This document shows positions 1 through 64,000 of a stretch of DNA of 64,000 nt, piece after piece. Both the position numbers and the translations under genes were made by a program. Where the stretch lies: sequence record OM386662.1, one strand, 5' to 3'. Numbering within the stretch: the first letter of the stretch is position 1; every line of letters starts with the position of its first letter. Source of the stretch: Escherichia phage vB_EcoM_ESCO47. Under the pieces are notes generated by a model that saw only the letters and a program-made list of their open reading frames with translations, did no database searches and was not told where the DNA came from.

Positions 1-1
1 T

Positions 2-364
2 AATCTTTGTTTTGATGTCGATGATTGCATCACGGAATGGAATAACACTCGTGATTACGTGAACTTCAAGCCAGACAGCGAAATGGTGTCTGCTATTAAT
101 GCCTTGTATGATGCAGGGCATACCATAACGCTTTACACTGCTCGCGGTATGAAGTCGGTAGGTCCTGGTCGTATAGCAATTGACATTCTCCCAAGTCTGA
201 TTCAGAACTTGGAAAACATTGGTTTGAAGTACCATAATTTGCTAACACATAAACCAGTATATGATTGGATTATCGACGACAAAGCTATGCGTCCTGACGA
301 ATTCAAAGCTCTTATGAATAAAGGCGAATTCGAAACATTTAAATCATATAAACCTAATCTATAA
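2..364 (+). CDS. HAD-superfamily phosphatase, small IIIA-like type; 5' end lies outside the window
   Basis: Frame is open from the window edge; FDVDDC nucleophile motif near the visible N-terminus and a later WIIDDK motif; the listed ORF start at 59 is an internal GTG. Confidence 0.6.
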   Translation, partial: NLCFDVDDCITEWNNTRDYVNFKPDSEMVSAINALYDAGHTITLYTARGMKSVGPGRIAIDILPSLIQNLENIGLKYHNLLTHKPVYDWIIDDKAMRPDEFKALMNKGEFETFKSYKPNL

Positions 365-421
365 TAATTTAAGTAAGACCTGCAAAAACCATCGCGTCAA
401 TTAACGTGAGATGCAAAAAAA

Positions 422-1582
422 ATGAATACTTTTAAAATCGGAACGAATTTTGATTTAGCTCTTCTTGATAAAATCGTAGAGCTCAATAAAACTTATCCTA
501 ATAGCTTAATAAACGAAGTATACGGCTCTACAAGAGAAATGGCTTTTGTAGCAGCCAGACCTGATTTTAGGCTTCCTGACGTTGACAAAAAGATGTTAGA
601 AGATTACGTTAAACGTTGTAACGAATTAGGTATTTGCTTTAACTATACACTCAACACGATAAATCCTGGTTCAAAAAGAGAACTAGTTGAGTGGAAGAAG
701 AAAGCTATTCAGGATTATGTTCAGTATCTTTGGTCAATAGGCGTATGGCGTATTACTATCGCTAACCCTGTTGTTATGGAAATTGTTCGTGAAGTCAATA
801 AAGACATTGAGATTGAAGTTTCAACAATTCTACATGTCGATGCTGTAACTCAAATCAAATACTTGCATGACCAATATAATATTAAAAAGGTCTGTTGCGG
901 AATTCATAAGAACCGTTCAGTTTCTTTCCTGAAGCGTGCAGCAGAGTTTTGCAATAAGAACAATATAATATTTGAAGTTCTTGTAAATGAGTTCTGTTCT
1001 AATGCTGGTAAAGGGTATACAACACATTGTAGTTATCGTGACTCTTGCTATATTTTCCATAGTACTGATGTTACAGTTGATGATGCTAAATCCTTAAACG
1101 GATATCCAATGCAACACTGCATTAAAGCTCGTGATACAGACCCATTTAACTGGTTGAGAACTCGTTTTGTTCGTCCTCAAGATTTGAAACTTTATAATGA
1201 TATTGGTATCACTCAATTCAAAGTTTCAGGACGTACAGGTAGCACAGACTACATTTTGAAAGTTCTTGAAGCATACGCTTCTGAAAAGTTTGAAGGTAAT
1301 TTGTTAGAACTGTGGAAGCCTTTAGAGACTATTTTCACTCTTGAAAATGAAACTGAGTTTTCACATACAGTAAATATTGAAACCTCTTTGTTAGATGGCT
1401 TTTTAGAAAAAAGGTGGTTCAGACATCCAGATTTCGATTGTGCTAATGAAATCTGCGGGACGACGTGTACATATTGTGAAAGATATTATAAACGTCAATT
1501 ATCTAAAAACGGGTTATCAGAAAATTCTATATCTATTATTGATATAACTAACTCTGATGACGCTTTGAGGTACCCGGAATGA
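422..1582 (+). CDS. U32-family-like TIM-barrel protein with Cys-rich C-terminus (putative Fe-S enzyme)
   Basis: 386 aa; NYTLNTIN, VSTILH and FEVLVNEFC...HCSYRDSC segments resemble the peptidase-U32 core; C-terminal CANEICGTTCTYC (CX4CX3CX2C). Confidence 0.45.
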   Translation: MNTFKIGTNFDLALLDKIVELNKTYPNSLINEVYGSTREMAFVAARPDFRLPDVDKKMLEDYVKRCNELGICFNYTLNTINPGSKRELVEWKKKAIQDYVQYLWSIGVWRITIANPVVMEIVREVNKDIEIEVSTILHVDAVTQIKYLHDQYNIKKVCCGIHKNRSVSFLKRAAEFCNKNNIIFEVLVNEFCSNAGKGYTTHCSYRDSCYIFHSTDVTVDDAKSLNGYPMQHCIKARDTDPFNWLRTRFVRPQDLKLYNDIGITQFKVSGRTGSTDYILKVLEAYASEKFEGNLLELWKPLETIFTLENETEFSHTVNIETSLLDGFLEKRWFRHPDFDCANEICGTTCTYCERYYKRQLSKNGLSENSISIIDITNSDDALRYPE

Positions 1583-1818
1583 TTTCTAGAAAAACTTTTA
1601 ACCACCAACTTAATGAAGAGATTTTGACTATGAAAATTAACAGCATCGAACAAATTCTTAAAAAGGCCCTTATGGGCCTGTTTGAAACTAAAGCGGCTAA
1701 AGTGATTAAAGAACCTGTTCAACTAGAATATTACGCTGATGCATTTCTTCATAGTGTTCTTGGAAGTATCGATGCTGAAGCTTTACGTTATATCAACATC
1801 GCTAAGAAATTCAAATAA
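1579..1818 (+). CDS. hypothetical protein (79 aa)
   Basis: ATGA stop/start overlap with upstream gene; no motif recognised. Confidence 0.4.
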   Translation: MISRKTFNHQLNEEILTMKINSIEQILKKALMGLFETKAAKVIKEPVQLEYYADAFLHSVLGSIDAEALRYINIAKKFK

Positions 1819-1860
1819 GCTTTATGAATTGAGTATATAATAAATTGTATTGAGGTAAAC

Positions 1861-2577
1861 ATGGGAAAACATAACACAATGAAATATATCAAAGCCGCAG
1901 ATTTTCAAGCCGCATTTAAAGCAGTCAATCGTGAAATTTTAGAAAACCCGGAATTCGTAACTGATTCTCGTATTGGTCGTTGTAATGAAATTGGGTCTAT
2001 GACAGTAGTTGTTGACACTCCATCATCATTCAAAATGACCGACCCACGTATTAACCGCATCTCTTATGAATATGCCGAAGACTTCTGGAAATTTATGATT
2101 TCTGGTGGTACTGATGCAGAAGAAGCATTTAAGGCATATCCTAACGTTGCTAAATTTATTTCTAAACCAAAATCAGATGCTTTGCCTGCGAACTTCAACA
2201 CTTTCTATGGTCCTCGCATTGCGGCCCAATTACCAACTCTTCTAAAAGAACTTAAAGAGAAGCCTAACTCTCGAAGAGTTGTGTTCCAAATTCTAGAAAG
2301 TTCTGATCAGGCTTTGCTTGATTCGGACGAAACACTTGAATATCCATGTACTGACTCGGTGACTTATTATATTCGCGATGGTAAGCTTTATACCCACTGT
2401 CATATGCGTTCTCAGAACTGTGCTGTTGTTATGCAGTTGGATTTTTATCTCCAAGGAAAATTACTTCATTATATCGCTAACGAATGTGGTGTAGAAGTTG
2501 GTGATTATACTCATACCATGGTAAGTGCCCATGTGTTTGAACGTGATTTTGATTATGTTAAAGGATTCCTTGACTAA
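1861..2577 (+). CDS. 42: deoxycytidylate hydroxymethylase-like enzyme (thymidylate synthase fold)
   Basis: NSRR, YPCTDSVTYYIRDGKL (Cys nucleophile) and RSQN motifs align with the TS family; Asp at the position of TS Asn177; sits where T4 has gene 42, upstream of uvsX. Confidence 0.75.
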   Translation: MGKHNTMKYIKAADFQAAFKAVNREILENPEFVTDSRIGRCNEIGSMTVVVDTPSSFKMTDPRINRISYEYAEDFWKFMISGGTDAEEAFKAYPNVAKFISKPKSDALPANFNTFYGPRIAAQLPTLLKELKEKPNSRRVVFQILESSDQALLDSDETLEYPCTDSVTYYIRDGKLYTHCHMRSQNCAVVMQLDFYLQGKLLHYIANECGVEVGDYTHTMVSAHVFERDFDYVKGFLD

Positions 2578-3476
2578 TGGCTATTTTCCGCGTACCTATC
2601 TTGAGTATGCGGTCTTATGAAACCGGACAGTATGCTATCCTTAAGGATGGCAACTTCCAACTTCATTTGCACCGTGCTAATCCAGGTGATGTGATTACAT
2701 ATCCACGTAATGCATCTGATATTAAAGAATGTGAACGTCTTTTCCCAGAATTTAAGTTTGTTCCATTATGGTATAAAGATAACGCGTATAACACTCGTAA
2801 ATATTTCTGGTCTGAAAATGAATTTGTGGTTGATTCATTAATTGCTTATTATGATTGTGATTTTCTAATCACAGATATCACTGGATATGATGGTGTTTTT
2901 GATGTAGAATTCAATTTCAATATCACTGCAGACCCTAATAAACCACGTTTTTATATTGACGAATTCTTAAAAACCGATATGTTGTCGGTTAATCGTTCAC
3001 TTCAAACTACTGTGTTGAATGAACGTCAAAAAGAAGTGCTGGTTAACGCAGGTGCAGATGGTAATAAGATTATCGTAACGCAGAAAGTTATACGTCCTTC
3101 CATCATGCAGCGTCTTGTAGGTGATTTGGCTCCTATTCATCTAGATGGTATTTTTCATCCATTTCGAATTAGTGACCCGTGCTATCGTTTTGAACAAGTG
3201 GTTGAATGTGCAATTCAATTAGGCCAACCACTTTATATAACCGATCCAAATAATAGCTTCGACAGAAATAAGTATCCTGAAGAAGCGCTGATTCGAATTT
3301 TTAAACCAACTAAAACTGAGTACTATCAAATTCTTAAAGGACGTCCGAAGATTCAATATTTCGAAAATCCTGAAGAAGTATTCCATCCAGGTCTTGGTGA
3401 GTTCATCTACTTTAACGCTTTAATTTCTTCGCCGTATAATATACCTAAATATGAAGATGTCGTAATCGAGGAATAA
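2577..3476 (+). CDS. hypothetical protein (299 aa) in the slot T4 uses for beta-glucosyltransferase
   Basis: TAATG stop/start overlap with gene 42; no resemblance to T4 Bgt as I recall it; no motif recognised. Confidence 0.55.
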   Translation: MAIFRVPILSMRSYETGQYAILKDGNFQLHLHRANPGDVITYPRNASDIKECERLFPEFKFVPLWYKDNAYNTRKYFWSENEFVVDSLIAYYDCDFLITDITGYDGVFDVEFNFNITADPNKPRFYIDEFLKTDMLSVNRSLQTTVLNERQKEVLVNAGADGNKIIVTQKVIRPSIMQRLVGDLAPIHLDGIFHPFRISDPCYRFEQVVECAIQLGQPLYITDPNNSFDRNKYPEEALIRIFKPTKTEYYQILKGRPKIQYFENPEEVFHPGLGEFIYFNALISSPYNIPKYEDVVIEE

Positions 3477-3477
3477 A

Positions 3478-4026
3478 ATGGCTAAAATTATTTTAGTAGA
3501 TGGCCCAGATAATGCTGGTAAAACAACTTTCATTAATGACATAATGGAAATTAGTGAAAGATATGTAAAGATTGATTTCCCTAAACGAACTGTAGATGGA
3601 CGCTTTGATGTTAAGTCTCGAAATGAAGTAGGCTGTTTCGAAACAATGCTAAATTATTTAGACCCTACTAAGATTTATCTGTTAGACCGTGGATATATTA
3701 GTAACTGGGTTTACGGACGTATTCGACAAGATGCGGACTCGGTTCTTGACGTTTATGAACAGGATTATGTTCGTCTTTGCCAAAACCATGATGTGTTCAC
3801 AATTATTTTAACACGTAACGAAATGACTGAAAGTTTTGAAGACGACCTTATCACGTTGTCTGCTCATGGCTTTAATTTTGTTATCTCACTTTTTGAAGAG
3901 TTTGCTGCTCATAATGGAATACAATCTTATCAGTTATTAAACCATGATGGTGCTAACAAAGTTATAGGATTTAATGTAAGTGAACGCAATGCATTGATTG
4001 CAGAAATTATCAAATGGGCTCGTTAA
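3478..4026 (+). CDS. P-loop nucleotide/nucleoside kinase (thymidylate-kinase / deoxynucleoside-kinase-like)
   Basis: Walker A ILVDGPDNAGKTT at N-terminus; LLDRGYIS (DR motif) as in Tmk/dNK kinases; 182 aa. Confidence 0.6.
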   Translation: MAKIILVDGPDNAGKTTFINDIMEISERYVKIDFPKRTVDGRFDVKSRNEVGCFETMLNYLDPTKIYLLDRGYISNWVYGRIRQDADSVLDVYEQDYVRLCQNHDVFTIILTRNEMTESFEDDLITLSAHGFNFVISLFEEFAAHNGIQSYQLLNHDGANKVIGFNVSERNALIAEIIKWAR

Positions 4027-4047
4027 GAGCCTATTTAAAGTTTAAAA

Positions 4048-4072
4048 TGCTGTATAACCTGTAGTATATAAT
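4048..4072 (+). promoter_or_regulatory. candidate MotA-dependent middle promoter upstream of uvsX
   Basis: MotA-box-like TGCTGTA 4048-4054, 12 bp, then -10 TATAAT 4067-4072. Confidence 0.35.
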
Positions 4073-4126
4073 CATCCTATCTTTTAAACGTGAGTAAAAT
4101 ATAATGACGCCTATGGAAAAAATACA

Positions 4127-5299
4127 ATGTCTGATTTAAAATCTCGTCTGATTAAAGCTTCTACTTCCAAAATGACCGCTGACTTGACTAAGTCTAAGCT
4201 CTTTAATAATCGTGATGAAGTCCCTACTCGTATTCCTATGTTGAATATTGCATTAGGTGGTGCATTGAATGCTGGTTTGCAGTCTGGTTTGACTATTTTT
4301 GCTGCCCCGTCTAAACACTTTAAAACATTGTTTGGGTTGACAATGGTTGCCGCATATATGAAGAAATACCCAGATGCGATCTGTTTGTTCTATGATTCAG
4401 AATTTGGTGCTTCAGAATCTTATTTCCGTTCAATGGGTGTTGATTTGGACCGCGTAGTTCACACTCCAATCCAATCAGTAGAACAACTTAAAGTTGATAT
4501 GACTAATCAGCTTGATGCAATCGAACGCGGTGAAAAGGTTATCATCTTTATTGACTCAATCGGTAACACAGCGTCTAAGAAAGAAACTGAAGATGCATTG
4601 AACGAAAAAGTTGTTGGTGATATGTCTCGTGCTAAGGCACTTAAATCTCTGTTCCGCATTGTGACCCCGTATCTGACTATTAAAGATATTCCGTGTGTTG
4701 CAATTAACCATACAGCAATGGAAATCGGCGGATTGTATCCTAAAGAGATTATGGGCGGCGGTACAGGTATTCTTTATTCTGCCAACACGGTATTTTTTAT
4801 CTCTAAACGTCAGGTTAAAGAAGGTACAGAATTGGCCGGTTATGACTTCACGTTGAAAGCAGAAAAATCTCGCACAGTTAAAGAGAAATCTACATTCCCG
4901 ATCACTGTTAATTTTGATGGTGGTATCGACCCATTCAGTGGCTTGTTAGAAATGGCAACTGAAATTGGTTTTGTAGTTAAGCCTAAAGCAGGTTGGTATG
5001 CTCGTGAATTCCTTGACGAAGAAACCGGTGAAATGGTTCGTGAAGAAAAATCCTGGCGAGCTAAAGCCACAGATTGCGTAGAATTCTGGGGACCTTTGTT
5101 TAAACACAAACCTTTCCGAGATGCAATTGAAACTAAATATAAACTAGGTGCTATCTCTTCTATTAAAGAAGTTGACGACGCAGTTAACGAATTAATCAAT
5201 GCTAAAACGTCTTCGAAAATTCCGGTAAAAGCTTCTGGTGCTCCATCTGCAGCTGATATCGAAAATGATTTAGACGATATGGAAGATTTTGATGAATAA
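4127..5299 (+). CDS. uvsX: UvsX recombinase (RecA-like)
   Basis: 390 aa; N-terminus MSDLKSRLIKASTSK and long stretches matching T4 UvsX as I recall it; RecA-type ATPase core. Confidence 0.96.
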   Translation: MSDLKSRLIKASTSKMTADLTKSKLFNNRDEVPTRIPMLNIALGGALNAGLQSGLTIFAAPSKHFKTLFGLTMVAAYMKKYPDAICLFYDSEFGASESYFRSMGVDLDRVVHTPIQSVEQLKVDMTNQLDAIERGEKVIIFIDSIGNTASKKETEDALNEKVVGDMSRAKALKSLFRIVTPYLTIKDIPCVAINHTAMEIGGLYPKEIMGGGTGILYSANTVFFISKRQVKEGTELAGYDFTLKAEKSRTVKEKSTFPITVNFDGGIDPFSGLLEMATEIGFVVKPKAGWYAREFLDEETGEMVREEKSWRAKATDCVEFWGPLFKHKPFRDAIETKYKLGAISSIKEVDDAVNELINAKTSSKIPVKASGAPSAADIENDLDDMEDFDE

Positions 5300-5633
5300 T
5301 CTTGATGATTTGAATCTAGAAATCGTTGATGAATCCCCTTCTTCGGAAGGGGAGGACATTCGCAAAGAACGTGTGTTTAATGAATCTCTTAAAGTTATCC
5401 AATCGGCAATGGAGAACGTCATTCAAGAGATTCTTATTACACTTGAAGATGGTTCTCATCATATAGTCTATATTACAAAATTAGACTGGGTTGATGGAAA
5501 AATCGTAATGGACTTTGCAGTTCTTGATCAGGACAGAAAAGCAGAACTTGTGCCGCATGTTGAAAAGTGTGTTACAATGCAAGTACAACAAGCTTTTAAT
5601 GAACGAACCAAGAAAAAATTTAAATTCTTTTAA
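5289..5633 (+). CDS. 40: gp40-like head vertex assembly protein
   Basis: 114 aa; overlaps uvsX stop and immediately precedes gene 41 as in the T4 uvsX-40-41 operon; assigned by synteny. Confidence 0.6.
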   Translation: MMNNLDDLNLEIVDESPSSEGEDIRKERVFNESLKVIQSAMENVIQEILITLEDGSHHIVYITKLDWVDGKIVMDFAVLDQDRKAELVPHVEKCVTMQVQQAFNERTKKKFKFF

Positions 5634-5642
5634 GGAGTTATC

Positions 5643-7085
5643 GTGGTAGAAATTATTTTGTCTCATCTTGTATATGACCAGACTTATTTTTCTAAAGTCT
5701 GGCCGTATATGGATTCTGAGTATTTTGAGCGTGGACCGGCAAAAAATGTCTTTAAAATTATAAAGAACCACGTTAACGAATACAGTGCTATGCCATCTAT
5801 TAACGCATTAAAGGTGGCTTTAGATAATAGTTCTTTAACCGAAAACGAGTATAAAGGAACTTCCGATTTAATCGATAAATTGGTCGATTCTCCTGAAGAC
5901 CCTGATTGGTTGGTTAAAGAAACCGAGAAATATGTCCAGCAAAAAGCAATGTATAATGCTACGTCTAAAATCATTGAGATTCAGACTAATGCTGAACTTC
6001 CACCTGAACAACGTAATAAGAAAATGCCTGACGTAGGAGCTATTCCAGACATTATGCGTCAAGCACTTTCAATCTCATTTGATAGTTATGTCGGTCATGA
6101 CTGGATGGATGACTATGAAGCTCGTTGGTTATCTTATCAGAATAAAGCACGTAAGGTCCCGTTCAAATTAAACATTTTGAATAAAATCACTAAAGGTGGT
6201 GCTGAAACCGGTACACTGAATGTTTTAATGGCTGGTGTTAACGTCGGTAAATCTTTAGGCCTTTGTTCACTTGCTGCAGATTATCTTCAAACAGGTCATA
6301 ATGTTCTTTATATTTCCATGGAAATGGCTGAAGAAGTTTGTGCTAAGCGTATAGATGCAAACATGCTTGACGTATCACTTGATGATATCGATGATGGTAA
6401 TGTATCTTATGCTGAATATAAAGCCAAGATGGAAAAATGGCGTTCAAAATCCACATTAGGACGTTTAGTAGTTAAACAGTATCCTACCGGCGGAGCTAAT
6501 GCTAATACATTCCGTGCATTACTTAACGAATTAAAACTCAAGAAGAACTTCGTTCCTTCTGTAATCATGATTGACTACTTGGGTATTTGTGGGTCTTGTC
6601 GTATCAGAGTTTACACTGAAAATAGCTACACATTAGTTAAAGCTATCGCAGAAGAACTTCGTGCTTTAGCGGTAGAATCTGAAACTGTTCTATGGACTGC
6701 AGCTCAGGTTGGTCGAGCAGCATGGGACGCTTCTGATATGAACATGAGTGATATCGCAGAATCAGCAGGTTTACCGGCGACAGCAGACTTCATGTTAGCA
6801 GTAATTGAGACCGAAGAACTTGCTCAAGCAGAACAGCAGCTCATTAAACAAATCAAATCACGGTATGGTGATAAGAACAAATGGAATAAATTCCTGATGG
6901 GTGTACGTAAAGGCAATCAGAAGTGGGTTGAAATTGAACAAGAAGGTATGAACACCACAAACACGGTAAATGAAAACGCAGGTGCTCAGATGCGTCACGC
7001 GGAAGCGAATCGTACGGAACGCGTAGGAAAAGCTAAAGCGACTAGAGCAGATTTAGACAATCTAGCCAATGAATTAAAATTTTAA
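5643..7085 (+). CDS. 41: replicative DNA helicase gp41 (DnaB-like)
   Basis: 480 aa; Walker A GVNVGKS; DnaB-family architecture; synteny with uvsX/40/61. Confidence 0.95.
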   Translation: MVEIILSHLVYDQTYFSKVWPYMDSEYFERGPAKNVFKIIKNHVNEYSAMPSINALKVALDNSSLTENEYKGTSDLIDKLVDSPEDPDWLVKETEKYVQQKAMYNATSKIIEIQTNAELPPEQRNKKMPDVGAIPDIMRQALSISFDSYVGHDWMDDYEARWLSYQNKARKVPFKLNILNKITKGGAETGTLNVLMAGVNVGKSLGLCSLAADYLQTGHNVLYISMEMAEEVCAKRIDANMLDVSLDDIDDGNVSYAEYKAKMEKWRSKSTLGRLVVKQYPTGGANANTFRALLNELKLKKNFVPSVIMIDYLGICGSCRIRVYTENSYTLVKAIAEELRALAVESETVLWTAAQVGRAAWDASDMNMSDIAESAGLPATADFMLAVIETEELAQAEQQLIKQIKSRYGDKNKWNKFLMGVRKGNQKWVEIEQEGMNTTNTVNENAGAQMRHAEANRTERVGKAKATRADLDNLANELKF

Positions 7086-7091
7086 TAAAAA

Positions 7092-7110
7092 GGAGACTTC
7101 GGTCTCCTTT
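7092..7110 (+). terminator. terminator-like hairpin after gene 41
   Basis: GGAGAC-TTCG-GTCTCC then TTT; short T tract. Confidence 0.4.
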
Positions 7111-7114
7111 CGGG

Positions 7115-7144
7115 GTTTACACCGCTCTTAAATCATGTTACTAT
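7115..7144 (+). promoter_or_regulatory. early promoter-like element
   Basis: -35 GTTTAC 7115-7120, 18-bp spacer, -10 TACTAT 7139-7144, then conserved AGACCTATCAA; ATG at 7171. Confidence 0.5.
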
Positions 7145-7170
7145 AGACCTATCAACTACTGGAGAACAAA

Positions 7171-7488
7171 ATGAAAACTATCGATTGCAAAGCAGAGTTT
7201 AAAGTTTTTTACCATGGCTCAAGCAGTGCAGCAAACATCGAAAACATGCTTTGTCCTCCTGAAGAAACAGGTGTACTGTCTGAAACCGGACGTAAGAAAA
7301 ACCTAAATCGAGTATTCTTTACTGAAGACATTGGTTTAGCAAAGATTTATGCAGGACGAGCAGCACGATCCTATGGAGGTGAACCACGTCTTTATCGAGT
7401 AATCACTCCGGTAGACGTAGTTCAAATGAATGATACTAAAGGTGCTACGGTATATCACGCCGAATGGGCCTTCTGTGAGGAAATATGA
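7171..7488 (+). CDS. hypothetical protein (105 aa)
   Basis: Preceded by an early promoter element; contains FYHGSS motif; function not recognised. Confidence 0.5.
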   Translation: MKTIDCKAEFKVFYHGSSSAANIENMLCPPEETGVLSETGRKKNLNRVFFTEDIGLAKIYAGRAARSYGGEPRLYRVITPVDVVQMNDTKGATVYHAEWAFCEEI

Positions 7489-7673
7489 GCAAATTAACTA
7501 AAGTTACTTTTATCGGTTGGTTTAAAAGCGGTGAGATGTTCACTAAAGATATCATGTTATCAGGTGATCGCGAAGAAATCGAGTGGGTTACGGTACAACT
7601 TGCTGAAGTGAACAACGCATTAGTTAAAGCATTTGTTAATGACGAGAAAGTTTTCGAAGCAGATTTTCGATAA
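7485..7673 (+). CDS. hypothetical protein (62 aa)
   Basis: Stop/start overlap with upstream ORF; no motif recognised. Confidence 0.4.
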   Translation: MSKLTKVTFIGWFKSGEMFTKDIMLSGDREEIEWVTVQLAEVNNALVKAFVNDEKVFEADFR

Positions 7674-7686
7674 TTTTAAAATAACT

Positions 7687-7716
7687 GTTTACAGGCCCCA
7701 CATACTGTGTTACTAT
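7687..7716 (+). promoter_or_regulatory. early promoter-like element
   Basis: -35 GTTTAC 7687-7692, -10 TACTAT 7711-7716, CTATCAA downstream; ATG at 7745. Confidence 0.5.
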
Positions 7717-7744
7717 CTTTCTATCAACTACAGAGGAAATTGAA

Positions 7745-8113
7745 ATGAAAAAATTAATCGCTTTAGCAATGGTATTTGGATTAACCGGATGTGGTGCCCA
7801 TGGCTTTATCCCTAATAACGTCGGCCAATTGATTTACAATCCGAATGTTAAACAGTATGACCAACCTAAAGTTGAAGTGGAAGACCCAGTTACTGTAGGT
7901 AATCGAATGATTCAAGCTGATGCTCATGCTCAACGTTATCGTGATTCTGATACTGTAGCTGTGTCAAAAGAACAGCGCGTTAAAGAACATTGCTTACAGG
8001 CTACTGAAATCGCATTCATTCGCTATGTTGAAACAACTGGTAAAGAGCCTTCCCAGAAACAAATCGCGAATAACTACGTCCAGTGTATTGAACGTTTAAA
8101 CAAATTTAATTAA
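7745..8113 (+). CDS. putative lipoprotein (122 aa)
   Basis: N-terminal signal peptide with lipobox-like LTGC; promoter element upstream. Confidence 0.55.
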   Translation: MKKLIALAMVFGLTGCGAHGFIPNNVGQLIYNPNVKQYDQPKVEVEDPVTVGNRMIQADAHAQRYRDSDTVAVSKEQRVKEHCLQATEIAFIRYVETTGKEPSQKQIANNYVQCIERLNKFN

Positions 8114-8116
8114 TTG

Positions 8117-8146
8117 GTTTACGCCAAAGTTAAAACAAGATACTAT
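8117..8146 (+). promoter_or_regulatory. early promoter-like element
   Basis: -35 GTTTAC 8117-8122, -10 TACTAT 8141-8146; ATG at 8175. Confidence 0.5.
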
Positions 8147-8174
8147 AAACATAACAAATCAAGAGGAAATTAAC

Positions 8175-8423
8175 ATGGAATTATTCGTAGCTAGTTCAGT
8201 AGCAGTTTTAATCGCAGGTATTGGTTCAATCATCATTTACATGTTGCCTTGGGTAATCGCACTTATTCGTGGCACAAAAAGCACAACAGCAATCTTCTTT
8301 GTATCTTTACTCTTTAACTGGACGATGGTTGGTTGGATTGGAACTTTAATTTGGTCTATCGTTGCCAAAAAGAAATCGGCTCAGCAGCCTCAACAAGTAA
8401 TTATTATTCGAGAAAAAGAATAA
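8175..8423 (+). CDS. imm: superinfection-immunity (Imm-family) membrane protein
   Basis: 82 aa, two predicted TM helices; LPWVIALIRG...FNWTMVGWIGTLIW matches the conserved core of the Imm superinfection-immunity family. Confidence 0.6.
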   Translation: MELFVASSVAVLIAGIGSIIIYMLPWVIALIRGTKSTTAIFFVSLLFNWTMVGWIGTLIWSIVAKKKSAQQPQQVIIIREKE

Positions 8424-8427
8424 ACTT

Positions 8428-8462
8428 GTTTACATTATAGATGGACTATAGTATAGTAGTCC
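8428..8462 (+). promoter_or_regulatory. early promoter-like element with inverted repeat around -10
   Basis: -35 GTTTAC 8428-8433, -10 TATAGT 8452-8457 inside GGACTA...TAGTCC repeat 8443-8462; ATG at 8487. Confidence 0.5.
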
Positions 8463-8486
8463 TATCAAATCAACTAAGGAGATAAA

Positions 8487-8780
8487 ATGAAAAAGTTATC
8501 ATTGGCAGCAATCTTACTTGCAGTATCATGCGCACCGGCTCCAGTTACGGCAGGTTATGATAAAGACCTCTGTGAGTGGTCAATGACTGCAAATCAAGAA
8601 GATGTTGAACAACAAATCTTCTCTGATATCATGAACATCACTAAACGAGACCGTCCTAATATGGTTAATAAAGTTGTTGAACAACTTAAGTCTGGCGGTA
8701 TCATGCAGTACAATTATGTTTTGTATTGTGACCCTAATTTTGATAACAAAGATATCGTAACCGAAATCACAGGTGAATAA
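8487..8780 (+). CDS. sp: spackle-like periplasmic protein (superinfection exclusion)
   Basis: 97 aa with signal peptide; GYDKDLCEWSMTA...QYNYVLYCD resembles T4 Sp as I recall it; adjacent to imm-like gene. Confidence 0.6.
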   Translation: MKKLSLAAILLAVSCAPAPVTAGYDKDLCEWSMTANQEDVEQQIFSDIMNITKRDRPNMVNKVVEQLKSGGIMQYNYVLYCDPNFDNKDIVTEITGE

Positions 8781-8781
8781 T

Positions 8782-9432
8782 ATGATTTATTATATGCACA
8801 AAAATGCGCCATTTAAATATGGTAAATTTCCTAATGCACAATGTTATAATATAACGCCGAATGAAAATAATAACGGATATCATCTCGGTGTAATTTTTGT
8901 AATTGTTAAAGATAACGAAATCGTCGCCTGGGCGGATTTTAAAGGTACAACATATGATGTTAATCCTGTGCCTTTCACATATTACAATATAACGGATTTG
9001 GCATATGATTATAATTGGTTTAATCATGACACGTTGGCTCATATTGAAGGTGTAGGATTTGACATCTCTTATTCTAGCTATTCATTATGTCCTATGAGCC
9101 GAGCTCACGGTAAAGATGCATCATATCTTTCAATTCGTAAACGTGTAAACTTCAAACGTAGTACAGATTATGTTGGTGGTCTCTTTGTTAAAGATAATAA
9201 AATAACCCGTATTAGTTATCCTTTAAGTGTAGGTCAAAAAGATGTTGATGTTGATTTAGACTTAACTGAAAATAACATTAATCGTATTGCTTCTGTATAT
9301 TTTGATATCGATGAAAAAATTGTAGTGTGTGGATACGAATTACCACCTGAAGAAAAGGCTGAAGCAATTGAAGTCGAATTAGAAATTTCTGTTGATGACC
9401 AAATATTTAATGCATTTATGAATCGAGGTTAA
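8782..9432 (+). CDS. hypothetical protein (216 aa)
   Basis: Listed ORF begins at GTG 8773; first ATG at 8782 follows GGTGA; no motif recognised. Confidence 0.5.
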   Translation: MIYYMHKNAPFKYGKFPNAQCYNITPNENNNGYHLGVIFVIVKDNEIVAWADFKGTTYDVNPVPFTYYNITDLAYDYNWFNHDTLAHIEGVGFDISYSSYSLCPMSRAHGKDASYLSIRKRVNFKRSTDYVGGLFVKDNKITRISYPLSVGQKDVDVDLDLTENNINRIASVYFDIDEKIVVCGYELPPEEKAEAIEVELEISVDDQIFNAFMNRG

Positions 9433-9433
9433 A

Positions 9434-9631
9434 ATGGCTACTGCAATTTGCACTGGTTCTAAAATTAGTGTTTTTACAAGTTTTGAAGATTATGAAGTTG
9501 TTTCAAAACACCAATGCCATATTAGCGTAAAAGCTAATGACGGTGTAATTTGGAATATTCCACAGTATGAAGGCACTACATATGAAGTCACAGATATAAA
9601 TGGTGACAAAGCAATCTTTGTAATTGATTAA
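9434..9631 (+). CDS. hypothetical protein (65 aa)
   Basis: Tightly packed after upstream ORF; no motif recognised. Confidence 0.4.
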   Translation: MATAICTGSKISVFTSFEDYEVVSKHQCHISVKANDGVIWNIPQYEGTTYEVTDINGDKAIFVID

Positions 9632-9650
9632 ATATACTCAGGAGGTACCT

Positions 9651-10118
9651 ATGGGTATTATTAACACCGCAATAGATTCTGTTTACGCATATAAGTTTAT
9701 TCGACTAATGCAAAAACCTTTTACCGAATGGAAAGCATACGAAGCCAAAATTATCGATGAACGTGGAAGTGTTCTTAAACGTCCTTCTACTCCCGAAGAA
9801 AAAGCGGCGTATACACCTTTTCATGCTTCAGTTCGTTCAATGAAGCGAATGATGAGCACTGTTCCGGGTCTTAATGGAATGGCCTCAATGATGTCTGCCT
9901 GGAGTGCTGTAGCTTCACGCTATAACATTACGGAAGAACAACAGAAAGAAATATTTAAAGAACTCCCTTTATTTGAGGATATGGTTGCTGGTGATTCAGG
10001 CGGCAGTCCTCAAGCTATTGCATCAGGAACAACTACAGGTGCAGTCGTAAATAAAGGTCCAGACCAAATTCCTTCCAAGAAAAGAAAGCGAATTAAAGTA
10101 AATATTAATAAGTTGTGA
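9651..10118 (+). CDS. hypothetical protein (155 aa)
   Basis: ATG at 9651 preceded by AGGAGG; listed ORF start 9624 is upstream in frame. Confidence 0.5.
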   Translation: MGIINTAIDSVYAYKFIRLMQKPFTEWKAYEAKIIDERGSVLKRPSTPEEKAAYTPFHASVRSMKRMMSTVPGLNGMASMMSAWSAVASRYNITEEQQKEIFKELPLFEDMVAGDSGGSPQAIASGTTTGAVVNKGPDQIPSKKRKRIKVNINKL

Positions 10119-10157
10119 TAAGATGGCCTTATTAATTTAAGGCCTCTGGAGAATACT

Positions 10158-11180
10158 ATGGCTGAATGGATAGATAATGAATTTGCTTATCGTGCGTTTT
10201 CTCACCTACCTCGTTTTAGACAAATCAATAATTCAAGCACATTTAAATTAACATTTCGTTGTCCAGTTTGTGGCGACTCCCAGACAGATGCAATGAAAGC
10301 CCGCGGTTGGTATTATGGCGGTACTCCTGGCAATGTACATTGTTATAACTGTCAATATCATAATACAATTTCTGGATACTTAAAAGAGTATGATGAAGAG
10401 CTTTATCGCGAATATCTAATGGAAGTTCGTAAAGAAAAAGCTAGAATGGAACCAAAGATTGAAAAGTTTCCTGAAGCTAAGCCGGAACCAGAGAAAAAGA
10501 CTATAAATTCTTTGCCGTCTTGTTCTCGTCTGGACAAGTTGCCTGAAGAGCATCCTATTGTGAAATATGTTAAGTCTCGATGCATTCCTAAAGAATCATG
10601 GAATAGACTATGGTTCACATTAGAATGGCCTAAATTGGTCAACAAGATTCAACCAGGGACATACAAGAAAGAGATTCCTGAACCACGTTTAGTGATTCCT
10701 ATTTTTAATAAAGATGGGAAGGCCGAGTCATTCCAAGGACGTGCACTTCGTAAAGATGCTCCTCAGAAATATATCACTATTAAAGCGTTTGAGACGGCAA
10801 CGAAAATATACGGTGTTGAACGTGTTAAGGAAGGAGATGTCTGGGTAATGGAAGGTCCTATTGATAGTTTATTCATACCCAATTCAATAGCTATTACAGG
10901 CGGCTCGATAGATTTAGATATGGTACCATTTAAAGAACGTCGGGTATGGGTAATGGATAATGAACCTAGGCATCCGGATACTATAGCTCGTATGAAACGT
11001 TTGGTAGATGCAGGCGAACGTGTCATGTTCTGGGATAAAGCTCCATGGAGATCAAAGGATGTGAATGATATGGTAATGAAAGAAAATGCAACACCAAATG
11101 AAATCCTTGAATATATGAAACAGAATATTTCAAGTGGGTTGCATGCTAAAATGAGATTATCTAAATATTCTAAAATTTAG
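10158..11180 (+). CDS. 61: DNA primase gp61
   Basis: 340 aa; zinc-ribbon CPVCGDS...CYNC and near-colinear match to T4 gp61 as I recall it. Confidence 0.95.
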   Translation: MAEWIDNEFAYRAFSHLPRFRQINNSSTFKLTFRCPVCGDSQTDAMKARGWYYGGTPGNVHCYNCQYHNTISGYLKEYDEELYREYLMEVRKEKARMEPKIEKFPEAKPEPEKKTINSLPSCSRLDKLPEEHPIVKYVKSRCIPKESWNRLWFTLEWPKLVNKIQPGTYKKEIPEPRLVIPIFNKDGKAESFQGRALRKDAPQKYITIKAFETATKIYGVERVKEGDVWVMEGPIDSLFIPNSIAITGGSIDLDMVPFKERRVWVMDNEPRHPDTIARMKRLVDAGERVMFWDKAPWRSKDVNDMVMKENATPNEILEYMKQNISSGLHAKMRLSKYSKI

Positions 11181-11374
11181 ACCAATCCTACTAGTGCAAA
11201 AGCAATATCAACTACTGTGTCAAGAGGCACAGAAGGAACGATAATACCGTTAGCAACTAGCAATGGAGCAATACCGAAATTCCAAGAAATGATTCCACCA
11301 ATAACAACAGCGGCTAAAATCGTTTTCTTTTTATGTCCTTTGATAGCGGCGATTAACAACGGTAACTTAAGCAT
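11177..11374 (-). CDS. small membrane protein (65 aa), antisense to the early-gene flow
   Basis: Hydrophobic; GGAG 9 nt upstream of ATG; paralogous to the adjacent minus-strand ORF. Confidence 0.5.
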   Translation of the reverse strand: MLKLPLLIAAIKGHKKKTILAAVVIGGIISWNFGIAPLLVANGIIVPSVPLDTVVDIAFALVGLV

Positions 11375-11570
11375 GCAAATTAACTCCGATTGCTTTGATT
11401 ATTGAAAGTATATGCTGTAACTCCACTTGTGGTAATATAATAGCTTGAGTTGCGGCCAATGGAACTATTACTAGATTCCATACTAAAACGTCCACAGCAA
11501 GAAAAAAGAATATCAACTTACGTGATTCTTTATTTGTTAACTTCCAGATTTGATAGAACACAGTTCCCAT
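11367..11570 (-). CDS. small membrane protein (67 aa), antisense to the early-gene flow
   Basis: AGGAGG 4 nt upstream of ATG; overlaps downstream ORF by 8 nt; shared WN(F/L)xI(A/V)PL core with its neighbour. Confidence 0.5.
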   Translation of the reverse strand: MGTVFYQIWKLTNKESRKLIFFFLAVDVLVWNLVIVPLAATQAIILPQVELQHILSIIKAIGVNLHA

Positions 11571-11598
11571 AAATCCTCCTACGTTATAGGTTTATTTA

Positions 11599-11623
11599 TG
11601 CTTTTTATCAGGTTTGGTATAAT
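11599..11623 (+). promoter_or_regulatory. candidate middle promoter upstream of gene 56
   Basis: TGCTTT 11599-11604 followed 13 bp later by -10 TATAAT 11618-11623. Confidence 0.4.
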
Positions 11624-11658
11624 TAACATCTCTTAAACATGAATTGAAAGGAAATAAA

Positions 11659-12180
11659 ATGGCGCACTTTAACGAATGTTCACAACTGATTGCTGGTGTT
11701 GATAAAGCTGAAGAAGCTTATTTTAATGCTCTTATTCACGAAGATAAAGACCCGTTGCAGGTAATGCTTGATATGCAGAAATCTTTACAGGTTCGTCTGG
11801 CAAATGACAAGCCTGAACATAACAAACATCCTGATGAATTGGCCACTGCTGGTGAAGTCGTTGATTGGCTACGCAATCAGAAAGATTATATTGACGATGA
11901 ATTCCGTGAACTTCTGACTTCTCTTGGTGGTATGAGCAATGGTGAAAAAGCCGCCAGCAGTGTATGGAAGCCGTGGAAGGCGCAACATGCTGAATATCGA
12001 AATCGTCGTATCGATGAACTGTCTCCTGAAGACCAGCTTGAAATCAAATTTGAAATGATTGATATTCTCCATTTCGTTCTGAATATGTTCCAAGGTCTTG
12101 GTCTTACTGCTGAAGAAATCTTTAAATTGTACTACCTGAAGAACAAACATAATTTTGAACGCCAGGATAATGGATATTAA
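11659..12180 (+). CDS. 56: dCTP pyrophosphatase gp56 (dCTPase/dUTPase-like)
   Basis: MAHFNEC...DPLQVMLDMQ...YYLKNK...RQDNGY matches T4 gp56 as I recall it; listed ORF starts at TTG 11644, ATG at 11659. Confidence 0.9.
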   Translation: MAHFNECSQLIAGVDKAEEAYFNALIHEDKDPLQVMLDMQKSLQVRLANDKPEHNKHPDELATAGEVVDWLRNQKDYIDDEFRELLTSLGGMSNGEKAASSVWKPWKAQHAEYRNRRIDELSPEDQLEIKFEMIDILHFVLNMFQGLGLTAEEIFKLYYLKNKHNFERQDNGY

Positions 12181-12182
12181 GA

Positions 12183-12190
12183 TATAAATA
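12183..12190 (+). promoter_or_regulatory. late promoter (TATAAATA) for soc
   Basis: Exact TATAAATA 29 nt upstream of the soc ATG. Confidence 0.7.
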
Positions 12191-12218
12191 CACCTGTAAT
12201 TAACTAAAGGAGTAAATT

Positions 12219-12470
12219 ATGGGTGGATATGTAAATATCAAAACGTTCGACCATGAAGTAGCAGGTGGTACAGTAGAAGGTACCGAGGTTTCTGTTGCAT
12301 TTGAAGTTTATTCTAATGCTCATCGAATCTCAGGTGCGCACTATCAGACTTTCCCGTCTGAAGAACCAGCCTATGATACTGTGGTTGACACCGCAGATGA
12401 TTGGGCAACAGCAAATGAAGCTATGTTTACCCCAGAACCTGCACCGGTTCCTCCAGGACCCGGTGCATAA
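12219..12470 (+). CDS. soc: small outer capsid protein Soc
   Basis: 83 aa; GYVNIKTF...VSVAF..Y...H.ISGAHYQTFPSE matches T4 Soc as I recall it; TATAAATA late promoter upstream. Confidence 0.85.
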   Translation: MGGYVNIKTFDHEVAGGTVEGTEVSVAFEVYSNAHRISGAHYQTFPSEEPAYDTVVDTADDWATANEAMFTPEPAPVPPGPGA

Positions 12471-12480
12471 GTTAATTATA

Positions 12481-12506
12481 AGGAATCCTTCGGGATTCCT
12501 TTTTTC
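12481..12506 (+). terminator. rho-independent terminator after soc
   Basis: AGGAATCC-TTCG-GGATTCCT then TTTTT. Confidence 0.7.
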
Positions 12507-12515
12507 GTTTCTACA

Positions 12516-12545
12516 GTTTACATCCTTGTAAAACAGTGTTATAGT
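12516..12545 (+). promoter_or_regulatory. early promoter-like element
   Basis: -35 GTTTAC 12516-12521, -10 TATAGT 12540-12545, then AGTCCTATCAA; ATG at 12574. Confidence 0.5.
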
Positions 12546-12573
12546 AGTCCTATCAAAACAAGAGGAGAACACT

Positions 12574-12789
12574 ATGTTAAATCGTTGGATTAAACCTAAT
12601 CAAACCTTAGATGAAGTTATTGCTCGTCAGGTTATACAGAAATATGATCTTCAACTATGGTATGCTGAAGTTGTTGTGCATTCATTCATGATGCATGCTG
12701 ATGGCTCAGTCGAATTTAATGCAGAAATCCGTAATGATTTTGAAGATGAAGGCCTGCCTAAAGTTGCATTTGTAAGAGGGTTCTTATAA
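12574..12789 (+). CDS. hypothetical protein (71 aa)
   Basis: Early promoter element and RBS upstream; no motif recognised. Confidence 0.45.
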   Translation: MLNRWIKPNQTLDEVIARQVIQKYDLQLWYAEVVVHSFMMHADGSVEFNAEIRNDFEDEGLPKVAFVRGFL

Positions 12790-13130
12790 TGTTTAAGTGG
12801 TTTAAAGAATTGTTTGCTTCCACCCCAGGACAAGGAATGGTTCCTATTGATACCCATGCACCTAAAAAAGAGTATATCTACGCGGGTGATGGTATGATGG
12901 AAGAAGTGGTTTGTCCGGCTGAAAAAGCAGATAATGTTGGACAGGTGGCATCTAGTTTAAACGCGTCAGAGTTAAAGTCTCAATTAGAAAAATTAAAAGA
13001 AGAACGTTCTCAAAGGCAAACATACATAGACGCTGCGGCAATAACGACAGTAGCTTCTGTAAGCTCATGGTCTGGGGATTCCTGTTCAAGTTCTTCTGAT
13101 TGTAGTTCAAGCTCTGGGAGCTGCGACTAA
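12789..13130 (+). CDS. hypothetical protein with Ser/Cys-rich C-terminal tail
   Basis: 113 aa; C-terminus SWSGDSCSSSSDCSSSSGSCD. Confidence 0.45.
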   Translation: MFKWFKELFASTPGQGMVPIDTHAPKKEYIYAGDGMMEEVVCPAEKADNVGQVASSLNASELKSQLEKLKEERSQRQTYIDAAAITTVASVSSWSGDSCSSSSDCSSSSGSCD

Positions 13131-13309
13131 TGAATAAAATTGTCAAGTGGTTTAAAAGTTGGAACGATGGTATTGAGCATAAAGACTGGCTTGATGTTCT
13201 TGATGAGAATTTATCTAAAGAGATTCAAGAACACGAAAAGAAGCAAGTTGAAGCCGAAGGTATCCGTCTTGTGAAACTTTATATGGGCGAACCTAGGAGA
13301 ACATTATGA
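13130..13309 (+). CDS. hypothetical small protein (59 aa)
   Basis: TAATG stop/start overlap with upstream ORF; below the ORF-track length cutoff. Confidence 0.3.
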
Positions 13310-13455
13310 CGTGTACCAAAGAAGCTGAAGCCAGAGCAAAGGAAGCTTTAGATTTGCTTCTCAAAATCGGTAGTAAAATGATGGAAGAGAACGAAAAATA
13401 CATCCAAGAAAATAAAACTCCGGATGGTCCATTAGTTGGTAAGAGGAAATCATAA
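13306..13455 (+). CDS. hypothetical small protein (49 aa)
   Basis: ATGA overlap with upstream ORF and ends exactly at the next ATG; below the ORF-track cutoff. Confidence 0.3.
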
Positions 13456-13853
13456 TGAAAGCTAATTTATACCACATACATATCGACGGTCAAAAATTCC
13501 CTATTGAAGTATTGATCCCTAGTGAGTGGTCAGCGTATAACACTGAAATGTACCGGCGCATTGAAGAACAGTTTTTAACGAGTATTTCTCCTAAAGGTTA
13601 CGAAGTAGAAATCCGACTGGCCGGTGAATTCCACTATGACCCATCTTCGCCATTTGACGTAAGTGAAATCATCATTAATAAAGGATTCGTTAGTCCTGGC
13701 AATAGTTCGTCTCTTTATGGTTACATAAACGATATCATTATCTGCGGAAATAAATTCAGTATATTCCATGAAGAAGACTTGAGAGAGTTCAAAAAGTTGG
13801 TATGGAACTACTTCGGTGAAACCGGGTTTAATTTTATTAAGGCGCCTAAATGA
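13455..13853 (+). CDS. hypothetical protein (132 aa), paralog of next gene
   Basis: Shares SSPFDVSEIIINKGFVSPGN-type block with the downstream ORF. Confidence 0.5.
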   Translation: MKANLYHIHIDGQKFPIEVLIPSEWSAYNTEMYRRIEEQFLTSISPKGYEVEIRLAGEFHYDPSSPFDVSEIIINKGFVSPGNSSSLYGYINDIIICGNKFSIFHEEDLREFKKLVWNYFGETGFNFIKAPK

Positions 13854-14332
13854 TGGCTAAAATACTCGAATTAGAATTTTATATTCGTGATAACCGTGGC
13901 CAAACTCGTCCTTATGATGACACAGTTTGCGTTATCTTAGTACCATCTGACACTAGTAACAGTTCATCTGAAAGCCTCGAAAAGGCTATTAATAGTATGG
14001 CTCTTCCTGAAAACGTTATGCTTAAAATAAAGCATAATAAAAATGTTGAGATGCAACCAGGTAGCCCATTTACAGTAGTAGAAGCATTGCTGATTAAAGG
14101 TTATAGTTATCCTAACAACAGATCAGAAGGCGAGAACTCTAAAGAAATTTTCTTTACAACTCCTGATAAAGACTGTCTCGAAGGACGAAGCTATCTTGTA
14201 GGAAGCACTTCTGACGTACTCGAAATCCAACGTCAGATCTGGACGCATTTTGATATCGGACTTCGCTTTACGTTAACAGAGTCAGCCCTTCTAGAACAAT
14301 CTCTTCGTCGACGCATGTACGGTGGTTTCTAA
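13850..14332 (+). CDS. hypothetical protein (160 aa), paralog of previous gene
   Basis: GSPFTVVEALLIKGYSYPNN block similar to the upstream ORF; ATGA overlap. Confidence 0.5.
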   Translation: MMAKILELEFYIRDNRGQTRPYDDTVCVILVPSDTSNSSSESLEKAINSMALPENVMLKIKHNKNVEMQPGSPFTVVEALLIKGYSYPNNRSEGENSKEIFFTTPDKDCLEGRSYLVGSTSDVLEIQRQIWTHFDIGLRFTLTESALLEQSLRRRMYGGF

Positions 14333-14511
14333 TGGATTTAATGAGCATGTTTGATGAGCCTGAAGTTGAGGCTCCTAAAGCACAACGTGGAGAACTCGTT
14401 GACGAACTGGACATTATTATACAGCGTCACGGGTTTAATCTTCCTATAGAAGTCCTGAAAGACCTAGCGTCTTACTACGATGATCCACCTCCTTGGGCCC
14501 CTTGGTCATAA
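14332..14511 (+). CDS. hypothetical small acidic protein (59 aa)
   Basis: TAATG overlap with upstream ORF; below the ORF-track cutoff. Confidence 0.3.
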   Translation: MDLMSMFDEPEVEAPKAQRGELVDELDIIIQRHGFNLPIEVLKDLASYYDDPPPWAPWS

Positions 14512-14596
14512 CAGTTATCCCTCCTTAACGACGTGGTATCCAACTATCACGTCGCCTCTTAGAGTATACATCACTCACAATTTAGCCGAATTTTTA

Positions 14597-14626
14597 GTGT
14601 ACATCCTTAAAGAACAGTGTTACTAT
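14597..14626 (+). promoter_or_regulatory. early promoter-like element
   Basis: -35 GTGTAC 14597-14602, -10 TACTAT 14621-14626; ATG at 14655. Confidence 0.45.
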
Positions 14627-14654
14627 TCTCCTATCAACTTCAGGAGAAATCAAA

Positions 14655-15266
14655 ATGTTTTTACCTTATAATGAATGTGAAATTGAAGAAATGGTTCGCC
14701 GAGCACAAGACCCTGTGTTCCAAGAAGACCTGCAATACAAAATTGATGAAGTGTTCAGTGATTCTGAGCAGAGCACTCTTTGGCAGTGCATGGAAAATAA
14801 ACCGGATTGCATTCAACAAGAGTTGGATTCAATCATTCGTAAAAATTGGTCATCTTCTGTGCCAACGGTCCTTTATCGTGGAATTTCTAAGAAAACTCTA
14901 AAAATGTTAGATTCTGTAGGATGTGTAGGAGCTACTATCAAGTTTGACCGAGTAATGAGCTTTAGTTCAGTATTTGGTGTAGCACGTAATTTTGCTTCAC
15001 ACAATTTTTATGGAACTAAACAAATATTCTGTGTTAAGAATGCTCCATTCGCTTTTAACTTCAGAGAAACAATGCTTGACATGATTTTGGCTGCGCCATC
15101 TTGCGAGTTCAGCGGAGCTTTCCCTGAAGCGACTAGACGGTCTAATGTTCGTTTAGTATCTGATGAGTGTGAATTTATGTTCCCGATCGGGACTACACTA
15201 CGTGTAGATTCTGTTACTGAAGAAGGAACTTATCGGATATGGAATCTGTCTATTATCGGTTACTGA
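14655..15266 (+). CDS. ADP-ribosyltransferase (ModA/ModB-like)
   Basis: R-S-ExE triad: YRG, FSS and ECEF motifs in correct order; position matches the T4 modA/modB locus between 56 and dda. Confidence 0.7.
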   Translation: MFLPYNECEIEEMVRRAQDPVFQEDLQYKIDEVFSDSEQSTLWQCMENKPDCIQQELDSIIRKNWSSSVPTVLYRGISKKTLKMLDSVGCVGATIKFDRVMSFSSVFGVARNFASHNFYGTKQIFCVKNAPFAFNFRETMLDMILAAPSCEFSGAFPEATRRSNVRLVSDECEFMFPIGTTLRVDSVTEEGTYRIWNLSIIGY

Positions 15267-15417
15267 CCGGATTGGAATAACCGGAAGGAACTCAGAACCA
15301 TTATAATACATAAATTTTTAAAGCATTTTACGAAAAAGAGTGTACAATACCTGAGAACATGATACTACAGACTTATCAGCTAAATGCCCCAACGTCCGTA
15401 AGACGGAAGAAAATATT

Positions 15418-16170
15418 ATGAAATTATCAAACATCCAAATCAAGAAAATCGAACGTCGTTTAGATCACACCAGAGCTTCTGCAAAGAGGCGCTCTAAGGA
15501 TTTTAACTTAGACTTTAATTACCTTAAAAACATTCTTGATCAAAAGGTCTGCGCTTACTCAGGTGAAACCTTTGATAACAAGGTTGAAGGTGAGAAATTA
15601 TCCTTAGAACGTTTTAATAACGATATCGGTTACATTAAAGGTAACGTTATTCCTGTCAAGAAAAAATATAACGCAGCACGTTCAGATTTTACTTTAGCCG
15701 AACTCATCGAGAAACGTGAAATAATCGCTGGACGTATCGCTACTCCTAGCGCAAAGAAAGTTGAAAAGCTTAATCTCGATGAAAAGAAATGGGCTGAAAT
15801 CAAACACACTTATACACAAATTAAAAATATCCAAAACAAACGTAAGAGCCGTATCGATCATATTGAAAAAATGACTAAAGGTAAAAGCACCTTATCTAAA
15901 GAAGACCAATTAAAAGTTGTCGGATTAAAAGCCCGCATCGATGGTTCCAGAGTTGCCGAAGGACGTGAAGTAACAAAGTTAAATGTTCTTCTTAAAGGTT
16001 CTGATTGGAAAACTAAAACCAAGTTATCCGACGCAGAAACGCTTTTTGATACATATGATAAAGTTATCCAAGGATTACAACGTTTCGAAAAGATTGGTTT
16101 CATCGGTAAATTAAAATTGAAACGTGGTTTACCACTTAACACTTCTATCTTTAAATTGATTAAAGGTTGA
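15418..16170 (+). CDS. hypothetical protein (250 aa), Srd-like by position
   Basis: Lys-rich; lies between the mod-like gene and dda where T4 has srd; no diagnostic motif. Confidence 0.4.
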   Translation: MKLSNIQIKKIERRLDHTRASAKRRSKDFNLDFNYLKNILDQKVCAYSGETFDNKVEGEKLSLERFNNDIGYIKGNVIPVKKKYNAARSDFTLAELIEKREIIAGRIATPSAKKVEKLNLDEKKWAEIKHTYTQIKNIQNKRKSRIDHIEKMTKGKSTLSKEDQLKVVGLKARIDGSRVAEGREVTKLNVLLKGSDWKTKTKLSDAETLFDTYDKVIQGLQRFEKIGFIGKLKLKRGLPLNTSIFKLIKG

Positions 16171-16171
16171 T

Positions 16172-16483
16172 ATGATGTATTATGCTTATTCAATAGCTTA
16201 TCGGGATTTCGAAGGATTCGTCCAACCGGTTCAGCTAGACTCTGAAAAACCGGCAATATTTTTTAAAAAGGAAGTTGCTGACAAAGTTTTCGATTATATT
16301 AAAAAGGAATACAAACAGGCTTTACGCATGGGAAGAATGAAAATGGTGGTTACACCTCGTAAGTTTTGGTTTGATAAAGTCGAAATGAAACATATAAAAT
16401 TAGATGAGGAGACTGAAAAATTATACCGACGAATTCTTGAAACAGGACGAGTCATTCGTGTACAGGTGGCAGGATTATTATGA
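16172..16483 (+). CDS. hypothetical protein (103 aa), dda.1 position
   Basis: Immediately upstream of dda with overlap; assigned by position only. Confidence 0.45.
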   Translation: MMYYAYSIAYRDFEGFVQPVQLDSEKPAIFFKKEVADKVFDYIKKEYKQALRMGRMKMVVTPRKFWFDKVEMKHIKLDEETEKLYRRILETGRVIRVQVAGLL

Positions 16484-17793
16484 AATTTGATGATTTGACG
16501 GACGGCCAGAAAAACGCCTTTAATGTTGTTATGAAGGCAATCAAAGAAAAGAAACACCATGTAACTATTAATGGTCCGGCTGGTACAGGTAAAACAACAC
16601 TCACACGGTTTATTGTTGAAGCTCTTATTTCAGCAGGTGAATCAGGTGTTATCTTAGCAGCCCCGACTCACGCCGCCAAAAAGGTTCTAAGTAAATTGGC
16701 CGGACAAGAAGCATCTACTATCCATAGTATTCTTAAAATCAACCCAACAACATACGAAGAAAACGTGTTATTTGAACAGAAACAGGCTCCTGATCTGGCA
16801 CTATGTCGAGTATTAGTGTTTGATGAAGCATCGATGTGTGATCGAAAACTTTTCCAGATTATGTTGGCAAGTATTCCAAAATGGTGTACAGTAATTGGCG
16901 TAGGTGACAGATGTCAGATTCGTCCTGTTGACCCAGGTGAAACAACAGCATATTTGAGCCCATTCTTTACGCATAAAGATTTTGTCCAATGTGACCTTAC
17001 AGAAGTCAAACGTAGTAATGCACCAATTATTGATGTTGCTACCGATATTCGTAATGGTAAATGGATTTATGATAAAATTGTTGACGGACATGGCGTTCAT
17101 GGCTACACTGATTTAAAATCATATATGATGAACTATTTTAATATCGTCAAAACGCCGGAAGACCTTTTCGAAAATCGAATGATGGCCTTCACAAATAAAT
17201 CTGTGGATAAATTAAATTCTGTTATTCGACGTAAGCTTTATCAAACAGAAGCTCCATTTATTAAAGATGAAGTTATTGTCCTTCAAGAACCTGTCACCAA
17301 GTCGTATAAACTCGATGGCAAAAATATGACTGAAATGCTTTTCAATAATGGCCAATTCGTTCGTATTAGAGACGCAGTTGAAACGTCCACATTTGTTAAA
17401 GCAAAGGGTGTTCCAGGCGAATATATGATACGATACTGGAATCTTAGTATTGAAACCTACGGTGATGATGAAGAATATAACAGAGAAGATATAAAGGTTA
17501 TTTCTTCGGATGAAGAGCTTTACAAATTTAATCTATTTTTAGCAAAAACAGCTGAAACGTATAAGTTCTGGAATAAAGGCGGTAAAGCTCCTTGGAATGA
17601 TTTCTGGGATGCTAAGCGAATGTTCACAAAGGTTAAAGCCCTTCCGGTATCAACCTTCCATAAAGCACAAGGTATGTCTGTTGATACGGCCTTTGTTTAT
17701 ACACCGTGTATCCATTACGCTGATTCTGAATTAGCAAAACAACTTCTGTACGTCGGTGCCACTCGTGGACGATTTGACGTCCATTATATTTGA
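16480..17793 (+). CDS. dda: Dda DNA helicase (SF1)
   Basis: 437 aa; Walker A GPAGTGKTT; near-colinear match to T4 Dda as I recall it. Confidence 0.95.
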   Translation: MKFDDLTDGQKNAFNVVMKAIKEKKHHVTINGPAGTGKTTLTRFIVEALISAGESGVILAAPTHAAKKVLSKLAGQEASTIHSILKINPTTYEENVLFEQKQAPDLALCRVLVFDEASMCDRKLFQIMLASIPKWCTVIGVGDRCQIRPVDPGETTAYLSPFFTHKDFVQCDLTEVKRSNAPIIDVATDIRNGKWIYDKIVDGHGVHGYTDLKSYMMNYFNIVKTPEDLFENRMMAFTNKSVDKLNSVIRRKLYQTEAPFIKDEVIVLQEPVTKSYKLDGKNMTEMLFNNGQFVRIRDAVETSTFVKAKGVPGEYMIRYWNLSIETYGDDEEYNREDIKVISSDEELYKFNLFLAKTAETYKFWNKGGKAPWNDFWDAKRMFTKVKALPVSTFHKAQGMSVDTAFVYTPCIHYADSELAKQLLYVGATRGRFDVHYI

Positions 17794-18482
17794 TTGAGGA
17801 AATTATGAATAATGATGTTATTATAGACTTTGAAACATTCGGTAATACGTCTAAAGCTGCGGTTATTGACCTTGCAGTTATTGCGTATAATTCCAACCCT
17901 GAAGTCGTAGAGACGTTTGAAGAACTCGTTCAACGTGGTAAACGAATTAAATTTAATCTTGCTTCACAGAAAGGAAAACGTGTTTTTGCTAAGACTACTA
18001 TGAAATGGTGGAAAGAGCAGTCAGATGAAGCTCGCAAAAACTTGGCACCAACTGAAGACGATGTTACCACTTTAGAGGGTATTAAAATCTTTTTGGACTA
18101 TTGCCGAGATAATAAAGTGGACCAATGGAAATCACAGATGTGGTGTCGTGGTATGAGCTTTGACTTTCCGATTCTGGTTGATTTAATTCGAGATCTTTAT
18201 CGTGACGAAGGTGTCCCAGAAGCAGAAATCGATACTGATAAACTTGAACCGGTTAAATTCTGGGCTCAACGTGACATCCGTACTGCAATTGAAGCTTACT
18301 CGTTGACGCGTGGATTAAGTATGTGTCCATTGCCAATGGGTACATTAAAAGGATTCGTTGCCCACGACAGTATTCATGATTGTGCTAAAGATATTTTGAT
18401 GTTAAAATATGCTCAACGTTATGCACTTGGACTTGAAGATGTGCCCGAGAATCCAGACCCATTAAGTGTAAAACAACGATAA
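17790..18482 (+). CDS. dexA: exonuclease A (DEDD 3'-5' exonuclease)
   Basis: IIDFETFG exo motif I near N-terminus; follows dda as in T4. Confidence 0.75.
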   Translation: MIEEIMNNDVIIDFETFGNTSKAAVIDLAVIAYNSNPEVVETFEELVQRGKRIKFNLASQKGKRVFAKTTMKWWKEQSDEARKNLAPTEDDVTTLEGIKIFLDYCRDNKVDQWKSQMWCRGMSFDFPILVDLIRDLYRDEGVPEAEIDTDKLEPVKFWAQRDIRTAIEAYSLTRGLSMCPLPMGTLKGFVAHDSIHDCAKDILMLKYAQRYALGLEDVPENPDPLSVKQR

Positions 18483-18486
18483 AACA

Positions 18487-18536
18487 GTTTACATCCTCTG
18501 TAGATATGTTATAATTCGTTCTATCAACTACAGAGG
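18487..18536 (+). promoter_or_regulatory. early promoter-like element with inverted repeat
   Basis: -35 GTTTAC 18487-18492, -10 TATAAT 18510-18515; arms CCTCTGTAG 18495-18503 and CTACAGAGG 18528-18536. Confidence 0.5.
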
Positions 18537-18556
18537 TAAGTAATACGATTACTGAT

Positions 18557-19048
18557 ATGGATCTAGCAAGTATGTACGGCACTCTTATTAAACCATTAAA
18601 AATTAAGGAACCAAAAATGGCTATCAAAATCGGCAAAACCTACAAACTGGTTGAACCTGAAATTAAAACTCCTGTACTGGTCGCTTCATATCATACTTTA
18701 AGCCTCCTTTTAGGTGATGAAGATTTCGAAATCGTATCTTTTAAAAGACATGTTTGGTTTGAAGGTTATGAAATAACGACTCGTCATCGTTCTTCAGGCC
18801 GAGTGGAAAATATTACTGTTTATACACACGAACTCGAGTTGTTTGAAGAATTGGTTCAAAAAGTTGTTGAAGACCCCACCGATCTTCTGTGTAAAGCAGT
18901 AAGCATTCGTCGTCCATTTGATAATCGTCGGATTTGTGGATGGGTAACTGATCAGTGGATTGAAGATGGTGTTGAGCTCTTGAACGTGGTCCATGATGGT
19001 GATTTTACTGTATGTCCACGTAGTGCAGTGGTTAATGTATTGAATTAA
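18557..19048 (+). CDS. hypothetical protein
   Basis: Alternative start ATG 18617 has AAGGAA RBS (143 aa); promoter element upstream. Confidence 0.45.
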   Translation: MDLASMYGTLIKPLKIKEPKMAIKIGKTYKLVEPEIKTPVLVASYHTLSLLLGDEDFEIVSFKRHVWFEGYEITTRHRSSGRVENITVYTHELELFEELVQKVVEDPTDLLCKAVSIRRPFDNRRICGWVTDQWIEDGVELLNVVHDGDFTVCPRSAVVNVLN

Positions 19049-19051
19049 TAG

Positions 19052-19099
19052 TTTTACTTCTCCTCTAGACATGATACTATAAACTTATCAACTAGAGGA
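19052..19099 (+). promoter_or_regulatory. early promoter-like element with inverted repeat
   Basis: -35 TTTTAC 19052-19057, -10 TACTAT 19075-19080; arms TCCTCTAG 19061-19068 and CTAGAGGA 19092-19099; ATG at 19107. Confidence 0.45.
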
Positions 19100-19106
19100 G
19101 AATAAT

Positions 19107-19634
19107 ATGTTAGTTTATCGAGTAGAACGTAGTTTTTGTACCCAAAGAGAATATTTGCCTTCAGTCGGATACGAAAACGGTGAAATGGTTCGTACCTGGG
19201 AGATATCCTGGAATAAAGAACCACGCTCACCTTACGGATGGTCTGGCACCGACAACTCTGAAGAAACCTGGGAATTCCTTGATAAACACGGGATATTGTC
19301 AGGCAACTTCTATCATAACGACGGCAATATAAACGCCCCTAATCGTCCTACAATCAAAAATGATCACCTCTTATCAAAAAATATTTTAAAACAAAATAAC
19401 CTTGATTTCATAGACCAAATAGCTGATTGGTTAGAGACAGGTGAATTTTACTTTGCGTTTGATACGGTCGACACGGTGTACCGATGGTTTGATAACTCCG
19501 ATGACATAGAACTCTTGAAGGCTAAAGGTTACTACATCGCGGTCTATGATGCTCCTGACGTCATTTTAGGCGACTCTCAACTTTTGTTCAAACGTTCTTC
19601 GGCAGAACAAGTTGATTTTATTTTAATAAAATGA
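19107..19634 (+). CDS. hypothetical protein (175 aa)
   Basis: Promoter element and GAGGAG RBS upstream; no motif recognised. Confidence 0.5.
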   Translation: MLVYRVERSFCTQREYLPSVGYENGEMVRTWEISWNKEPRSPYGWSGTDNSEETWEFLDKHGILSGNFYHNDGNINAPNRPTIKNDHLLSKNILKQNNLDFIDQIADWLETGEFYFAFDTVDTVYRWFDNSDDIELLKAKGYYIAVYDAPDVILGDSQLLFKRSSAEQVDFILIK

Positions 19635-19663
19635 TGTACAAACTGATAGTATTTTGTTACTAT
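19635..19663 (+). promoter_or_regulatory. early promoter-like element
   Basis: -35 TGTACA 19635-19640, -10 TACTAT 19658-19663, then AGACCTATCAA; ATG at 19692. Confidence 0.45.
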
Positions 19664-19691
19664 AGACCTATCAAAACAAGAGGAGAACATT

Positions 19692-19886
19692 ATGAAAACT
19701 TTATTAACTCAAGATCAATTTGAAGATATCCTTTTCGACCCAGAATTAGTTGTTGTTCAAAAAGAAATTACTAGTGGTCTTGAACACCATTCTTACGTAT
19801 ACGTTTATGAAAATGACAAACCAGTTATGGTTGCAGTACGTCACATCACAGGCGAAGGCACAACTTACTGGAAGGAAGCAATCTAA
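19692..19886 (+). CDS. hypothetical protein (64 aa)
   Basis: Promoter element and AGGAG RBS upstream. Confidence 0.45.
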
Positions 19887-20308
19887 TGGCTATTAAATTT
19901 GAAGTTAACAAATGGTACCAATTTAAAGATAAACGTGCCCAAGAAGAGTTTATTAAAGACCACACTGATAATGGGATTTATGCACGACGTCTTGGCATGG
20001 AACCATTTAAAGTATTAGATGTTGACCATCTTGGTCGTCCTACTAAAATTGTGACATCTACTGGCATGGTTGGATACGCAACAGGCGGTGATATCCTTGA
20101 TGAAAACTTTATCTGGCTCTCCACGAATGAAGCAGAGTTCTTTGTCGAAGTTGGAAATCCATACCAGGCAGCTGAAGAACAAGAACATGAAGAGCAAGAA
20201 CCAATGCCAGAATTGACTGAGTTCCCTTTACTGAAAGTTACTATTGAAAATAATGAACAAGCATGGTCTTTGTATCAAATGTTGAAAGCTCACTTTAAGG
20301 AACAATAA
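19886..20308 (+). CDS. hypothetical protein (140 aa)
   Basis: Stop/start overlap with upstream ORF; acidic C-terminal half. Confidence 0.5.
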
Positions 20309-20487
20309 TGCCGTTATACGACTATAAATGCCAATCTGAAGATTGTGGTCATGAATATGAAAAAATTAAAAGAATTTCTGAACGAGAAAACGATGTTTGC
20401 CCTGAATGTCATCGTCTGTCTACTCGTCGGGTTTCTGCTCCTAAACATGTGAACGGTGGTTTTTACGACTTACTTAAGAAGGATTGA
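20308..20487 (+). CDS. zinc-ribbon protein (FmdB-like, 59 aa)
   Basis: [18 protein letters not shown]...CPECHRLS: two CxxC pairs typical of FmdB-family Zn ribbons; below the ORF-track cutoff. Confidence 0.45.
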   Translation: MPLYDYKCQSEDCGHEYEKIKRISERENDVCPECHRLSTRRVSAPKHVNGGFYDLLKKD

Positions 20488-20489
20488 TT

Positions 20490-20915
20490 ATGGCTTTTAA
20501 AGGTTTTGAAGTTGGTAAGAAATATCGTATTATCAAAGGACAGGAAGATAATTTCTTGAGAATTCTTAATACGACTGGTAAACGTCTTAATACTAATCTG
20601 CATACTACTTTATTGTCCAAAGATTTTATTGTGGAAGAGATGATTGGTTATGGTGTTTCGATTATTGCTGTAGAAGCTGTAGGCGATTACGGCCGAACTA
20701 TTCATAGTATGCAAGGTGATATTCTGCTTTATGGTGCAGAATTTAAATTCTTTGAAGAAGTTCCGGAACCAGATACAGCTGTCGATTTCAAAAAAGGCTC
20801 TATAGAATTTGTTGATGGTTCGGTGATCGTATCAGGCGATGTGGTCATTACAGTTAAAAGTGAACAAGGGCGTTTGGCTGCAATTGATGCACTTCAGAAA
20901 ATTAAATTTAAATAA
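20490..20915 (+). CDS. hypothetical protein (141 aa)
   Basis: ATG 20490 preceded by AAGGA; listed ORF begins at TTG 20484; terminator follows. Confidence 0.5.
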   Translation: MAFKGFEVGKKYRIIKGQEDNFLRILNTTGKRLNTNLHTTLLSKDFIVEEMIGYGVSIIAVEAVGDYGRTIHSMQGDILLYGAEFKFFEEVPEPDTAVDFKKGSIEFVDGSVIVSGDVVITVKSEQGRLAAIDALQKIKFK

Positions 20916-20933
20916 GGGCTTCGGCCCTTTTTG
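20914..20933 (+). terminator. rho-independent terminator
   Basis: AAGGGC-TTCG-GCCCTT then TTT directly after stop at 20915. Confidence 0.6.
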
Positions 20934-20956
20934 CTTTAGATTTCGGATGATAGAAT
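20932..20956 (+). promoter_or_regulatory. candidate MotA-dependent middle promoter upstream of gene 39
   Basis: MotA box core TGCTTTA 20932-20938, 12-bp spacer, -10 TAGAAT 20951-20956. Confidence 0.5.
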
Positions 20957-20978
20957 ACCTTCATAACGAGGAGACAAC

Positions 20979-22796
20979 ATGATTAAAAATGAAATTAAAG
21001 TATTATCAGACGTAGAACATATTAAGAAACGTAGTGGTATGTATATTGGTTCTTCGGCTAAAGAAGCACATGAGCGTTTTTTGTTTGGTAAATATCAACA
21101 AGTTGAATATGTTCCTGGTCTGGTTAAATTAATCGATGAGATTATTGACAACTCGGTTGATGAAGCTATTCGTACATCATTTAAGTTCGCAAATAAAATT
21201 GATGTGCAAATTAAAAATAATCAAGTTTCGGTGGAAGATAACGGACGTGGTATTCCTCAAGGTTTAGTTACCGACCAAACAGGTGAACAAATTCCTGGGC
21301 CTGTAGCAGCCTGGACTATTCCAAAGGCCGGCGGTAACTTTGGCGATGACTCTGAACGCAAGACCGGTGGTATGAACGGCGTCGGGAGTAGTTTAACTAA
21401 TATCTTCTCTACGTTGTTTACAGGCATCACGTCAGATGGCGAAAATGAAATCACTGTTAATTGTTCAAACGGAATGGAAAACAAATCATGGTCTTCTAAG
21501 AAATCTAAAGGTAAAGGAACTAAAGTAATCTTCACTCCTGATTTCTCTTCATTTGAAGAGCATAATTTATCTCAAATTTATTTAGATATTACTTTAGACC
21601 GACTTCAAACATTGGCAGTCGTTTATCCTGATATCAAGTTCACATTTAATGGTAAAAAGGTTGATGGTAATTTTAAACGATTTGCTAAACAATTTGGCGA
21701 AGATAACATCATTCAAGAAAACGATAAAGTGTCAATCGCATTCACAACATCGCCTGACGGTTTTCGACATTTGACGTATGTGAACAACATTCATACTAAA
21801 AATGGTGGACATCATGTTGAATGTGTAATGGATGATATCTGCGAACATCTTTTGCCCGGTATTAAAAAGAAATATAAGGGTATTGAGGTAACTAAAGCTC
21901 GTGTTAAAGAATGTCTCACGATGCTGATGTTTATTCGTGATATGAGCAACATGCGTTTTGATTCTCAGACTAAAGAACGTTTAACGTCAACGTATGGTGA
22001 TATTCGTAATCATATCCAATTAGATGCTAAGAAAATTGCTCAGTCACTTCTTAAAAATGAAGCTCTGATTATGCCTATTGTTGAAGCAGCATTAGCTCGT
22101 AAATTAGCAGCAGAAAAGGCCGCCGAAACTAAAGCAGCTAAAAAGGCCACTAAAGCAAAAGTTCATAAGCATATTAAAGCTAATCAATGTGGTAAAGATG
22201 CAGATACGACATTGTTCTTAACAGAAGGTGATTCGGCAATTGGTTATCTCATTGATGTTCGTGACCGTGAACTACACGGCGGATTCCCATTACGTGGTAA
22301 GGTGATGAATAGCTGGGGTATGTCATATGCTGATATGATGAAGAACAAAGAGCTCTTTGATATCTGTGCTATCACAGGTCTTATTCTCGGTGAAAAGGCA
22401 GAGAACACGAACTATCGTAATATCGCAATTATGACCGATGCCGATCATGACGGTCTTGGAAGTATCTATCCGGCTTTGCTTGCTTTCTTTAGTAATTGGC
22501 CTGAATTGTTTGAACAAGGACGTATTCGCTTTGTTAAAACTCCGGTAATTATTGCACAAATTGGCAAAACACAAAAATGGTTTTATACTGTAGCTGAGTA
22601 TGAAGAAGCTAAAGAATCATTACCAAAACACGGTATTCGATATATTAAAGGACTTGGTTCACTTGAAAAATCCGAATACCGTGAAATGATTCAGAATCCA
22701 GTTTATGACGTAGTTAAATTGCCTGAAAACTGGAAAGAGTTGTTTGAAATGTTGATGGGTAATGACCCGGATCTTCGTAAAGAATGGATGTCCTAA
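20979..22796 (+). CDS. 39: DNA topoisomerase II large (ATPase) subunit, fused gp39+gp60 equivalent
   Basis: 605 aa GyrB-like; continuous frame with no bypass gap or inserted element. Confidence 0.92.
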   Translation: MIKNEIKVLSDVEHIKKRSGMYIGSSAKEAHERFLFGKYQQVEYVPGLVKLIDEIIDNSVDEAIRTSFKFANKIDVQIKNNQVSVEDNGRGIPQGLVTDQTGEQIPGPVAAWTIPKAGGNFGDDSERKTGGMNGVGSSLTNIFSTLFTGITSDGENEITVNCSNGMENKSWSSKKSKGKGTKVIFTPDFSSFEEHNLSQIYLDITLDRLQTLAVVYPDIKFTFNGKKVDGNFKRFAKQFGEDNIIQENDKVSIAFTTSPDGFRHLTYVNNIHTKNGGHHVECVMDDICEHLLPGIKKKYKGIEVTKARVKECLTMLMFIRDMSNMRFDSQTKERLTSTYGDIRNHIQLDAKKIAQSLLKNEALIMPIVEAALARKLAAEKAAETKAAKKATKAKVHKHIKANQCGKDADTTLFLTEGDSAIGYLIDVRDRELHGGFPLRGKVMNSWGMSYADMMKNKELFDICAITGLILGEKAENTNYRNIAIMTDADHDGLGSIYPALLAFFSNWPELFEQGRIRFVKTPVIIAQIGKTQKWFYTVAEYEEAKESLPKHGIRYIKGLGSLEKSEYREMIQNPVYDVVKLPENWKELFEMLMGNDPDLRKEWMS

Positions 22797-22818
22797 GCTC
22801 CTTCGGGAGCTTTATTTT
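22796..22818 (+). terminator. rho-independent terminator after gene 39
   Basis: AGCTCC-TTCG-GGAGCT then TTTATTTT. Confidence 0.6.
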
Positions 22819-22838
22819 AATTTTAATAAGGCTTAATT

Positions 22839-23939
22839 ATGAAAGTTATGTTTATCCCATCTCGTGCAGTCCCATTTAATCCTGACCGTGTACAAGGTGG
22901 TCTTGAAGCGGTACATTTAAATGTGTTGAAATATTTAGTTTCTATCGGTGCCGATATTGATTATATCGGTTTTGATAACGACACATTTGGTGATTGGAAA
23001 GTTACACACCATCCTGTTGGCCATCTTACTAAATTCAGTCTAGGTATGAGTTATACTATGGCTCGTAAGATTGTTGAACTGGCCGGCATCCATGAATACG
23101 ATTTTGTTGTTACTATGGAACCGACTAAACTAACCGTTCAGGCAATTAAAGACGCAGGTCTCTCTAAAGTTCATAAGAATTTTATGGCAACACCATTTGA
23201 ACCTGTATCTCGTGGCATTGTTCAAATTTGGGACCAGACTATTCAAATTCATAAGAACGGTGGTAAGAGTTATGCTCCTACTAAAGCCTTCCGTGAATTT
23301 GAACGCAAATATTGTCATATGACTTCAGGTCTGACAGACAAAATTGATTATGATTATTGGCGAGCAAATCCGTTGTTTGAAGCCGAAGATTATCCGGTTA
23401 TTTGTTTGAATGAGAAACCTGAAGTTCTTCCAGCAACTGATCTGATTATTAGTGCACAACGTTATGACACTAAAATGCGTCGTACTGATGTTGCTCTTGA
23501 AGCGATTAAAGCGCTCGGCGAAAATGGTGCAGGATACTGTCCTAGTAAATGGGCACCACCGGCTAAGTATCCAGTAACTATTGATGCTCCACATAGTGAA
23601 ATCATGGAACGCCTTAAAACAGCTAAAGCACTTATCAATACGTGTCCTGACACCGGCACGGTAGAGAATAGTTCTATTGAAGCTATTTCTAAAGGTGTAC
23701 CTGTGATTCAGCTAGTCTTTAAAGATTATCCACATGCTACGTTTGAATATGACCCTGACACGGTACGTGTAGAGATTGATGCTTCCACCCCTAAGAAAGA
23801 AGTAGTTATGCTTTACACAAAAGCTGTATTAGAATTCACTGACACATACGAATCACGAGTCAAACGTGCAGAATATGTATGGCAAAAGTATAATCGGGAT
23901 GCAGTTGTAGCGATGTGGGATAAAATCTTCACAGCGTAA
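22839..23939 (+). CDS. GT-B fold glycosyltransferase (candidate DNA hmC glycosyltransferase)
   Basis: 366 aa; C-terminal TGTVENSSIEAISKGVPVIQ resembles the nucleotide-sugar binding motif of GT-B enzymes; T4 has no such gene between 39 and rIIA. Confidence 0.55.
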   Translation: MKVMFIPSRAVPFNPDRVQGGLEAVHLNVLKYLVSIGADIDYIGFDNDTFGDWKVTHHPVGHLTKFSLGMSYTMARKIVELAGIHEYDFVVTMEPTKLTVQAIKDAGLSKVHKNFMATPFEPVSRGIVQIWDQTIQIHKNGGKSYAPTKAFREFERKYCHMTSGLTDKIDYDYWRANPLFEAEDYPVICLNEKPEVLPATDLIISAQRYDTKMRRTDVALEAIKALGENGAGYCPSKWAPPAKYPVTIDAPHSEIMERLKTAKALINTCPDTGTVENSSIEAISKGVPVIQLVFKDYPHATFEYDPDTVRVEIDASTPKKEVVMLYTKAVLEFTDTYESRVKRAEYVWQKYNRDAVVAMWDKIFTA

Positions 23940-24031
23940 ATCCTGAATAGCCTGAGGCACTATTACACATAAGATGATAAATTATATGGTCTTTGGTAAT
24001 AGTGTCATAGGAATCTACTGAAGAGAATATT

Positions 24032-24232
24032 ATGAGAACATATAACGTGGACTTGGAACTTTTTGATAAAGCGGTGCTCCGGGAATTCCGGCTTATCCAA
24101 AGATTTTTTGATATCGAGTCAGCAGAGTCCTTTAAAGAACGCTTTAAAGAAATTCGATATAAAATACAAACCGATACAGCTACTAAAGAAGAACTTCTTG
24201 AAGTAGCAGAAATTTTTAAACGTAACTTGTGA
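24032..24232 (+). CDS. hypothetical protein (66 aa)
   Basis: Immediately upstream of rIIA; no motif recognised. Confidence 0.45.
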   Translation: MRTYNVDLELFDKAVLREFRLIQRFFDIESAESFKERFKEIRYKIQTDTATKEELLEVAEIFKRNL

Positions 24233-24244
24233 CGAGAGAAAAAT

Positions 24245-26458
24245 ATGATTATTGAAACGGCTAAAGAAACGATTATTGGTTCAGGCGGTAAGAGCACAGC
24301 ATTCACTATTCAAGCAAACAGTAAAGTGTATAAGATTCTTTCTAACGATCTTTACACAAACAAAGAACGAGCTTGTGTACGTGAATTAATCACAAACTGT
24401 ATTGATGGGCAAATTCTTAATGGCTGCACTGATAAGTTTATTGTTCAGGCACCAGGTCGTTTAGACCCACGTTTTGTAGTTCGAGACTTTGGTCCTGGTA
24501 TGAGTGATTTCACCATTCGAGGTAATGACGAAGAGCCAGGAATTTATAACTCATATTTTGCTTCAACTAAAACATCGAGTAACGATTTCATTGGTGGATT
24601 CGGACTCGGTTCTAAAGCTCCATTAGCATATACTGATACGTTTAACATTACTTCTTATCATAATGGTGAAGTTCGTGGTTATGTAATTTATCAAGATGAC
24701 AGTGGTCCACAGATTAAGCCAACCTTCGTAGATAAGATGGGTCCTGATGACCGGACCGGTGTTGAAGTAGTTGTGCCTGTTAACCCAGAAGATTTTGAAA
24801 AGTTCGCATCCGAAATTGCTTATGTTATGCGTCCTCTCGGCGATATTGCAGAAGTTCGTGGTGTTAAAGATATCAAATACTTCCCTGATTTCGACGACGT
24901 TTATCTGGCCAAGGATGCTCCATGGGGTGAACGTGGTAACATCATGGCTGTTTATGGTGGTATTGTATATCCTATCAGTGACGCTATTAAAGAACAAACA
25001 TGGATGATGACGCGATGCACTACAGCTTATATTAAATTCCCCATGGGTGAACTAGATGTAGCCCCGTCTCGTGAAGCATTGTCATTTGATAAACGTACAG
25101 TAGCAAATATCCATAAACGTGTTGCAGAAATTGATGCAAAATTATTTGCTGAAGATTCTAAGAAATGGATTGATTGTGAATATCCACGTCATGTATTCCG
25201 TGAAATCGATTCTCTTGGTTACTCTGCTCGTAAATACATGGAAAAAGCTGGTTCTAATATTGAATCACTGAAATATTCTAAAGAACAGCTAACTTATTCT
25301 GAGTTGTACAAACGTTTTAAAATGGGTCCTGAATGGTGCAACCTTGGTGTTGTATACGATATCGTTTCAGACCCACGTCTTCGTCGTATTCGTGAAAGCG
25401 GAAGCTCGTCTGCAACTATTTCAATTAATAGCCTGCTAGGTATTAGCCGTAAGCATATTGATATTGTTATTGACGATGTGAAAGGCCGCGTACCAATGAT
25501 GCGTGCTCTGAACGATGCTTTGACTTCCACTGATGCATCAACACTCGTTGATAAGGTTCCTTCCGGATGGGGTAGTAGCGTATTATTCATTAACCCGGAA
25601 GATGAAGTTGCAATGAAACTTCTAGAACGATTAAAGGTTATTTTCGCTGGGGATAGCCTTAAATTTTATAAGACATCTGAAATTCTTGCATTAGTTAAAC
25701 CGTGGATTGAAGTTAAAGAACGTTCATCGCAGCCTCGTCCTAAATCCCCAAGTGCTCATCGGTTCTTTAAGAATGAAAACGATGTTTGGGTATCAGAAGA
25801 TCTCTTTATTCCAGCGAGTGAAGCTGATGAAATCCAAGGTTATGCTATAGTTCGTAATCGTTCTAATGCTGAATGTCTTGACGCAGATAAAGGTTGGTTG
25901 AACTATGACTCCAATTTCTTGACCCGTATTGCTGATTTGTCAGGTATTAAAGAGTTCACTGTAGTCCGTCCACAGATTGCTAAGAAAGTTCGTAAACTTG
26001 GTGAAGTAGAATGCTTGTTCGAAAAATCAATTAATGACTATATTACGCTAATTGATAAAGTGGATTATGATGAGTATGTATCACCAAGTCGTAGAGCACA
26101 GCCTTATTTGAATCATATTACTCGTAATGAAGAGCTTAACTTCCTTAGTAAGTATTTTAGCTCTAAGAACAAAGAAATCAGTAAAGATTTTGCAAAACTT
26201 TCAACAGTAAATAATCGTTGGGGATGGAATCGATTCTCAGGTGTTACTAACAGAGAACTGAATAAGAAGTTGGAATTGTGTGCTAAAATTTTCGATAAGC
26301 TTAAAGATAATGCTTACGATAATGATGATAAAATGGTTATTGAATTCGAAACCAATTATCATATTGTGTCAGACTACATGGGACGACGTGGTACTCTTTC
26401 CAAAGAACAGGTCGCTCAAATCGTTAAATTCATGAAGGCCGTGGAAGCGGCCAAATAA
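24245..26458 (+). CDS. rIIA: rIIA membrane-associated protein (GHKL ATPase-like N-domain)
   Basis: 737 aa; Bergerat-fold motifs ELITNCIDG, DFGPGM, GGFGLGSKA; followed by rIIB. Confidence 0.9.
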   Translation: MIIETAKETIIGSGGKSTAFTIQANSKVYKILSNDLYTNKERACVRELITNCIDGQILNGCTDKFIVQAPGRLDPRFVVRDFGPGMSDFTIRGNDEEPGIYNSYFASTKTSSNDFIGGFGLGSKAPLAYTDTFNITSYHNGEVRGYVIYQDDSGPQIKPTFVDKMGPDDRTGVEVVVPVNPEDFEKFASEIAYVMRPLGDIAEVRGVKDIKYFPDFDDVYLAKDAPWGERGNIMAVYGGIVYPISDAIKEQTWMMTRCTTAYIKFPMGELDVAPSREALSFDKRTVANIHKRVAEIDAKLFAEDSKKWIDCEYPRHVFREIDSLGYSARKYMEKAGSNIESLKYSKEQLTYSELYKRFKMGPEWCNLGVVYDIVSDPRLRRIRESGSSSATISINSLLGISRKHIDIVIDDVKGRVPMMRALNDALTSTDASTLVDKVPSGWGSSVLFINPEDEVAMKLLERLKVIFAGDSLKFYKTSEILALVKPWIEVKERSSQPRPKSPSAHRFFKNENDVWVSEDLFIPASEADEIQGYAIVRNRSNAECLDADKGWLNYDSNFLTRIADLSGIKEFTVVRPQIAKKVRKLGEVECLFEKSINDYITLIDKVDYDEYVSPSRRAQPYLNHITRNEELNFLSKYFSSKNKEISKDFAKLSTVNNRWGWNRFSGVTNRELNKKLELCAKIFDKLKDNAYDNDDKMVIEFETNYHIVSDYMGRRGTLSKEQVAQIVKFMKAVEAAK

Positions 26459-26467
26459 GGAAACATT

Positions 26468-27403
26468 ATGTACAATATCAAATGCTTGTCCCAAGAAGAA
26501 CAGTTAGAAGCTTACGGCCTGGTTGAATCAGGCAAATGGACCCGTAAAGAAATTGCCGATTACTTTGACATTTCAACAGATACTCTTCGTAAGATTGTTA
26601 AGAATTTTAAAGCTGAAGAGAAAGCCTCTGAATTTGAAGACGAAGAACAGGTCCCAGAAAATAATGAACCTATTATTACAGGTCATCGTCCAGAAATCGT
26701 ATGGAACGCGTCGTCTAAATTTATTTCAATTATTGAAGGACGCGATTCATATAATGCGACACCAACAAGCCATGCGAATTTTGAAGAAATTAAAGCTAAT
26801 TTGGTCGCAGGAAACTTTGCTAAAGCTATCGAACTTATTAACCTCAAGAAAGCTATTACTAAGTATGTTGATGGTAATATTATTATTGAAGGTGGTCGCC
26901 TATTTTATCAAGGAATAGAAATTCGTTCAGGACTTGTCGATCGTATTATCGACTCTATGGAAAAAGGCGAAGACTTTAAATTTTATCTGCCATTCCTTGA
27001 AAACTTGTTAGAAAACCCAAGTGAAAAAGCAGTTCAACGCTTATTCGACTTCTTGGTTGCAAACGATATTGAAATCACTGAAGACGGTCATTTCTACGCA
27101 TGGAAAGTAGTTCGTAAAGACTATTTAGATTGCTATAGTGGCACATTTGATAACTCGCCTGGTAAAGTTGTTTCAATGCCTCGTACTCGTGTTAACGATG
27201 ATGATACTCAAACTTGTTCCAGTGGTCTACATGTTTGTGCTAAATCATATATTCGTTACTTTGGTTCTAGCTCAGATAAAGTTGTTAAGGTTAAAGTTCA
27301 TCCACGTGATGTTGTATCCATCCCAGTTGACTACGGTGATGCTAAGATGCGTACTTGTCGTTATGAAGTAATTTCAGACGTTACTGAATTATTTGCAGAA
27401 TAA
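26468..27403 (+). CDS. rIIB: rIIB protein
   Basis: 311 aa; MYNIKCL... and C-terminal half closely match T4 rIIB as I recall it. Confidence 0.93.
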   Translation: MYNIKCLSQEEQLEAYGLVESGKWTRKEIADYFDISTDTLRKIVKNFKAEEKASEFEDEEQVPENNEPIITGHRPEIVWNASSKFISIIEGRDSYNATPTSHANFEEIKANLVAGNFAKAIELINLKKAITKYVDGNIIIEGGRLFYQGIEIRSGLVDRIIDSMEKGEDFKFYLPFLENLLENPSEKAVQRLFDFLVANDIEITEDGHFYAWKVVRKDYLDCYSGTFDNSPGKVVSMPRTRVNDDDTQTCSSGLHVCAKSYIRYFGSSSDKVVKVKVHPRDVVSIPVDYGDAKMRTCRYEVISDVTELFAE

Positions 27404-27408
27404 TAATT

Positions 27409-27431
27409 GGGGACTTCGGTCCCCTTTTTTC
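27409..27431 (+). terminator. rho-independent terminator after rIIB
   Basis: GGGGAC-TTCG-GTCCCC then TTTTTT. Confidence 0.75.
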
Positions 27432-27444
27432 TTTAGGGGTAATT

Positions 27445-27732
27445 ATGATTCATCCATTTGACGTATCAGAATCCAAAATTGCTAATCTTCGCGGTCATCA
27501 TAAGTGTAAATCAGTTTATTGTGCTAAATTGGTAAAACATCCTGGCGATGCACACTACGGCTGGTTAGAATGTGACGAAGTTGTTATTGAAATCCCTCCT
27601 GTGGATGCAGAATACCTTGAAGAAGGTGATCGCATTTATTTAGGTGAACTACATATTAGAGGTATCTATGGTAAAGACGAACTTGGGACTACTGAGACTG
27701 AAGAGTCTTCCGACATTTATCCTGTCGAATGA
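27445..27732 (+). CDS. hypothetical protein (95 aa)
   Basis: Follows rIIB terminator; Cys/His-containing N-terminal half. Confidence 0.5.
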   Translation: MIHPFDVSESKIANLRGHHKCKSVYCAKLVKHPGDAHYGWLECDEVVIEIPPVDAEYLEEGDRIYLGELHIRGIYGKDELGTTETEESSDIYPVE

Positions 27733-27748
27733 GTTTCTGACTAGCGAA

Positions 27749-28225
27749 ATGAAGGTAAAGATCGCGGATACAGCCAAGTATTCTCTTAGTCAAGACCCTG
27801 ATCAAATCAAAGAAGACGTAGTTCGTCGTTGTAAGGTTGCAGTCTTTGCCGAGTATGTAGTCGCTAATTGGTTAGATGGATATGTTAATAAAGGCATTGA
27901 AGATGTTGAAGACCCTTACACGTATGCATGGGATGTTCTAGCTCATCCTAAATACTGTGGATTGCGTGTAGAAGTCAAGACTCATCAGATGGACTCACGT
28001 TGGATTTCAGTCACTACAGGATATAGTGGCGATTATCCGGGTGGTAATGGAATCAATATAGGGCCCTTCTTGAATCATCGAGTCGCAGATTGCATTATTA
28101 TATTAAATGCCAAAGAAACCTCACCTGACGTCTTCTCTTATTCTATAAAGTTCGCGGGAGACCATGAAGACCTAAAGAAAATCGTCCGCAAGAGCAACTA
28201 CAACGGGTGGTATCTTCATCTTTAA
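27749..28225 (+). CDS. putative PD-(D/E)xK-type nuclease (DenB position)
   Basis: D...EVK-like motif WDVLAHPKYCGLRVEVKT; start ambiguous (GTG 27644, ATG 27668 with AGAGG, or ATG 27749). Confidence 0.4.
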   Translation: MKVKIADTAKYSLSQDPDQIKEDVVRRCKVAVFAEYVVANWLDGYVNKGIEDVEDPYTYAWDVLAHPKYCGLRVEVKTHQMDSRWISVTTGYSGDYPGGNGINIGPFLNHRVADCIIILNAKETSPDVFSYSIKFAGDHEDLKKIVRKSNYNGWYLHL

Positions 28226-28237
28226 TTTCATAAAAGT

Positions 28238-28273
28238 GTTTACAGCTAAGTAGGACTATGATATAGTAGTCCT
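28238..28273 (+). promoter_or_regulatory. early promoter-like element with inverted repeat
   Basis: -35 GTTTAC 28238-28243, -10 TATAGT 28262-28267; arms AGGACTA 28252-28258 and TAGTCCT 28267-28273; ATG at 28294. Confidence 0.5.
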
Positions 28274-28293
28274 ATCTAAAGGAGGATAACATC

Positions 28294-28557
28294 ATGAAAT
28301 TTAAATTTTTCTACGCAAAACATAAAGTGACCGGTGAGTTTGTTTCAATGTACAACACCGCAGATGACGAAGGGATGATTTATACCCATTTGGGTCTATC
28401 TCATTGGGATTCAGACGTGCCTTATATGTCATCTGAAGCCGAAATAACTCGTCTGGTTAATGGACATATGAACGACCATTTTGGTGTTATTCTTTCTAAA
28501 GACCTTAAAGAGGTTATCAACAAAGGATATATGGAACTCGCGGAAGTTGAGATATGA
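28294..28557 (+). CDS. hypothetical protein (87 aa)
   Basis: Promoter element and GGAGGA RBS upstream. Confidence 0.5.
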   Translation: MKFKFFYAKHKVTGEFVSMYNTADDEGMIYTHLGLSHWDSDVPYMSSEAEITRLVNGHMNDHFGVILSKDLKEVINKGYMELAEVEI

Positions 28558-28640
28558 GCTCTAAAATGTGGATAGGAATATGGTTGCTTAGTATCCCAAT
28601 GATTTGTATAATATTTTCAATTGCATTGAGGTACTTATGA
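28554..28640 (+). CDS. hydrophobic micro-protein (28 aa)
   Basis: ATGA-coupled to upstream ORF; single predicted TM segment. Confidence 0.25.
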   Translation: MSSKMWIGIWLLSIPMICIIFSIALRYL

Positions 28641-28747
28641 AAAATGCACTTCTTATTGTACTAAGAACAATTTGTGATACGGGTTTTTACATTGCATGTT
28701 CGTTCACTGGAACATGGTTGGCTTTAACATATTTTAATGTAATTTAA
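28637..28747 (+). CDS. hydrophobic micro-protein (36 aa)
   Basis: ATGA-coupled to preceding micro-ORF; hydrophobic. Confidence 0.25.
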   Translation: MKNALLIVLRTICDTGFYIACSFTGTWLALTYFNVI

Positions 28748-28749
28748 TT

Positions 28750-28779
28750 GTTTACATCAAGGTAGGATTATGGTATAGT
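28750..28779 (+). promoter_or_regulatory. early promoter-like element
   Basis: -35 GTTTAC 28750-28755, -10 TATAGT 28774-28779, then AGTCCTATCAA; ATG at 28808. Confidence 0.5.
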
Positions 28780-28807
28780 AGTCCTATCAAAATATGAGGA
28801 ACACAAA

Positions 28808-29008
28808 ATGACTAAGCTTTTTAAAGATGTTGAAATTGGTGAAAAATTTGTCCTGAATAATGGTCAGCAGCTTATTCGTGTAGCTTCTATAGCCGGACAA
28901 ACTCATAACTGCATCGCCCCGACGTATTGGACCCGATTCTTTATTGAGGATGACACCGAATGTTTAACTGTTGAAGAGCTTTTTGAACGTTCTGATATAA
29001 CCGAATAA
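28808..29008 (+). CDS. hypothetical protein (66 aa)
   Basis: Promoter element and GAGGAA RBS upstream. Confidence 0.45.
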   Translation: MTKLFKDVEIGEKFVLNNGQQLIRVASIAGQTHNCIAPTYWTRFFIEDDTECLTVEELFERSDITE

Positions 29009-29010
29009 AA

Positions 29011-29046
29011 TTGTACAAACTCCTGAGAGCAGAGTATAATGCTCTC
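29011..29046 (+). promoter_or_regulatory. promoter-like element (TTGTAC type) with inverted repeat
   Basis: TTGTAC 29011-29016, -10 TATAAT 29035-29040; arms GAGAGCA 29025-29031 and TGCTCTC 29040-29046; near-identical copy at 56780; ATG at 29085. Confidence 0.5.
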
Positions 29047-29084
29047 ATGGATTACAAAACATCAACTTACTTGAGGAAATTTAT

Positions 29085-29534
29085 ATGAACAATTACATGA
29101 CTCGTCGCGATATCCTGGCAGCTGGTGGTACTACGGTTGCTTACGTTCAGAATGGTAAATACCAGTCAGGTGAACCATCTAAAGCGGTTGCAGCACAACC
29201 TGGATTCTACTTCTTTGTTAAAGGTTTTAGTAACTCTCGTGTAGTAGCTGCCCGGTTTTATGTAGGTAATCAACGTTCTAAACAGGGACTTGATGGTATT
29301 GTAGCTAATATCCGTAAACAACGTTCTCAAGCTGCTCGCACCATGGCCACCAACAACGTAATTTACGAAGTGTTATACGTCCCAGCATCTAAGATGAAAC
29401 CTCTGACAACCGGCATTGGTAAAAGACAGTTAGTGATGGCTTTCACTCGCAATCACAGTTCAGATCTACAGACACTGGAAGAAATGAACCGAATTCTGGC
29501 CGACAACTTTAAATTCATCTTACAGAGTTACTAA
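29085..29534 (+). CDS. ndd: nucleoid disruption protein Ndd-like
   Basis: 149 aa; [13 protein letters not shown]...[12 protein letters not shown]...TLEEMNR.LADNFKF matches T4 Ndd as I recall it; position between rIIB and 52. Confidence 0.6.
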
Positions 29535-29576
29535 TCCGGTAATAAAACGGCGTCTTAGGACGCCACTGGGGAAATT

Positions 29577-29741
29577 ATGCAACCGATTTTAACTTTTATC
29601 TGGTTAGTGACTGTTATTGTGTTGGTAACCCTTTTTGCAGCAGGTGTATGGGTTCCAGGTCCTTTTGTTGTTGGATTTATTTGTGTGTGGTTCATACTAG
29701 ACGCAATCGTTAAATTTTTAGTAACGGTATTTAACCGATGA
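29577..29741 (+). CDS. small membrane protein (54 aa)
   Basis: Hydrophobic; between ndd and 52 where T4 carries small peptides (stp/ac region). Confidence 0.4.
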   Translation: MQPILTFIWLVTVIVLVTLFAAGVWVPGPFVVGFICVWFILDAIVKFLVTVFNR

Positions 29742-29878
29742 TTAAACAAATCTTTGGCTACTCGATAGCCCTTGCTGCTTTATTAGTGGCATTATATTAT
29801 GGTGTTATGTTCGGGCTAATCCAAGTCGTGCTTTTCATTTCTGATGTTATTATGGCACTACATTCACTAGTATGGTAA
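29738..29878 (+). CDS. small membrane protein (46 aa)
   Basis: ATGA-coupled to upstream ORF; hydrophobic. Confidence 0.35.
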   Translation: MIKQIFGYSIALAALLVALYYGVMFGLIQVVLFISDVIMALHSLVW

Positions 29879-29882
29879 ATTT

Positions 29883-31208
29883 ATGCAACTGAATAATCGT
29901 GATTTAAAAAGTATTATTGATAATGAAGCACTAGCGTATGCAATGTATACGGTTGAAAACCGTGCAATCCCAAACATGATTGATGGGTTTAAACCGGTTC
30001 AACGATTTGTTATTCATCGTGCATTGGACTTGGCTCGTGGAAACAAAGAAAAATTCCATAAACTGGCTTCAATCGCTGGTGGTGTAGCTGATCTCGGTTA
30101 TCACCACGGTGAATCTTCAGCACAAGATGCCGGTGCTCTGATGGCTAACACATGGAATAACAACTATCCATTATTAGATGGACAAGGCAACTTTGGTTCA
30201 CGAACGGTTCAAAAGGCTGCAGCATCTCGTTATATTTTTGCTCGTATCAGTAAAAATTTCTATAACGTCTATAAAGATTCTGAGTATGCTCCAGAACATG
30301 AAGATAAAGAACACGTTCCACCAAAATTCTATCTTCCAATTATCCCGACGGTTCTATTGAACGGTGTTTCTGGTATCGCAACCGGGTATGCAACAAGCAT
30401 TCTGCCTCATAGTTTTAAATCTGTTAAGAAGGCTGTATTACAAGCTCTTCAAGGTAAAAATATCACTAAGCCTAAAGTTGAATTCCCAGAGTTTCGCGGC
30501 GAAGTGCATGAAGTTGAAGACCGATATGAAATTCACGGCACATATAAATTCACATCTCGGACTCAAATGCAAATCACCGAGATTCCATATAAATTTGATC
30601 GTGAAACGTATGTGAGTAAAGTTCTCGACCCGTTAGAAGATAAAGGGTTGATTACATGGGAAGATGACTGCGGTGAACATGGTTTCGGATTTAAGGTGAA
30701 GTTCCGTAAAGAGTATTCGCTTCCGGACGATGAAGCTCTTCGTCATGAGAAAATCATGAAAGACTTTAGTCTTATTGAACGTCGTTCCCAGAACATTACT
30801 GTTATCAATGAAAAAGGCAAGTTGGCTGTATATGATAACGTTGTTGATTTGATTAAAGATTTTGTTGAAGTCCGTAAGACTTACGTTCAAAAACGTATTG
30901 ACAACAAAATCGTTGAATCAGAAAAAGCTTTTAAACTAGCTTTTGCCAAGGCGCATTTTATCAAGAAAGTTATTGCCGGTGAAATCGTGATTCAAGGCAA
31001 GACTCGTAAAGCTTTGACCGAAGAGTTATCACAAGTGGAAATGTATAAAGAACATGTAGACAAGTTAGTAGGTCTTAACATCTTCCATATCACATCAGAT
31101 GAAGCACGTAAACTAGCAGAAGAAGCTAAAGCTAAGAAAGAAGAAAATGAGTACTGGAAATCTACAGATGTCGTAGCAGAGTACACTAAAGACCTGGAGT
31201 CTCTATGA
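29883..31208 (+). CDS. 52: DNA topoisomerase II medium subunit gp52 (GyrA-like)
   Basis: 441 aa; MIDGFKPVQRFV motif. Confidence 0.93.
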   Translation: MQLNNRDLKSIIDNEALAYAMYTVENRAIPNMIDGFKPVQRFVIHRALDLARGNKEKFHKLASIAGGVADLGYHHGESSAQDAGALMANTWNNNYPLLDGQGNFGSRTVQKAAASRYIFARISKNFYNVYKDSEYAPEHEDKEHVPPKFYLPIIPTVLLNGVSGIATGYATSILPHSFKSVKKAVLQALQGKNITKPKVEFPEFRGEVHEVEDRYEIHGTYKFTSRTQMQITEIPYKFDRETYVSKVLDPLEDKGLITWEDDCGEHGFGFKVKFRKEYSLPDDEALRHEKIMKDFSLIERRSQNITVINEKGKLAVYDNVVDLIKDFVEVRKTYVQKRIDNKIVESEKAFKLAFAKAHFIKKVIAGEIVIQGKTRKALTEELSQVEMYKEHVDKLVGLNIFHITSDEARKLAEEAKAKKEENEYWKSTDVVAEYTKDLESL

Positions 31209-31288
31209 GCTTCACAGGCCTAGCCCTCGGGTTCTTGGTCACAGTCACATTGTTAGTCATCTTACTTCTATGGTTAGACCGTGAATGA
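31205..31288 (+). CDS. hydrophobic micro-protein (27 aa)
   Basis: ATGA-coupled to gene 52 stop; ends at the terminator hairpin. Confidence 0.25.
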   Translation: MSFTGLALGFLVTVTLLVILLLWLDRE

Positions 31289-31310
31289 GGAGCCTTCGGG
31301 CTCCTTTTTG
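31288..31310 (+). terminator. rho-independent terminator after gene 52 region
   Basis: GGAGCC-TTCG-GGCTCC then TTTTT. Confidence 0.7.
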
Positions 31311-31329
31311 TGCATTTTTACACAAAACA

Positions 31330-31358
31330 GTTTACATGCGCGTCAAGCATGATATTAT
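31330..31358 (+). promoter_or_regulatory. early promoter-like element upstream of motA
   Basis: -35 GTTTAC 31330-31335, -10 TATTAT 31353-31358; CATGC...GCATG repeat in spacer; ATG at 31397. Confidence 0.5.
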
Positions 31359-31396
31359 AGACCTATCAAAACAAAACAACCATTTGGAGAAATAAA

Positions 31397-32029
31397 ATGT
31401 CTAAAGTTACTTACATCATCAAAGCTTCTGAAAACGTCCTGAATGAAAAAACCGCTGCGATAATGGTTTATATCATTAAGAACAACTTCTGCACCGCTGC
31501 TGATGTCCGTGAAGCCCTGGAAGCAGAATACAATGCATCAATTGTTAACTCTAACATTGGTGTACTGATTAAGAAAGGTTTAATCGAAAAATCAGGTGAT
31601 GGACTTGTAGCAACTGGTGAAGCAATGGATATAGTCCAGAAAGCAGCTGATCTGTTTGCTCAAGAAAATGCACCGGAACTTCTGCGGAAACGTAACACTC
31701 GTAAAGCTCGCGGAGTTACTCCTGAGATGCAAGTTCTTGCAGATTTTGTTTTCGAAAATATTAAAGACAAAGTTGAAGTTAAAGAAATTGGTGAAAACCG
31801 TAGTAACTTAGAAGTTCGATTCGCAAAACGAGTTTTAGGTATTCGTCAAATTGAAATTCGTCGAGATGGATGTCTTCGTATCTTTGCATACAACATGACA
31901 GAAACCGAGTCAAAACTGTTTACTTCTCTTGAAAACGGTGTTAAGATAAAAGTCGGTGGTAAATATACCTACATTGATTTCCCTAATGTAACAAAAGAAA
32001 TCATTACTCTTGTAACTAACGTACTGTGA
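31397..32029 (+). CDS. motA: middle-transcription activator MotA
   Basis: 210 aa; MSKVTYIIKAS...NSNIGVLIKKGL.EKSGDGL matches T4 MotA as I recall it. Confidence 0.9.
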   Translation: MSKVTYIIKASENVLNEKTAAIMVYIIKNNFCTAADVREALEAEYNASIVNSNIGVLIKKGLIEKSGDGLVATGEAMDIVQKAADLFAQENAPELLRKRNTRKARGVTPEMQVLADFVFENIKDKVEVKEIGENRSNLEVRFAKRVLGIRQIEIRRDGCLRIFAYNMTETESKLFTSLENGVKIKVGGKYTYIDFPNVTKEIITLVTNVL

Positions 32030-32039
32030 GGAATACACG

Positions 32040-32369
32040 ATGAATAAGTTGAATATTGTTAATGAACTTCGTAAATGTGCAGAACCTACTCAGGAAGGAT
32101 GGGATATTTGGTACCACGGTGCTTATCTTGGAACTATTGTAAAGATTAAAGCTGGTAAATATATGATTCTTCGTGAAGATAAGGATGCTCCAGTAGGTAT
32201 TCGCAATAACTTCATGGCTGCAATTGGTTCATTCGTTGATGCTGCATACGAAGTGTATAAAGAAGATTACAAAGAACTTATGGAATCACAACCAGTTATT
32301 CGTTCGATTGGCGTTAACAAAGTTCAACAGAAAAGCCTATGGCAACGTGTTAAAGGATGGTTCAAATGA
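32040..32369 (+). CDS. hypothetical protein (109 aa)
   Basis: Directly downstream of motA. Confidence 0.5.
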
Positions 32370-32827
32370 AAACCTTTGAAGAACGTTTAGCTTTGTTAGA
32401 TAAAGCCCTATCACGTGAGACCCCTGAAAGTCTGGCTGCTAAATTACAGTCATATGGATACGAATATACGAAACAAGATGTTTTAGATGAAGTTCCTGAA
32501 ATTTGTTGGGAAATTGGTCATTGGTGTAATGACCAGAAATTCCAACGACGAATTGTCTGTGCAGCCAACCGATTTAAATTAAAGGATGGTGGAACACTTG
32601 TTATTCCAGGTGCTCGTCATTATTCTAAAGATATGGCTGCGGTATTAGATGCAGTTGAAGATAAGGTTGTTTCATGTCAGGTTTGTGGCGACGACCAAGG
32701 CTTTATCGACCAGTATAGCAATTATTGGACTCGTAAAGAAGCAATGATTATTGCTACTTATGCCGGTCAGGTACGTATTGAACGCGGTGGTCGTGAAGAC
32801 GAACTTTATTCAGAGGACCTTTACTAG
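32366..32827 (+). CDS. hypothetical protein (153 aa)
   Basis: ATGA coupling at 32366; listed ORF starts at 32357; Cys pairs CWEIGHWC and CQVC. Confidence 0.5.
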
Positions 32828-33105
32828 TGAATCTTAAACAAATGCAGATTGATGATATTGAAACCCATATTAATCATATCAACCGCGGGAATGCCATGGT
32901 GGAAGATAATTGGGGAACTTATGTTAACCAACCTGCATGGGACGCTTTAGATCACGAATATATAAACAATATTTCTCCTATTGACATTCACAAAAATATG
33001 AACGGTTTAAAACCATTTTTACGTGATATGTATATTGCTACAAACAAAGAAATTATTAGTTCGTTGGAATATCAATTAAGGAAACTAAAAGATGAGGACT
33101 CTTGA
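32827..33105 (+). CDS. hypothetical protein (92 aa), Arn position
   Basis: Between motA and asiA where T4 has arn; by position only. Confidence 0.45.
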   Translation: MNLKQMQIDDIETHINHINRGNAMVEDNWGTYVNQPAWDALDHEYINNISPIDIHKNMNGLKPFLRDMYIATNKEIISSLEYQLRKLKDEDS

Positions 33106-33301
33106 TTCAAAGTCGGAATATTTTAATTCTTTAAATGACAAAACCAAAGCTTTAATACGTCATTTTATAGTTGAAATGGGCTATACCAACTCAAGCGACC
33201 TTAGAGAACATATAATTGAATGTGGTGTAGCCAAGAAATTCTCATTCACTGGAAAATGTTTAAACGTGGTAATTGCCCATTATGAACAATCTTGTAGCTA
33301 A
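33092..33301 (+). CDS. hypothetical protein (69 aa)
   Basis: Overlaps upstream ORF end. Confidence 0.45.
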   Translation: MRTLDSKSEYFNSLNDKTKALIRHFIVEMGYTNSSDLREHIIECGVAKKFSFTGKCLNVVIAHYEQSCS

Positions 33302-33390
33302 GCACAACTTCAATAAGGCTTCCGTCCACAAAGACAAGAAGAAAAACTTTAAAGAGTCTAACCGTAAGCAGAAACATAAAGGGAAAGGCT

Positions 33391-33678
33391 ATGATTACTA
33401 AGATCAAAGAACTACCGGCAACTGAACTTGTTCTGCACTGCGAATTGTTAGCCGAGTTATATTCCGTCAATAAAAATGTCTACCGTAGTGTCATTGTTGA
33501 TATGGAAGATGAAGTGTGTTCTCGCGTCAGGTTTCCTGTCGAGTTTAGTTACCATCCACCAGGTAACATTACGGTTGTTTTTGGTTCTGATTTTACCGAA
33601 GAAGAGGTCTTAGCAAAGCTCAAAGAAGAAATTGAAGCCTTTGAATTGCAAGATTATATTGACGACTATAGAGGGTAA
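33391..33678 (+). CDS. hypothetical protein (95 aa)
   Basis: No motif recognised. Confidence 0.5.
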   Translation: MITKIKELPATELVLHCELLAELYSVNKNVYRSVIVDMEDEVCSRVRFPVEFSYHPPGNITVVFGSDFTEEEVLAKLKEEIEAFELQDYIDDYRG

Positions 33679-33681
33679 AGT

Positions 33682-33840
33682 ATGAGCCATAACTTAGAGA
33701 ACGTAGTAGATGCCGAACGTGAAAGGGAAGCCTTAGTCTATAATGAACTATTATCTCATCTTACTACCTTACACTCGTATGAGCAGGAAGACTATACAAA
33801 ATATGTAGAAAGTGTAGAAAAATATGTTTACAATCCGTAA
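33682..33840 (+). CDS. hypothetical small protein (52 aa)
   Basis: GAGGG RBS 5 nt upstream of ATG; below the ORF-track cutoff. Confidence 0.35.
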   Translation: MSHNLENVVDAEREREALVYNELLSHLTTLHSYEQEDYTKYVESVEKYVYNP

Positions 33841-33854
33841 GGATATGTTAATAT
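33826..33854 (+). promoter_or_regulatory. early promoter-like element upstream of asiA
   Basis: -35 GTTTAC 33826-33831, 17-bp spacer, -10 TAATAT 33849-33854, CCTATCAA downstream; ATG at 33889. Confidence 0.45.
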
Positions 33855-33888
33855 ACACCTATCAACTAAATGGAATGAATAAAACATT

Positions 33889-34164
33889 ATGACTACCAAA
33901 AATATTGAAATCGTCCGTGAAATTATTACTGTTGCTTCTATTCTGATGAAATTTTCAAGGGAAGACATTGTTGAGGATCGTCAAACATTTATCGAATTCT
34001 TGAATGAGATAGGAATTAGAAATGATGGCCGACAGTTAAATCAAAACTCATTTAAAAAGCTAGTTTCGAATTTAACTGTCGAAGAAAAGAAAACACTGAT
34101 CAGTGAATTCAATGAGGGTTACGAAAATATTTATCGTCATTTAGTGATGCATTCTAACAATTGA
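33889..34164 (+). CDS. asiA: anti-sigma70 factor AsiA
   Basis: 91 aa; IEIVREIITVASILMKFSREDIV...LNEIG matches T4 AsiA as I recall it. Confidence 0.9.
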   Translation: MTTKNIEIVREIITVASILMKFSREDIVEDRQTFIEFLNEIGIRNDGRQLNQNSFKKLVSNLTVEEKKTLISEFNEGYENIYRHLVMHSNN

Positions 34165-34169
34165 TTCAA

Positions 34170-34829
34170 TTATTTAGCCCTTCCTAAAATCCTGGCCGCT
34201 TGGTTACAAATAGAAGCTAAGCGGTCTTCTCCTATTATTTTAGTCCCCTTATACCAATACATTGAAACAGCCCCAGCATATACGTTGTCCAAATTAAAAT
34301 AAGGGCAACTATACATGTAGTTTAGTTCCTCAGTTTTAGACTTTGTTGGCAGAAATGCGAACTCTGTTTTAGAATCAAAGTGCCTTCCACTTAAATGAAT
34401 TAAATATTCATTCATAGTCTTATCCACCGGAAATCCACCTAAAGACTTCTCGGAAATGGTAGTAGGTAGTTTACCCTCATATGCAATAAGGTCCACAAAA
34501 TAATTTAAATTTTTAGGGCGGAAAGAATACACTGCACTAAAATCTGCACCGGAAGAGATATGAACTATCTGTAATTGTTCTAAAGCCGCAGATTCAAAAC
34601 GTTGGTCTCTTTCCTTTTGTATAACTTCTGTGTATGTGTCATATTTGGCTCTCACATAATAGTCGAGGAATATAGTTCCTTTATACCATATCAAAGCCAT
34701 AATGAATAAAAGAACAACAACGGCCACACGAGAAACAAGAACTTTCCCGGTGGCATTATCTTTGAAAATACGATCTAACAACCCAAATAGAATATCACTA
34801 GGAGAGAATGATACTCTAGGCGCTGCCAT
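34170..34829 (-). CDS. t: holin T
   Basis: 219 aa; MAAPRVSFSPSDILFG...single TM...C-terminal periplasmic domain matching T4 T as I recall it. Confidence 0.93.
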   Translation of the reverse strand: MAAPRVSFSPSDILFGLLDRIFKDNATGKVLVSRVAVVVLLFIMALIWYKGTIFLDYYVRAKYDTYTEVIQKERDQRFESAALEQLQIVHISSGADFSAVYSFRPKNLNYFVDLIAYEGKLPTTISEKSLGGFPVDKTMNEYLIHLSGRHFDSKTEFAFLPTKSKTEELNYMYSCPYFNLDNVYAGAVSMYWYKGTKIIGEDRLASICNQAARILGRAK

Positions 34830-34839
34830 AATACCTCCT

Positions 34840-35391
34840 TTATCTGAAGATATTTATCACTCTTTTAAAAAATGATTTTCGTTCTTTTTCTGGCCATGCC
34901 GGGAATTCGCCACCTAAATGCTCATGCTTTTCATAAAGAGCAAAGAAACGTTTAAGATTCTGGTAATAGAATTTCTCGTCTTTATTTGCAACAGAAGCTT
35001 CAACCAAATTAGACAAGACTTGGTACTCTTTAAAAAGTTGATCAAGTTTTCTATTTCTAAGAGTCAAACGTTTATAACACTCATCCTCTTTCCAGCCGCC
35101 ATCTATCCAAAGATCAAACTCGCCAGGCTCATCAAATGTTGCACCCTGTAAGCTTCCTATACTATCAATTTTAACGGGTTGTTTATCGAAGGTCCAAGCT
35201 AGTTTACCGCGATGATCTTCTTCGTAAATCCAATCTTGAATGCGTTCGTCAAAAACAATCGCATATCCTTCTTTATGATCAAGTGGTTTTTTAGTTGTAG
35301 AATGCGCCGGGAGCCCAATGCCTTTAACAGGTTTATATGTTTCTTCTTTATAAAATTCTTTAGTGTCAAAATAGTAGTGGTAAATTTTCAT
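34840..35391 (-). CDS. 38: tail fibre assembly protein gp38 (T4-type)
   Basis: 183 aa; MKIYHYYFDTKEFYKEE...HLGGEFP matches T4 gp38 as I recall it. Confidence 0.9.
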   Translation of the reverse strand: MKIYHYYFDTKEFYKEETYKPVKGIGLPAHSTTKKPLDHKEGYAIVFDERIQDWIYEEDHRGKLAWTFDKQPVKIDSIGSLQGATFDEPGEFDLWIDGGWKEDECYKRLTLRNRKLDQLFKEYQVLSNLVEASVANKDEKFYYQNLKRFFALYEKHEHLGGEFPAWPEKERKSFFKRVINIFR

Positions 35392-35399
35392 TATTATAA

Positions 35400-35415
35400 A
35401 GGGCCCGAAGGCCCT
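35400..35415 (-). terminator. hairpin between genes 37 and 38 (minus strand)
   Basis: Minus-strand AGGGCC-TTCG-GGCCCT with weak U tract; likely attenuator or stability element. Confidence 0.35.
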
Positions 35416-35419
35416 CTCC

Positions 35420-38400
35420 TTAAGCTAAACGAACGATATAGTTAAACGCAACGTTTTTAACAGTGTTCTCTGTATTACCTGTTGCGTTAACTGTTATTGT
35501 GTGACTATGTGAGCCTAATGCAACGGTGTGTGTATGAGCACCAATACCTACAGTATGCGTATGAGCACCAACGGCCACGTTATGTGTATGTGCTCCAGCC
35601 GAAGCAGCAGTACCAGATAAAGAGTGACTGTGGTTGCCCTGACTGTCTGTTTTCGCACAATAACCAGCTCCCTGCTGGTTGGTTCCTTTAACCGTGGATA
35701 CACTTGCCGGAATGGTTACTGTTCCGTATTGGCTCCAACCACTACTGCTCATCCTTAAACCATCTGTGTGAGCATGGGCGCCGGTTGAGTTTGTGGAACC
35801 GCTCAGACTATGTGTATGCGCACCAGCTGAAGCAGCAGATTTGGTACCGTAGTCAAAACTCGAACTTGTCTTAGTACCGTAGTCAAAACTTGACGACGTT
35901 TTTGTACCTAGATCAACCGAGTTAGAAGAAGCACTATGGGTATGAGATTTAACACCATCTGCTTCTGTACTCAACACTGCACGACCACTCGGTTTACCTT
36001 TAATAGTTTGTCCACGCATATCAGGAATAGTTCCTGAAGTATATACTGCACCTAATTTAGGATACGCCGCTTTGTCAAAAGTCTGGCCTTCCATAATAGC
36101 ATAACCCACAGGAGGTGTATCAGTTGGCCATGGAATCGGAGCACCAATCGGATAACTAGAGATGATATCCGTCTTAAGACTATTTATCGTCGTATTTAGG
36201 TTAGCAAAGTTACCAGTACCACCTGTGATATTACCATCAGTACCAATTATAACGGTATTAATTTCAATTTTATTAGGTGAACGGAACGAGCCATCACGTC
36301 TAAATTGCCATGCTAAATCCGCCTTTTGTGGACCTGTTGAATCATTATCACCGCCTTCATGATAGTGAATTCTAAAATCACCCGTACTAATTAATGTACC
36401 CAAAGAATAACAACTATCGCCCTGGACATATCGTTGTTTCAAAATAGGAACGTAAGTACTTGTATCTGTACGATTAATATTCATGTAGAATGGGGCACGA
36501 ACATTTTCATTATTTTGCGAGACAAATGAACCAGCCCCTGCTGGTTTAACAATATCAGTACATTCAGCATCAATATATGTCGACTGCCCTAATTGCATAC
36601 GGAAATTAGGACTTATACGCGAATTAGTGGTCAACACAACGAGTTTTGTATCATTGTCTACGGTGACCATATTACCGCCGGCACCATCATCACCTAATGT
36701 AACGGTATGACGCATTTGTACCATGCCATTATTAAGACTAATACTTAATGGGCGGAGATTACTTATTCCACCGCTTTCACCAGCATCTTTGGGAGTTGGA
36801 ATAATATGCAATGCTGCTTCAGAGCGGCGGAAAATAGCACCGTATTCGGCATTCCAAATTCTTAATGCATCATTAGTTCCACCAATTTTAACTTGACCAC
36901 TAATAGAAGAACCGCCTGTTAAACTAAGTCCATTGCTCATGGTAACTGCACCATTTAAAGTGCTCAAACCATCAACTTTAAGACTTCCTGCAGTGTTAAT
37001 AGAGCCGTTAGCATTAACTTGTCCATTGAACTGGGATACAACAGGCCCAGTAGTTTCAGAGCCACTTGGAGCCATACGCTGTGAATAAAAATAATATCCT
37101 TGTCCATCAGAAACTTCGAATACTGTTTCGCGCGCTTTGTCACCGGTAGCATTAAAACTATTACCCCAAGCTTTAACAGTCACATAACTTTTATTCTGTC
37201 CTGCTCTAGAACCAGCTTCCCACAAGATTTGTTTTGTGCCGTCTACCCCTGTAGGAGCTTTAAATGTTAAAGCCGACGTATTATCGTCACCTGCAAAATA
37301 CATGCCGGATCGTATAGAAATACGTTGGGTTGAATAGATGGTACCATCAGCCCTAAGATTTAATTCATTATTACCGGTTTTGATGTTTAATATGCCAGGT
37401 TCAACAATAAGACCCTCGGACATAGATACTGCCATACGTCCTGTGCCACGGAAATAATGATAAAACTTACCATTACTATTATACCCAAGATGAGTTTGTC
37501 CATCACCGTTAGCATTACCATCAGGAGTTGTTTGAATTGTTAAAACAGAAGCGTTATTTCCAGGCATTACCCAGGTGGCACCAGAGTCATCTGAGCGACC
37601 GACAGTCAAACGTTTCGTACTTAAAAATACCCCATTTGTTAAAGTCGCAGTAGAAGTACCTTGTGCAACAAAATCAATTTTACCTGAAGCGATAGATTTG
37701 AATCCAGTAGATGGGTCCCCTAGAACTATATAACATTCGCCCATAGCGCCAGTTGAACCATAGTTATTAATGTTTTCATCTGCGGTAATTGTGCCAATTG
37801 CGAGAGAACGACGTAATACTAAAGATCCATCATTACGAAGACCCATCCGTTTATTAATCGCGGTGTCACCTGTCCACCAAGAAATCTCTTCGCTTTTACC
37901 AGTTTGTGAAGAAACTAATTCATGATAAATCGTGCCGCCGGATTTTGCGCGGAATTTACGAAGATAGTTAATACCGTTTTCTTCACCTGTGCCAGGATAA
38001 ACATACTGAACTAATGATTGCGAATCGTATTGTCCAAATGCTTTTGTGTCTAAAACAATGGTTTTCGTATTAACTTGTGGAGCAGAAACTATACCAGTAG
38101 CGGAGTTAATATTGCCTGACGCAGAAATATTACCTGTTGCAACAACCAAGCTACCAGAATCAACCGTAAATCCACCATCGCGTCGGAAAGTCCAATATTT
38201 CGAAGTGCCTGTTTCATCAATATAATGCATCTTCATTGAGCCTTCATTAACTAAGGTCCCTAATGAGAAAGTACCATCTTTATAACGTTGCTTAATTAAC
38301 GGGTTATATTCTGAAGTAGCGGTTGATGCGGAAATATCCATGAAAATAGGGGCTTTTGCCGTGTGTTGACCGGCCCAAGAACCAACTCCGGTGCCCTTAT

Positions 38401-38674
38401 AAGCAAATTCGATATATCCACCTGATGCAACATTTTGTGAGCCTATTAAATTAAATGTACCTGTCTGAGTATAGTTACCTACATGAGTTACATTACCATT
38501 AATATCCCCACCTTTAGCGAACCCAAGGTTAATAATATTGCCTAAATCATCTTTTGTAAAAATAGTACGATCTTTTAAGTTTATAGCCAATTCACCTTCG
38601 GCTAATTGCGCAGCTGTTGGATTAACACCAGCTACTTTGCTTCTTTTAAATTGTATTTGCTTAATAGTAGCCAT
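35420..38674 (-). CDS. 37: long tail fibre distal subunit gp37
   Basis: 1084 aa; C-terminal His boxes GAHTHN/GAHTHT/GAHTHT/GSHSHT and terminal [11 protein letters not shown]. Confidence 0.9.
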
Positions 38675-38688
38675 AAGTCCTCTTTAAC

Positions 38689-39351
38689 TTAATAATAGCC
38701 GAAATCTTGTACAGAATCTTTAATAACAATTTGGTCAAAACGAGGAACGTGTGAAGGATCTGACGCAGGGTTCTGGGAGAAAAAGTTTGGAGCTGTTAAT
38801 GCACCAATCATAGTATCGCCTGAACGAAGTACACGGCTGTTTGCGTTATTATTAACTGTATTTATTTGCCCATCAACATAATCTTTACGAGTAAGGTCAT
38901 TAGCCGCGATAGGAGCAACTGCATTACTTCTTATTTGACCTACTGCTGTCACAACGCCTTTTGTACTAATATCACCATTACGTGCATTAATTACAACAGT
39001 TCGGTCTGCTGAACCTTGTGATGATTTAAAACCAATACCATTCCACGAAACGATGTCGATATTTGCCATATCAAAAGTAGCTGAATCACCGTTACCTGGA
39101 TAAACACCACACTGTTGACTACTACCTACGGTAGGAACATGTACGCCTCCATTAAATCGAACAGTTGCAGCGTAAGTACCACCATTAGCTTTAGAAACGA
39201 AATCGTTATCAGCCGCTTGTGGTTTGTTATATTCAGAATATAATTTAAACGTTTTGTATAAGATGTCGTCGCCAGCTGGCATTAAAGGGAAATTACCTTG
39301 GTGCCAAATGACCGAACCACCTGTTGTTGAACCTGCTTTTAAATCTGCCAT
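38689..39351 (-). CDS. 36: long tail fibre protein gp36
   Basis: 220 aa; size and position between 35 and 37. Confidence 0.85.
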   Translation of the reverse strand: MADLKAGSTTGGSVIWHQGNFPLMPAGDDILYKTFKLYSEYNKPQAADNDFVSKANGGTYAATVRFNGGVHVPTVGSSQQCGVYPGNGDSATFDMANIDIVSWNGIGFKSSQGSADRTVVINARNGDISTKGVVTAVGQIRSNAVAPIAANDLTRKDYVDGQINTVNNNANSRVLRSGDTMIGALTAPNFFSQNPASDPSHVPRFDQIVIKDSVQDFGYY

Positions 39352-39377
39352 TATTTGGCCTCCTTATAAGTATACCG

Positions 39378-39385
39378 TATTTATA
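39378..39385 (-). promoter_or_regulatory. late promoter (TATAAATA) for gene 36
   Basis: Plus strand TATTTATA = minus TATAAATA, about 27 nt upstream of the gene 36 start codon at 39351. Confidence 0.7.
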
Positions 39386-39410
39386 CAAAAATGGGAGACC
39401 GAAGTCTCCC
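39386..39410 (-). terminator. rho-independent terminator after gene 35 (minus strand)
   Basis: Minus-strand GGGAGAC-TTCG-GTCTCCC then ATTTTTG; immediately precedes the gene 36 late promoter. Confidence 0.6.
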
Positions 39411-39414
39411 TAAA

Positions 39415-40542
39415 TTATTCCGATGCTTCTCTAAATTCTTGACCAAATACTTTACCCGTATCAGTTGAAGATTGGGTAGGGAACGTCATAATATCTGGAG
39501 GACTTAAAGATTCTGAAACATAATTTACACGAATACCATTTACACCAAATTCTGCGGCCTTCGGTATACTTCCATTACACGAAACTTCAGTGAATATAAT
39601 ATTTCGTAATCCACCTTGACCGGCTGCCGCAGTTCGATAACAATAAATTGTGAACCCGTCAGCATCAGCAGGAATTTTAGTATACTCTTCAAATATCTTC
39701 CATTGTCCTGCTGTTCCATCAAAGTTTAAATCTTTAAATGAAATAGGAGACGTTGAAGGAGATTTAAAGAAACGTATAGAAAGTCTTGTGGTTCCTTGAG
39801 CTAACAAATCAGCGTCAGCCATCATCTGGAATTTCGTATAAAGAAAATCACCAGGCTTTAAATTGTAGTTAGCAAGAGGAGTCACTAGTGATGTTGTAGG
39901 CATCCTTTTAACTTCATTATTAGTTCCACCAACGGTAGATAAAAATGTATCCGTCGATTCAAATGTGCGAACAGGGAAACCGGTAGCACCTATATCATCA
40001 ATTGTATCATAAACGACTTCTAACGGAGTGCTATAATCAGCACGAGACTTTTTATTTCCATATTTTATATGCTCTAAAGCAATAGCGTTCTTTCCTGACA
40101 CATAAAACGCGGAATATGAAATGTCCACGATATTTAACACCGGTTGAGCCATAGGAATAACTGAACTACCTGCTTTAGTGAACCAAGTTAAAACTTCAGG
40201 CGGGAAGTTAGTCTTATTATTTGTCACAAAAGCAAATATGAATCCGGGAGCGTAAGAGTTCATAAATGCAACAAAAGCATTTGAAGTTGCGTCGTTTACA
40301 GTAGAAAAATTATAAACTTTACTTTCTACTATGGCACCTGACGACGGATTTATAATGCGAACATTTAATCCAACTGCGAAAACTTGACCACCGAGCGGAC
40401 TATCCTGAAAATTTATATACGGGTTTGTAGTTGAAAGCGGGCATGAACCCGCTATACTTAATTTAAATCTTACTGAATTGCTTTCCGATAAAAATGGCGT
40501 TTGGACGTATCCTTGTCCAAACTTAGCCATAAATTTTTCCAT
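39415..40542 (-). CDS. 35: long tail fibre hinge protein gp35
   Basis: 375 aa; size and position between 34 and 36. Confidence 0.85.
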   Translation of the reverse strand: MEKFMAKFGQGYVQTPFLSESNSVRFKLSIAGSCPLSTTNPYINFQDSPLGGQVFAVGLNVRIINPSSGAIVESKVYNFSTVNDATSNAFVAFMNSYAPGFIFAFVTNNKTNFPPEVLTWFTKAGSSVIPMAQPVLNIVDISYSAFYVSGKNAIALEHIKYGNKKSRADYSTPLEVVYDTIDDIGATGFPVRTFESTDTFLSTVGGTNNEVKRMPTTSLVTPLANYNLKPGDFLYTKFQMMADADLLAQGTTRLSIRFFKSPSTSPISFKDLNFDGTAGQWKIFEEYTKIPADADGFTIYCYRTAAAGQGGLRNIIFTEVSCNGSIPKAAEFGVNGIRVNYVSESLSPPDIMTFPTQSSTDTGKVFGQEFREASE

Positions 40543-40550
40543 AATACCTC

Positions 40551-43500
40551 TTATTCAATCCATTCGAATTTAACGGTTTTATTAATTGGATCTGGAACAA
40601 TTCTAACATTACCTATACGCAAGAAGTCACGAATAGTAAGGTTACCAATTACCGCGTTATCTGAAGGCAGAGCACCGACATCTGACGGTGAAGGTGGGTT
40701 ACCACTATCAAACACCATAGCAAAAGACGTCCAAGCATCTTTATTTCTCTGCCAGGTTCTAGTGTAACGTATACTACCGCCATTAGCTCCTGTCGGATAA
40801 CAAATCCAATCTTGATAAAGAGAATTTAAACTATTACCGAATTGGGTTAATGTGCCTGGATATTTAATTTCTTGAACACGATTACCTGCAGCATCCCTAG
40901 TCCAATAACCTGGGAACTGAGTATATGTCGCTTCATCATTAATATCGATAGACCAGAATCCAACCGTGCCTTCGGTAGGTTTACGAGTATAAAGATCAGC
41001 CGTTTTAGAGCCACTAGAAATGATTCGACTGTTTACAGTTAAACCACCTGAAGTAATAGTAGCACCATTTGTTATCTGTACACCGTTATCTAATCTAACC
41101 AGACCTGTAGCATTATTGATAGTCAATGGGCGTAATGAGTTAAATGTCCCAGACTGATTACCAGAATCGGTTAAAACGAAATATGAACTATTTCCGGCGT
41201 TATGAATCATAAAGCCGTAGTTACCATTAATCGCTCTAAATGCTATAGGAGATCGAGAAACAATTTCACCATTAGACGAAATAGAACCGGTAGAAGTGGT
41301 CGTACCTGTCACAGTCAAATTACCTGTTGCATTAAGGTTTACGGATGTCAATCCACCATTAACGTTCATCTGGATATTGCCAAGATTATTTCTCTGAGTA
41401 TAGAAATGATGGCTTGTTTCATCACTAACTTCAAATACTGTAGCTCGTGTTTTATCAGCACCGCTGCCAAACGTATTACCAAAAACTCGAATAGAAACGT
41501 TTTCTGTTGAACTTGTGGCGTACTGATTTCCCTTTTCGAAAATTAGACGCGGAGCAGTATCGGTATTAGCAATAGTTAATGTACTATTTGCGGATACTGA
41601 ACCACCAAAGAATCCGGTGCTTGTAGATACTAAAGGAGCACTCAGGTTCAATTGTTTAGTCAGACTTAAAGAACCATTAACTGTCTGGTCGATATCTCTA
41701 CGGATAAACTGAAGAGAATCCAGGCCATCTAACAACTCAGTATCAGCGGCTTTTGCTTTCAATGGTAAATAGTTAGCAAGCACACGGTTAAATTCATAAG
41801 GAGAAATAGCATAACTATTTTTCTCGTATAAGTTTAGATCCTGAGTATTGCCTTGTGTATCATTACCAACAAAAGTGATAGAACCGGATGAAGTTTTAAC
41901 GAATCCGCGAATCGCCGTAGTAGCAGCCCATGTTGGTTCATTCTGGACAATCCATTTTAAATTCTTAGGAGATACAGCGGTATTAGCTGAAGTACCAGTA
42001 ACTGTTTCTGCTTGGGTGGCGACTTTAATTACACCTTCAGAAGTTTCAGTGGACTTAGTCCCTAAAAGCTTTTTAGGAGTAATAAGAACATCATCTAAAG
42101 TTCCTGCATTAGATTCTGCCTGGGTCGCTACGCGAAGTGTACCACGTTGTGTTTCATTTGCTTTAGAAATATCGAGAGTATAATGGTTCCACAAGGTTCC
42201 TTCTTCAATAAGTCCGGAATCAGAATTAACACCAGTACGGTCAGAAGAATCAAAATGAGTTTTAACTTTCAAGGGAGTTGAAATTCGAGTATCATCAGTC
42301 CCAGCATCAAATTCAACTTGAGTTGCAATCTCTGCAATACCACTTAAAGCTTCTGTAGCTTTCCTGTCATTTAACGTTTTAGGCGTTACCGCACGAGTAT
42401 AATCAGTCCCAGCATCAGTCTCTGCTTGCGTAGCAATTTCAATTAAACCAATACGTCCGTCTGTAGAAGTTTTCTTATGCAGAGTTTCGGGGGTGACAAC
42501 AGCATGAGAATAACCAGCTTGAGATTGACCTGCAATTACTTCACTTTCAAGAGCCAGAATAGTAGCACCCTGTTGAGTAGAAGTCGCTTTATACTGATCG
42601 AGAGCTTTAGGCGAAATAGTTAACGTAGTTGTGTCTTTATTATAAACGTTAGTGCCTGCAGTCCCACGAGTAGCAGCAGGAGTAGCTGAAGCAGTCGATA
42701 CATATTTAACTATACCTGATAGAGTTTCTGAACCCTGACGTGCCTGTAATTTCTTAGGAGTGATAATAGTTGTATCATCGGTCCCAGCATCAGTCTCTGC
42801 TTGAGTAGCTATTTCTGCTAAACCGCGACGAGTTTCAGTCGCTGTACGCTCATTTAATTTCTTAGGTGTAACAATTGTATCATCAACAAATGTTGCAGTA
42901 GAATCCTGATTAACTTGAGCGGTAGTAGCAGTTTTTGCAATACCACGTCGAGTTTCAGTCGCTGTACGATTAGCTAATGTCTCTGGGGTAATTGCAACTT
43001 CTTTAGCCGGAGAATTTTCTAAATCAACATTTGCTTGTGCTTGGTTAGCCAAAGCAATAACACCTACACGAGCACGAGTAGTATCATTTAATGAATCAAC
43101 ACGTTCTACAGTCGGTATGTTTTGTTGAACAATCCAATAGTTGTTTCTACCGGCTTCTTCGATATAAGCTAATTCAATTACAGGAACATAAGAAGTAGTC
43201 CCATTAAATTCTAACTCTGTAACGGAAACCCAATCGGCATCAGGTGGATATTCTGAACGTTTAGGGAACTGAAGAAGTTCTACACTACTATAAATTGTAT
43301 CGGTACTTGCGGCTTTAATTTTAACCGTTTGACCTTTACGCATATAGTTTAATGAAATTTTAACAGTGTCTCCACTCAAAATTCCGGTAGGAAGAGTAAG
43401 ATTCACAGTTGATACTGAAGCATTGTTAGCACCAAACACGAGAATTTCTTCGTTAGGGCTAATTACGGTGTCAGTTCGTACAATGCGCAGTCGTGATTTC

Positions 43501-44396
43501 TGGTCACCTTCCCATACTCTCCACAAACTAGATGCTGCATCAAAAATAAAAAGAGCATCAGCAAAATTACGACCTTCAGCGATATGTGTCCCAACTTCAC
43601 GGATAGAAGTCGTATCATCAAATGTTTTAACAATTGTATGATACAAAGGGTTTAATTTATCCAAATCGACGAGATTAATTACGTCACCGTTATTAGCGTT
43701 GCGTGGCAATGTAATATTAATAGGAGCTGCACTGGTAAAACGACGAATAATAAAATCATTAGCTTGCGCCTGATAAGGTGCCGCTGGAGTTACTATAGTA
43801 GATTTGTTACCATAATCAACAAGATACATGTGCCATAAACGATTGCTGAAAACTAAAACAATCTGAGATTTAGGGTGAGTCATTAAAACCGAACGAACCT
43901 GTTCGCCTTTAAAGTTCACAATACTCTGAACTGAAGCGTTGATTTGCACTTTAACTGTGCCTGGTTTGCCACCAATATCCGCTAAAACGATTGTATCACC
44001 ATCAACAGGAGAGCTAGGCAAAGTGAAGTCCATGTCATTCCCGGCGGCTGTATTAACAGAAATCGATTCACCTGATGCTAATTGATATGACCCAGTAGAA
44101 ACGGTTATCCACTGTGCATCTGTACGAACTGCACGCCACAGACCTAAATTGAAATTACCTGCCGGAGAAGGAATATCATTAATTGCTTGATATAAGCGGT
44201 TATCATAAAGAACAACAAACCCGCGCACGTATCCGCGTGTATTACTATAATTCTGTACGGTGTTTTCTTGTACCAGGAAGTCAACGTTTACGCCATCAGT
44301 ACCAACTGTACGGTCGGCTAATGCTACGTTAACAATCTTGTCGCCACCGGCGTCCAGTCCGTCTTCGGCTCTGAACTTACGTTTGATGTCGGCCAT
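40551..44396 (-). CDS. 34: long tail fibre proximal subunit gp34
   Basis: 1281 aa; internal repeats of roughly 30 aa (ATQAETDAGTDDT...TPKKL type). Confidence 0.9.
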   Translation of the reverse strand: MADIKRKFRAEDGLDAGGDKIVNVALADRTVGTDGVNVDFLVQENTVQNYSNTRGYVRGFVVLYDNRLYQAINDIPSPAGNFNLGLWRAVRTDAQWITVSTGSYQLASGESISVNTAAGNDMDFTLPSSPVDGDTIVLADIGGKPGTVKVQINASVQSIVNFKGEQVRSVLMTHPKSQIVLVFSNRLWHMYLVDYGNKSTIVTPAAPYQAQANDFIIRRFTSAAPINITLPRNANNGDVINLVDLDKLNPLYHTIVKTFDDTTSIREVGTHIAEGRNFADALFIFDAASSLWRVWEGDQKSRLRIVRTDTVISPNEEILVFGANNASVSTVNLTLPTGILSGDTVKISLNYMRKGQTVKIKAASTDTIYSSVELLQFPKRSEYPPDADWVSVTELEFNGTTSYVPVIELAYIEEAGRNNYWIVQQNIPTVERVDSLNDTTRARVGVIALANQAQANVDLENSPAKEVAITPETLANRTATETRRGIAKTATTAQVNQDSTATFVDDTIVTPKKLNERTATETRRGLAEIATQAETDAGTDDTTIITPKKLQARQGSETLSGIVKYVSTASATPAATRGTAGTNVYNKDTTTLTISPKALDQYKATSTQQGATILALESEVIAGQSQAGYSHAVVTPETLHKKTSTDGRIGLIEIATQAETDAGTDYTRAVTPKTLNDRKATEALSGIAEIATQVEFDAGTDDTRISTPLKVKTHFDSSDRTGVNSDSGLIEEGTLWNHYTLDISKANETQRGTLRVATQAESNAGTLDDVLITPKKLLGTKSTETSEGVIKVATQAETVTGTSANTAVSPKNLKWIVQNEPTWAATTAIRGFVKTSSGSITFVGNDTQGNTQDLNLYEKNSYAISPYEFNRVLANYLPLKAKAADTELLDGLDSLQFIRRDIDQTVNGSLSLTKQLNLSAPLVSTSTGFFGGSVSANSTLTIANTDTAPRLIFEKGNQYATSSTENVSIRVFGNTFGSGADKTRATVFEVSDETSHHFYTQRNNLGNIQMNVNGGLTSVNLNATGNLTVTGTTTSTGSISSNGEIVSRSPIAFRAINGNYGFMIHNAGNSSYFVLTDSGNQSGTFNSLRPLTINNATGLVRLDNGVQITNGATITSGGLTVNSRIISSGSKTADLYTRKPTEGTVGFWSIDINDEATYTQFPGYWTRDAAGNRVQEIKYPGTLTQFGNSLNSLYQDWICYPTGANGGSIRYTRTWQRNKDAWTSFAMVFDSGNPPSPSDVGALPSDNAVIGNLTIRDFLRIGNVRIVPDPINKTVKFEWIE

Positions 44397-44426
44397 TCGT
44401 TTTTCCTTTATTGTTTCAATAATACT

Positions 44427-44434
44427 TATTTATA
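44427..44434 (-). promoter_or_regulatory. late promoter (TATAAATA) for gene 34
   Basis: Plus strand TATTTATA = minus TATAAATA, about 30 nt upstream of the gene 34 start codon at 44396. Confidence 0.7.
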
Positions 44435-44437
44435 CCA

Positions 44438-44467
44438 GTTTACGCTTTCAAACGGTTATGTTACTAT
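44438..44467 (+). promoter_or_regulatory. early promoter-like element upstream of rnh
   Basis: -35 GTTTAC 44438-44443, -10 TACTAT 44462-44467; ATG at 44500. Confidence 0.5.
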
Positions 44468-44499
44468 AGACAAGTTGACTAACTGAACAAGAGGTTCAT

Positions 44500-45417
44500 A
44501 TGGATTTAGAAATGATGTTGGATGAAGATTATAAAGAAGGTGTTGTGCTTGCAGACTTTAGTAACATCGCGTTAGCTGCAGCATTAAACAACTTTGAAGA
44601 CGGTGATAAGATCACAGTACCTATGGTTCGCCATGTAATCTTGAATTCTATTCGTAAAAACGTTGTGATGTTTCGTAAACAAGGTTATTCAAAATTTGTT
44701 CTATGTATGGATAACGCTACTTCGGGTTACTGGCGACGTGACTTTGCATACTACTACAAGAAAAACCGTAAAACTGATCGCGAAGCTTCAAAATGGGATT
44801 GGGAAGGTTATTTCACTGCTCTCCGTCAAGTTGTTGATGAGCTAAAGAAATATATGCCTTATGTTGTAATGGACATTGACAAATATGAAGCGGATGACCA
44901 TATTGGTGTTCTTTCTAAACACTTATCCCTTTTAGGATATAAAGTTCTCATCGCTGCATCTGATGGTGACTTTACACAATTGCACAAATATCCTAACGTA
45001 AAACAATGGTCTCCACCACAGAAAAAATGGGTTAAAACTAAGAATGGTTCTGCTGAAATCGATTGCATGACCAAAATTCTTAAAGGTGACCGTAAGGATG
45101 GTGTCGCATCGGTTCGAGTTCGTGGTGATTTCTGGTTCACACGTCTTGAAGGTGAACGAACTCCAAGCATGAAAACAAGCATTATTGAAGCTATTGCTAA
45201 TGATCGTAGTCAAGCCGAAGTGCTTCTTAGCGCTGAAGAATATAAACGTTATCAAGAAAACTTGGTTTTAATTGATTTCGATTATATTCCTGACAATATT
45301 GCTTCAAACATTATAGAGTATTATAACTCTTACAAACCACAACCTAAAGGCAAGATTTATTCATATTTCGTTAAATCAGGTCTTTCTAAATTAACAAGCG
45401 TAATTAATGAATTCTGA
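44500..45417 (+). CDS. rnh: RNase H (5'-3' exonuclease, FEN family)
   Basis: 305 aa; MDLEMMLDEDYKEG... near-colinear with T4 RNase H as I recall it. Confidence 0.93.
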   Translation: MDLEMMLDEDYKEGVVLADFSNIALAAALNNFEDGDKITVPMVRHVILNSIRKNVVMFRKQGYSKFVLCMDNATSGYWRRDFAYYYKKNRKTDREASKWDWEGYFTALRQVVDELKKYMPYVVMDIDKYEADDHIGVLSKHLSLLGYKVLIAASDGDFTQLHKYPNVKQWSPPQKKWVKTKNGSAEIDCMTKILKGDRKDGVASVRVRGDFWFTRLEGERTPSMKTSIIEAIANDRSQAEVLLSAEEYKRYQENLVLIDFDYIPDNIASNIIEYYNSYKPQPKGKIYSYFVKSGLSKLTSVINEF

Positions 45418-45424
45418 GGTAAAC

Positions 45425-45694
45425 ATGGCTAAGAAAGAAGCAGTCGAATTTAATCAAGATGTACACGGTGAAGAACTGGCGAAACTGGTCAAGGAAGCTT
45501 CCGATAATAAACTTAAAATTTCTGGGTATAACGAACTGATTAAAGACATTCGTATTCGTGCTAAAGACGAACTTGGCGTCGATGGTAAAATGTTTAATCG
45601 TTTGCTGGCTCTTTATCATAAAGATGCTCGCGATCAATTTGAAGCCGAAACCGAAGAAGTGGTGGAATTATATGACACTGTTTTCACTAAGTGA
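45425..45694 (+). CDS. dsbA: double-stranded DNA-binding protein DsbA
   Basis: 89 aa from ATG 45425 (GAGG RBS); listed ORF begins at 45407. Confidence 0.8.
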   Translation: MAKKEAVEFNQDVHGEELAKLVKEASDNKLKISGYNELIKDIRIRAKDELGVDGKMFNRLLALYHKDARDQFEAETEEVVELYDTVFTK

Positions 45695-46010
45695 TATTAA
45701 ACCGGTCGATGAGGCCGGTCTCTCCGAAAAAGAGTTAGCGGTAAAACAAGACAAAGATGATATTGCTAAACTCCTTGATCGCCAAGAAAATGGCTTCTTA
45801 ATCGAGTCTATGGTAAATCAGTACGGTATGACTTATTTAGAAGCAACGACTGCTTTTCTGGAAGAGAACTCTATTCCTGAAACCCAGTTTGCTAAATTTA
45901 TTCCATCAGGAATTATTGAAAAAATTACAAGCGAAGCCGTTGATGAGAATATGCTTCGCCCTTCAATTGCTCGCGGTGAAAAAACTAATACGTTAGATTT
46001 CTTATTATGA
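45672..46010 (+). CDS. 33: late transcription co-activator gp33
   Basis: 112 aa from ATG 45672; ...LDRQENGF...EATTAFLEENSIPETQFAKFIPSGIIEKI matches T4 gp33 as I recall it. Confidence 0.8.
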   Translation: MTLFSLSDIKPVDEAGLSEKELAVKQDKDDIAKLLDRQENGFLIESMVNQYGMTYLEATTAFLEENSIPETQFAKFIPSGIIEKITSEAVDENMLRPSIARGEKTNTLDFLL

Positions 46011-46660
46011 TTAAAATACGCATGCCTCCTGATGGAGAACGTTATATTAATGGAAAATCGGTATACAAACTATACTTGATGTGCAAACAACATTTCAACG
46101 GTCGGTATGACGTAATCAAATATAACTGGTGCATGCGTGTTTCGGATAATGCATATCAAAAACGCCGAGATAAATATTTCTTTGAGAAACTAGCAGAGAA
46201 ATATAAGTTAAAGGAACTCACTCTGATATTCATTAGTAACTTAGTTGCTAACCAAGATGCTTGGATTGGTGAGATATCAGACGCTGATGCATTAGTTTTT
46301 TATAGGGAATATATTGGACGTCTTAAACAAGCCAAGGAGTCGTTCGCTGAAGACGTACGTAACATCTACTATTTCAGTAAGAAAGTGGAAGTTAACGCGC
46401 TTCAAGAAATATTTGATTATAATAATAAAGTTCAGTCGAGCTACATATTCAAACTACTACAAAGTAGTATAATTTCATTTGAGACCTTCTTGTTGTTGGA
46501 CTCATTCCTGAATATTATAGATAAGCATGACGAACTAACCGATAATTTAGTCTGGCAAAACTATTCTACCAAATTAAAGGCATATCGAAAAATACTTCAA
46601 ATCGATAGTAATGCCGCTAAGAAATTGTTCATAGAAACAATCAAATCTTGTAAATATTAA
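46007..46660 (+). CDS. 59: helicase loader gp59
   Basis: 217 aa; near-colinear with T4 gp59 as I recall it. Confidence 0.93.
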   Translation: MIKIRMPPDGERYINGKSVYKLYLMCKQHFNGRYDVIKYNWCMRVSDNAYQKRRDKYFFEKLAEKYKLKELTLIFISNLVANQDAWIGEISDADALVFYREYIGRLKQAKESFAEDVRNIYYFSKKVEVNALQEIFDYNNKVQSSYIFKLLQSSIISFETFLLLDSFLNIIDKHDELTDNLVWQNYSTKLKAYRKILQIDSNAAKKLFIETIKSCKY

Positions 46661-46690
46661 GCTTTATGCTTTGTGTGATAAAATTTATCG

Positions 46691-46698
46691 TATAAATA
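46691..46698 (+). promoter_or_regulatory. late promoter (TATAAATA) upstream of gene 32
   Basis: Exact TATAAATA in the gene 32 leader. Confidence 0.6.
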
Positions 46699-46708
46699 AA
46701 ACATACCA

Positions 46709-46734
46709 GCTACGAGGTGTAGTGTCGTAGCACC
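46709..46734 (+). promoter_or_regulatory. candidate gene 32 leader pseudoknot (translational operator)
   Basis: Stem GCTACG 46709-46714 / CGTAGC 46726-46731; loop GGTG 46716-46719 can pair with CACC 46731-46734; followed by A/U-rich leader to the RBS. Confidence 0.4.
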
Positions 46735-46769
46735 AACTGTAAAATTTAATAATCTAAAAGGTAAATATA

Positions 46770-47678
46770 ATGTTTAAACGTAAATCTACTGCTGACCTCG
46801 CTGCTCAAATGGCTAAACTGAATGGTAATAAAGGTTTCTCTTCAGAAGATAAAGGCGAATGGAAGCTGAAGCTAGATGCATCAGGTAATGGTCAGGCGGT
46901 AATTCGTTTCTTGCCAGCAAAAACTGATGATGCACTACCATTTGCAATTCTTGTTAACCACGGTTTCAAGAAAAATGGTAAATGGTATATTGAAAATTGC
47001 TCTTCTACACATGGTGATTACGACTCTTGTCCTGTATGTCAGTACATTAGTAAAAATGACCTGTACAATACCAACAAAACCGAATATTCTCAACTGAAAC
47101 GTAAAACTTCTTATTGGGCTAATATTCTGGTTGTTAAAGACCCTCAAGCTCCAGATAACGAAGGTAAAGTATTTAAATATCGTTTCGGTAAAAAGATTTG
47201 GGACAAAATCAATGCAATGATTGCTGTTGATACCGAAATGGGTGAAACTCCGGTTGATGTTACTTGTCCTTGGGAAGGTGCTAACTTTGTTCTTAAAGCC
47301 AAGCAGGTTTCTGGTTTCAGTAACTACGATGAATCTAAATTCTTGGGTCAATCTGAAATTCCTCGTATTAACGACGAATCTTTCCAGAAAGAATTGTTTG
47401 ACCAGATGGAAGACCTGTCTGAAATGACTGCTAAAGACAAGTTCAAGTCCTTTGAAAAATTGACTGAATCTTTTGTTAAGGTTCTTGGTACTGCAGCAAT
47501 GGGTGGTGCAGCAGCTGCCGCAGCTAGTGTTGCAGATAAAGTTGCTTCTGATCTTGATGATTTTGATAAAGACATGGAAGCATTCAATACAACATCCACC
47601 AAATCCGCTGATGATTTCATGAGTTCTAGCACATCTTCTGATGATGGCGACCTCGATGACCTGTTAGCTGGTCTATAA
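46770..47678 (+). CDS. 32: single-stranded DNA-binding protein gp32
   Basis: 302 aa; zinc-site CxxC...C region and acidic C-terminal tail. Confidence 0.95.
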
Positions 47679-47684
47679 TAAATC

Positions 47685-47706
47685 GGGAGACTTCGGTCTC
47701 CCTTTT
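47685..47706 (+). terminator. rho-independent terminator after gene 32
   Basis: GGGAGAC-TTCG-GTCTCCC then TTTT. Confidence 0.75.
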
Positions 47707-47732
47707 GAGTATCTGTAAATTGCCGAAAAGTT

Positions 47733-47761
47733 GTTTACTTCTTCCCTGGATGTGTTAGTAT
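47733..47761 (+). promoter_or_regulatory. early promoter-like element
   Basis: -35 GTTTAC 47733-47738, -10 TAGTAT 47756-47761, then AGACCTATCAA; ATG at 47791. Confidence 0.5.
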
Positions 47762-47790
47762 AGACCTATCAACAACATGAGGAAATCAAA

Positions 47791-48183
47791 ATGGAAATCG
47801 GAAAATCTTATATCATTAACCCTTTATTTAAAGACGACTTTGTTCAAGAAGCACCGCACAATAACGCTAAGATGTTAAAATTGATTGAACTCCATGGGCC
47901 CAGTTTTGTTGTAAACGGAATGGAACCTGATTATGATAGCGATACGCTAAACGTAGTAAGTGTAACTATGGAAGACGGTACTGTATGTTCTGCCGGCGGT
48001 GAAATTGAAACTTATTTTGAGATTTATTACGATGAGTTCAAATACTTTACTGAGGTAGATTTAGTAAAGCCTCAACCTACTAACAAAGGTATAGCTTTAG
48101 GTGTAACAAAAATCCATTGTATCGTAGATGAAACCAATGTCGACGAAGTCATCGAACTTTTGCAAAAAACTTTTAAAAAGTAG
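47791..48183 (+). CDS. hypothetical protein (130 aa)
   Basis: Promoter element upstream; no motif recognised. Confidence 0.5.
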   Translation: MEIGKSYIINPLFKDDFVQEAPHNNAKMLKLIELHGPSFVVNGMEPDYDSDTLNVVSVTMEDGTVCSAGGEIETYFEIYYDEFKYFTEVDLVKPQPTNKGIALGVTKIHCIVDETNVDEVIELLQKTFKK

Positions 48184-48222
48184 TTTATAACAAGATAGGG
48201 CTATGTTATAGTAGCCCTATCT
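48183..48222 (+). promoter_or_regulatory. early promoter-like element with long inverted repeat
   Basis: -35 GTTTAT 48183-48188, -10 TATAGT 48207-48212; 11-bp arms AGATAGGGCTA 48193-48203 and TAGCCCTATCT 48212-48222; ATG at 48247. Confidence 0.5.
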
Positions 48223-48246
48223 AATAAAAGTGAAGAGGAGAATAAA

Positions 48247-49926
<1,680 letters not shown>

Positions 49927-50181
49927 ATGATTTTACGTTTTATTAATTCATATGGCACCACAATTTTTGAAATAAAAAATCCTACCGAACTAGATATCCC
50001 TTCACCGAATAGTGAAATCACAGTTAAAGGTGAACGATTCATTTGTTATTCACACGAACGAATTTATGAATATCGCGAATTTTGTGGTGGTTACGGTATG
50101 GAAAAAGAACCATTGGTTTATTTCGATATCACGGTCTTGACACCTAAAGAATACAAAGAAATTATTGCTGAGGATAATTAA
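49927..50181 (+). CDS. hypothetical protein (84 aa)
   Basis: Between td and nrdA. Confidence 0.5.
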   Translation: MILRFINSYGTTIFEIKNPTELDIPSPNSEITVKGERFICYSHERIYEYREFCGGYGMEKEPLVYFDITVLTPKEYKEIIAEDN

Positions 50182-50268
50182 CGCTTCAGTTTAAAAGTGT
50201 ATAATAAATTAACGGGATAAATACTATCCCGTTTGGAGTAATGATTACCAACCTATGCTGAGGAATAT

Positions 50269-52524
50269 ATGCAAGTAACTAAGAGCAGTGGTGTATCCCA
50301 AAATTTTGATGCACAGAAAATTATTCAAGTCTTAACTTGGCAATGTGAAGGAACACAAATTGACCCATATGAATTGTACGAAGAAATTAAGACCCATCTT
50401 GTCGACGGGATGAGCACCAAAGATATCCAGAAGATTTGTATTAAAGTTGCAGCTAACTCGATTTCTGTCGAAGAACCTGATTATCAGTATGTCGCTGCCA
50501 AAGGGCTAATGTTTGCACTTCGTAAAGATGTATATGGGCAGTTTGAACCGCCTGCTTTTATCGACCATATTTCTTATTGTGTTAATGAAGGCAAATATGA
50601 TCCTGAGTTGTTGTCTAGATATTCTGCAGAAGAAATCATTTATCTTGATTCTCGGATTAAACATGAGCGAGATTTTGATCTGACTTATGCTGGTGCTATG
50701 CAGCTTAAAGAAAAATACCTGGTTAAAGATAAAACAACTGGTAAGATTTATGAAACTCCACAGTTTGCTATCATGGCTATCGGTATGGCCTTACATCAAG
50801 ACGAAACTCATGACCGTTTGAAACATATTATTCGTTTTTATGATGCCGTTTCTACTCATCAAGTTTCATTGCCTACTCCAATTATGGCAGGTGCTCGTAC
50901 TCCGACTAGACAGTTTTCCAGCTGTGTAGTTATTGAATCCGGTGATTCGTTGAAGTCTATTAACAAAACGTCAGCATCAATTATCGAATATATTTCCAAA
51001 CGAGCTGGTATTGGTATTAACGTTGGTATGCTTCGCGCTGAAGGTTCTAAAATTGGCATGGGTGAAGTGCGTCATACAGGTGTTATTCCGTTCTGGAAAC
51101 ATTTCCAAACAGCAGTAAAATCTTGTTCTCAAGGTGGTATTCGTGGTGGTGCTGCAACCGCATATTATCCGATGTGGCATTTGGAAGTAGAGAACCTGTT
51201 AGTTCTTAAAAATAACAAAGGTGTTGACGAAAACCGTATCCGTCATATGGACTATGGAATTCAGATTAATGACCTTATGATGGAACGCCTTGGTAAAAAT
51301 GATTATATTACTTTATTTAGCCCTCACGAAATGTCCGGCGAATTGTATTACTCGTTCTTTGAAGACCAAGATAAGTTCCGTGAGCTTTATGAAAAAGCAG
51401 AAAAAGACCCGGCAATCAGAAAGAAACGAATCAAAGCATTAGAACTTTTTGAATTGTTTATGACTGAACGTTCAGGTACTGCTCGAATTTATCCACAGTT
51501 TGTTGATAACACGAATAACTACACTCCGTTTATTCGTGAAAAAGCTCCAATTCGTCAGAGTAACTTATGTTGTGAAATCGCTATTCCGACTAATGATGTT
51601 AACAGTCCTGACGCTGAAATTGGTTTATGCACGTTATCTGCTTTTGTATTAGATAAATTTGATTGGCAAGACCAAGATAAAATTAATGAACTTGCTGAAG
51701 TACAAGTACGTGCACTTGATAACCTGTTAGACTATCAAGATTATCCGGTTCCAGAAGCTTTAAAAGCTAAAAAGCGTCGAAATCTCGGTGTCGGTGTTAC
51801 TAACTATGCAGCTTGGTTAGCTTCTAACTTTGCCTCATATGAAGATGCTAACGATTTGACCCACGAATTATTTGAGAGATTACAGTATGGACTCATTAAA
51901 GCTTCAATCAAGTTGGCCAAAGAAAAAGGACCTTGCGAGTATTATTCAGACACTAAATGGTCTCGAGGCGAATTACCTATCGACTGGTACAATAAAAAGA
52001 TTGACCAAATCGCAGCTCCAAAATACGTTTGTGACTGGTCGGGGCTACGTGAAGACCTTAAGCTCTTTGGCATTCGCAACAGCACATTATCAGCTCTTAT
52101 GCCATGTGAATCAAGCAGCCAGGTTTCCAACTCTACAAACGGTATCGAGCCTCCACGTGGTCCGGTAAGTATTAAAGAATCTAAAGAAGGTAATTTCCGC
52201 CAGGTAGTTCCTAATATCGAACACAACATTGGTCTTTATGACTACGCCTGGAAACTTGCTAAGAAAGGTAATAAACCTTATTTGACTCAAGTTGCTATTA
52301 TGTTGAAATGGGTATGTCAATCGGCTTCAGCCAATACGTACTACGACCCAGAGAATTACGAGAAAGGTAAAGTGCCAATGTCTGTAATGCTTGACGATTT
52401 GCTTTACTTCTGGTACTTCGGCGGTAAAAACCTCTACTATCATAATACTCGCGATGGTTCTGGTACTGACGACTATGAACTAGAAACTCCAAAAGTTGAT
52501 GATTGTTCAGCTTGTAAGCTTTAA
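50269..52524 (+). CDS. nrdA: ribonucleotide reductase class Ia large subunit
   Basis: 751 aa; N-terminal ATP-cone; catalytic core. Confidence 0.95.
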   Translation: MQVTKSSGVSQNFDAQKIIQVLTWQCEGTQIDPYELYEEIKTHLVDGMSTKDIQKICIKVAANSISVEEPDYQYVAAKGLMFALRKDVYGQFEPPAFIDHISYCVNEGKYDPELLSRYSAEEIIYLDSRIKHERDFDLTYAGAMQLKEKYLVKDKTTGKIYETPQFAIMAIGMALHQDETHDRLKHIIRFYDAVSTHQVSLPTPIMAGARTPTRQFSSCVVIESGDSLKSINKTSASIIEYISKRAGIGINVGMLRAEGSKIGMGEVRHTGVIPFWKHFQTAVKSCSQGGIRGGAATAYYPMWHLEVENLLVLKNNKGVDENRIRHMDYGIQINDLMMERLGKNDYITLFSPHEMSGELYYSFFEDQDKFRELYEKAEKDPAIRKKRIKALELFELFMTERSGTARIYPQFVDNTNNYTPFIREKAPIRQSNLCCEIAIPTNDVNSPDAEIGLCTLSAFVLDKFDWQDQDKINELAEVQVRALDNLLDYQDYPVPEALKAKKRRNLGVGVTNYAAWLASNFASYEDANDLTHELFERLQYGLIKASIKLAKEKGPCEYYSDTKWSRGELPIDWYNKKIDQIAAPKYVCDWSGLREDLKLFGIRNSTLSALMPCESSSQVSNSTNGIEPPRGPVSIKESKEGNFRQVVPNIEHNIGLYDYAWKLAKKGNKPYLTQVAIMLKWVCQSASANTYYDPENYEKGKVPMSVMLDDLLYFWYFGGKNLYYHNTRDGSGTDDYELETPKVDDCSACKL

Positions 52525-52575
52525 GAATTTTAATTATAATTGACTCATGGATGAGTCACTATTGAGAGAATATAA

Positions 52576-53754
52576 ATGAGTACAGTTTTTAATACACAAC
52601 AAGTTGATGTTTTGAACGAACCTATGTTCTTCGGTTCAGGTCTCGGTCTTGCACGTTACGATATTCAACGACATAAAGTTTTTGAAGAGCTTATCGAAAA
52701 GCAGCTCTCGTTCTTTTGGCGTCCCGAGGAAGTAAACTTGATGTTGGATTCAGCCCAGTTTAATAAGCTTCCACAGTTCCAACAGGACATCTTTACCAAC
52801 AACCTTAAGTATCAATCATTATTAGATTCTATCCAAGGCAGAGCACCATCTGCGGTACTTATGTCATTGCTTTCAGACCCTTCATTAGATACATGGGTCG
52901 CTACATGGACTTTCAGTGAAACTATTCACTCTCGTTCATATACTCATATTATGCGAAATCTTTATACAGATCCATCGAAAGTATTTGATGAGATTGTATT
53001 AGATGACGCAATTATGAAGCGTGCCGAATCTATCGGACGATATTATGATGATGTTCTGGTTAAAACTCGAGCTTGGGAAAATTCTAAAGAATTTGTAGAA
53101 CAAGCTAAAGAATCTCCTGATGCCGACCTTCGTTTAAACCAAGCTATTAAACAAGAGTCTGAAGCTAAACGAGACCTAATGAAATCTCTTTATCTTTGTT
53201 TGCATGTCATCAATGCATTGGAAGCTATTCGTTTTTACGTGTCTTTTGCTTGTACTTTCAACTTCCATAAGAATATGGAAATTATGGAAGGCAATGCGAA
53301 GATTATGAAGTTCATTGCTCGTGATGAACAGCTCCACCTCAAGGGCACTCAATATATTATTCGTGCTTTACAAGACGGTGAAGACGGTGATGAATGGGTC
53401 AAAATTGCTCAAGAGTGTGAACAAGAAGCAGTTGATATTTTCATGGAAGTTAACGCTCAAGAAAAAGAATGGGCTGAACACTTGTTTAAAGATGGTGCTC
53501 TTCCAGGCCTAAATGTTAAAATCCTAAGTGAATTTGTAGATTATCTAACCGTGTCTCGTATGCGTAGTTGCGGTCTACCATGTCCTCTTAAAGACATATC
53601 AACTCGTCATCCTATTCCATGGATTCGTGAGTATTTGAACTCTGATTTGGTTCAAGCTGCACCACAAGAAGTTGAGATCAGTTCTTATCTTGTCGCTCAA
53701 ATTGATAATGACGTCAACCAAGATGTAATAAATTCATACAAAAAATATTTCTAA
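52576..53754 (+). CDS. nrdB: ribonucleotide reductase class Ia small subunit (uninterrupted)
   Basis: 392 aa continuous; di-iron/tyrosyl radical protein pattern. Confidence 0.95.
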   Translation: MSTVFNTQQVDVLNEPMFFGSGLGLARYDIQRHKVFEELIEKQLSFFWRPEEVNLMLDSAQFNKLPQFQQDIFTNNLKYQSLLDSIQGRAPSAVLMSLLSDPSLDTWVATWTFSETIHSRSYTHIMRNLYTDPSKVFDEIVLDDAIMKRAESIGRYYDDVLVKTRAWENSKEFVEQAKESPDADLRLNQAIKQESEAKRDLMKSLYLCLHVINALEAIRFYVSFACTFNFHKNMEIMEGNAKIMKFIARDEQLHLKGTQYIIRALQDGEDGDEWVKIAQECEQEAVDIFMEVNAQEKEWAEHLFKDGALPGLNVKILSEFVDYLTVSRMRSCGLPCPLKDISTRHPIPWIREYLNSDLVQAAPQEVEISSYLVAQIDNDVNQDVINSYKKYF

Positions 53755-53757
53755 GGA

Positions 53758-53773
53758 AGGGACTTAGGTCCCT
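53758..53773 (+). terminator. hairpin between nrdB and denA
   Basis: AGGGAC-TTAG-GTCCCT; weak T tract. Confidence 0.3.
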
Positions 53774-53781
53774 CTTATATT

Positions 53782-54192
53782 ATGAAAGATATCGCCGCAG
53801 AATATTCTTTTATTAAATATACAGAGTTAGAATTATTGGAAGACGCGACAATTAAAACGGTTGAAGTCCCTAATAAGAAAAACGTTATCTATGCGATTGT
53901 AATAGATGATGAACTCATGTATATTGGTAAAACTAAGAATCTAAAGAAACGCATTAACTATTATCGAACTGCTATAAATCGAAAAGACCAGACTTCAGAC
54001 TCTAGAAAATCTTTAATGATTTTAGACGCGTTAATGCAAGGTCTAAAGGTCGAATTCTGGGCCCGCCAATGTTTCGACCTATCGGTCACCAACGAACTCG
54101 GTTCTATGACCATCGCAACGATGGACCTTGAAGAGCCACTGTTTATTAAGAAGTTCAACCCGCCTTGGAATATCCAATACAAGAAAAAGTAG
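53782..54192 (+). CDS. denA: endonuclease II (GIY-YIG family)
   Basis: 136 aa; YAIVIDDELMYIGKTKNLKKRINYY GIY-YIG-like motif; position after nrdB. Confidence 0.8.
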   Translation: MKDIAAEYSFIKYTELELLEDATIKTVEVPNKKNVIYAIVIDDELMYIGKTKNLKKRINYYRTAINRKDQTSDSRKSLMILDALMQGLKVEFWARQCFDLSVTNELGSMTIATMDLEEPLFIKKFNPPWNIQYKKK

Positions 54193-54221
54193 TTTACATA
54201 CCACATGGACTGTGGTATAAT
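54192..54221 (+). promoter_or_regulatory. early promoter-like element upstream of rnlA
   Basis: -35 GTTTAC 54192-54197, -10 TATAAT 54216-54221; CCACA...TGTGG repeat in spacer; ATG at 54248. Confidence 0.5.
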
Positions 54222-54238
54222 TTTTAAAAATCAAATGA

Positions 54239-55372
<1,134 letters not shown>

Positions 55373-55374
55373 TG

Positions 55375-55404
55375 GTTTACAAACGCCAAGGATGGTGTTA
55401 CTAT
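55375..55404 (+). promoter_or_regulatory. early promoter-like element upstream of alc
   Basis: -35 GTTTAC 55375-55380, -10 TACTAT 55399-55404; ATG at 55433. Confidence 0.5.
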
Positions 55405-55432
55405 GGACATATCAATTACCTAGGAGAACATT

Positions 55433-55933
55433 ATGAACATGCAATTGATTACTAATGATATGGTTGTAGCAGCATTTGGGGATTCAACCGACGGCATCCA
55501 AGTCTTTAAGAAAGGACGTGCAGTTGGTTACCTCACTGATCTTCGTACTACCCTGGCTAAAAATGCTAAAAAGAAGGTGAAGCAAAAGGAATACTCTACA
55601 CGATATGTTGAAGAAAAACGCGAAGCAATGCCGGAAGCAGTAAACGCAATGGTAGAGTTCCTTCAAAACAATCTGTCTAAATATGACGCTAATGTGTTCA
55701 TTAATATTAGTCAACCTAATGTTCATATTGCTGATAACAAATTTTATATCATTTGCGATCCTTTGTCTGATAAATTCAATCGTCTCGGAATTTCAAGCCC
55801 TTATCATACAGCAGAAGAGTTGTGTGTACTGTTTGAGACTTATAAAATCCAATGTGATGGTCCTAAGACAGTCTTGATTAATGGTTTGTCCCGAGACGAA
55901 ATCATTGAGATTATTGAAAAATGCTTAAAGTAA
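55433..55933 (+). CDS. alc: Alc-like transcription termination protein (by position)
   Basis: 166 aa; between rnlA and pseT as in T4; no diagnostic motif. Confidence 0.6.
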   Translation: MNMQLITNDMVVAAFGDSTDGIQVFKKGRAVGYLTDLRTTLAKNAKKKVKQKEYSTRYVEEKREAMPEAVNAMVEFLQNNLSKYDANVFINISQPNVHIADNKFYIICDPLSDKFNRLGISSPYHTAEELCVLFETYKIQCDGPKTVLINGLSRDEIIEIIEKCLK

Positions 55934-56277
55934 ATCCGATTTATGCTGTCATCGGAGCATTTGCTCTGGTTTCAGTGGTTACAATAGTTTTCTTAAATCA
56001 TAAAGTTGACTCGTTAACAACCGAATTGACCACAGTTAAACAGGTCGCTAAAAACAACGCTGAAGCGTTAGATTCATTCAAGATTCAATATGAGTCCATT
56101 AAAACCATGACTTATAAGAATCAGGCATTAGTTGAGCAAATTAAGGCTGAAAATGAAAAACTCCGGAAGGATGCGAAGAAGAGCAGCGTGGTGGCAAAGA
56201 AACCAGGACTCGTCGAGAACCAAATCAACAAGTCCTTTAACGCCTATGCAGAAGACCTCAGGAAGCTTTCAGAATGA
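55921..56277 (+). CDS. inner-membrane spanin-like protein
   Basis: N-terminal TM anchor followed by coiled-coil-type sequence; precedes lipoprotein gene. Confidence 0.55.
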   Translation: MLKVNPIYAVIGAFALVSVVTIVFLNHKVDSLTTELTTVKQVAKNNAEALDSFKIQYESIKTMTYKNQALVEQIKAENEKLRKDAKKSSVVAKKPGLVENQINKSFNAYAEDLRKLSE

Positions 56278-56564
56278 TTAAATTATCTGTACTTGTATTA
56301 TCTATTGGTCTTTTGGTTGGATGTGCTCAGGACATTCCTGTAAGCCCTAAAGAGACTTTACACCCATCATGGCCTAGTCCTATTGCAGAGTATAACCAAA
56401 AATGGCAAGTTAAAGTCATTGACGGTATTCCATGGGTAGGTATGCCTTTTGAAGACTCTCAAGAATTCCGAATCTGGATGAATGACGTAAAAAGATATGT
56501 ACATGACCAGAAAACTATGATATGTTATTATCGTAGTGGTTTAAAAGAGGACAAATGCAAATGA
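56274..56564 (+). CDS. outer-membrane spanin-like lipoprotein
   Basis: Signal peptide with lipobox LLVGC; ATGA coupling to the upstream i-spanin-like gene. Confidence 0.55.
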   Translation: MIKLSVLVLSIGLLVGCAQDIPVSPKETLHPSWPSPIAEYNQKWQVKVIDGIPWVGMPFEDSQEFRIWMNDVKRYVHDQKTMICYYRSGLKEDKCK

Positions 56565-56779
56565 CACCTACTCAACTAGAACATCTTAAAGGGTTGATCT
56601 ATGAGTCTGAAATGGCCGCAATGATTTACGGACGGCAGATTCAACGTTTAGAATCTTTACCTCCTTCAGGTGACCCACTGATAGTTCAGTCTAGAGCTAA
56701 TCTTAAAAATGAGTACCAAAACAAGTGGGGCAAAGCGGCCAATGCACTTCATGAGTACATTCAAACTCTAGTAAAATAG
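56555..56779 (+). CDS. hypothetical protein (74 aa)
   Basis: Immediately upstream of pseT. Confidence 0.45.
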   Translation: MQMTPTQLEHLKGLIYESEMAAMIYGRQIQRLESLPPSGDPLIVQSRANLKNEYQNKWGKAANALHEYIQTLVK

Positions 56780-56814
56780 TTGTACAAACTCTTGGGAGCA
56801 GAGTATAATGCTCC
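56780..56814 (+). promoter_or_regulatory. promoter-like element (TTGTAC type) with inverted repeat, upstream of pseT
   Basis: TTGTAC 56780-56785, -10 TATAAT 56804-56809; arms GGAGCA 56795-56800 and TGCTCC 56809-56814; near-identical to element at 29011. Confidence 0.5.
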
Positions 56815-56826
56815 TATGGACAATAA

Positions 56827-57743
<917 letters not shown>

Positions 57744-57744
<1 letters not shown>

Positions 57745-57935
57745 TGAAACTATTATATGAAGTGATTGAGGCCATCGAACAGCATAAAGAATATTTGTTT
57801 GTAGCCTGGCCTTTAGTAAATGGACAGTTCGGTATTGATGTGCTGGACTATGAGCATGAAGAACGTTTGGACGGTGGTATATTTGATAACGTCGACCAGG
57901 CAATTGAATGGTTAAATGAAAACTATGTACGATAA
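57744..57935 (+). CDS. hypothetical protein (63 aa)
   Basis: Overlaps pseT stop. Confidence 0.4.
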
Positions 57936-58140
57936 ACATCATGAAATCGAAGATGAAGCATACAAAATGCTTCGTAAACTAGTGGGACTTAATATGAGTC
58001 CTACATTAATCAACAAACTCGCAGGAATTCGTAATGATCTGAATACTCGTTACAAAGGCGAATATCATGTAGAGTTTGTTCCTGTAGGTGAACCGACCGA
58101 GCGATTTGTTGTTCGAGTTAAAGTAAATACTGTACACTGA
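57916..58140 (+). CDS. hypothetical protein (74 aa)
   Basis: Overlaps upstream ORF. Confidence 0.4.
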   Translation: MKTMYDKHHEIEDEAYKMLRKLVGLNMSPTLINKLAGIRNDLNTRYKGEYHVEFVPVGEPTERFVVRVKVNTVH

Positions 58141-58147
58141 GGTAATT

Positions 58148-58423
58148 ATGTTCCCAACTTATTCTGAAATTGTAAAGGTAGTCTTCAGTCAGATTATTGC
58201 TAATAATATGTTTGAAGTGCTTGATAATGCAGCCGAACTCAGAGTTCATGCTCAACTAACTCATGTACTCAATGCTTTGCTCCCGGACCAAGTAGATTCT
58301 ATTGCTATTACTCTTCTCCCTGGGTCTGCACACGTCATAGTGGTATTTGATCTTGACGGCGATTTAGTTATCCAATGTGATATCAATTTCGGTACACAAA
58401 AAATTGAATGCAAAGCAATTTAA
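58148..58423 (+). CDS. hypothetical protein (91 aa)
   Basis: No motif recognised. Confidence 0.45.
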   Translation: MFPTYSEIVKVVFSQIIANNMFEVLDNAAELRVHAQLTHVLNALLPDQVDSIAITLLPGSAHVIVVFDLDGDLVIQCDINFGTQKIECKAI

Positions 58424-58425
58424 TG

Positions 58426-58455
58426 GTTTACAACATGGTGGAGTTGTGATACTAT
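58426..58455 (+). promoter_or_regulatory. early promoter-like element
   Basis: -35 GTTTAC 58426-58431, -10 TACTAT 58450-58455; ATG at 58484. Confidence 0.5.
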
Positions 58456-58483
58456 AACTCTACCAACAAATGAGGAAATAGAA

Positions 58484-58720
58484 ATGCTAAGTGAAAACCC
58501 AATTACAGTACACGAATTTCAGATTAAAGTAAAAGAATTTGCTCAAGCACTCATCAATAAAGTGTCTGAACGTTTCCAAGATGCAACATTACGAGTTATT
58601 CAAGAATCTCCACGTTCTTTTCTCATAATCGTTAATCCTAAAGACGGTGACCAAATTACTAATCTTAAATTAGGCAGTGATGGTCTTGTTGAAGCAACTC
58701 GAGTATATGGAACACTATAA
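58484..58720 (+). CDS. hypothetical protein (78 aa)
   Basis: Promoter element and GAGGAA RBS upstream. Confidence 0.45.
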   Translation: MLSENPITVHEFQIKVKEFAQALINKVSERFQDATLRVIQESPRSFLIIVNPKDGDQITNLKLGSDGLVEATRVYGTL

Positions 58721-58828
58721 TGAGAGCTATCTCATTACTATCGAGAATGGTCATAAATCTGAGCACTACCAACTTAGCCTGTCTAATCCGGTTAAAGGTA
58801 TTGTTGTTTATATCTCCTAAGGATTGTT

Positions 58829-59821
58829 ATGTTACCTGTCATCAGAAAACTTATTTCTCCAAAAGAACTGGCTGAGATTATTCCTTTGTCGGAAGCTTAC
58901 GCATCACAAGTGGCTTCTCATCGCGAACAAGTTAATTCGATTATGAACGGTGAAGACCCACGCAAACTTATTGTTGTAGGTCCTTGTTCAATTCATGACC
59001 CTATTGCTGCTGTTGAATACGGCAAACGTCTGGCTGAACTTCAAACTCGTCTTCCTAATGTTCTGTTAGTGATGCGCGTTTATTTTGAAAAGCCTCGAAC
59101 TACCGTAGGTTGGAAAGGTCTTGTAAATGATCCATATCTTGACGGAAGTTTTGATATGAACCACGGTCTTATAGTTGCACGAACATTGTGTCGTAAACTT
59201 CTGCGTATGGGACTTCCATTAGCAACTGAAGTATTAGACCCATTCACGATTAAGTATCTTTCTGGTATTTTCTCATGGGTTGCTATTGGCGCCCGTACGA
59301 CTGAAAGTCAGACACATCGTGAAATTGCTTCAGGTCTACCGATGTGCGTAGGCTTCAAGAACGCAACCAATGGTTCTATTAAAGTAGCTACAGACGCGAT
59401 GTATAGTGCCGCCCAGCCTCATCGGTATATGGGTATGGACGTCGATGGTACTGTAGGCATTGTTGAAGCTGAAGGTAATCAGAATACGCATATCGTATTG
59501 CGTGGTGGGACTAACGGTCCGAACTATCATTCTTCTGATATTCAAGAAGCTTCTAACAAAGCAAGTGCGGTAGGTCTGAATCATTATGTAATGGTTGACT
59601 GTAGCCATGCAAACGCTGGTGGGTATTATAGCAATCAAATTGATATTGGTAAAAATTTAGCAGCTAATGATTTGGTCAAAGGAATTATGATAGAATCATT
59701 CCTACATGAAGGAAATCAAAAAATTTCTGATAATATGTCCTATGGCGTTTCCATTACCGATGCGTGCATCAGTTGGGAACAAACTAAAGAGCTGTTAACT
59801 TATATTAATAAGGTTCAATAA
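58829..59821 (+). CDS. 3-deoxy-D-arabino-heptulosonate-7-phosphate (DAHP) synthase, class I AroG/AroF/AroH-like
   Basis: 330 aa; hallmark motifs GPCSIHD, RVYFEKPRTTVGWKGL, GARTTESQ, GFKN and ESFLHEGNQ; AAGGA RBS. Confidence 0.85.
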   Translation: MLPVIRKLISPKELAEIIPLSEAYASQVASHREQVNSIMNGEDPRKLIVVGPCSIHDPIAAVEYGKRLAELQTRLPNVLLVMRVYFEKPRTTVGWKGLVNDPYLDGSFDMNHGLIVARTLCRKLLRMGLPLATEVLDPFTIKYLSGIFSWVAIGARTTESQTHREIASGLPMCVGFKNATNGSIKVATDAMYSAAQPHRYMGMDVDGTVGIVEAEGNQNTHIVLRGGTNGPNYHSSDIQEASNKASAVGLNHYVMVDCSHANAGGYYSNQIDIGKNLAANDLVKGIMIESFLHEGNQKISDNMSYGVSITDACISWEQTKELLTYINKVQ

Positions 59822-60402
59822 TGAAAGCTAGCACATATCTTCAAATTGCTTATTTGATTTCTCAAGAATCAAAATGTTGTTCATGGAAAGTTGGTGCCGT
59901 CATTGAAAAAGATGGACGCATTATCTCTACTGGATATAATGGTTCACCTGCAGGTGGCGTTAACTGTTGCGAACAGGCATCCGAAAATGGTTGGTTGAAG
60001 AATAAACCGAGTCCGGTCATCGTTGCTGGACATAAAGAAGGCACTACGGCATTTGGACGGGCAGATAATTTTGTTTTGGCTAAAGAACATCGAGCGGCTC
60101 ATAGTGCATGGTCTGCTAATAATGAAATCCATGCTGAACTGAATGCAATTTTATTTGCAGCTCGTAAAGGTAATTCTATTGAAGGTGCTACGTTGTATAC
60201 GACGCTTTCTCCGTGTCCTGATTGCACTAAAGCTATTACACAGTCGGGTATTAAAAAGGTTGTATACGCAGAATTATATGACAGATCTCCTGAAAATTGG
60301 GCAGACATTCTTAAACAAGCTGGTATTGAAGTAATTCAGTACTCTCGTAATAATCTTCGTTCTCTGAATTGGGAACAAATCCGAAACTTTTGTGGTGAAT
60401 AA
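59821..60402 (+). CDS. cd: dCMP deaminase
   Basis: 193 aa; zinc-binding HAELNAI and SPCPDCT motifs. Confidence 0.9.
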   Translation: MKASTYLQIAYLISQESKCCSWKVGAVIEKDGRIISTGYNGSPAGGVNCCEQASENGWLKNKPSPVIVAGHKEGTTAFGRADNFVLAKEHRAAHSAWSANNEIHAELNAILFAARKGNSIEGATLYTTLSPCPDCTKAITQSGIKKVVYAELYDRSPENWADILKQAGIEVIQYSRNNLRSLNWEQIRNFCGE

Positions 60403-60403
60403 T

Positions 60404-60700
60404 ATGATTTTAACTGAACAAGAAACTACGGTTCTTCGTGAACGTATTAAAACTATTCTGTCTGTAGGCGTTCATTGTGTTGTATTTGAAAAGGCTAATG
60501 GTGATGTTCGTACGATGTTTGCCTCCCGCGATGAACTTGAAGTCAAATATGAAAATAGAAATCCGGCAACAGAAGTTCGTTCTGAACCTCGTGAATCAGT
60601 TCGAGCATTCGATACCAAGTTAGGTCAGTGGCGTTCTTTTCGCCTTGATAAAGTAATTTCGGTTGATGGTACTCCGGTAGAACGTTTGCTTCTTCTGTAA
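60404..60700 (+). CDS. hypothetical protein (98 aa)
   Basis: ATG 60404 just after cd stop; listed ORF begins at GTG 60392. Confidence 0.5.
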   Translation: MILTEQETTVLRERIKTILSVGVHCVVFEKANGDVRTMFASRDELEVKYENRNPATEVRSEPRESVRAFDTKLGQWRSFRLDKVISVDGTPVERLLLL

Positions 60701-60702
60701 TT

Positions 60703-60727
60703 TGCTTTACGTTTAATATGTTATTAT
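60703..60727 (+). promoter_or_regulatory. candidate MotA-dependent middle promoter upstream of gene 31
   Basis: MotA box core TGCTTTA 60703-60709, 12-bp spacer, -10 TATTAT 60722-60727. Confidence 0.45.
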
Positions 60728-60757
60728 TAATCTATCGTTAAACAAAAAGGAAATAAG

Positions 60758-61090
60758 ATGTCTGAAGTACAACTCCCAATTCGTGCTGTTGGTGAATATG
60801 TTATTCTGGTTTCTGAACCCGCTCAAGCAGGTGATGAAGAAGTTACCGAATCAGGACTTGTGATTGGTAAACGTGTTCAAGGTGAAGTTCCTGAACTATG
60901 TGTAGTTCATTCTGTAGGTCCTGATGTTCCTGAAGGTTTCTGTGAAGTTGGTGATTTGACTCCACTACCAGTTGGACAAATTCGAAATGTTCCACATCCA
61001 TTTGTGGCTTTAGGACTTAAACAACCTAAAGAAATTAAACAGAAATTTGTCACTTGTCATTACAAAGCAATCCCGTGTCTTTATAAGTGA
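60758..61090 (+). CDS. 31: co-chaperonin gp31 (GroES-like)
   Basis: 110 aa; matches T4 gp31 as I recall it. Confidence 0.9.
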
Positions 61091-61098
61091 TATAAATA
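61091..61098 (+). promoter_or_regulatory. late promoter motif (TATAAATA) downstream of gene 31
   Basis: Exact TATAAATA immediately after the gene 31 stop, upstream of the rIII-like gene. Confidence 0.5.
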
Positions 61099-61216
61099 AT
61101 AATATGAATTGAGTTCCAATTCTATGAGGTAGTCTACAACTGAGAGATCTGTCGAAAGAAGATGAAATTCAGAAGAACGTGACTACCAAGTTTTAATCTC
61201 TAACGAGAATTTTTAA

Positions 61217-61465
61217 ATGATTAAACAATTACAACACGCTCTCGAACTGCAACGCTCTGCATGGAACAACGGTCACGAAAACTACGGTGCATCAATTGAT
61301 GTTGAAGCCGAAGCACTGGAAATCCTGCAGTATTTCAAACATCTGAATCCTGTCCAAGCTGATCTTCGTGATGTTCTGGCTCAGAAAGATGAACTGAAAT
61401 ATGCTAAGCCTCTGGCTTCTGCCGCACGTAAAGCAGTTCGTCATTTTGTTATTACTTTGAAATAA
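61217..61465 (+). CDS. rIII: rIII-like lysis inhibition accessory protein
   Basis: 82 aa; position after gene 31; MIKQLQHALELQR... resembles T4 rIII as I recall it. Confidence 0.65.
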   Translation: MIKQLQHALELQRSAWNNGHENYGASIDVEAEALEILQYFKHLNPVQADLRDVLAQKDELKYAKPLASAARKAVRHFVITLK

Positions 61466-61628
61466 TTGCTATCATGCGTCAGCAAAAGGTTAGCTGTGTA
61501 AGTCATGGTAGGTATGATGACAGGTTTATGGTTATCCTGTCGGTAAATATACAAAACCTATGTTCCCCTCGAGGGCTTACGCAGGCAATGTCAATAAGTC
61601 CTGCATTTTCATTTAAAGAGAATTTATA

Positions 61629-61808
61629 ATGGCAAAACAAGCTAAAGCAAAGAAAGCAGTTGAAAAGAAAGTTGATGGTACCTCTAAACGCGCTGGATAC
61701 AAGCGTGGGTCGAACTCTCGTATTAATCAAACCGTTGAGAAGATCATGCGCAGAGCACGTGCAGTTCTTCGAGATGATGCTTCTCGTTTTGGAAAGGTTG
61801 TTGCATAA
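61629..61808 (+). CDS. small basic protein (59 aa)
   Basis: Lys/Arg-rich; followed by a strong terminator; weak RBS; below the ORF-track cutoff. Confidence 0.4.
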   Translation: MAKQAKAKKAVEKKVDGTSKRAGYKRGSNSRINQTVEKIMRRARAVLRDDASRFGKVVA

Positions 61809-61813
61809 TTTTA

Positions 61814-61836
61814 GGGAGACTTCGGTCTCCCTTTTG
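61814..61836 (+). terminator. rho-independent terminator
   Basis: GGGAGAC-TTCG-GTCTCCC then TTTT; same hairpin sequence as at 47685. Confidence 0.75.
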
Positions 61837-61872
61837 TGCGTTTAGGGCAGAAAAAGTTTAAAAAAAAAAGAT

Positions 61873-61902
61873 GTTTACTCTCCTGTAGGATGTGTTACTA
61901 TA
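61873..61902 (+). promoter_or_regulatory. early promoter-like element
   Basis: -35 GTTTAC 61873-61878, -10 TACTAT 61897-61902; ATG at 61943. Confidence 0.5.
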
Positions 61903-61942
61903 GACTTGTACCACCTAATCAATAAAACAACCGGAGAATAAA

Positions 61943-62314
61943 ATGAACACTATCAATTTAAATGCTACAATTAAATGCCGTGACCATGATGGATATAAAT
62001 CTCAAGTTGTTAACGAGTTACAGTGGATGGTTCGTTCAGTTCAAGGTGATGTGGTTTATTGTACAACTCCTGATGGCCCTTCAGACGATTTTTGTTATCA
62101 TATCGAAATCGAAAACTTTTTCACTGGTGAAATTTACCGTCTGAATTCTACAGTTTATGGCTGTATTCGTTCTAAAACTTACGAAGATGAAGAAACTGGT
62201 TACTCTGAAGATGTTGTATGGTACGAAAACGCCAGAAATCGCGCAGAGACATTAATCGAGAAGATTAAAGCAAAAGGTGTTATTGATTCAGCTAAGTGGA
62301 CAAAAATCAAATAA
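61943..62314 (+). CDS. hypothetical protein (123 aa)
   Basis: Promoter element and GGAG RBS upstream. Confidence 0.5.
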   Translation: MNTINLNATIKCRDHDGYKSQVVNELQWMVRSVQGDVVYCTTPDGPSDDFCYHIEIENFFTGEIYRLNSTVYGCIRSKTYEDEETGYSEDVVWYENARNRAETLIEKIKAKGVIDSAKWTKIK

Positions 62315-62318
62315 AAAT

Positions 62319-62358
62319 GTTTACTTTGGTACAGGATATGTTATTATATACCTGTACC
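62319..62358 (+). promoter_or_regulatory. early promoter-like element with inverted repeat
   Basis: -35 GTTTAC 62319-62324, -10 TATTAT 62342-62347; arms GGTACAGG 62328-62335 and CCTGTACC 62351-62358; ATG at 62389. Confidence 0.5.
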
Positions 62359-62388
62359 AACAAACAACTTAAACATCTGGAGAATAAA

Positions 62389-62754
62389 ATGAACTACACC
62401 AACTTCGAACGCAAATATGTTTCTAACGGTATCGCTGGTTCTATTGATACGATTTGCTTATGGAAACATAACAATGGTTCAGTATGTGAAATTGAGCAGT
62501 ATATGACACCTAATTATGTTTATATGCGATTTGAAAATGGTATCACCCTTTCAATTACAATGGAAGGTTCCAACTTCAAAATCGCTCTGGATGATGACTT
62601 CCGTCAACGTGATTTAGGTACTCATCCTTGTTGGAATGGTGATAATCGTAAGCTTCTGGTTAAAACTTGGATTCGCCATATTCTGAGTAATAGAGCTAAA
62701 CCTGAACATCTTGAAGCAATCTTTGATGTAGTTCTTAACGAATTCGATATTTGA
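62389..62754 (+). CDS. hypothetical protein (121 aa)
   Basis: ATG 62389 with GGAG RBS and promoter element upstream; listed ORF start 62296 lies inside that promoter element. Confidence 0.5.
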   Translation: MNYTNFERKYVSNGIAGSIDTICLWKHNNGSVCEIEQYMTPNYVYMRFENGITLSITMEGSNFKIALDDDFRQRDLGTHPCWNGDNRKLLVKTWIRHILSNRAKPEHLEAIFDVVLNEFDI

Positions 62755-62764
62755 TCTAACAAAC

Positions 62765-62780
62765 AGGGGCTTCGGCCCCT
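62765..62780 (+). terminator. terminator-like hairpin
   Basis: AGGGGC-TTCG-GCCCCT; weak T tract. Confidence 0.35.
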
Positions 62781-62795
62781 ATTGAGGAAATTAAA

Positions 62796-62990
62796 ATGAA
62801 TTTATTTGTATCGCAAACTGTCCGGTTAAAAGGCGATGGAATTCCCGGAATGATTTCTAAAGTGTTACCTGCATTTAAATTGGGAGATATTCAGATCAAA
62901 GAAACCTATGTGGTCTTATGGGTAGACGGTACTGAAGATGTTCGTATGGGTTCTGAATTAGCAGTAATCAAATGTTTAAAGCGAGGATAA
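62796..62990 (+). CDS. hypothetical protein (64 aa)
   Basis: GAGGAA RBS upstream. Confidence 0.45.
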   Translation: MNLFVSQTVRLKGDGIPGMISKVLPAFKLGDIQIKETYVVLWVDGTEDVRMGSELAVIKCLKRG

Positions 62991-63115
62991 TATGATTAAG
63001 AAGCTAATCCAAAAATTGCTTGGCACTGAAATAGTTGAAGTTACTTATCGTGTGACTGACGTAAGCCCACGGACCCGAAATATTGGACCGTACTAAAACA
63101 ATTGAGAGATTCATT

Positions 63116-63952
63116 ATGAAACCCGTGATTTTAACCGATATTGATGGAGTATGTTTGAGCTGGCAGTCAGGTCTTCCATATTTTGCACAAAAATATAATC
63201 TGCCTTTAGAACATATCCTTAAAATGATTCAAGACGAAAAGTTTATTGCTCCTGGTAAACTTTTCAATACTGACGATAATCTTGGTAAACAATTAATCGA
63301 AAAATATAATTGTTCTGATTTTATTCGTTATTTAGCTCCATATACTGACGCTTTGCGTGTAATCAATAAGCTCAAATCCGACTACAATTTTGTAGCTGTA
63401 ACGGCTCTAGGTGATTCAATTGATGCCCGTTTGAATAGACAATTTAATCTAAACGCATTGTTCCCTGGCGCTTTCTCAGAAGTTATGATGTGCGGTCATG
63501 ATTCTTCAAAGGAACAATTGTTTAAAAAGGCTAAAGAGAAATATAATATTGTATGTTATGTCGATGATTTGGCTCACCACTGTGACCATGCATCAGAAAT
63601 TCTTAATGTGCCGGTATACTGGTTAGCTCGTGGTGAACGTGATGCAATTCCACGTACTGCACAACGTGTTTATACGTGGGACGATATTGAGCATCGTTTG
63701 GTTCCACCCGAGCATAATTCAGATTCAGATCGTGAAGACCTTTTAAAACGATTGGCGGATTTGCTTAAAGAATCCGGTGCAACAAGTCCAGGTGCGTGGC
63801 CTAATCAAATTGGCGCTCCGTCGAATCCGTATACCTGGCGAACCCCAGGACCAACCGATATGCAGCCTCATTGGCGATACACTAATGTAGGCGAACATCC
63901 TGTTCCTCCGTATTGGGCAGTTCCACAAGGTTACGGCACAACTAAGGGTTAA
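63116..63952 (+). CDS. HAD-family 5'(3')-deoxyribonucleotidase-like protein with Pro/Trp-rich C-terminal extension
   Basis: ATG 63116; VILTDIDGV nucleophile motif; C-terminal 80 aa Pro-rich (PGPTDMQPHWRY...PPYWAVPQGYG). Confidence 0.55.
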   Translation: MKPVILTDIDGVCLSWQSGLPYFAQKYNLPLEHILKMIQDEKFIAPGKLFNTDDNLGKQLIEKYNCSDFIRYLAPYTDALRVINKLKSDYNFVAVTALGDSIDARLNRQFNLNALFPGAFSEVMMCGHDSSKEQLFKKAKEKYNIVCYVDDLAHHCDHASEILNVPVYWLARGERDAIPRTAQRVYTWDDIEHRLVPPEHNSDSDREDLLKRLADLLKESGATSPGAWPNQIGAPSNPYTWRTPGPTDMQPHWRYTNVGEHPVPPYWAVPQGYGTTKG

Positions 63953-64000
63953 TTATGTTTGTAGTTCATGATATTACAGACGGCAAAAACACAACGCGTG

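What the first reader, a model, noticed from the sequence alone, without database searches (positions are those of the whole stretch)
61466..61628. 163-bp non-coding interval with paired segments downstream of the rIII-like gene
The region has no convincing ORF, is relatively GC-rich for this genome, and contains complementary segments (GACAGG...CCTGTC at about 61523-61551; palindromic CCCTCGAGGG at about 61568-61577). It may encode a small RNA or a structured leader for the downstream small basic protein.
Basis: seen in the sequence. Interest (0 to 1): 0.3.

Follow-up and report, generated by a model that had tools for sequence, protein, structure and literature searches.

The report
Conserved structured RNA before gene 30.9
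The 163-base gap between the rIII gene and the small basic gene 30.9 of this T4-like phage is a conserved folded RNA (a hairpin, a pseudoknot and two more hairpins). It is found in every related phage examined that keeps the 30.9 start, matches no described RNA family, and most likely controls expression of gene 30.9.

Summary
The window comes from a T4-like phage (Tequatrovirus). The interval lies between rIII (61217-61465) and gene 30.9 (61629-61808).

- The fold z-score is -0.82.
- A 6-bp stem occurs in 45% of shuffles.
- GC is 39.3% against 38.0% for the window.

Comparison with 45 related loci from at least seven Tevenvirinae genera shows a conserved structured RNA on the + strand. It has four parts:
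- an internal-loop hairpin (61469-61511);
- a hairpin whose stem sequence differs between genera (61581-61604).

Both pseudoknot helices and the 5' hairpin covary (0 of 500 shuffles reach the observed score). The 91-nt core is 83-95% identical between phages whose rIII fourfold-degenerate sites are only 51-79% identical. The 51-codon ORF in the gap is not conserved. Rfam, tRNA, promoter and terminator scans find nothing.

The most likely role is a cis-acting leader for 30.9 translation. A processed trans-acting RNA is not excluded. The function is inferred, not shown.

The parts
61217..61465 (+). rIII (lysis-inhibition accessory protein, 82 aa). This is the upstream gene, and the RNA element begins right after its stop codon.
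   Evidence: ORF list. 87% aa identity to T4 rIII. Annotated as rIII in T4 and relatives.
61469..61511 (+). 5' hairpin 'MD'. Outer stem CTATCATG (61469-61476) pairs with CATGGTAG (61504-61511). Inner stem CAGC (61480-61483) pairs with GCTG (61493-61496). The loop is AAAAGGTTA (61484-61492). There is a conserved asymmetric internal loop, CGT on the 5' side and TGTAAGT (61497-61503) on the 3' side.
   Evidence: In 7 distinct sequences, 92.9% of cells are paired. Five of 12 pairs change on both sides; 0 of 500 shuffles reach this and slid controls give 2 or fewer. There are 8 G-U cells and 0 A-C cells, which points to + strand RNA. RNAalifold predicts the same hairpin. In L024, L034, L035 and L051 a hairpin keeping the same internal-loop motif and a covarying outer stem sits just before the 30.9 ribosome-binding region instead (the full motif with the same inner stem only in L024).
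61519..61541 (+). Pseudoknot stem 1 (P1) with its loop. GACAGG (61519-61524) pairs with CCTGTC (61536-61541). The 11-nt loop is TTTATGGTTAT (61525-61535).
   Evidence: In 37 distinct sequences, P1 cells are 88% paired and 4 of 6 pairs change on both sides. Stem variants include GAC..AGG/CCTGTC, GGC/GCC, GTCGTGG/CCAGAC, GTCATAG/CTAGAC and GTGG/CCAC.
61542..61554 (+). Conserved single-stranded A-rich linker, GGTAAATATACAA here and CGTTAAATATCCAAAAC as consensus, between P1 and the 3' strand of the pseudoknot.
   Evidence: Present in all 41 distinct spacers and nearly invariant in alignments A4 and A8. It is the only good match in the 64-kb window.
61530..61558 (+). Pseudoknot stem 2 (PK). Loop bases GGTT (61530-61533) pair with AACC (61555-61558). 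This stem has only 4-5 bp in this phage and 7-11 bp in other genera.
   Evidence: Loop and tail covary in register: GGTAG/CTACT, TTAGTAGTT/AACTACTAA, GTGAG/CTCAC, TGTTCAAGGTT/AATCTTGGGTG and CGTTGTTGGTT/AACCAACGGTG. Four of 7 pairs change on both sides. Permuting loops against tails equals the observed complementarity in 1 of 5000 trials.
61565..61580 (+).
   Evidence: GT(A/T)CCC-loop-GGGCTTG is present in nearly all spacers, with loops TCGA, TTGA, TAGA, TTTGA, TTAG and others. Only one double change was seen (CCTC/GAGG in L036), so the helix is plausible but rests mainly on conservation. RNAalifold predicts it.
61581..61604 (+). Hairpin P3. GCAGG (61581-61585) pairs with CCTGC (61600-61604). 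The 14-nt loop is CAATGTCAATAAGT (61586-61599).
   Evidence: A hairpin closes at this position in every one of 26 distinct sequences, with at least 7 different stem sequences: GCAGG/CCTGC, GCGGG/CCTGC (G-U), AACTGG/CCAGTT, GAGAG/CTCTC, GGGAGC/GCTCCC, GGGAAC/GTTCCC and GGTGGAG/CTCCAC. The loop CAATGYCAATAAG is kept even where the stem differs (L028, L030, Proteus phage L054).
61605..61631 (+). Translation initiation region of 30.9. ATTTTC (61605-61610) can pair with GAGAAT (61618-61623), which holds the weak Shine-Dalgarno sequence GAG. The start codon is at 61629-61631.
   Evidence: The hairpin appears in the single-sequence MFE. Support among T4-like relatives is weak, because the register shifts or pairs are lost. 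In other genera a conserved TTTCTCC...GGAAGA anti-SD/SD pair occupies the same place.
61629..61808 (+). Gene 30.9: 59 aa, 18 Lys/Arg against 5 Asp/Glu, function unknown.
   Evidence: ORF list. 95% identical to T4 gp30.9. PHROG 1427 'unknown function' and no Pfam family. No solved relative.
61814..61838 (+). Terminator-like hairpin GGGAGAC-TTCG-GTCTCCC followed by TTTTGTG. It ends the transcription unit that contains the element.
   Evidence: Read directly from the sequence. The homologous stem-loop is annotated in phage TuIa record AJ621579. The simple terminator scan did not call it.

Best explanation
The interval is the intercistronic 5' leader of gene 30.9. It is most likely transcribed as part of the rIII-30.9 message on the + strand, and it folds into a fixed set of domains:
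- an internal-loop hairpin;
- an H-type pseudoknot that presents a conserved A-rich single strand;
- a small G-C hairpin;
- a hairpin placed just upstream of a weak ribosome-binding site.

Shown here: the domains exist, are under strong purifying selection, keep their helices through compensatory changes, and always accompany the 30.9 start.

Inferred: the folded leader uncouples 30.9 from rIII translation. It sets or switches 30.9 initiation by occluding or exposing the Shine-Dalgarno sequence and start codon. This would happen through the segment 3' of P3, and possibly through the conserved P3 loop, whose GYCA can pair with UGGC of AUGGC. A trans-acting factor probably binds the pseudoknot and linker. 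The strongly basic gp30.9 itself is the obvious candidate, by analogy with the autogenous repression known for T4 gp32, gp43 and ribosomal proteins.
For: - Synteny and persistence: an rIII-30.9 gap of 120-416 bp persists in Tequatro-, Dhaka-, Jiaoda-, Kanagawa-, Mosuguk-, Karam- and Gelderlandvirus.
- Occurrence: a covariance model of the pseudoknot finds exactly one copy, on the + strand between rIII and 30.9, in all 45 loci that keep the 30.9 start. It finds none in the 7 loci without it and no second copy in the 64-kb window.
- Covariation, pseudoknot: 8 of 13 pairs change on both sides. 70 cells show a double change against 29.5 +/- 3.9 in shuffles (0 of 500 reach the observed value), and slid controls give 30 or fewer. 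The loop/tail permutation test gives 1 of 5000.
- Covariation, 5' hairpin: 5 of 12 pairs change on both sides, with 8 G-U cells against 0 A-C cells.
- Covariation, P3: the hairpin is present in all sequences, with at least 7 stem sequences.
- Selection: the core is 83-95% identical against 51-79% at rIII fourfold-degenerate sites.
- Not coding.
- No internal promoter or terminator above background.
- L034 lost the body of 30.9 but kept the leader and the first codons.
Against: - No transcript, structure-probing or expression data are available, so the direction of regulation and any trans factor are conjecture.
- The single sequence does not fold better than shuffles.
- In this phage pseudoknot stem 2 has only 4-5 bp.
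- The SD-sequestering hairpin is poorly conserved among T4-like relatives.
- The P3-loop/start-codon duplex is only marginally better than shuffles (window 6.8%, T4 0.9%) and shows no compensatory change.
- More distant phages have a 44-aa 30.9-like gene 10 nt after rIII with no leader, so 30.9 can be expressed without it.
- Related phages carry extra structured modules of 90-136 nt in the same gap. That is more RNA than a simple translational operator seems to need.
Confidence: 0.55

Rival explanations
1. The domains are non-coding RNA genes in their own right. They would be cut out of the rIII-30.9 transcript, as T4 tRNAs and RNAs C and D are cut from theirs. They would act in trans, for example as decoys or sponges for host or phage RNA-binding proteins or nucleases. 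Their position before 30.9 would be incidental.
For: - The gap is a mosaic of independently folding modules that are gained, lost and re-ordered between close relatives (M0, A, B, E, MD).
- Module B (136 nt) has 15 of 37 pairs with compensatory change. It is 90-98% identical across genera whose rIII proteins are 62-84% identical.
- The MD hairpin of the window occurs at a different place in L024-type leaders.
- 30.9 can exist without any leader.
Against: - No promoter or terminator delimits a separate RNA.
- The core (pseudoknot, P2, P3) always directly abuts the 30.9 ribosome-binding site and is absent wherever the 30.9 start is absent.
- There is no similarity to E. coli sequences that would suggest mimicry or antisense targets.
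- No processing data exist.
Confidence: 0.25
2. The pseudoknot plus linker is the aptamer of a riboswitch that senses a small molecule and switches 30.9 translation.
For: - The topology resembles small pseudoknot riboswitches such as preQ1-I: a hairpin, an A-rich tail, and a 3' end that pairs with the loop just upstream of a ribosome-binding site.
- The unpaired linker is nearly invariant, as ligand-binding cores are.
- In LilPanda-type leaders an alternative pairing (GGAAGAACGUG with CAUGUAUUUC) could act as an anti-anti-SD.
Against: - No Rfam riboswitch model matches, even at E <= 10 on the 176-nt stretch.
- The linker is about twice as long as in preQ1-I.
- The downstream gene gives no hint of a metabolite.
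- No conserved mutually exclusive pairing was found in the T4-like form.
Confidence: 0.08
3. The interval encodes the 51-aa peptide of ORF 61474-61629, whose stop codon overlaps the 30.9 start (TAATG).
For: The ORF exists and ends in a TAATG overlap typical of coupled phage genes.
Against: - The start codon is ACG in most relatives.
- The frame breaks after about 12 codons in L011 and L014.
- T4 differs by three 1-bp indels.
- The peptides are unrelated to one another.
- No Pfam or PHROG family matches.
Confidence: 0.01
4. The conservation reflects a DNA-level signal (a promoter for 30.9, a replication or recombination site) or merely a spacer that has diverged little.
For: - Two weak sigma-70-like matches lie at 61438-61475.
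- GGGCTTG faintly resembles a MotA box (my own reading of the sequence).
Against: - Promoter-like matches are at background level: 7 found against 5.5 expected.
- No -10 element is conserved, because the P3 sequence differs completely between genera.
- Compensatory changes, and the G-U without A-C asymmetry seen in the 5' hairpin, are signatures of RNA rather than DNA.
- The core is more conserved than synonymous sites next door.
Confidence: 0.04

Closest known systems
Autoregulatory pseudoknot leader of T4 gene 32 mRNA (and similar translational operators, e.g. the E. coli rpsO/S15 pseudoknot)
   Same: It is an H-type pseudoknot in the 5' leader of a T-even phage gene, followed by A/U-rich RNA leading to the ribosome-binding site. 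The product of the downstream gene is a nucleic-acid-binding-type (basic) protein, so an autogenous loop is conceivable. This comparison rests on established knowledge and on the review PMC3014915.
   Different: - The locus and sequence are different.
- The pseudoknot here sits among three further hairpins.
- Binding of gp30.9 or any other protein is untested.
- The gp30.9 function is unknown.
preQ1-I riboswitch (Rfam RF00522)
   Same: Same topology: a short hairpin, an A-rich 3' tail, the tail end pairing with the hairpin loop, located upstream of an SD sequence.
   Different: - No covariance-model match.
- The linker is 13-15 nt rather than about 6-8 nt (my recollection of the family).
- The loop sequence is different.
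- There is no queuosine-related gene context.
- No ligand evidence exists.
Mobile regulatory cassettes of T4-type phages (promoter-early stem-loops, PeSL; Arbiol, Comeau and Krisch 2010, recalled from memory)
   Same: These are intergenic, modular, stem-loop-containing units that are shuffled between T4-type genomes. The rIII-30.9 gap shows the same mosaic gain, loss and re-ordering of modules.
   Different: - No early-promoter consensus lies inside the modules.
- The modules here are complex RNAs with covariation, not a promoter plus a single stem-loop.
T4 stable RNAs C and D of the tRNA cluster
   Same: These are small non-coding phage RNAs of unknown function, processed from a longer transcript (PMC3014915).
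   Different: - The locus is different.
- No tRNA-like feature is present.
- Processing of the rIII-30.9 spacer has not been shown.

Membership tests
Any Rfam 15 family (4227 models) | Covariance-model match at or near the gathering score | tested here: not met
   No hit falls in 61466-61628 at E <= 10 in the 2-kb scan. On the 176-nt stretch the only hit is a spurious snoRNA C-box match of 13.9 bits against a gathering score of 46. No hits fall in the homologous gaps of seven relatives.
preQ1-I riboswitch | Match to RF00522 | tested here: not met
   No match at E <= 10.
preQ1-I riboswitch | Hairpin plus A-rich tail whose 3' end pairs with the loop (H-type pseudoknot) next to the SD sequence | tested here: met
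   P1 and PK are supported by covariation, and an A-rich linker lies between them. This is a resemblance in topology only.
preQ1-I riboswitch | Control of queuosine or preQ1 synthesis or transport genes | tested here: not met
   The downstream gene is 30.9, a 59-aa basic protein of unknown function.
Independent small-RNA gene | Own promoter upstream and intrinsic terminator downstream | tested here: not met
   No terminator-like site was found, and promoter-like matches are at background level. There is no T4 late-promoter consensus TATAAATA inside the gap (sequence). Processing from a longer transcript cannot be tested here.
Protein-coding gene | Reading frame and start codon conserved in relatives | tested here: not met
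   The start is ACG in most relatives, frameshifting indels occur, and the peptides are unrelated.
tRNA / tmRNA | ARAGORN detection | tested here: not met
   0 genes in the whole window.
Cis-regulatory structured 5' leader (general class) | Lies directly upstream of, and on the same strand as, one conserved gene, and co-occurs with it | tested here: met
   There is one copy in each of the 45 loci with the 30.9 start and none in the 7 loci without it.
Cis-regulatory structured 5' leader (general class) | Conserved secondary structure supported by compensatory changes | tested here: met
Cis-regulatory structured 5' leader (general class) | Demonstrated effect on expression of the downstream gene | not testable with these tools
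   This needs reporter fusions or ribosome profiling.
T4 gene 32-type autogenous operator | The protein product binds its own leader | not testable with these tools
   No binding data exist. There is no solved relative.

The most novel reading that the evidence does not exclude
The rIII-30.9 spacer of T4-like phages may be a hot spot of exchangeable, independently folding non-coding RNA domains. These are the pseudoknot core plus the MD hairpin in this window, and modules A, B, E and M0 in relatives, T4 itself included. On this reading they are released from the transcript and act in trans, or sense a ligand or protein, for example as decoys against host RNA-targeting defences. They would be the first such regulatory RNAs in the T4 group. 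A 2010 review stated that no riboswitch or trans-acting regulatory RNA had been functionally characterised from T4 (PMC3014915).
Probability: 0.2. Interest if true: 0.85.

Novelty: new variant of a known kind. Interest (0 to 1): 0.6.

Why it matters
T4 is among the best-studied viruses. [quoted passage not shown] This is such a candidate:
- It is under stronger constraint than the neighbouring protein-coding gene.
- It is present in every Tevenvirinae genus examined here that has a full-length 30.9 (seven named genera, infecting enterobacteria and related hosts such as Proteus and Pectobacterium), T4 included.
- Its helices are proven by covariation.
- It is absent from Rfam.

It gives a concrete, mutable target for asking how the unknown but conserved gene 30.9 is controlled. 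The surrounding mosaic of RNA modules raises the question of whether phages exchange RNA domains the way they exchange accessory genes.

There is also a practical consequence. Many GenBank records call spurious ORFs across this RNA, or label gp30.9 a "glycogen branching enzyme". An RNA family model would correct that.

Tried and rejected
- **Rfam and tRNA scans:** Rfam at permissive thresholds on the window, on the interval alone and on seven related loci found nothing. The tRNA/tmRNA scan found nothing.
- **Single-sequence folding:** not better than shuffles on either strand, so it cannot carry the argument.
- **Coding reading of ORF 61474-61629:** rejected.
- **Internal promoter or terminator:** rejected. 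By eye, MotA-box-like and late-promoter-like strings are neither well spaced nor conserved.
- **Second copies or a regulon in the window:** none. The best other hit (21748-21795, - strand, E = 0.27) is antisense inside a 605-aa ORF.
- **Similarity to E. coli genomes:** none.
- **Extension of P1 by UGAU/GUUA, proposed by RNAalifold on close relatives:** not kept in other genera.
- **SD-sequestering hairpin in T4-like phages:** register not conserved.
- **P3-loop/start-codon duplex:** marginal, with no covariation. Kept as a lead only.
- **Strand from G-U against A-C counts in the pseudoknot:** inconclusive (13 against 11). It is clear only for the 5' hairpin (8 against 0).
- **Structure prediction of gp30.9 from the alignment:** No solved relative exists.
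- **Literature:** nothing describes the rIII-30.9 spacer in the held library. The T4 genome review and the 2006 Virology paper of the Nivinskas laboratory are not held. A 2003 paper in Biologija on rIII and 30.9 expression is cited in PMC9409239 and its text was not seen, so prior description cannot be fully excluded.

Full report
**Context.** The window is from a T4-like phage. The finding lies in a run of + strand genes: dCMP deaminase, 31.1, gp31 (60758-61090), rIII (61217-61465), a 59-aa basic ORF (61629-61808) and 30.8-like ORFs. Megablast finds 742 phage records, mostly Tequatrovirus, at 80-95% identity over 61100-61900. In T4 (NC_000866) the homologous genes are rIII and 30.9, separated by 244 unannotated bp.

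**Check of the observation.** The gap is 163 bp.
- GACAGG (61519-61524) and CCTGTC (61536-61541) exist, as does CCCTCGAGGG (61566-61575).
- The interval is not GC-rich: 39.3% against 38.0%, the 60th percentile.
- It does not fold better than shuffled sequence (z = -0.82 on the + strand, -1.84 on the - strand).
- A perfect 6-bp stem is expected in 45% of shuffles.

On its own the sequence therefore proves nothing. The only ORF (61474-61629, 51 aa, TAATG overlap with 30.9) has no family and is not conserved. Its start is ACG in most relatives. The frame changes after about 12 codons in L011 and L014. T4 differs by three single-base indels.

**Known families.**
- Rfam (4227 models) gives nothing in the interval at E <= 10. 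This holds in a 2-kb scan, on the 176-nt stretch alone (only a 13.9-bit snoRNA C-box artefact) and in seven related loci.
- No tRNA or tmRNA is present.
- Promoter-like matches are at background (7 against 5.5 expected) and no terminator-like site is found.
- There is no similarity to 5,426 E. coli genomes.

**Relatives.** blastn finds the interval in 764 phage records, once per genome. The 3' 115 nt are present in nearly all of them, and the 5' 48 nt are covered in about a third (267 of 764 records cover at least 80% of the query). tblastn with gp30.9 finds 1006 records across many Tevenvirinae genera. I fetched:
- seven annotated loci: T4, Klebsiella LilPanda, Kosakonia 305, Pectobacterium PM2, IME08, EcWhh-1 and Enterobacter PG7, plus Proteus ABTNLPp2 later;
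- 45 IMG/VR loci found through an rIII alignment.

In every locus with a full-length 30.9, a non-coding gap of 120-416 bp separates rIII from 30.9.

**The gap is a mosaic.** It is built from sequence modules that are gained, lost and re-ordered. One core is always present.

**Anatomy in the window (coordinates).**

1. MD hairpin, 61469-61511.
   - The outer stem is CTATCATG/CATGGTAG and the inner stem is CAGC/GCTG.
   - The loop is AAAAGGTTA. The internal loop is conserved and asymmetric (CGT against TGTAAGT).
   - Across 7 distinct sequences, 92.9% of cells pair and 5 of 12 pairs change on both sides. Examples are CATG/CATG to CACG/CGTG, CAGC/GCTG to CAGA/TCTG, and CTATCATG/CATGGTAG to GCTCTATG/C(A/T)TAGAGC.
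   - 0 of 500 shuffles reach this, and slid controls give 2 or fewer.
   - Eight G-U cells against no A-C cells indicate + strand RNA.

2. Pseudoknot C1, 61519-61558.
   - P1 is GACAGG/CCTGTC with an 11-nt loop.
   - A nearly invariant single-stranded linker follows (consensus CGTTAAATATCCAAAAC).
   - Loop bases GGTT then pair with AACC downstream.
   - A covariance model built on P1 finds one copy, on the + strand and in this position, in all 45 loci that keep the 30.9 start. It finds none in the other 7 loci and no second copy in the 64-kb window.
   - On the 37 distinct sequences, 79.7% of cells pair (shuffles 67.0 +/- 1.4) and 8 of 13 pairs change on both sides.
   - 70 cells show a double change (shuffles 29.5 +/- 3.9; 0 of 500 reach it). 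The covariation score is 0.344, against at most 0.154 in slid controls (the MAFFT alignment gives the same picture).
   - The second stem is short here (4-5 bp) but reaches 7-11 bp elsewhere and changes in step: GGTAG/CTACT, TTAGTAGTT/AACTACTAA, GTGAG/CTCAC, TGTTCAAGGTT/AATCTTGGGTG and CGTTGTTGGTT/AACCAACGGTG.
   - Permuting loops against tails reaches the observed mean complementarity in 1 of 5000 trials.

3. P2, 61565-61575. The arms are CCC/GGG around a variable loop, followed by conserved CTTG(C/A). It is conserved, but only one double change was seen (L036, CCTC/GAGG), so the helix is plausible rather than proven. The perfect palindrome is peculiar to this phage.

4. P3, 61581-61604.
   - The stem is GCAGG/CCTGC with a 14-nt loop.
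   - Every one of 26 distinct sequences forms a hairpin here, with at least seven unrelated stem sequences and inserts of up to 48 nt.
   - The loop CAATGYCAATAAG is retained in Tequatro-, Dhaka- and Gelderlandvirus and in L028/L030, even where the stem differs.

5. Initiation region, 61605-61631. ATTTTC can pair with GAGAAT, which holds the weak SD. Among T4-like relatives this pairing is not well kept. In other genera a conserved TTTCTCC...GGAAGA anti-SD/SD pair occupies the same place.

**Selection.** The 91-nt core (61514-61604) is 83-95% identical to its homologues in ten relatives. Their rIII genes are 73-87% identical at the nucleotide level and only 51-79% identical at fourfold-degenerate sites. 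The non-coding RNA is thus more constrained than the adjacent gene.

**Interpretation.** It is established that this is a conserved, multi-domain RNA structure on the coding strand, tied to the start of 30.9.

The tie is shown in three ways:
- It is present in all 45 loci with that start.
- It is retained in L034, where the body of 30.9 was replaced but its first codons kept.
- It is absent where 30.9 is absent, or where a 44-aa 30.9-like ORF follows rIII by 10 nt.

With no internal promoter or terminator, the simplest reading is a structured intercistronic leader that governs 30.9 initiation. The conserved linker presented by the pseudoknot is a likely binding platform. The strongly basic gp30.9 (18 K/R against 5 D/E) is the natural candidate for autogenous control, as with T4 gp32. 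That last step is inference.

Two further leads are weak:
- The P3 loop GYCA can pair with UGGC of the start region. In T4 this gives an 11-bp duplex at -8.4 kcal/mol, matched by 0.9% of shuffles. In the window it gives -5.7 kcal/mol, matched by 6.8%.
- In LilPanda-type leaders an alternative helix could free the SD.

**Rivals.**
- The modular, exchangeable nature of the gap argues that the domains might be RNA products in their own right, processed from the transcript. So does the elaborate extra RNA in relatives: module B, 136 nt, 15 of 37 pairs compensatory, 90-98% identical across genera, single copy in 407 records; and module A in T4 itself. I give this 0.25.
- A ligand-sensing riboswitch is possible on topology (preQ1-I-like) but has no model match and no gene-context support (0.08).
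- The coding, DNA-signal and neutral-spacer readings are contradicted by the data above.

**Novelty.** No Rfam family and no paper in the searchable library describes this RNA. [quoted passage not shown] Older work from the Nivinskas laboratory on rIII and 30.9 expression (cited in PMC9409239) could not be read, so some prior mention cannot be excluded.

I class it as a new RNA family of a known general kind (structured leader or pseudoknot operator). There is a modest chance that it represents something less ordinary.

**Verdict.** The GC argument and single-sequence significance do not hold. The interpretation as a structured RNA or leader is supported. The mechanism remains inferred.

Noticed in passing
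L002 ~912-1047; also L003, L006, L007, L009, L017, L018, L025, L026, L032, L033, L035-L042 (not in the window): Module B is a structured RNA of about 136 nt that lies between rIII and 30.9 in many other Tevenvirinae. Fifteen of 37 predicted pairs show compensatory changes. It is single-copy in 407 phage records and 90-98% identical across genera, far above the flanking genes. It has no Rfam match.
   Followed up: partly
L001 (T4) ~1409-1497 and ~1381-1404: T4 itself carries two further modules in its 244-bp rIII-30.9 gap. One is an 89-nt nested-stem RNA (module A, which contains GGAG) with compensatory changes in relatives: GCCGT/ACGGT to GCCAT/ATGGT, and ACTGTC/GACAGT to ATTGTC/GACAAT or ACTGTT/AACAGT. 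The other is a short hairpin (M0) right after the rIII stop codon.
   Followed up: partly
L002 794-830, L004 1016-1055, L033 ~1400-1440: Another hairpin module has a conserved loop TGTACG and covarying stems: CCATG/CATGG, CTCTG/CAGAG and CTTTG/CAAAG. It sits at different positions in the gap in different phages.
   Followed up: no
L002 1132-1161, L003 1126-1155, L007 ~1132-1161 and others: Outside the T4-like group, the 30 nt before the 30.9 start are a conserved ATGTATTTCTCCAAAATGGAAGA. This is either an anti-SD/SD hairpin or an 8-codon upstream ORF (MYFSKMED). It is in frame with 30.9 in some phages (the LilPanda annotation starts there), ends in a stop codon in others, and is out of frame in others.
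   Followed up: partly
L034 1307-1933; L047 1135-1269; L048 1134-1268: In L034 the first ~16 codons of 30.9 are fused to an unrelated 208-aa ORF while the leader is kept. In L047 and L048 a 44-aa 30.9-like ORF starts 10 nt after rIII with no leader at all.
   Followed up: no
window 61629-61808 and GenBank records: Many deposited genomes annotate gp30.9 as '1,4-alpha-glucan (glycogen) branching enzyme, GH-13-type'. Others call 'hypothetical proteins' across the non-coding RNA. These are evident annotation artefacts.
   Followed up: no
window 61091-61098; 61814-61838; ~61872-61900; ~62309-62345: The T4 late-promoter consensus TATAAATA lies immediately after the gp31 stop codon. A terminator-like hairpin GGGAGAC-TTCG-GTCTCCC plus TTTT lies after 30.9. 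Two early-promoter-like GTTTAC...TA(C/T)TAT sites lie before the next two ORFs. This matches the features annotated in phage TuIa record AJ621579.
   Followed up: partly
window 61497-61503 with 61573-61579: The 3' internal loop of the MD hairpin (UAAGUC) is complementary to GGCUUA just 3' of P2, giving 6 bp. The same holds in IME08 (UAAGCC with GGCUUG). This could be a long-range contact that competes with P2, or it could be chance. It was seen by eye and was not tested statistically.
   Followed up: no

What the first reader, a model, noticed from the sequence alone, without database searches (positions are those of the whole stretch)
63116..63952. HAD nucleotidase-like protein with an 80-residue Pro/Trp/Tyr-rich C-terminal extension
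The N-terminal 200 aa look like a 5'(3')-deoxyribonucleotidase-type HAD domain. The C-terminus (ending ...PGPTDMQPHWRYTNVGEHPVPPYWAVPQGYGTTKG) is low-complexity and Pro-rich, unusual for this family and suggestive of a protein-interaction or localisation tail.
Basis: inference. Interest (0 to 1): 0.35.

Follow-up and report, generated by a model that had tools for sequence, protein, structure and literature searches.

The report
T4 gp30.2 phosphatase with floppy tail
This is an intact copy of the long-catalogued but uncharacterised phage T4 gene 30.2, a phosphatase-type (HAD) enzyme whose proline- and tryptophan-rich tail is a real, fast-evolving and probably disordered family trait; the gene is ordinary, and only the tail's role is open.

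Summary
The ORF is real: 63116-63952 (+), 278 aa, ATG start. The window is a T4-like (Mosigvirus/RB69-like) phage, and the ORF is the orthologue of T4/RB69 gene 30.2 (PHROG 420, E 1e-76), lying just upstream of gene 30.1, which in relatives precedes the DNA ligase gene.

The 83-aa extension is not a frameshift artefact. It has a linker, an amphipathic helix (203-219) and a 56-aa stretch with 20% Pro, 7% Trp, 7% Tyr and 12.5% Gly, which AlphaFold2 predicts as disordered. T4, RB69 and many Klebsiella, Enterobacter and Erwinia T4-like phages carry comparable tails. These tails vary greatly but share short motifs such as W-[RKV]-x-P. Dhakavirus, Acinetobacter, Aeromonas and Vibrio orthologues lack the tail.

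The tail is under weaker purifying selection than the core (pN/pS 0.18-0.37 against 0.09). I read it as a dispensable linear-motif tether or regulatory tail on a small-molecule phosphatase, but no partner is known. It is a new member of a known kind, of low to moderate interest.

The parts
63104..63108 (+). Shine-Dalgarno-like GAGAG, 7 nt upstream of the ATG
   Evidence: Read directly from the sequence. The 22 nt upstream of the ATG align with RB69 and AV114.
63116..63952 (+). CDS, orthologue of T4/RB69 gene 30.2 (278 aa plus stop)
   Evidence: ORF list and sequence. PHROG 420, E 9.6e-77. tblastn finds it in 1438 phage records. RB69 gene 30.2, T4 (72% identity over aa 1-255) and AV114 (93.9% over 278 aa) carry it just upstream of 30.1 and the ligase gene.
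63116..63700 (+). HAD-superfamily catalytic core with C1 cap (aa 1-195)
63137..63151 (+). HAD motif I, D8-I-D10-G-V12 (nucleophile Asp and Asp+2 acid/base)
   Evidence: D8 and D10 are invariant and G11 nearly invariant in 61 family members.
63155..63331 (+). Helical C1 cap insert (about aa 14-72), including the highly conserved W16-Q-S-G-L-P-Y-F segment
   Evidence: AF2 helices at 16-26, 32-40, 46-49, 54-65 and 68-72 lie between motif I and the core helix before strand 91-96. W16, S18 and L20 are invariant.
63401..63403 (+). HAD motif II, T96
   Evidence: Nearly invariant (at least 90%) and at the end of strand 91-96.
63509..63511 (+). HAD motif III, K132
   Evidence: Invariant.
63563..63568 (+). 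HAD motif IV, D150-D151
   Evidence: Invariant and at the end of strand 145-150.
63701..63781 (+). Acidic linker plus amphipathic helix (aa 196-222; helix 203-219, REDLLKRLADLLKE)
   Evidence: AF2 predicts helix 203-219 with block pLDDT 75-91. The T4-like model has an equivalent helix at 202-220. A helix-like segment is present in most long-tailed homologues.
63782..63949 (+). Pro/Trp/Tyr/Gly-rich region, predicted disordered (aa 223-278)
   Evidence: Composition statistics. AF2 pLDDT 45-60. The T4-like tail scores 34-47.
63836..63850 (+). W241-R-T-P-G245, the most widely conserved short motif of the tail (W-[RKV]-x-P)
   Evidence: The Pro of this motif is at least 90% conserved in 37 tail-bearing homologues whose cores are about 45-73% identical. 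A W[RKVTW]x[PT] pattern occurs in 32 of 57 long tails.
63887..63949 (+). Terminal 21 aa (258-278), a minority allele of the Mosigvirus tail
   Evidence: Only 6 of 149 phage records with this tail type cover at least 80% of the query, so carry this end (AV109 and HX01; AV114). The rest carry the RB69-type end WWTIQNFPLDSSKWTWSINC.

Best explanation
The ORF is the orthologue of phage T4 gene 30.2. It most likely encodes a cytoplasmic, Mg2+-dependent phosphomonoesterase of the HAD superfamily (subfamily I, helical C1 cap). A cap of this type implies a small phosphorylated substrate; a (deoxy)nucleoside monophosphate is one candidate among several.

Fused to the enzyme is a lineage-specific C-terminal module: an amphipathic helix followed by a disordered region of about 56 aa rich in Pro, Trp, Tyr and Gly. 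This region carries short conserved motifs (W-[RKV]-x-P-G, then x-x-P-[WYH]-[WY]). The module is not needed for catalysis, because close orthologues lack it. Its most likely role is as a linear-motif tether or regulatory arm that brings the phosphatase to a phage or host partner, and it evolves fast.

Shown here: gene identity, HAD motifs, predicted fold, tail composition, predicted disorder, tail distribution across the family, and selective constraint. Inferred: phosphatase activity, substrate class and partner binding.
For: Identity:
- PHROG 420 matches at E 9.6e-77.
- Gene order matches RB69, T4, AV114 and JS10 gene 30.2.

Enzyme:
- D8, D10, K132, D150 and D151 are invariant and T96 nearly invariant in 61 homologues.
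- The AF2 core has pLDDT above 90.
- The DxD signature with Asp+2 is typical of HAD phosphotransferases (established knowledge of the superfamily).

The tail is real and translated:
- The same 278-aa ORF occurs in AV114, and T4 has an 83-aa tail of the same kind.
- Tail pN/pS is 0.18-0.37, below 1.
- 57 of 106 sequences (the window protein plus 105 cluster representatives) have tails of at least 50 aa, and 45 of those are at least 10% Pro and at least 10% aromatic after the helix.
- The W-x-x-P motif is conserved across cores only about 45-50% identical.

Disorder: pLDDT is 45-60 here and 34-47 in the T4-like protein.

Dispensable: Dhakavirus JS10 gp30.2 is 212 aa, with 30.1 starting 2 nt after its stop codon. 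Acinetobacter, Aeromonas, Vibrio and Serratia-phage proteins are 196-228 aa.
Against: - No enzymatic or interaction data exist. I found no paper on gp30.2 in the searchable library.
- Motif conservation in a Pro-rich, low-complexity alignment can be inflated by the aligner.
- The tail is lost in several lineages, and its last 21 aa are swapped between alleles. Weak or no function would explain that equally well.
- The synonymous and nonsynonymous counts in the tail are small (5-11 synonymous differences per comparison).
Confidence: 0.55

Rival explanations
1. The tail is a functionless, weakly constrained extension. The end of the reading frame drifts, producing disordered sequence that is tolerated but does nothing specific.
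For: - Tail length ranges from 0 to 148 aa, and tail sequences are hypervariable.
- The tail is cleanly absent in Dhakavirus, whose core is 75-78% identical.
- The terminal 21 aa are replaced between Mosigvirus alleles.
- Constraint is weaker than on the core (pN/pS 0.18-0.37 against 0.09).
- AF2 predicts disorder in two variants.
Against: - pN/pS remains well below 1.
- A length of about 75-100 aa, the helix, and the Pro/aromatic composition recur in 45 of 57 long tails from several genera.
- W-[RKV]-x-P is conserved across deep divergence, as is GTGIEYLxxQPT in T4 and Klebsiella-phage types.
- An AT-rich phage (about 35% GC) maintains 51-52% GC coding sequence here.
Confidence: 0.2
2. The tail acts on its own enzyme. 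It folds back on the HAD core, or on a second subunit, as an extra lid, an autoinhibitory element or an oligomerisation arm.
For: - Helix 203-219 is predicted with fair confidence next to the core (pLDDT 75-91).
- HAD enzymes often use added elements or oligomer contacts to complete the active site (general knowledge of the superfamily).
Against: - Residues 223-278 are not docked with confidence in the window protein (pLDDT 45-60).
- The T4-like protein, modelled with a tail-bearing alignment, is also undocked (pLDDT 34-47).
- Tailless orthologues keep every catalytic residue.
- Only monomers could be modelled, so an inter-subunit arm is not excluded.
Confidence: 0.15
3. The core is a polynucleotide 3'-phosphatase acting in end-healing, like the phosphatase domain of T4 polynucleotide kinase, and works with the neighbouring DNA ligase rather than on free nucleotides.
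For: - Weak PHROG 415 (polynucleotide kinase) hit, E 0.0014, over aa 74-161.
- Phage kinase-phosphatases appear among the BFVD neighbours.
- In relatives the gene lies two genes upstream of the DNA ligase gene.
Against: - A roughly 60-aa helical C1 cap covers the active site in the model. Capped HADs usually take small substrates, while the aligned T4 Pnkp phosphatase chain is only 141 residues and aligns over 125, so the cap has no counterpart there.
- No kinase or nucleic-acid-binding domain is present.
Confidence: 0.08
4. The extension is a sequencing or frameshift artefact.
For: None found. The only hint is that the RB69-type and window-type ends diverge just after a 1-nt indel in the DNA alignment.
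Against: - The same 278-aa ORF occurs in AV114, and the same tail end occurs in AV109 and HX01 at 98-100% identity over the last 52 aa.
- Translating the other frames of either allele does not recover the other allele's peptide.
- T4 itself has a 278-aa protein with a comparable tail.
Confidence: 0.01

Closest known systems
Phage T4 gp30.2 (hypothetical protein, 278 aa; PHROG 420, ACLAME 784) and RB69 gp30.2
   Same: - Orthologue: 72% identity to T4 over aa 1-255 and about 92% to RB69-type proteins (AV112) over aa 1-257.
- Same position upstream of 30.1 and the DNA ligase gene.
- Same architecture: HAD core, helix, then Pro/aromatic tail.
   Different: - The last 21 aa are a minority allele (6 of 149 records) unlike RB69's end.
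- It lacks the GGIEYLYNRPT motif of the T4 tail.
- The usual upstream neighbour 30.3 is deleted in this window.
5'(3')-deoxyribonucleotidases cdN/mdN and bacterial NT5C-like proteins (Pfam PF06941; PDB 2jao, 2i7d, 1q92, 3bwv)
   Same: - HAD subfamily I fold with a small helical C1 cap and similar size (about 195 aa).
- DxD, T, K and DD motifs present.
   Different: - 14-18% identity.
- No Pfam NT5C hit for this protein, and weak hits in only 10 of 61 relatives.
- In the searches made here no similar tail turned up outside the gp30.2 family.
Generic HAD subfamily IA phosphatases and dehalogenases (e.g. phosphoglycolate phosphatase 2yy6/2hsz, YfnB 3i76, L-2-haloacid dehalogenase 2w11)
   Different: - Identity is 12-18%.
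- This protein keeps the Asp+2 residue (D10), which haloacid dehalogenases typically lack (superfamily knowledge, not checked here), so a phosphoryl-transfer reaction is expected.
- A PDB sequence-profile search finds no HAD at E<=1.
Phosphatase domain of T4 polynucleotide kinase (PDB 5uj0)
   Different: - The aligned Pnkp phosphatase chain is 141 residues and aligns over only 125, so gp30.2's roughly 60-aa cap has no counterpart there.
- gp30.2 has no kinase domain.

Membership tests
HAD superfamily | Motif I DxDx(T/V), with nucleophile Asp at the end of strand 1 | tested here: met
   D8-I-D10-G-V12 follows strand 4-7. D8 and D10 are invariant in 61 homologues.
HAD superfamily | Motif II (Ser/Thr at the end of strand 2), motif III (Lys) and motif IV (DD or DxxxD) | tested here: met
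   T96 is nearly invariant; K132, D150 and D151 are invariant. T96 and D150-D151 lie at the ends of predicted strands 91-96 and 145-150.
HAD superfamily | Rossmannoid alpha/beta core fold | tested here: met
HAD subfamily I (C1 cap) | Helical cap inserted between motif I and motif II | tested here: met
   Five predicted helices lie within aa 16-72. The top structural neighbours are all C1-capped enzymes.
NT5C 5'(3')-deoxyribonucleotidase family (PF06941) | Match to the family HMM above the curated threshold | tested here: not met
   No NT5C hit for the window protein at E<=1. Only 10 of 61 family members give weak hits, best E 0.002. NCBIfam gives no hit.
NT5C 5'(3')-deoxyribonucleotidase family (PF06941) | Structure closer to cdN/mdN than to other HAD families | tested here: inconclusive
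NT5C 5'(3')-deoxyribonucleotidase family (PF06941) | dNMP phosphatase activity | not testable with these tools
   Requires an enzyme assay.
T4 gp30.2 family (PHROG 420) | Match to the family profile and conserved position next to genes 30.1 and 30 | tested here: met
   PHROG 420, E 9.6e-77, over aa 1-253. Gene order matches RB69, T4, AV114 and JS10. Gene 30.1 begins at 63955, but the window ends before the ligase gene.
Polynucleotide kinase-phosphatase (PHROG 415 / T4 Pnkp phosphatase domain) | Significant profile match and a short, largely uncapped phosphatase domain | tested here: not met
Known anti-phage defence or counter-defence families (PADLOC-DB) | Profile match | tested here: not met
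   No family at E<=0.1.

The most novel reading that the evidence does not exclude
The tail could be a rapidly diversifying linear-motif tether. It would dock the phosphatase onto a specific host or phage protein, for example a nucleotide-metabolism or replication complex, or the neighbouring gp30.1, to which a tailless core is naturally fused in one metagenomic variant. Its allele swaps and lineage-specific losses would then reflect adaptation to different partners or hosts. That would make gp30.2 an example of a phage metabolic enzyme localised by a disordered Pro/Trp-rich tail.
Probability: 0.3. Interest if true: 0.45.

Novelty: new member of a known kind. Interest (0 to 1): 0.22.

Why it matters
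gp30.2 occurs in more than 1400 sequenced T4-like phage records, including the model phages T4 and RB69, yet has no assigned function. Three results are useful for annotation:
- it is a catalytically intact HAD phosphatase with a C1 cap;
- it is not demonstrably an NT5C nucleotidase;
- its tail is a real but dispensable disordered module with a few conserved motifs.

These results also define a simple experiment: compare enzyme with and without the tail, and use the tail for pull-downs. For this window there is nothing exceptional. The gene is a normal orthologue that carries a rarer tail allele.

Tried and rejected
- **Frameshift origin of the tail or of its variant end.** I translated all frames of the window, RB69, AV112, AV114 and T4 alleles. 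No frame of one allele reproduces the other's peptide. Rejected.
- **Tail as a mobile module found on other proteins.** phmmer with aa 196-278 against 1.84 billion representatives found only a gp30.2 fragment and two HYR-type repeat proteins. The repeat-protein scores come from 6-13 repeated weak matches. Rejected as spurious.
- **Evenly spaced aromatic 'sticker-spacer' pattern, as in condensate-forming regions.** Spacing is no more regular than in shuffled tails (fraction of shuffles at or below the observed value 0.06-0.66). No support.
- **Tail docking on the core.** Two AF2 runs, one on the window protein and one on the T4-like protein with a tail-bearing alignment, both gave low pLDDT for the tail.
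- **Sequence link to solved structures.** A profile search of PDB sequences returned only a chance amidase hit.
- **NCBIfam and PADLOC.** No hits.
- **Literature.** Four searches for gp30.2, gene 30.2 or its accessions found nothing relevant, and the 2010 T4-related genomes review (found) does not mention the gene. One search was a badly posed search and was wasted.
- **AFDB50 fold search.** The library was not available.
- **Promoter or terminator inside the tail-coding DNA.** The sigma-70 and terminator scan found nothing there.

Full report
**1. Observation**

The window carries an intact ORF on the + strand from ATG 63116 to the stop at 63950-63952, giving 278 aa. The mechanical ORF list extends it to a TTG at 63083. 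All orthologues begin MKP(T/V)IL, however, and a GAGAG site lies 7 nt upstream of the ATG, so 63116 is the start.

The compositional oddity is real but narrower than stated. The last 56 residues (223-278) are 19.6% Pro, 7.1% Trp, 7.1% Tyr and 12.5% Gly. The window's ORFs of at least 100 aa average 3.7, 1.4, 4.3 and 6.3%. The binomial P for P+W+Y is 4e-7, and this is the richest such stretch among those ORFs. Residues 196-222 are instead an acidic linker and an amphipathic helix. The tail-coding DNA reaches 51-52% GC in a roughly 35% GC neighbourhood.

**2. What the gene is**

The window is a T4-like phage close to RB69 and other Mosigvirus genomes (83-90% nucleotide identity in the listed records). 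The ORF is the orthologue of T4/RB69 gene 30.2:
- PHROG 420 ('unknown function') matches at E 9.6e-77 over aa 1-253.
- tblastn finds it in 1438 phage records.
- In RB69, T4, AV114, AV112 and JS10 the gene sits between 30.3 and 30.1, followed by the DNA ligase gene 30.

In the window, gene 30.1 starts at 63955, just before the window ends. I found no paper on gp30.2 in the searchable library. The 2010 review of T4-related genomes (found) does not mention it.

**3. The core**

In an alignment of 61 homologues, D8, D10, K132, D150 and D151 are invariant and T96 is nearly invariant. These are HAD motifs I-IV. The segment W16-Q-S-G-L-P-Y-F just after motif I is also very strongly conserved.

AlphaFold2 gives pLDDT 92-98 for aa 1-195. 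The model has a Rossmann-like strand order and five helices between motif I and motif II, which is a C1 cap.

- Foldseek against the PDB returns 119 hits at E<=0.001. The listed ones are all HAD subfamily I: cis-epoxysuccinate hydrolase, cdN and mdN deoxyribonucleotidases, the 3bwv 'deoxyribonucleotidase-like' protein, YfnB and haloacid dehalogenases.
- Pfam gives only HAD_2 at E 0.25 for this protein. Across the 61 family members, 13 weakly hit Hydrolase, 10 NT5C (best E 0.002) and 9 HAD_2.
- NCBIfam, PADLOC and a PDB sequence-profile search give nothing.
- Among viral models, the nearest outside the family are uncharacterised HADs of about 195-206 aa. Phage proteins annotated '5' nucleotidase' score lower.

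HAD-superfamily membership is therefore met on every feature I could test. The Asp+2 residue (D10) points to phosphoryl transfer rather than dehalogenation, by general knowledge of the superfamily. The C1 cap points to a small substrate. NT5C membership is not met by profile and is inconclusive by structure, so 'nucleotidase' remains one candidate among several.

**4. The tail is not an artefact**

AV114 encodes the same 278-aa protein at 93.9% identity. AV109 and HX01 share the last 52 aa at 98-100%. T4 has a 278-aa protein with an 83-aa tail of the same kind: FPWNTTWRTPGFNPYNPYHPYQTHPFQTWNYIKPGGIEYLYNRPT....

Among 106 sequences (the window protein plus 105 cluster representatives):
- 57 have at least 50 aa after the core, and 45 of these are at least 10% Pro and at least 10% aromatic beyond the helix.
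- 40 have at most 20 aa after the core.

Tail-bearing proteins come from T4-, RB69-, Klebsiella-, Enterobacter-, Erwinia- and Citrobacter-phage types. Tailless ones come from Acinetobacter, Aeromonas, Vibrio, Shewanella, Pseudomonas, Serratia and Pantoea phages, and also from Dhakavirus, whose core is 75-78% identical to this one. In JS10 the 212-aa gene is followed 2 nt later by 30.1, so the tail there is truly missing and not split off as a separate ORF.

**5. Anatomy and constraint of the tail**

Aligned tails share four elements:
- a short amphipathic helix;
- a [FW]P...W-[RKV]-x-P motif, here W241-R-T-P-G245, whose Pro is at least 90% conserved in 37 tail-bearing sequences;
- a following x-x-P-[WYH]-[WY];
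- in T4 and the Klebsiella-phage types, a terminal GTG(I/L)EYLxxQPT...GK motif that the window protein lacks.

A caveat applies: aligners can line up prolines in Pro-rich sequence, so this conservation may be overstated.

Nei-Gojobori-type counts give pN/pS of 0.18-0.37 for codons 196-255, against 0.08-0.09 for the core. That is purifying selection, but weaker, and it rests on few substitutions.

AF2 places residues 223-278 at pLDDT 45-60. A second run on the T4-like protein, using an alignment of tail-bearing homologues only, gives 34-47. This is consistent with intrinsic disorder and gives no support for docking onto the core, at least in a monomer.

A tail-only phmmer search of 1.84 billion representatives finds only the tail's own family, plus two repeat proteins whose scores are repeat-inflated. 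The tail is therefore not a shared module. Aromatic spacing is no more regular than chance.

**6. Allelic variation**

Within Mosigvirus the tail is shared up to about aa 257 and then splits into two unrelated ends. Most records have the RB69-type WWTIQNFPLDSSKWTWSINC. Only 6 of 149 have the window-type RYTNVGEHPVPPYWAVPQGYGTTKG. Neither end is a frame-shifted reading of the other.

The core of the window gene is far from RB69 and AV114 at synonymous sites (pS about 0.57), while the tail is close (pS 0.12-0.25). A recombination junction therefore lies inside the gene.

**7. Interpretation**

The best-supported reading is a small-molecule HAD phosphatase carrying a dispensable, fast-evolving, disordered C-terminal module with a few conserved linear motifs. 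Such modules usually mediate binding to a partner, so I rank tethering or regulation first (about 0.55 for the whole statement; HAD identity itself is near certain). The rivals are:
- a neutral extension (0.2);
- an intramolecular or inter-subunit lid or arm (0.15);
- a Pnkp-like end-healing phosphatase working with the ligase (0.08);
- an artefact (0.01).

One lead for a partner is a metagenomic variant (P0020) that fuses a tailless core in frame to gp30.1 (DUF3045). It rests on three member sequences and a 1.4-kb contig, so it is only a lead.

**8. Verdict**

This is an ordinary orthologue of a catalogued but uncharacterised T4 gene, so it is a new member of a known kind. The tail is a family trait and not a peculiarity of this genome. 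Its role is an open question of modest size.

Noticed in passing
window 62992-63096 and 63063-63093: Gene 30.3 (Pfam Phage_30_3) is missing, and gene 30.4 is cut to a 34-aa ORF that matches only the first 28 positions of PHROG 2042. About 571 bp of RB69 (L001 4160-4730) are replaced by about 31 bp. In T4, AV114 and JS10 the 30.2 start overlaps the 30.3 stop (coordinates). Here 30.2 starts 20 nt after the stop of the truncated 30.4 ORF.
   Followed up: partly
window 63887-63949: The last 21 aa of gp30.2 are a minority allele. Only 6 of 149 phage records with this tail type carry it (AV109, AV114 and HX01 among them); the rest have the unrelated RB69-type end. The two ends are not frame-shifted versions of each other.
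   Followed up: yes
window 63116-63952: There is a mosaic junction inside the gene. Synonymous divergence from RB69 and AV114 is about 0.57 in codons 1-195 but 0.12-0.25 in codons 196-255, so the two halves have different recent histories.
   Followed up: partly
P0020 (metagenomic homologue, 302 aa): This is a natural in-frame fusion of a tailless gp30.2 core with gp30.1 (DUF3045/PF11243, E 8e-15). It may hint that the two neighbouring gene products work together, or it may be a lost stop codon in a short contig.
   Followed up: partly
P0065, P0067 (Yersinia phage phiR1-RT type), P0090: The same HAD core carries quite different C-terminal additions in other lineages: a non-Pro-rich segment of 111-127 aa, and a Cys-rich segment of 148 aa. 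Neither has a Pfam match. The C-terminus of gp30.2 seems to be a hot spot for module exchange.
   Followed up: no
window 62296-62754: The 152-aa GTG ORF in the mechanical list over-extends gene 30.7. PHROG 1582 (121 positions) matches only the last 121 residues, and RB69 gp30.7 is 121 aa, so the real start is probably the internal ATG near 62389.
   Followed up: no
window 62796-62990: In place of RB69's gene 30.6, the window has a 64-aa ORF (PHROG 1690). It aligns with the 195-nt ORFs found in AV114, and with those annotated gp30.5 in T4 and JS10. The small-gene cluster between 30.7 and 30.2 is therefore mosaic between relatives.
   Followed up: no
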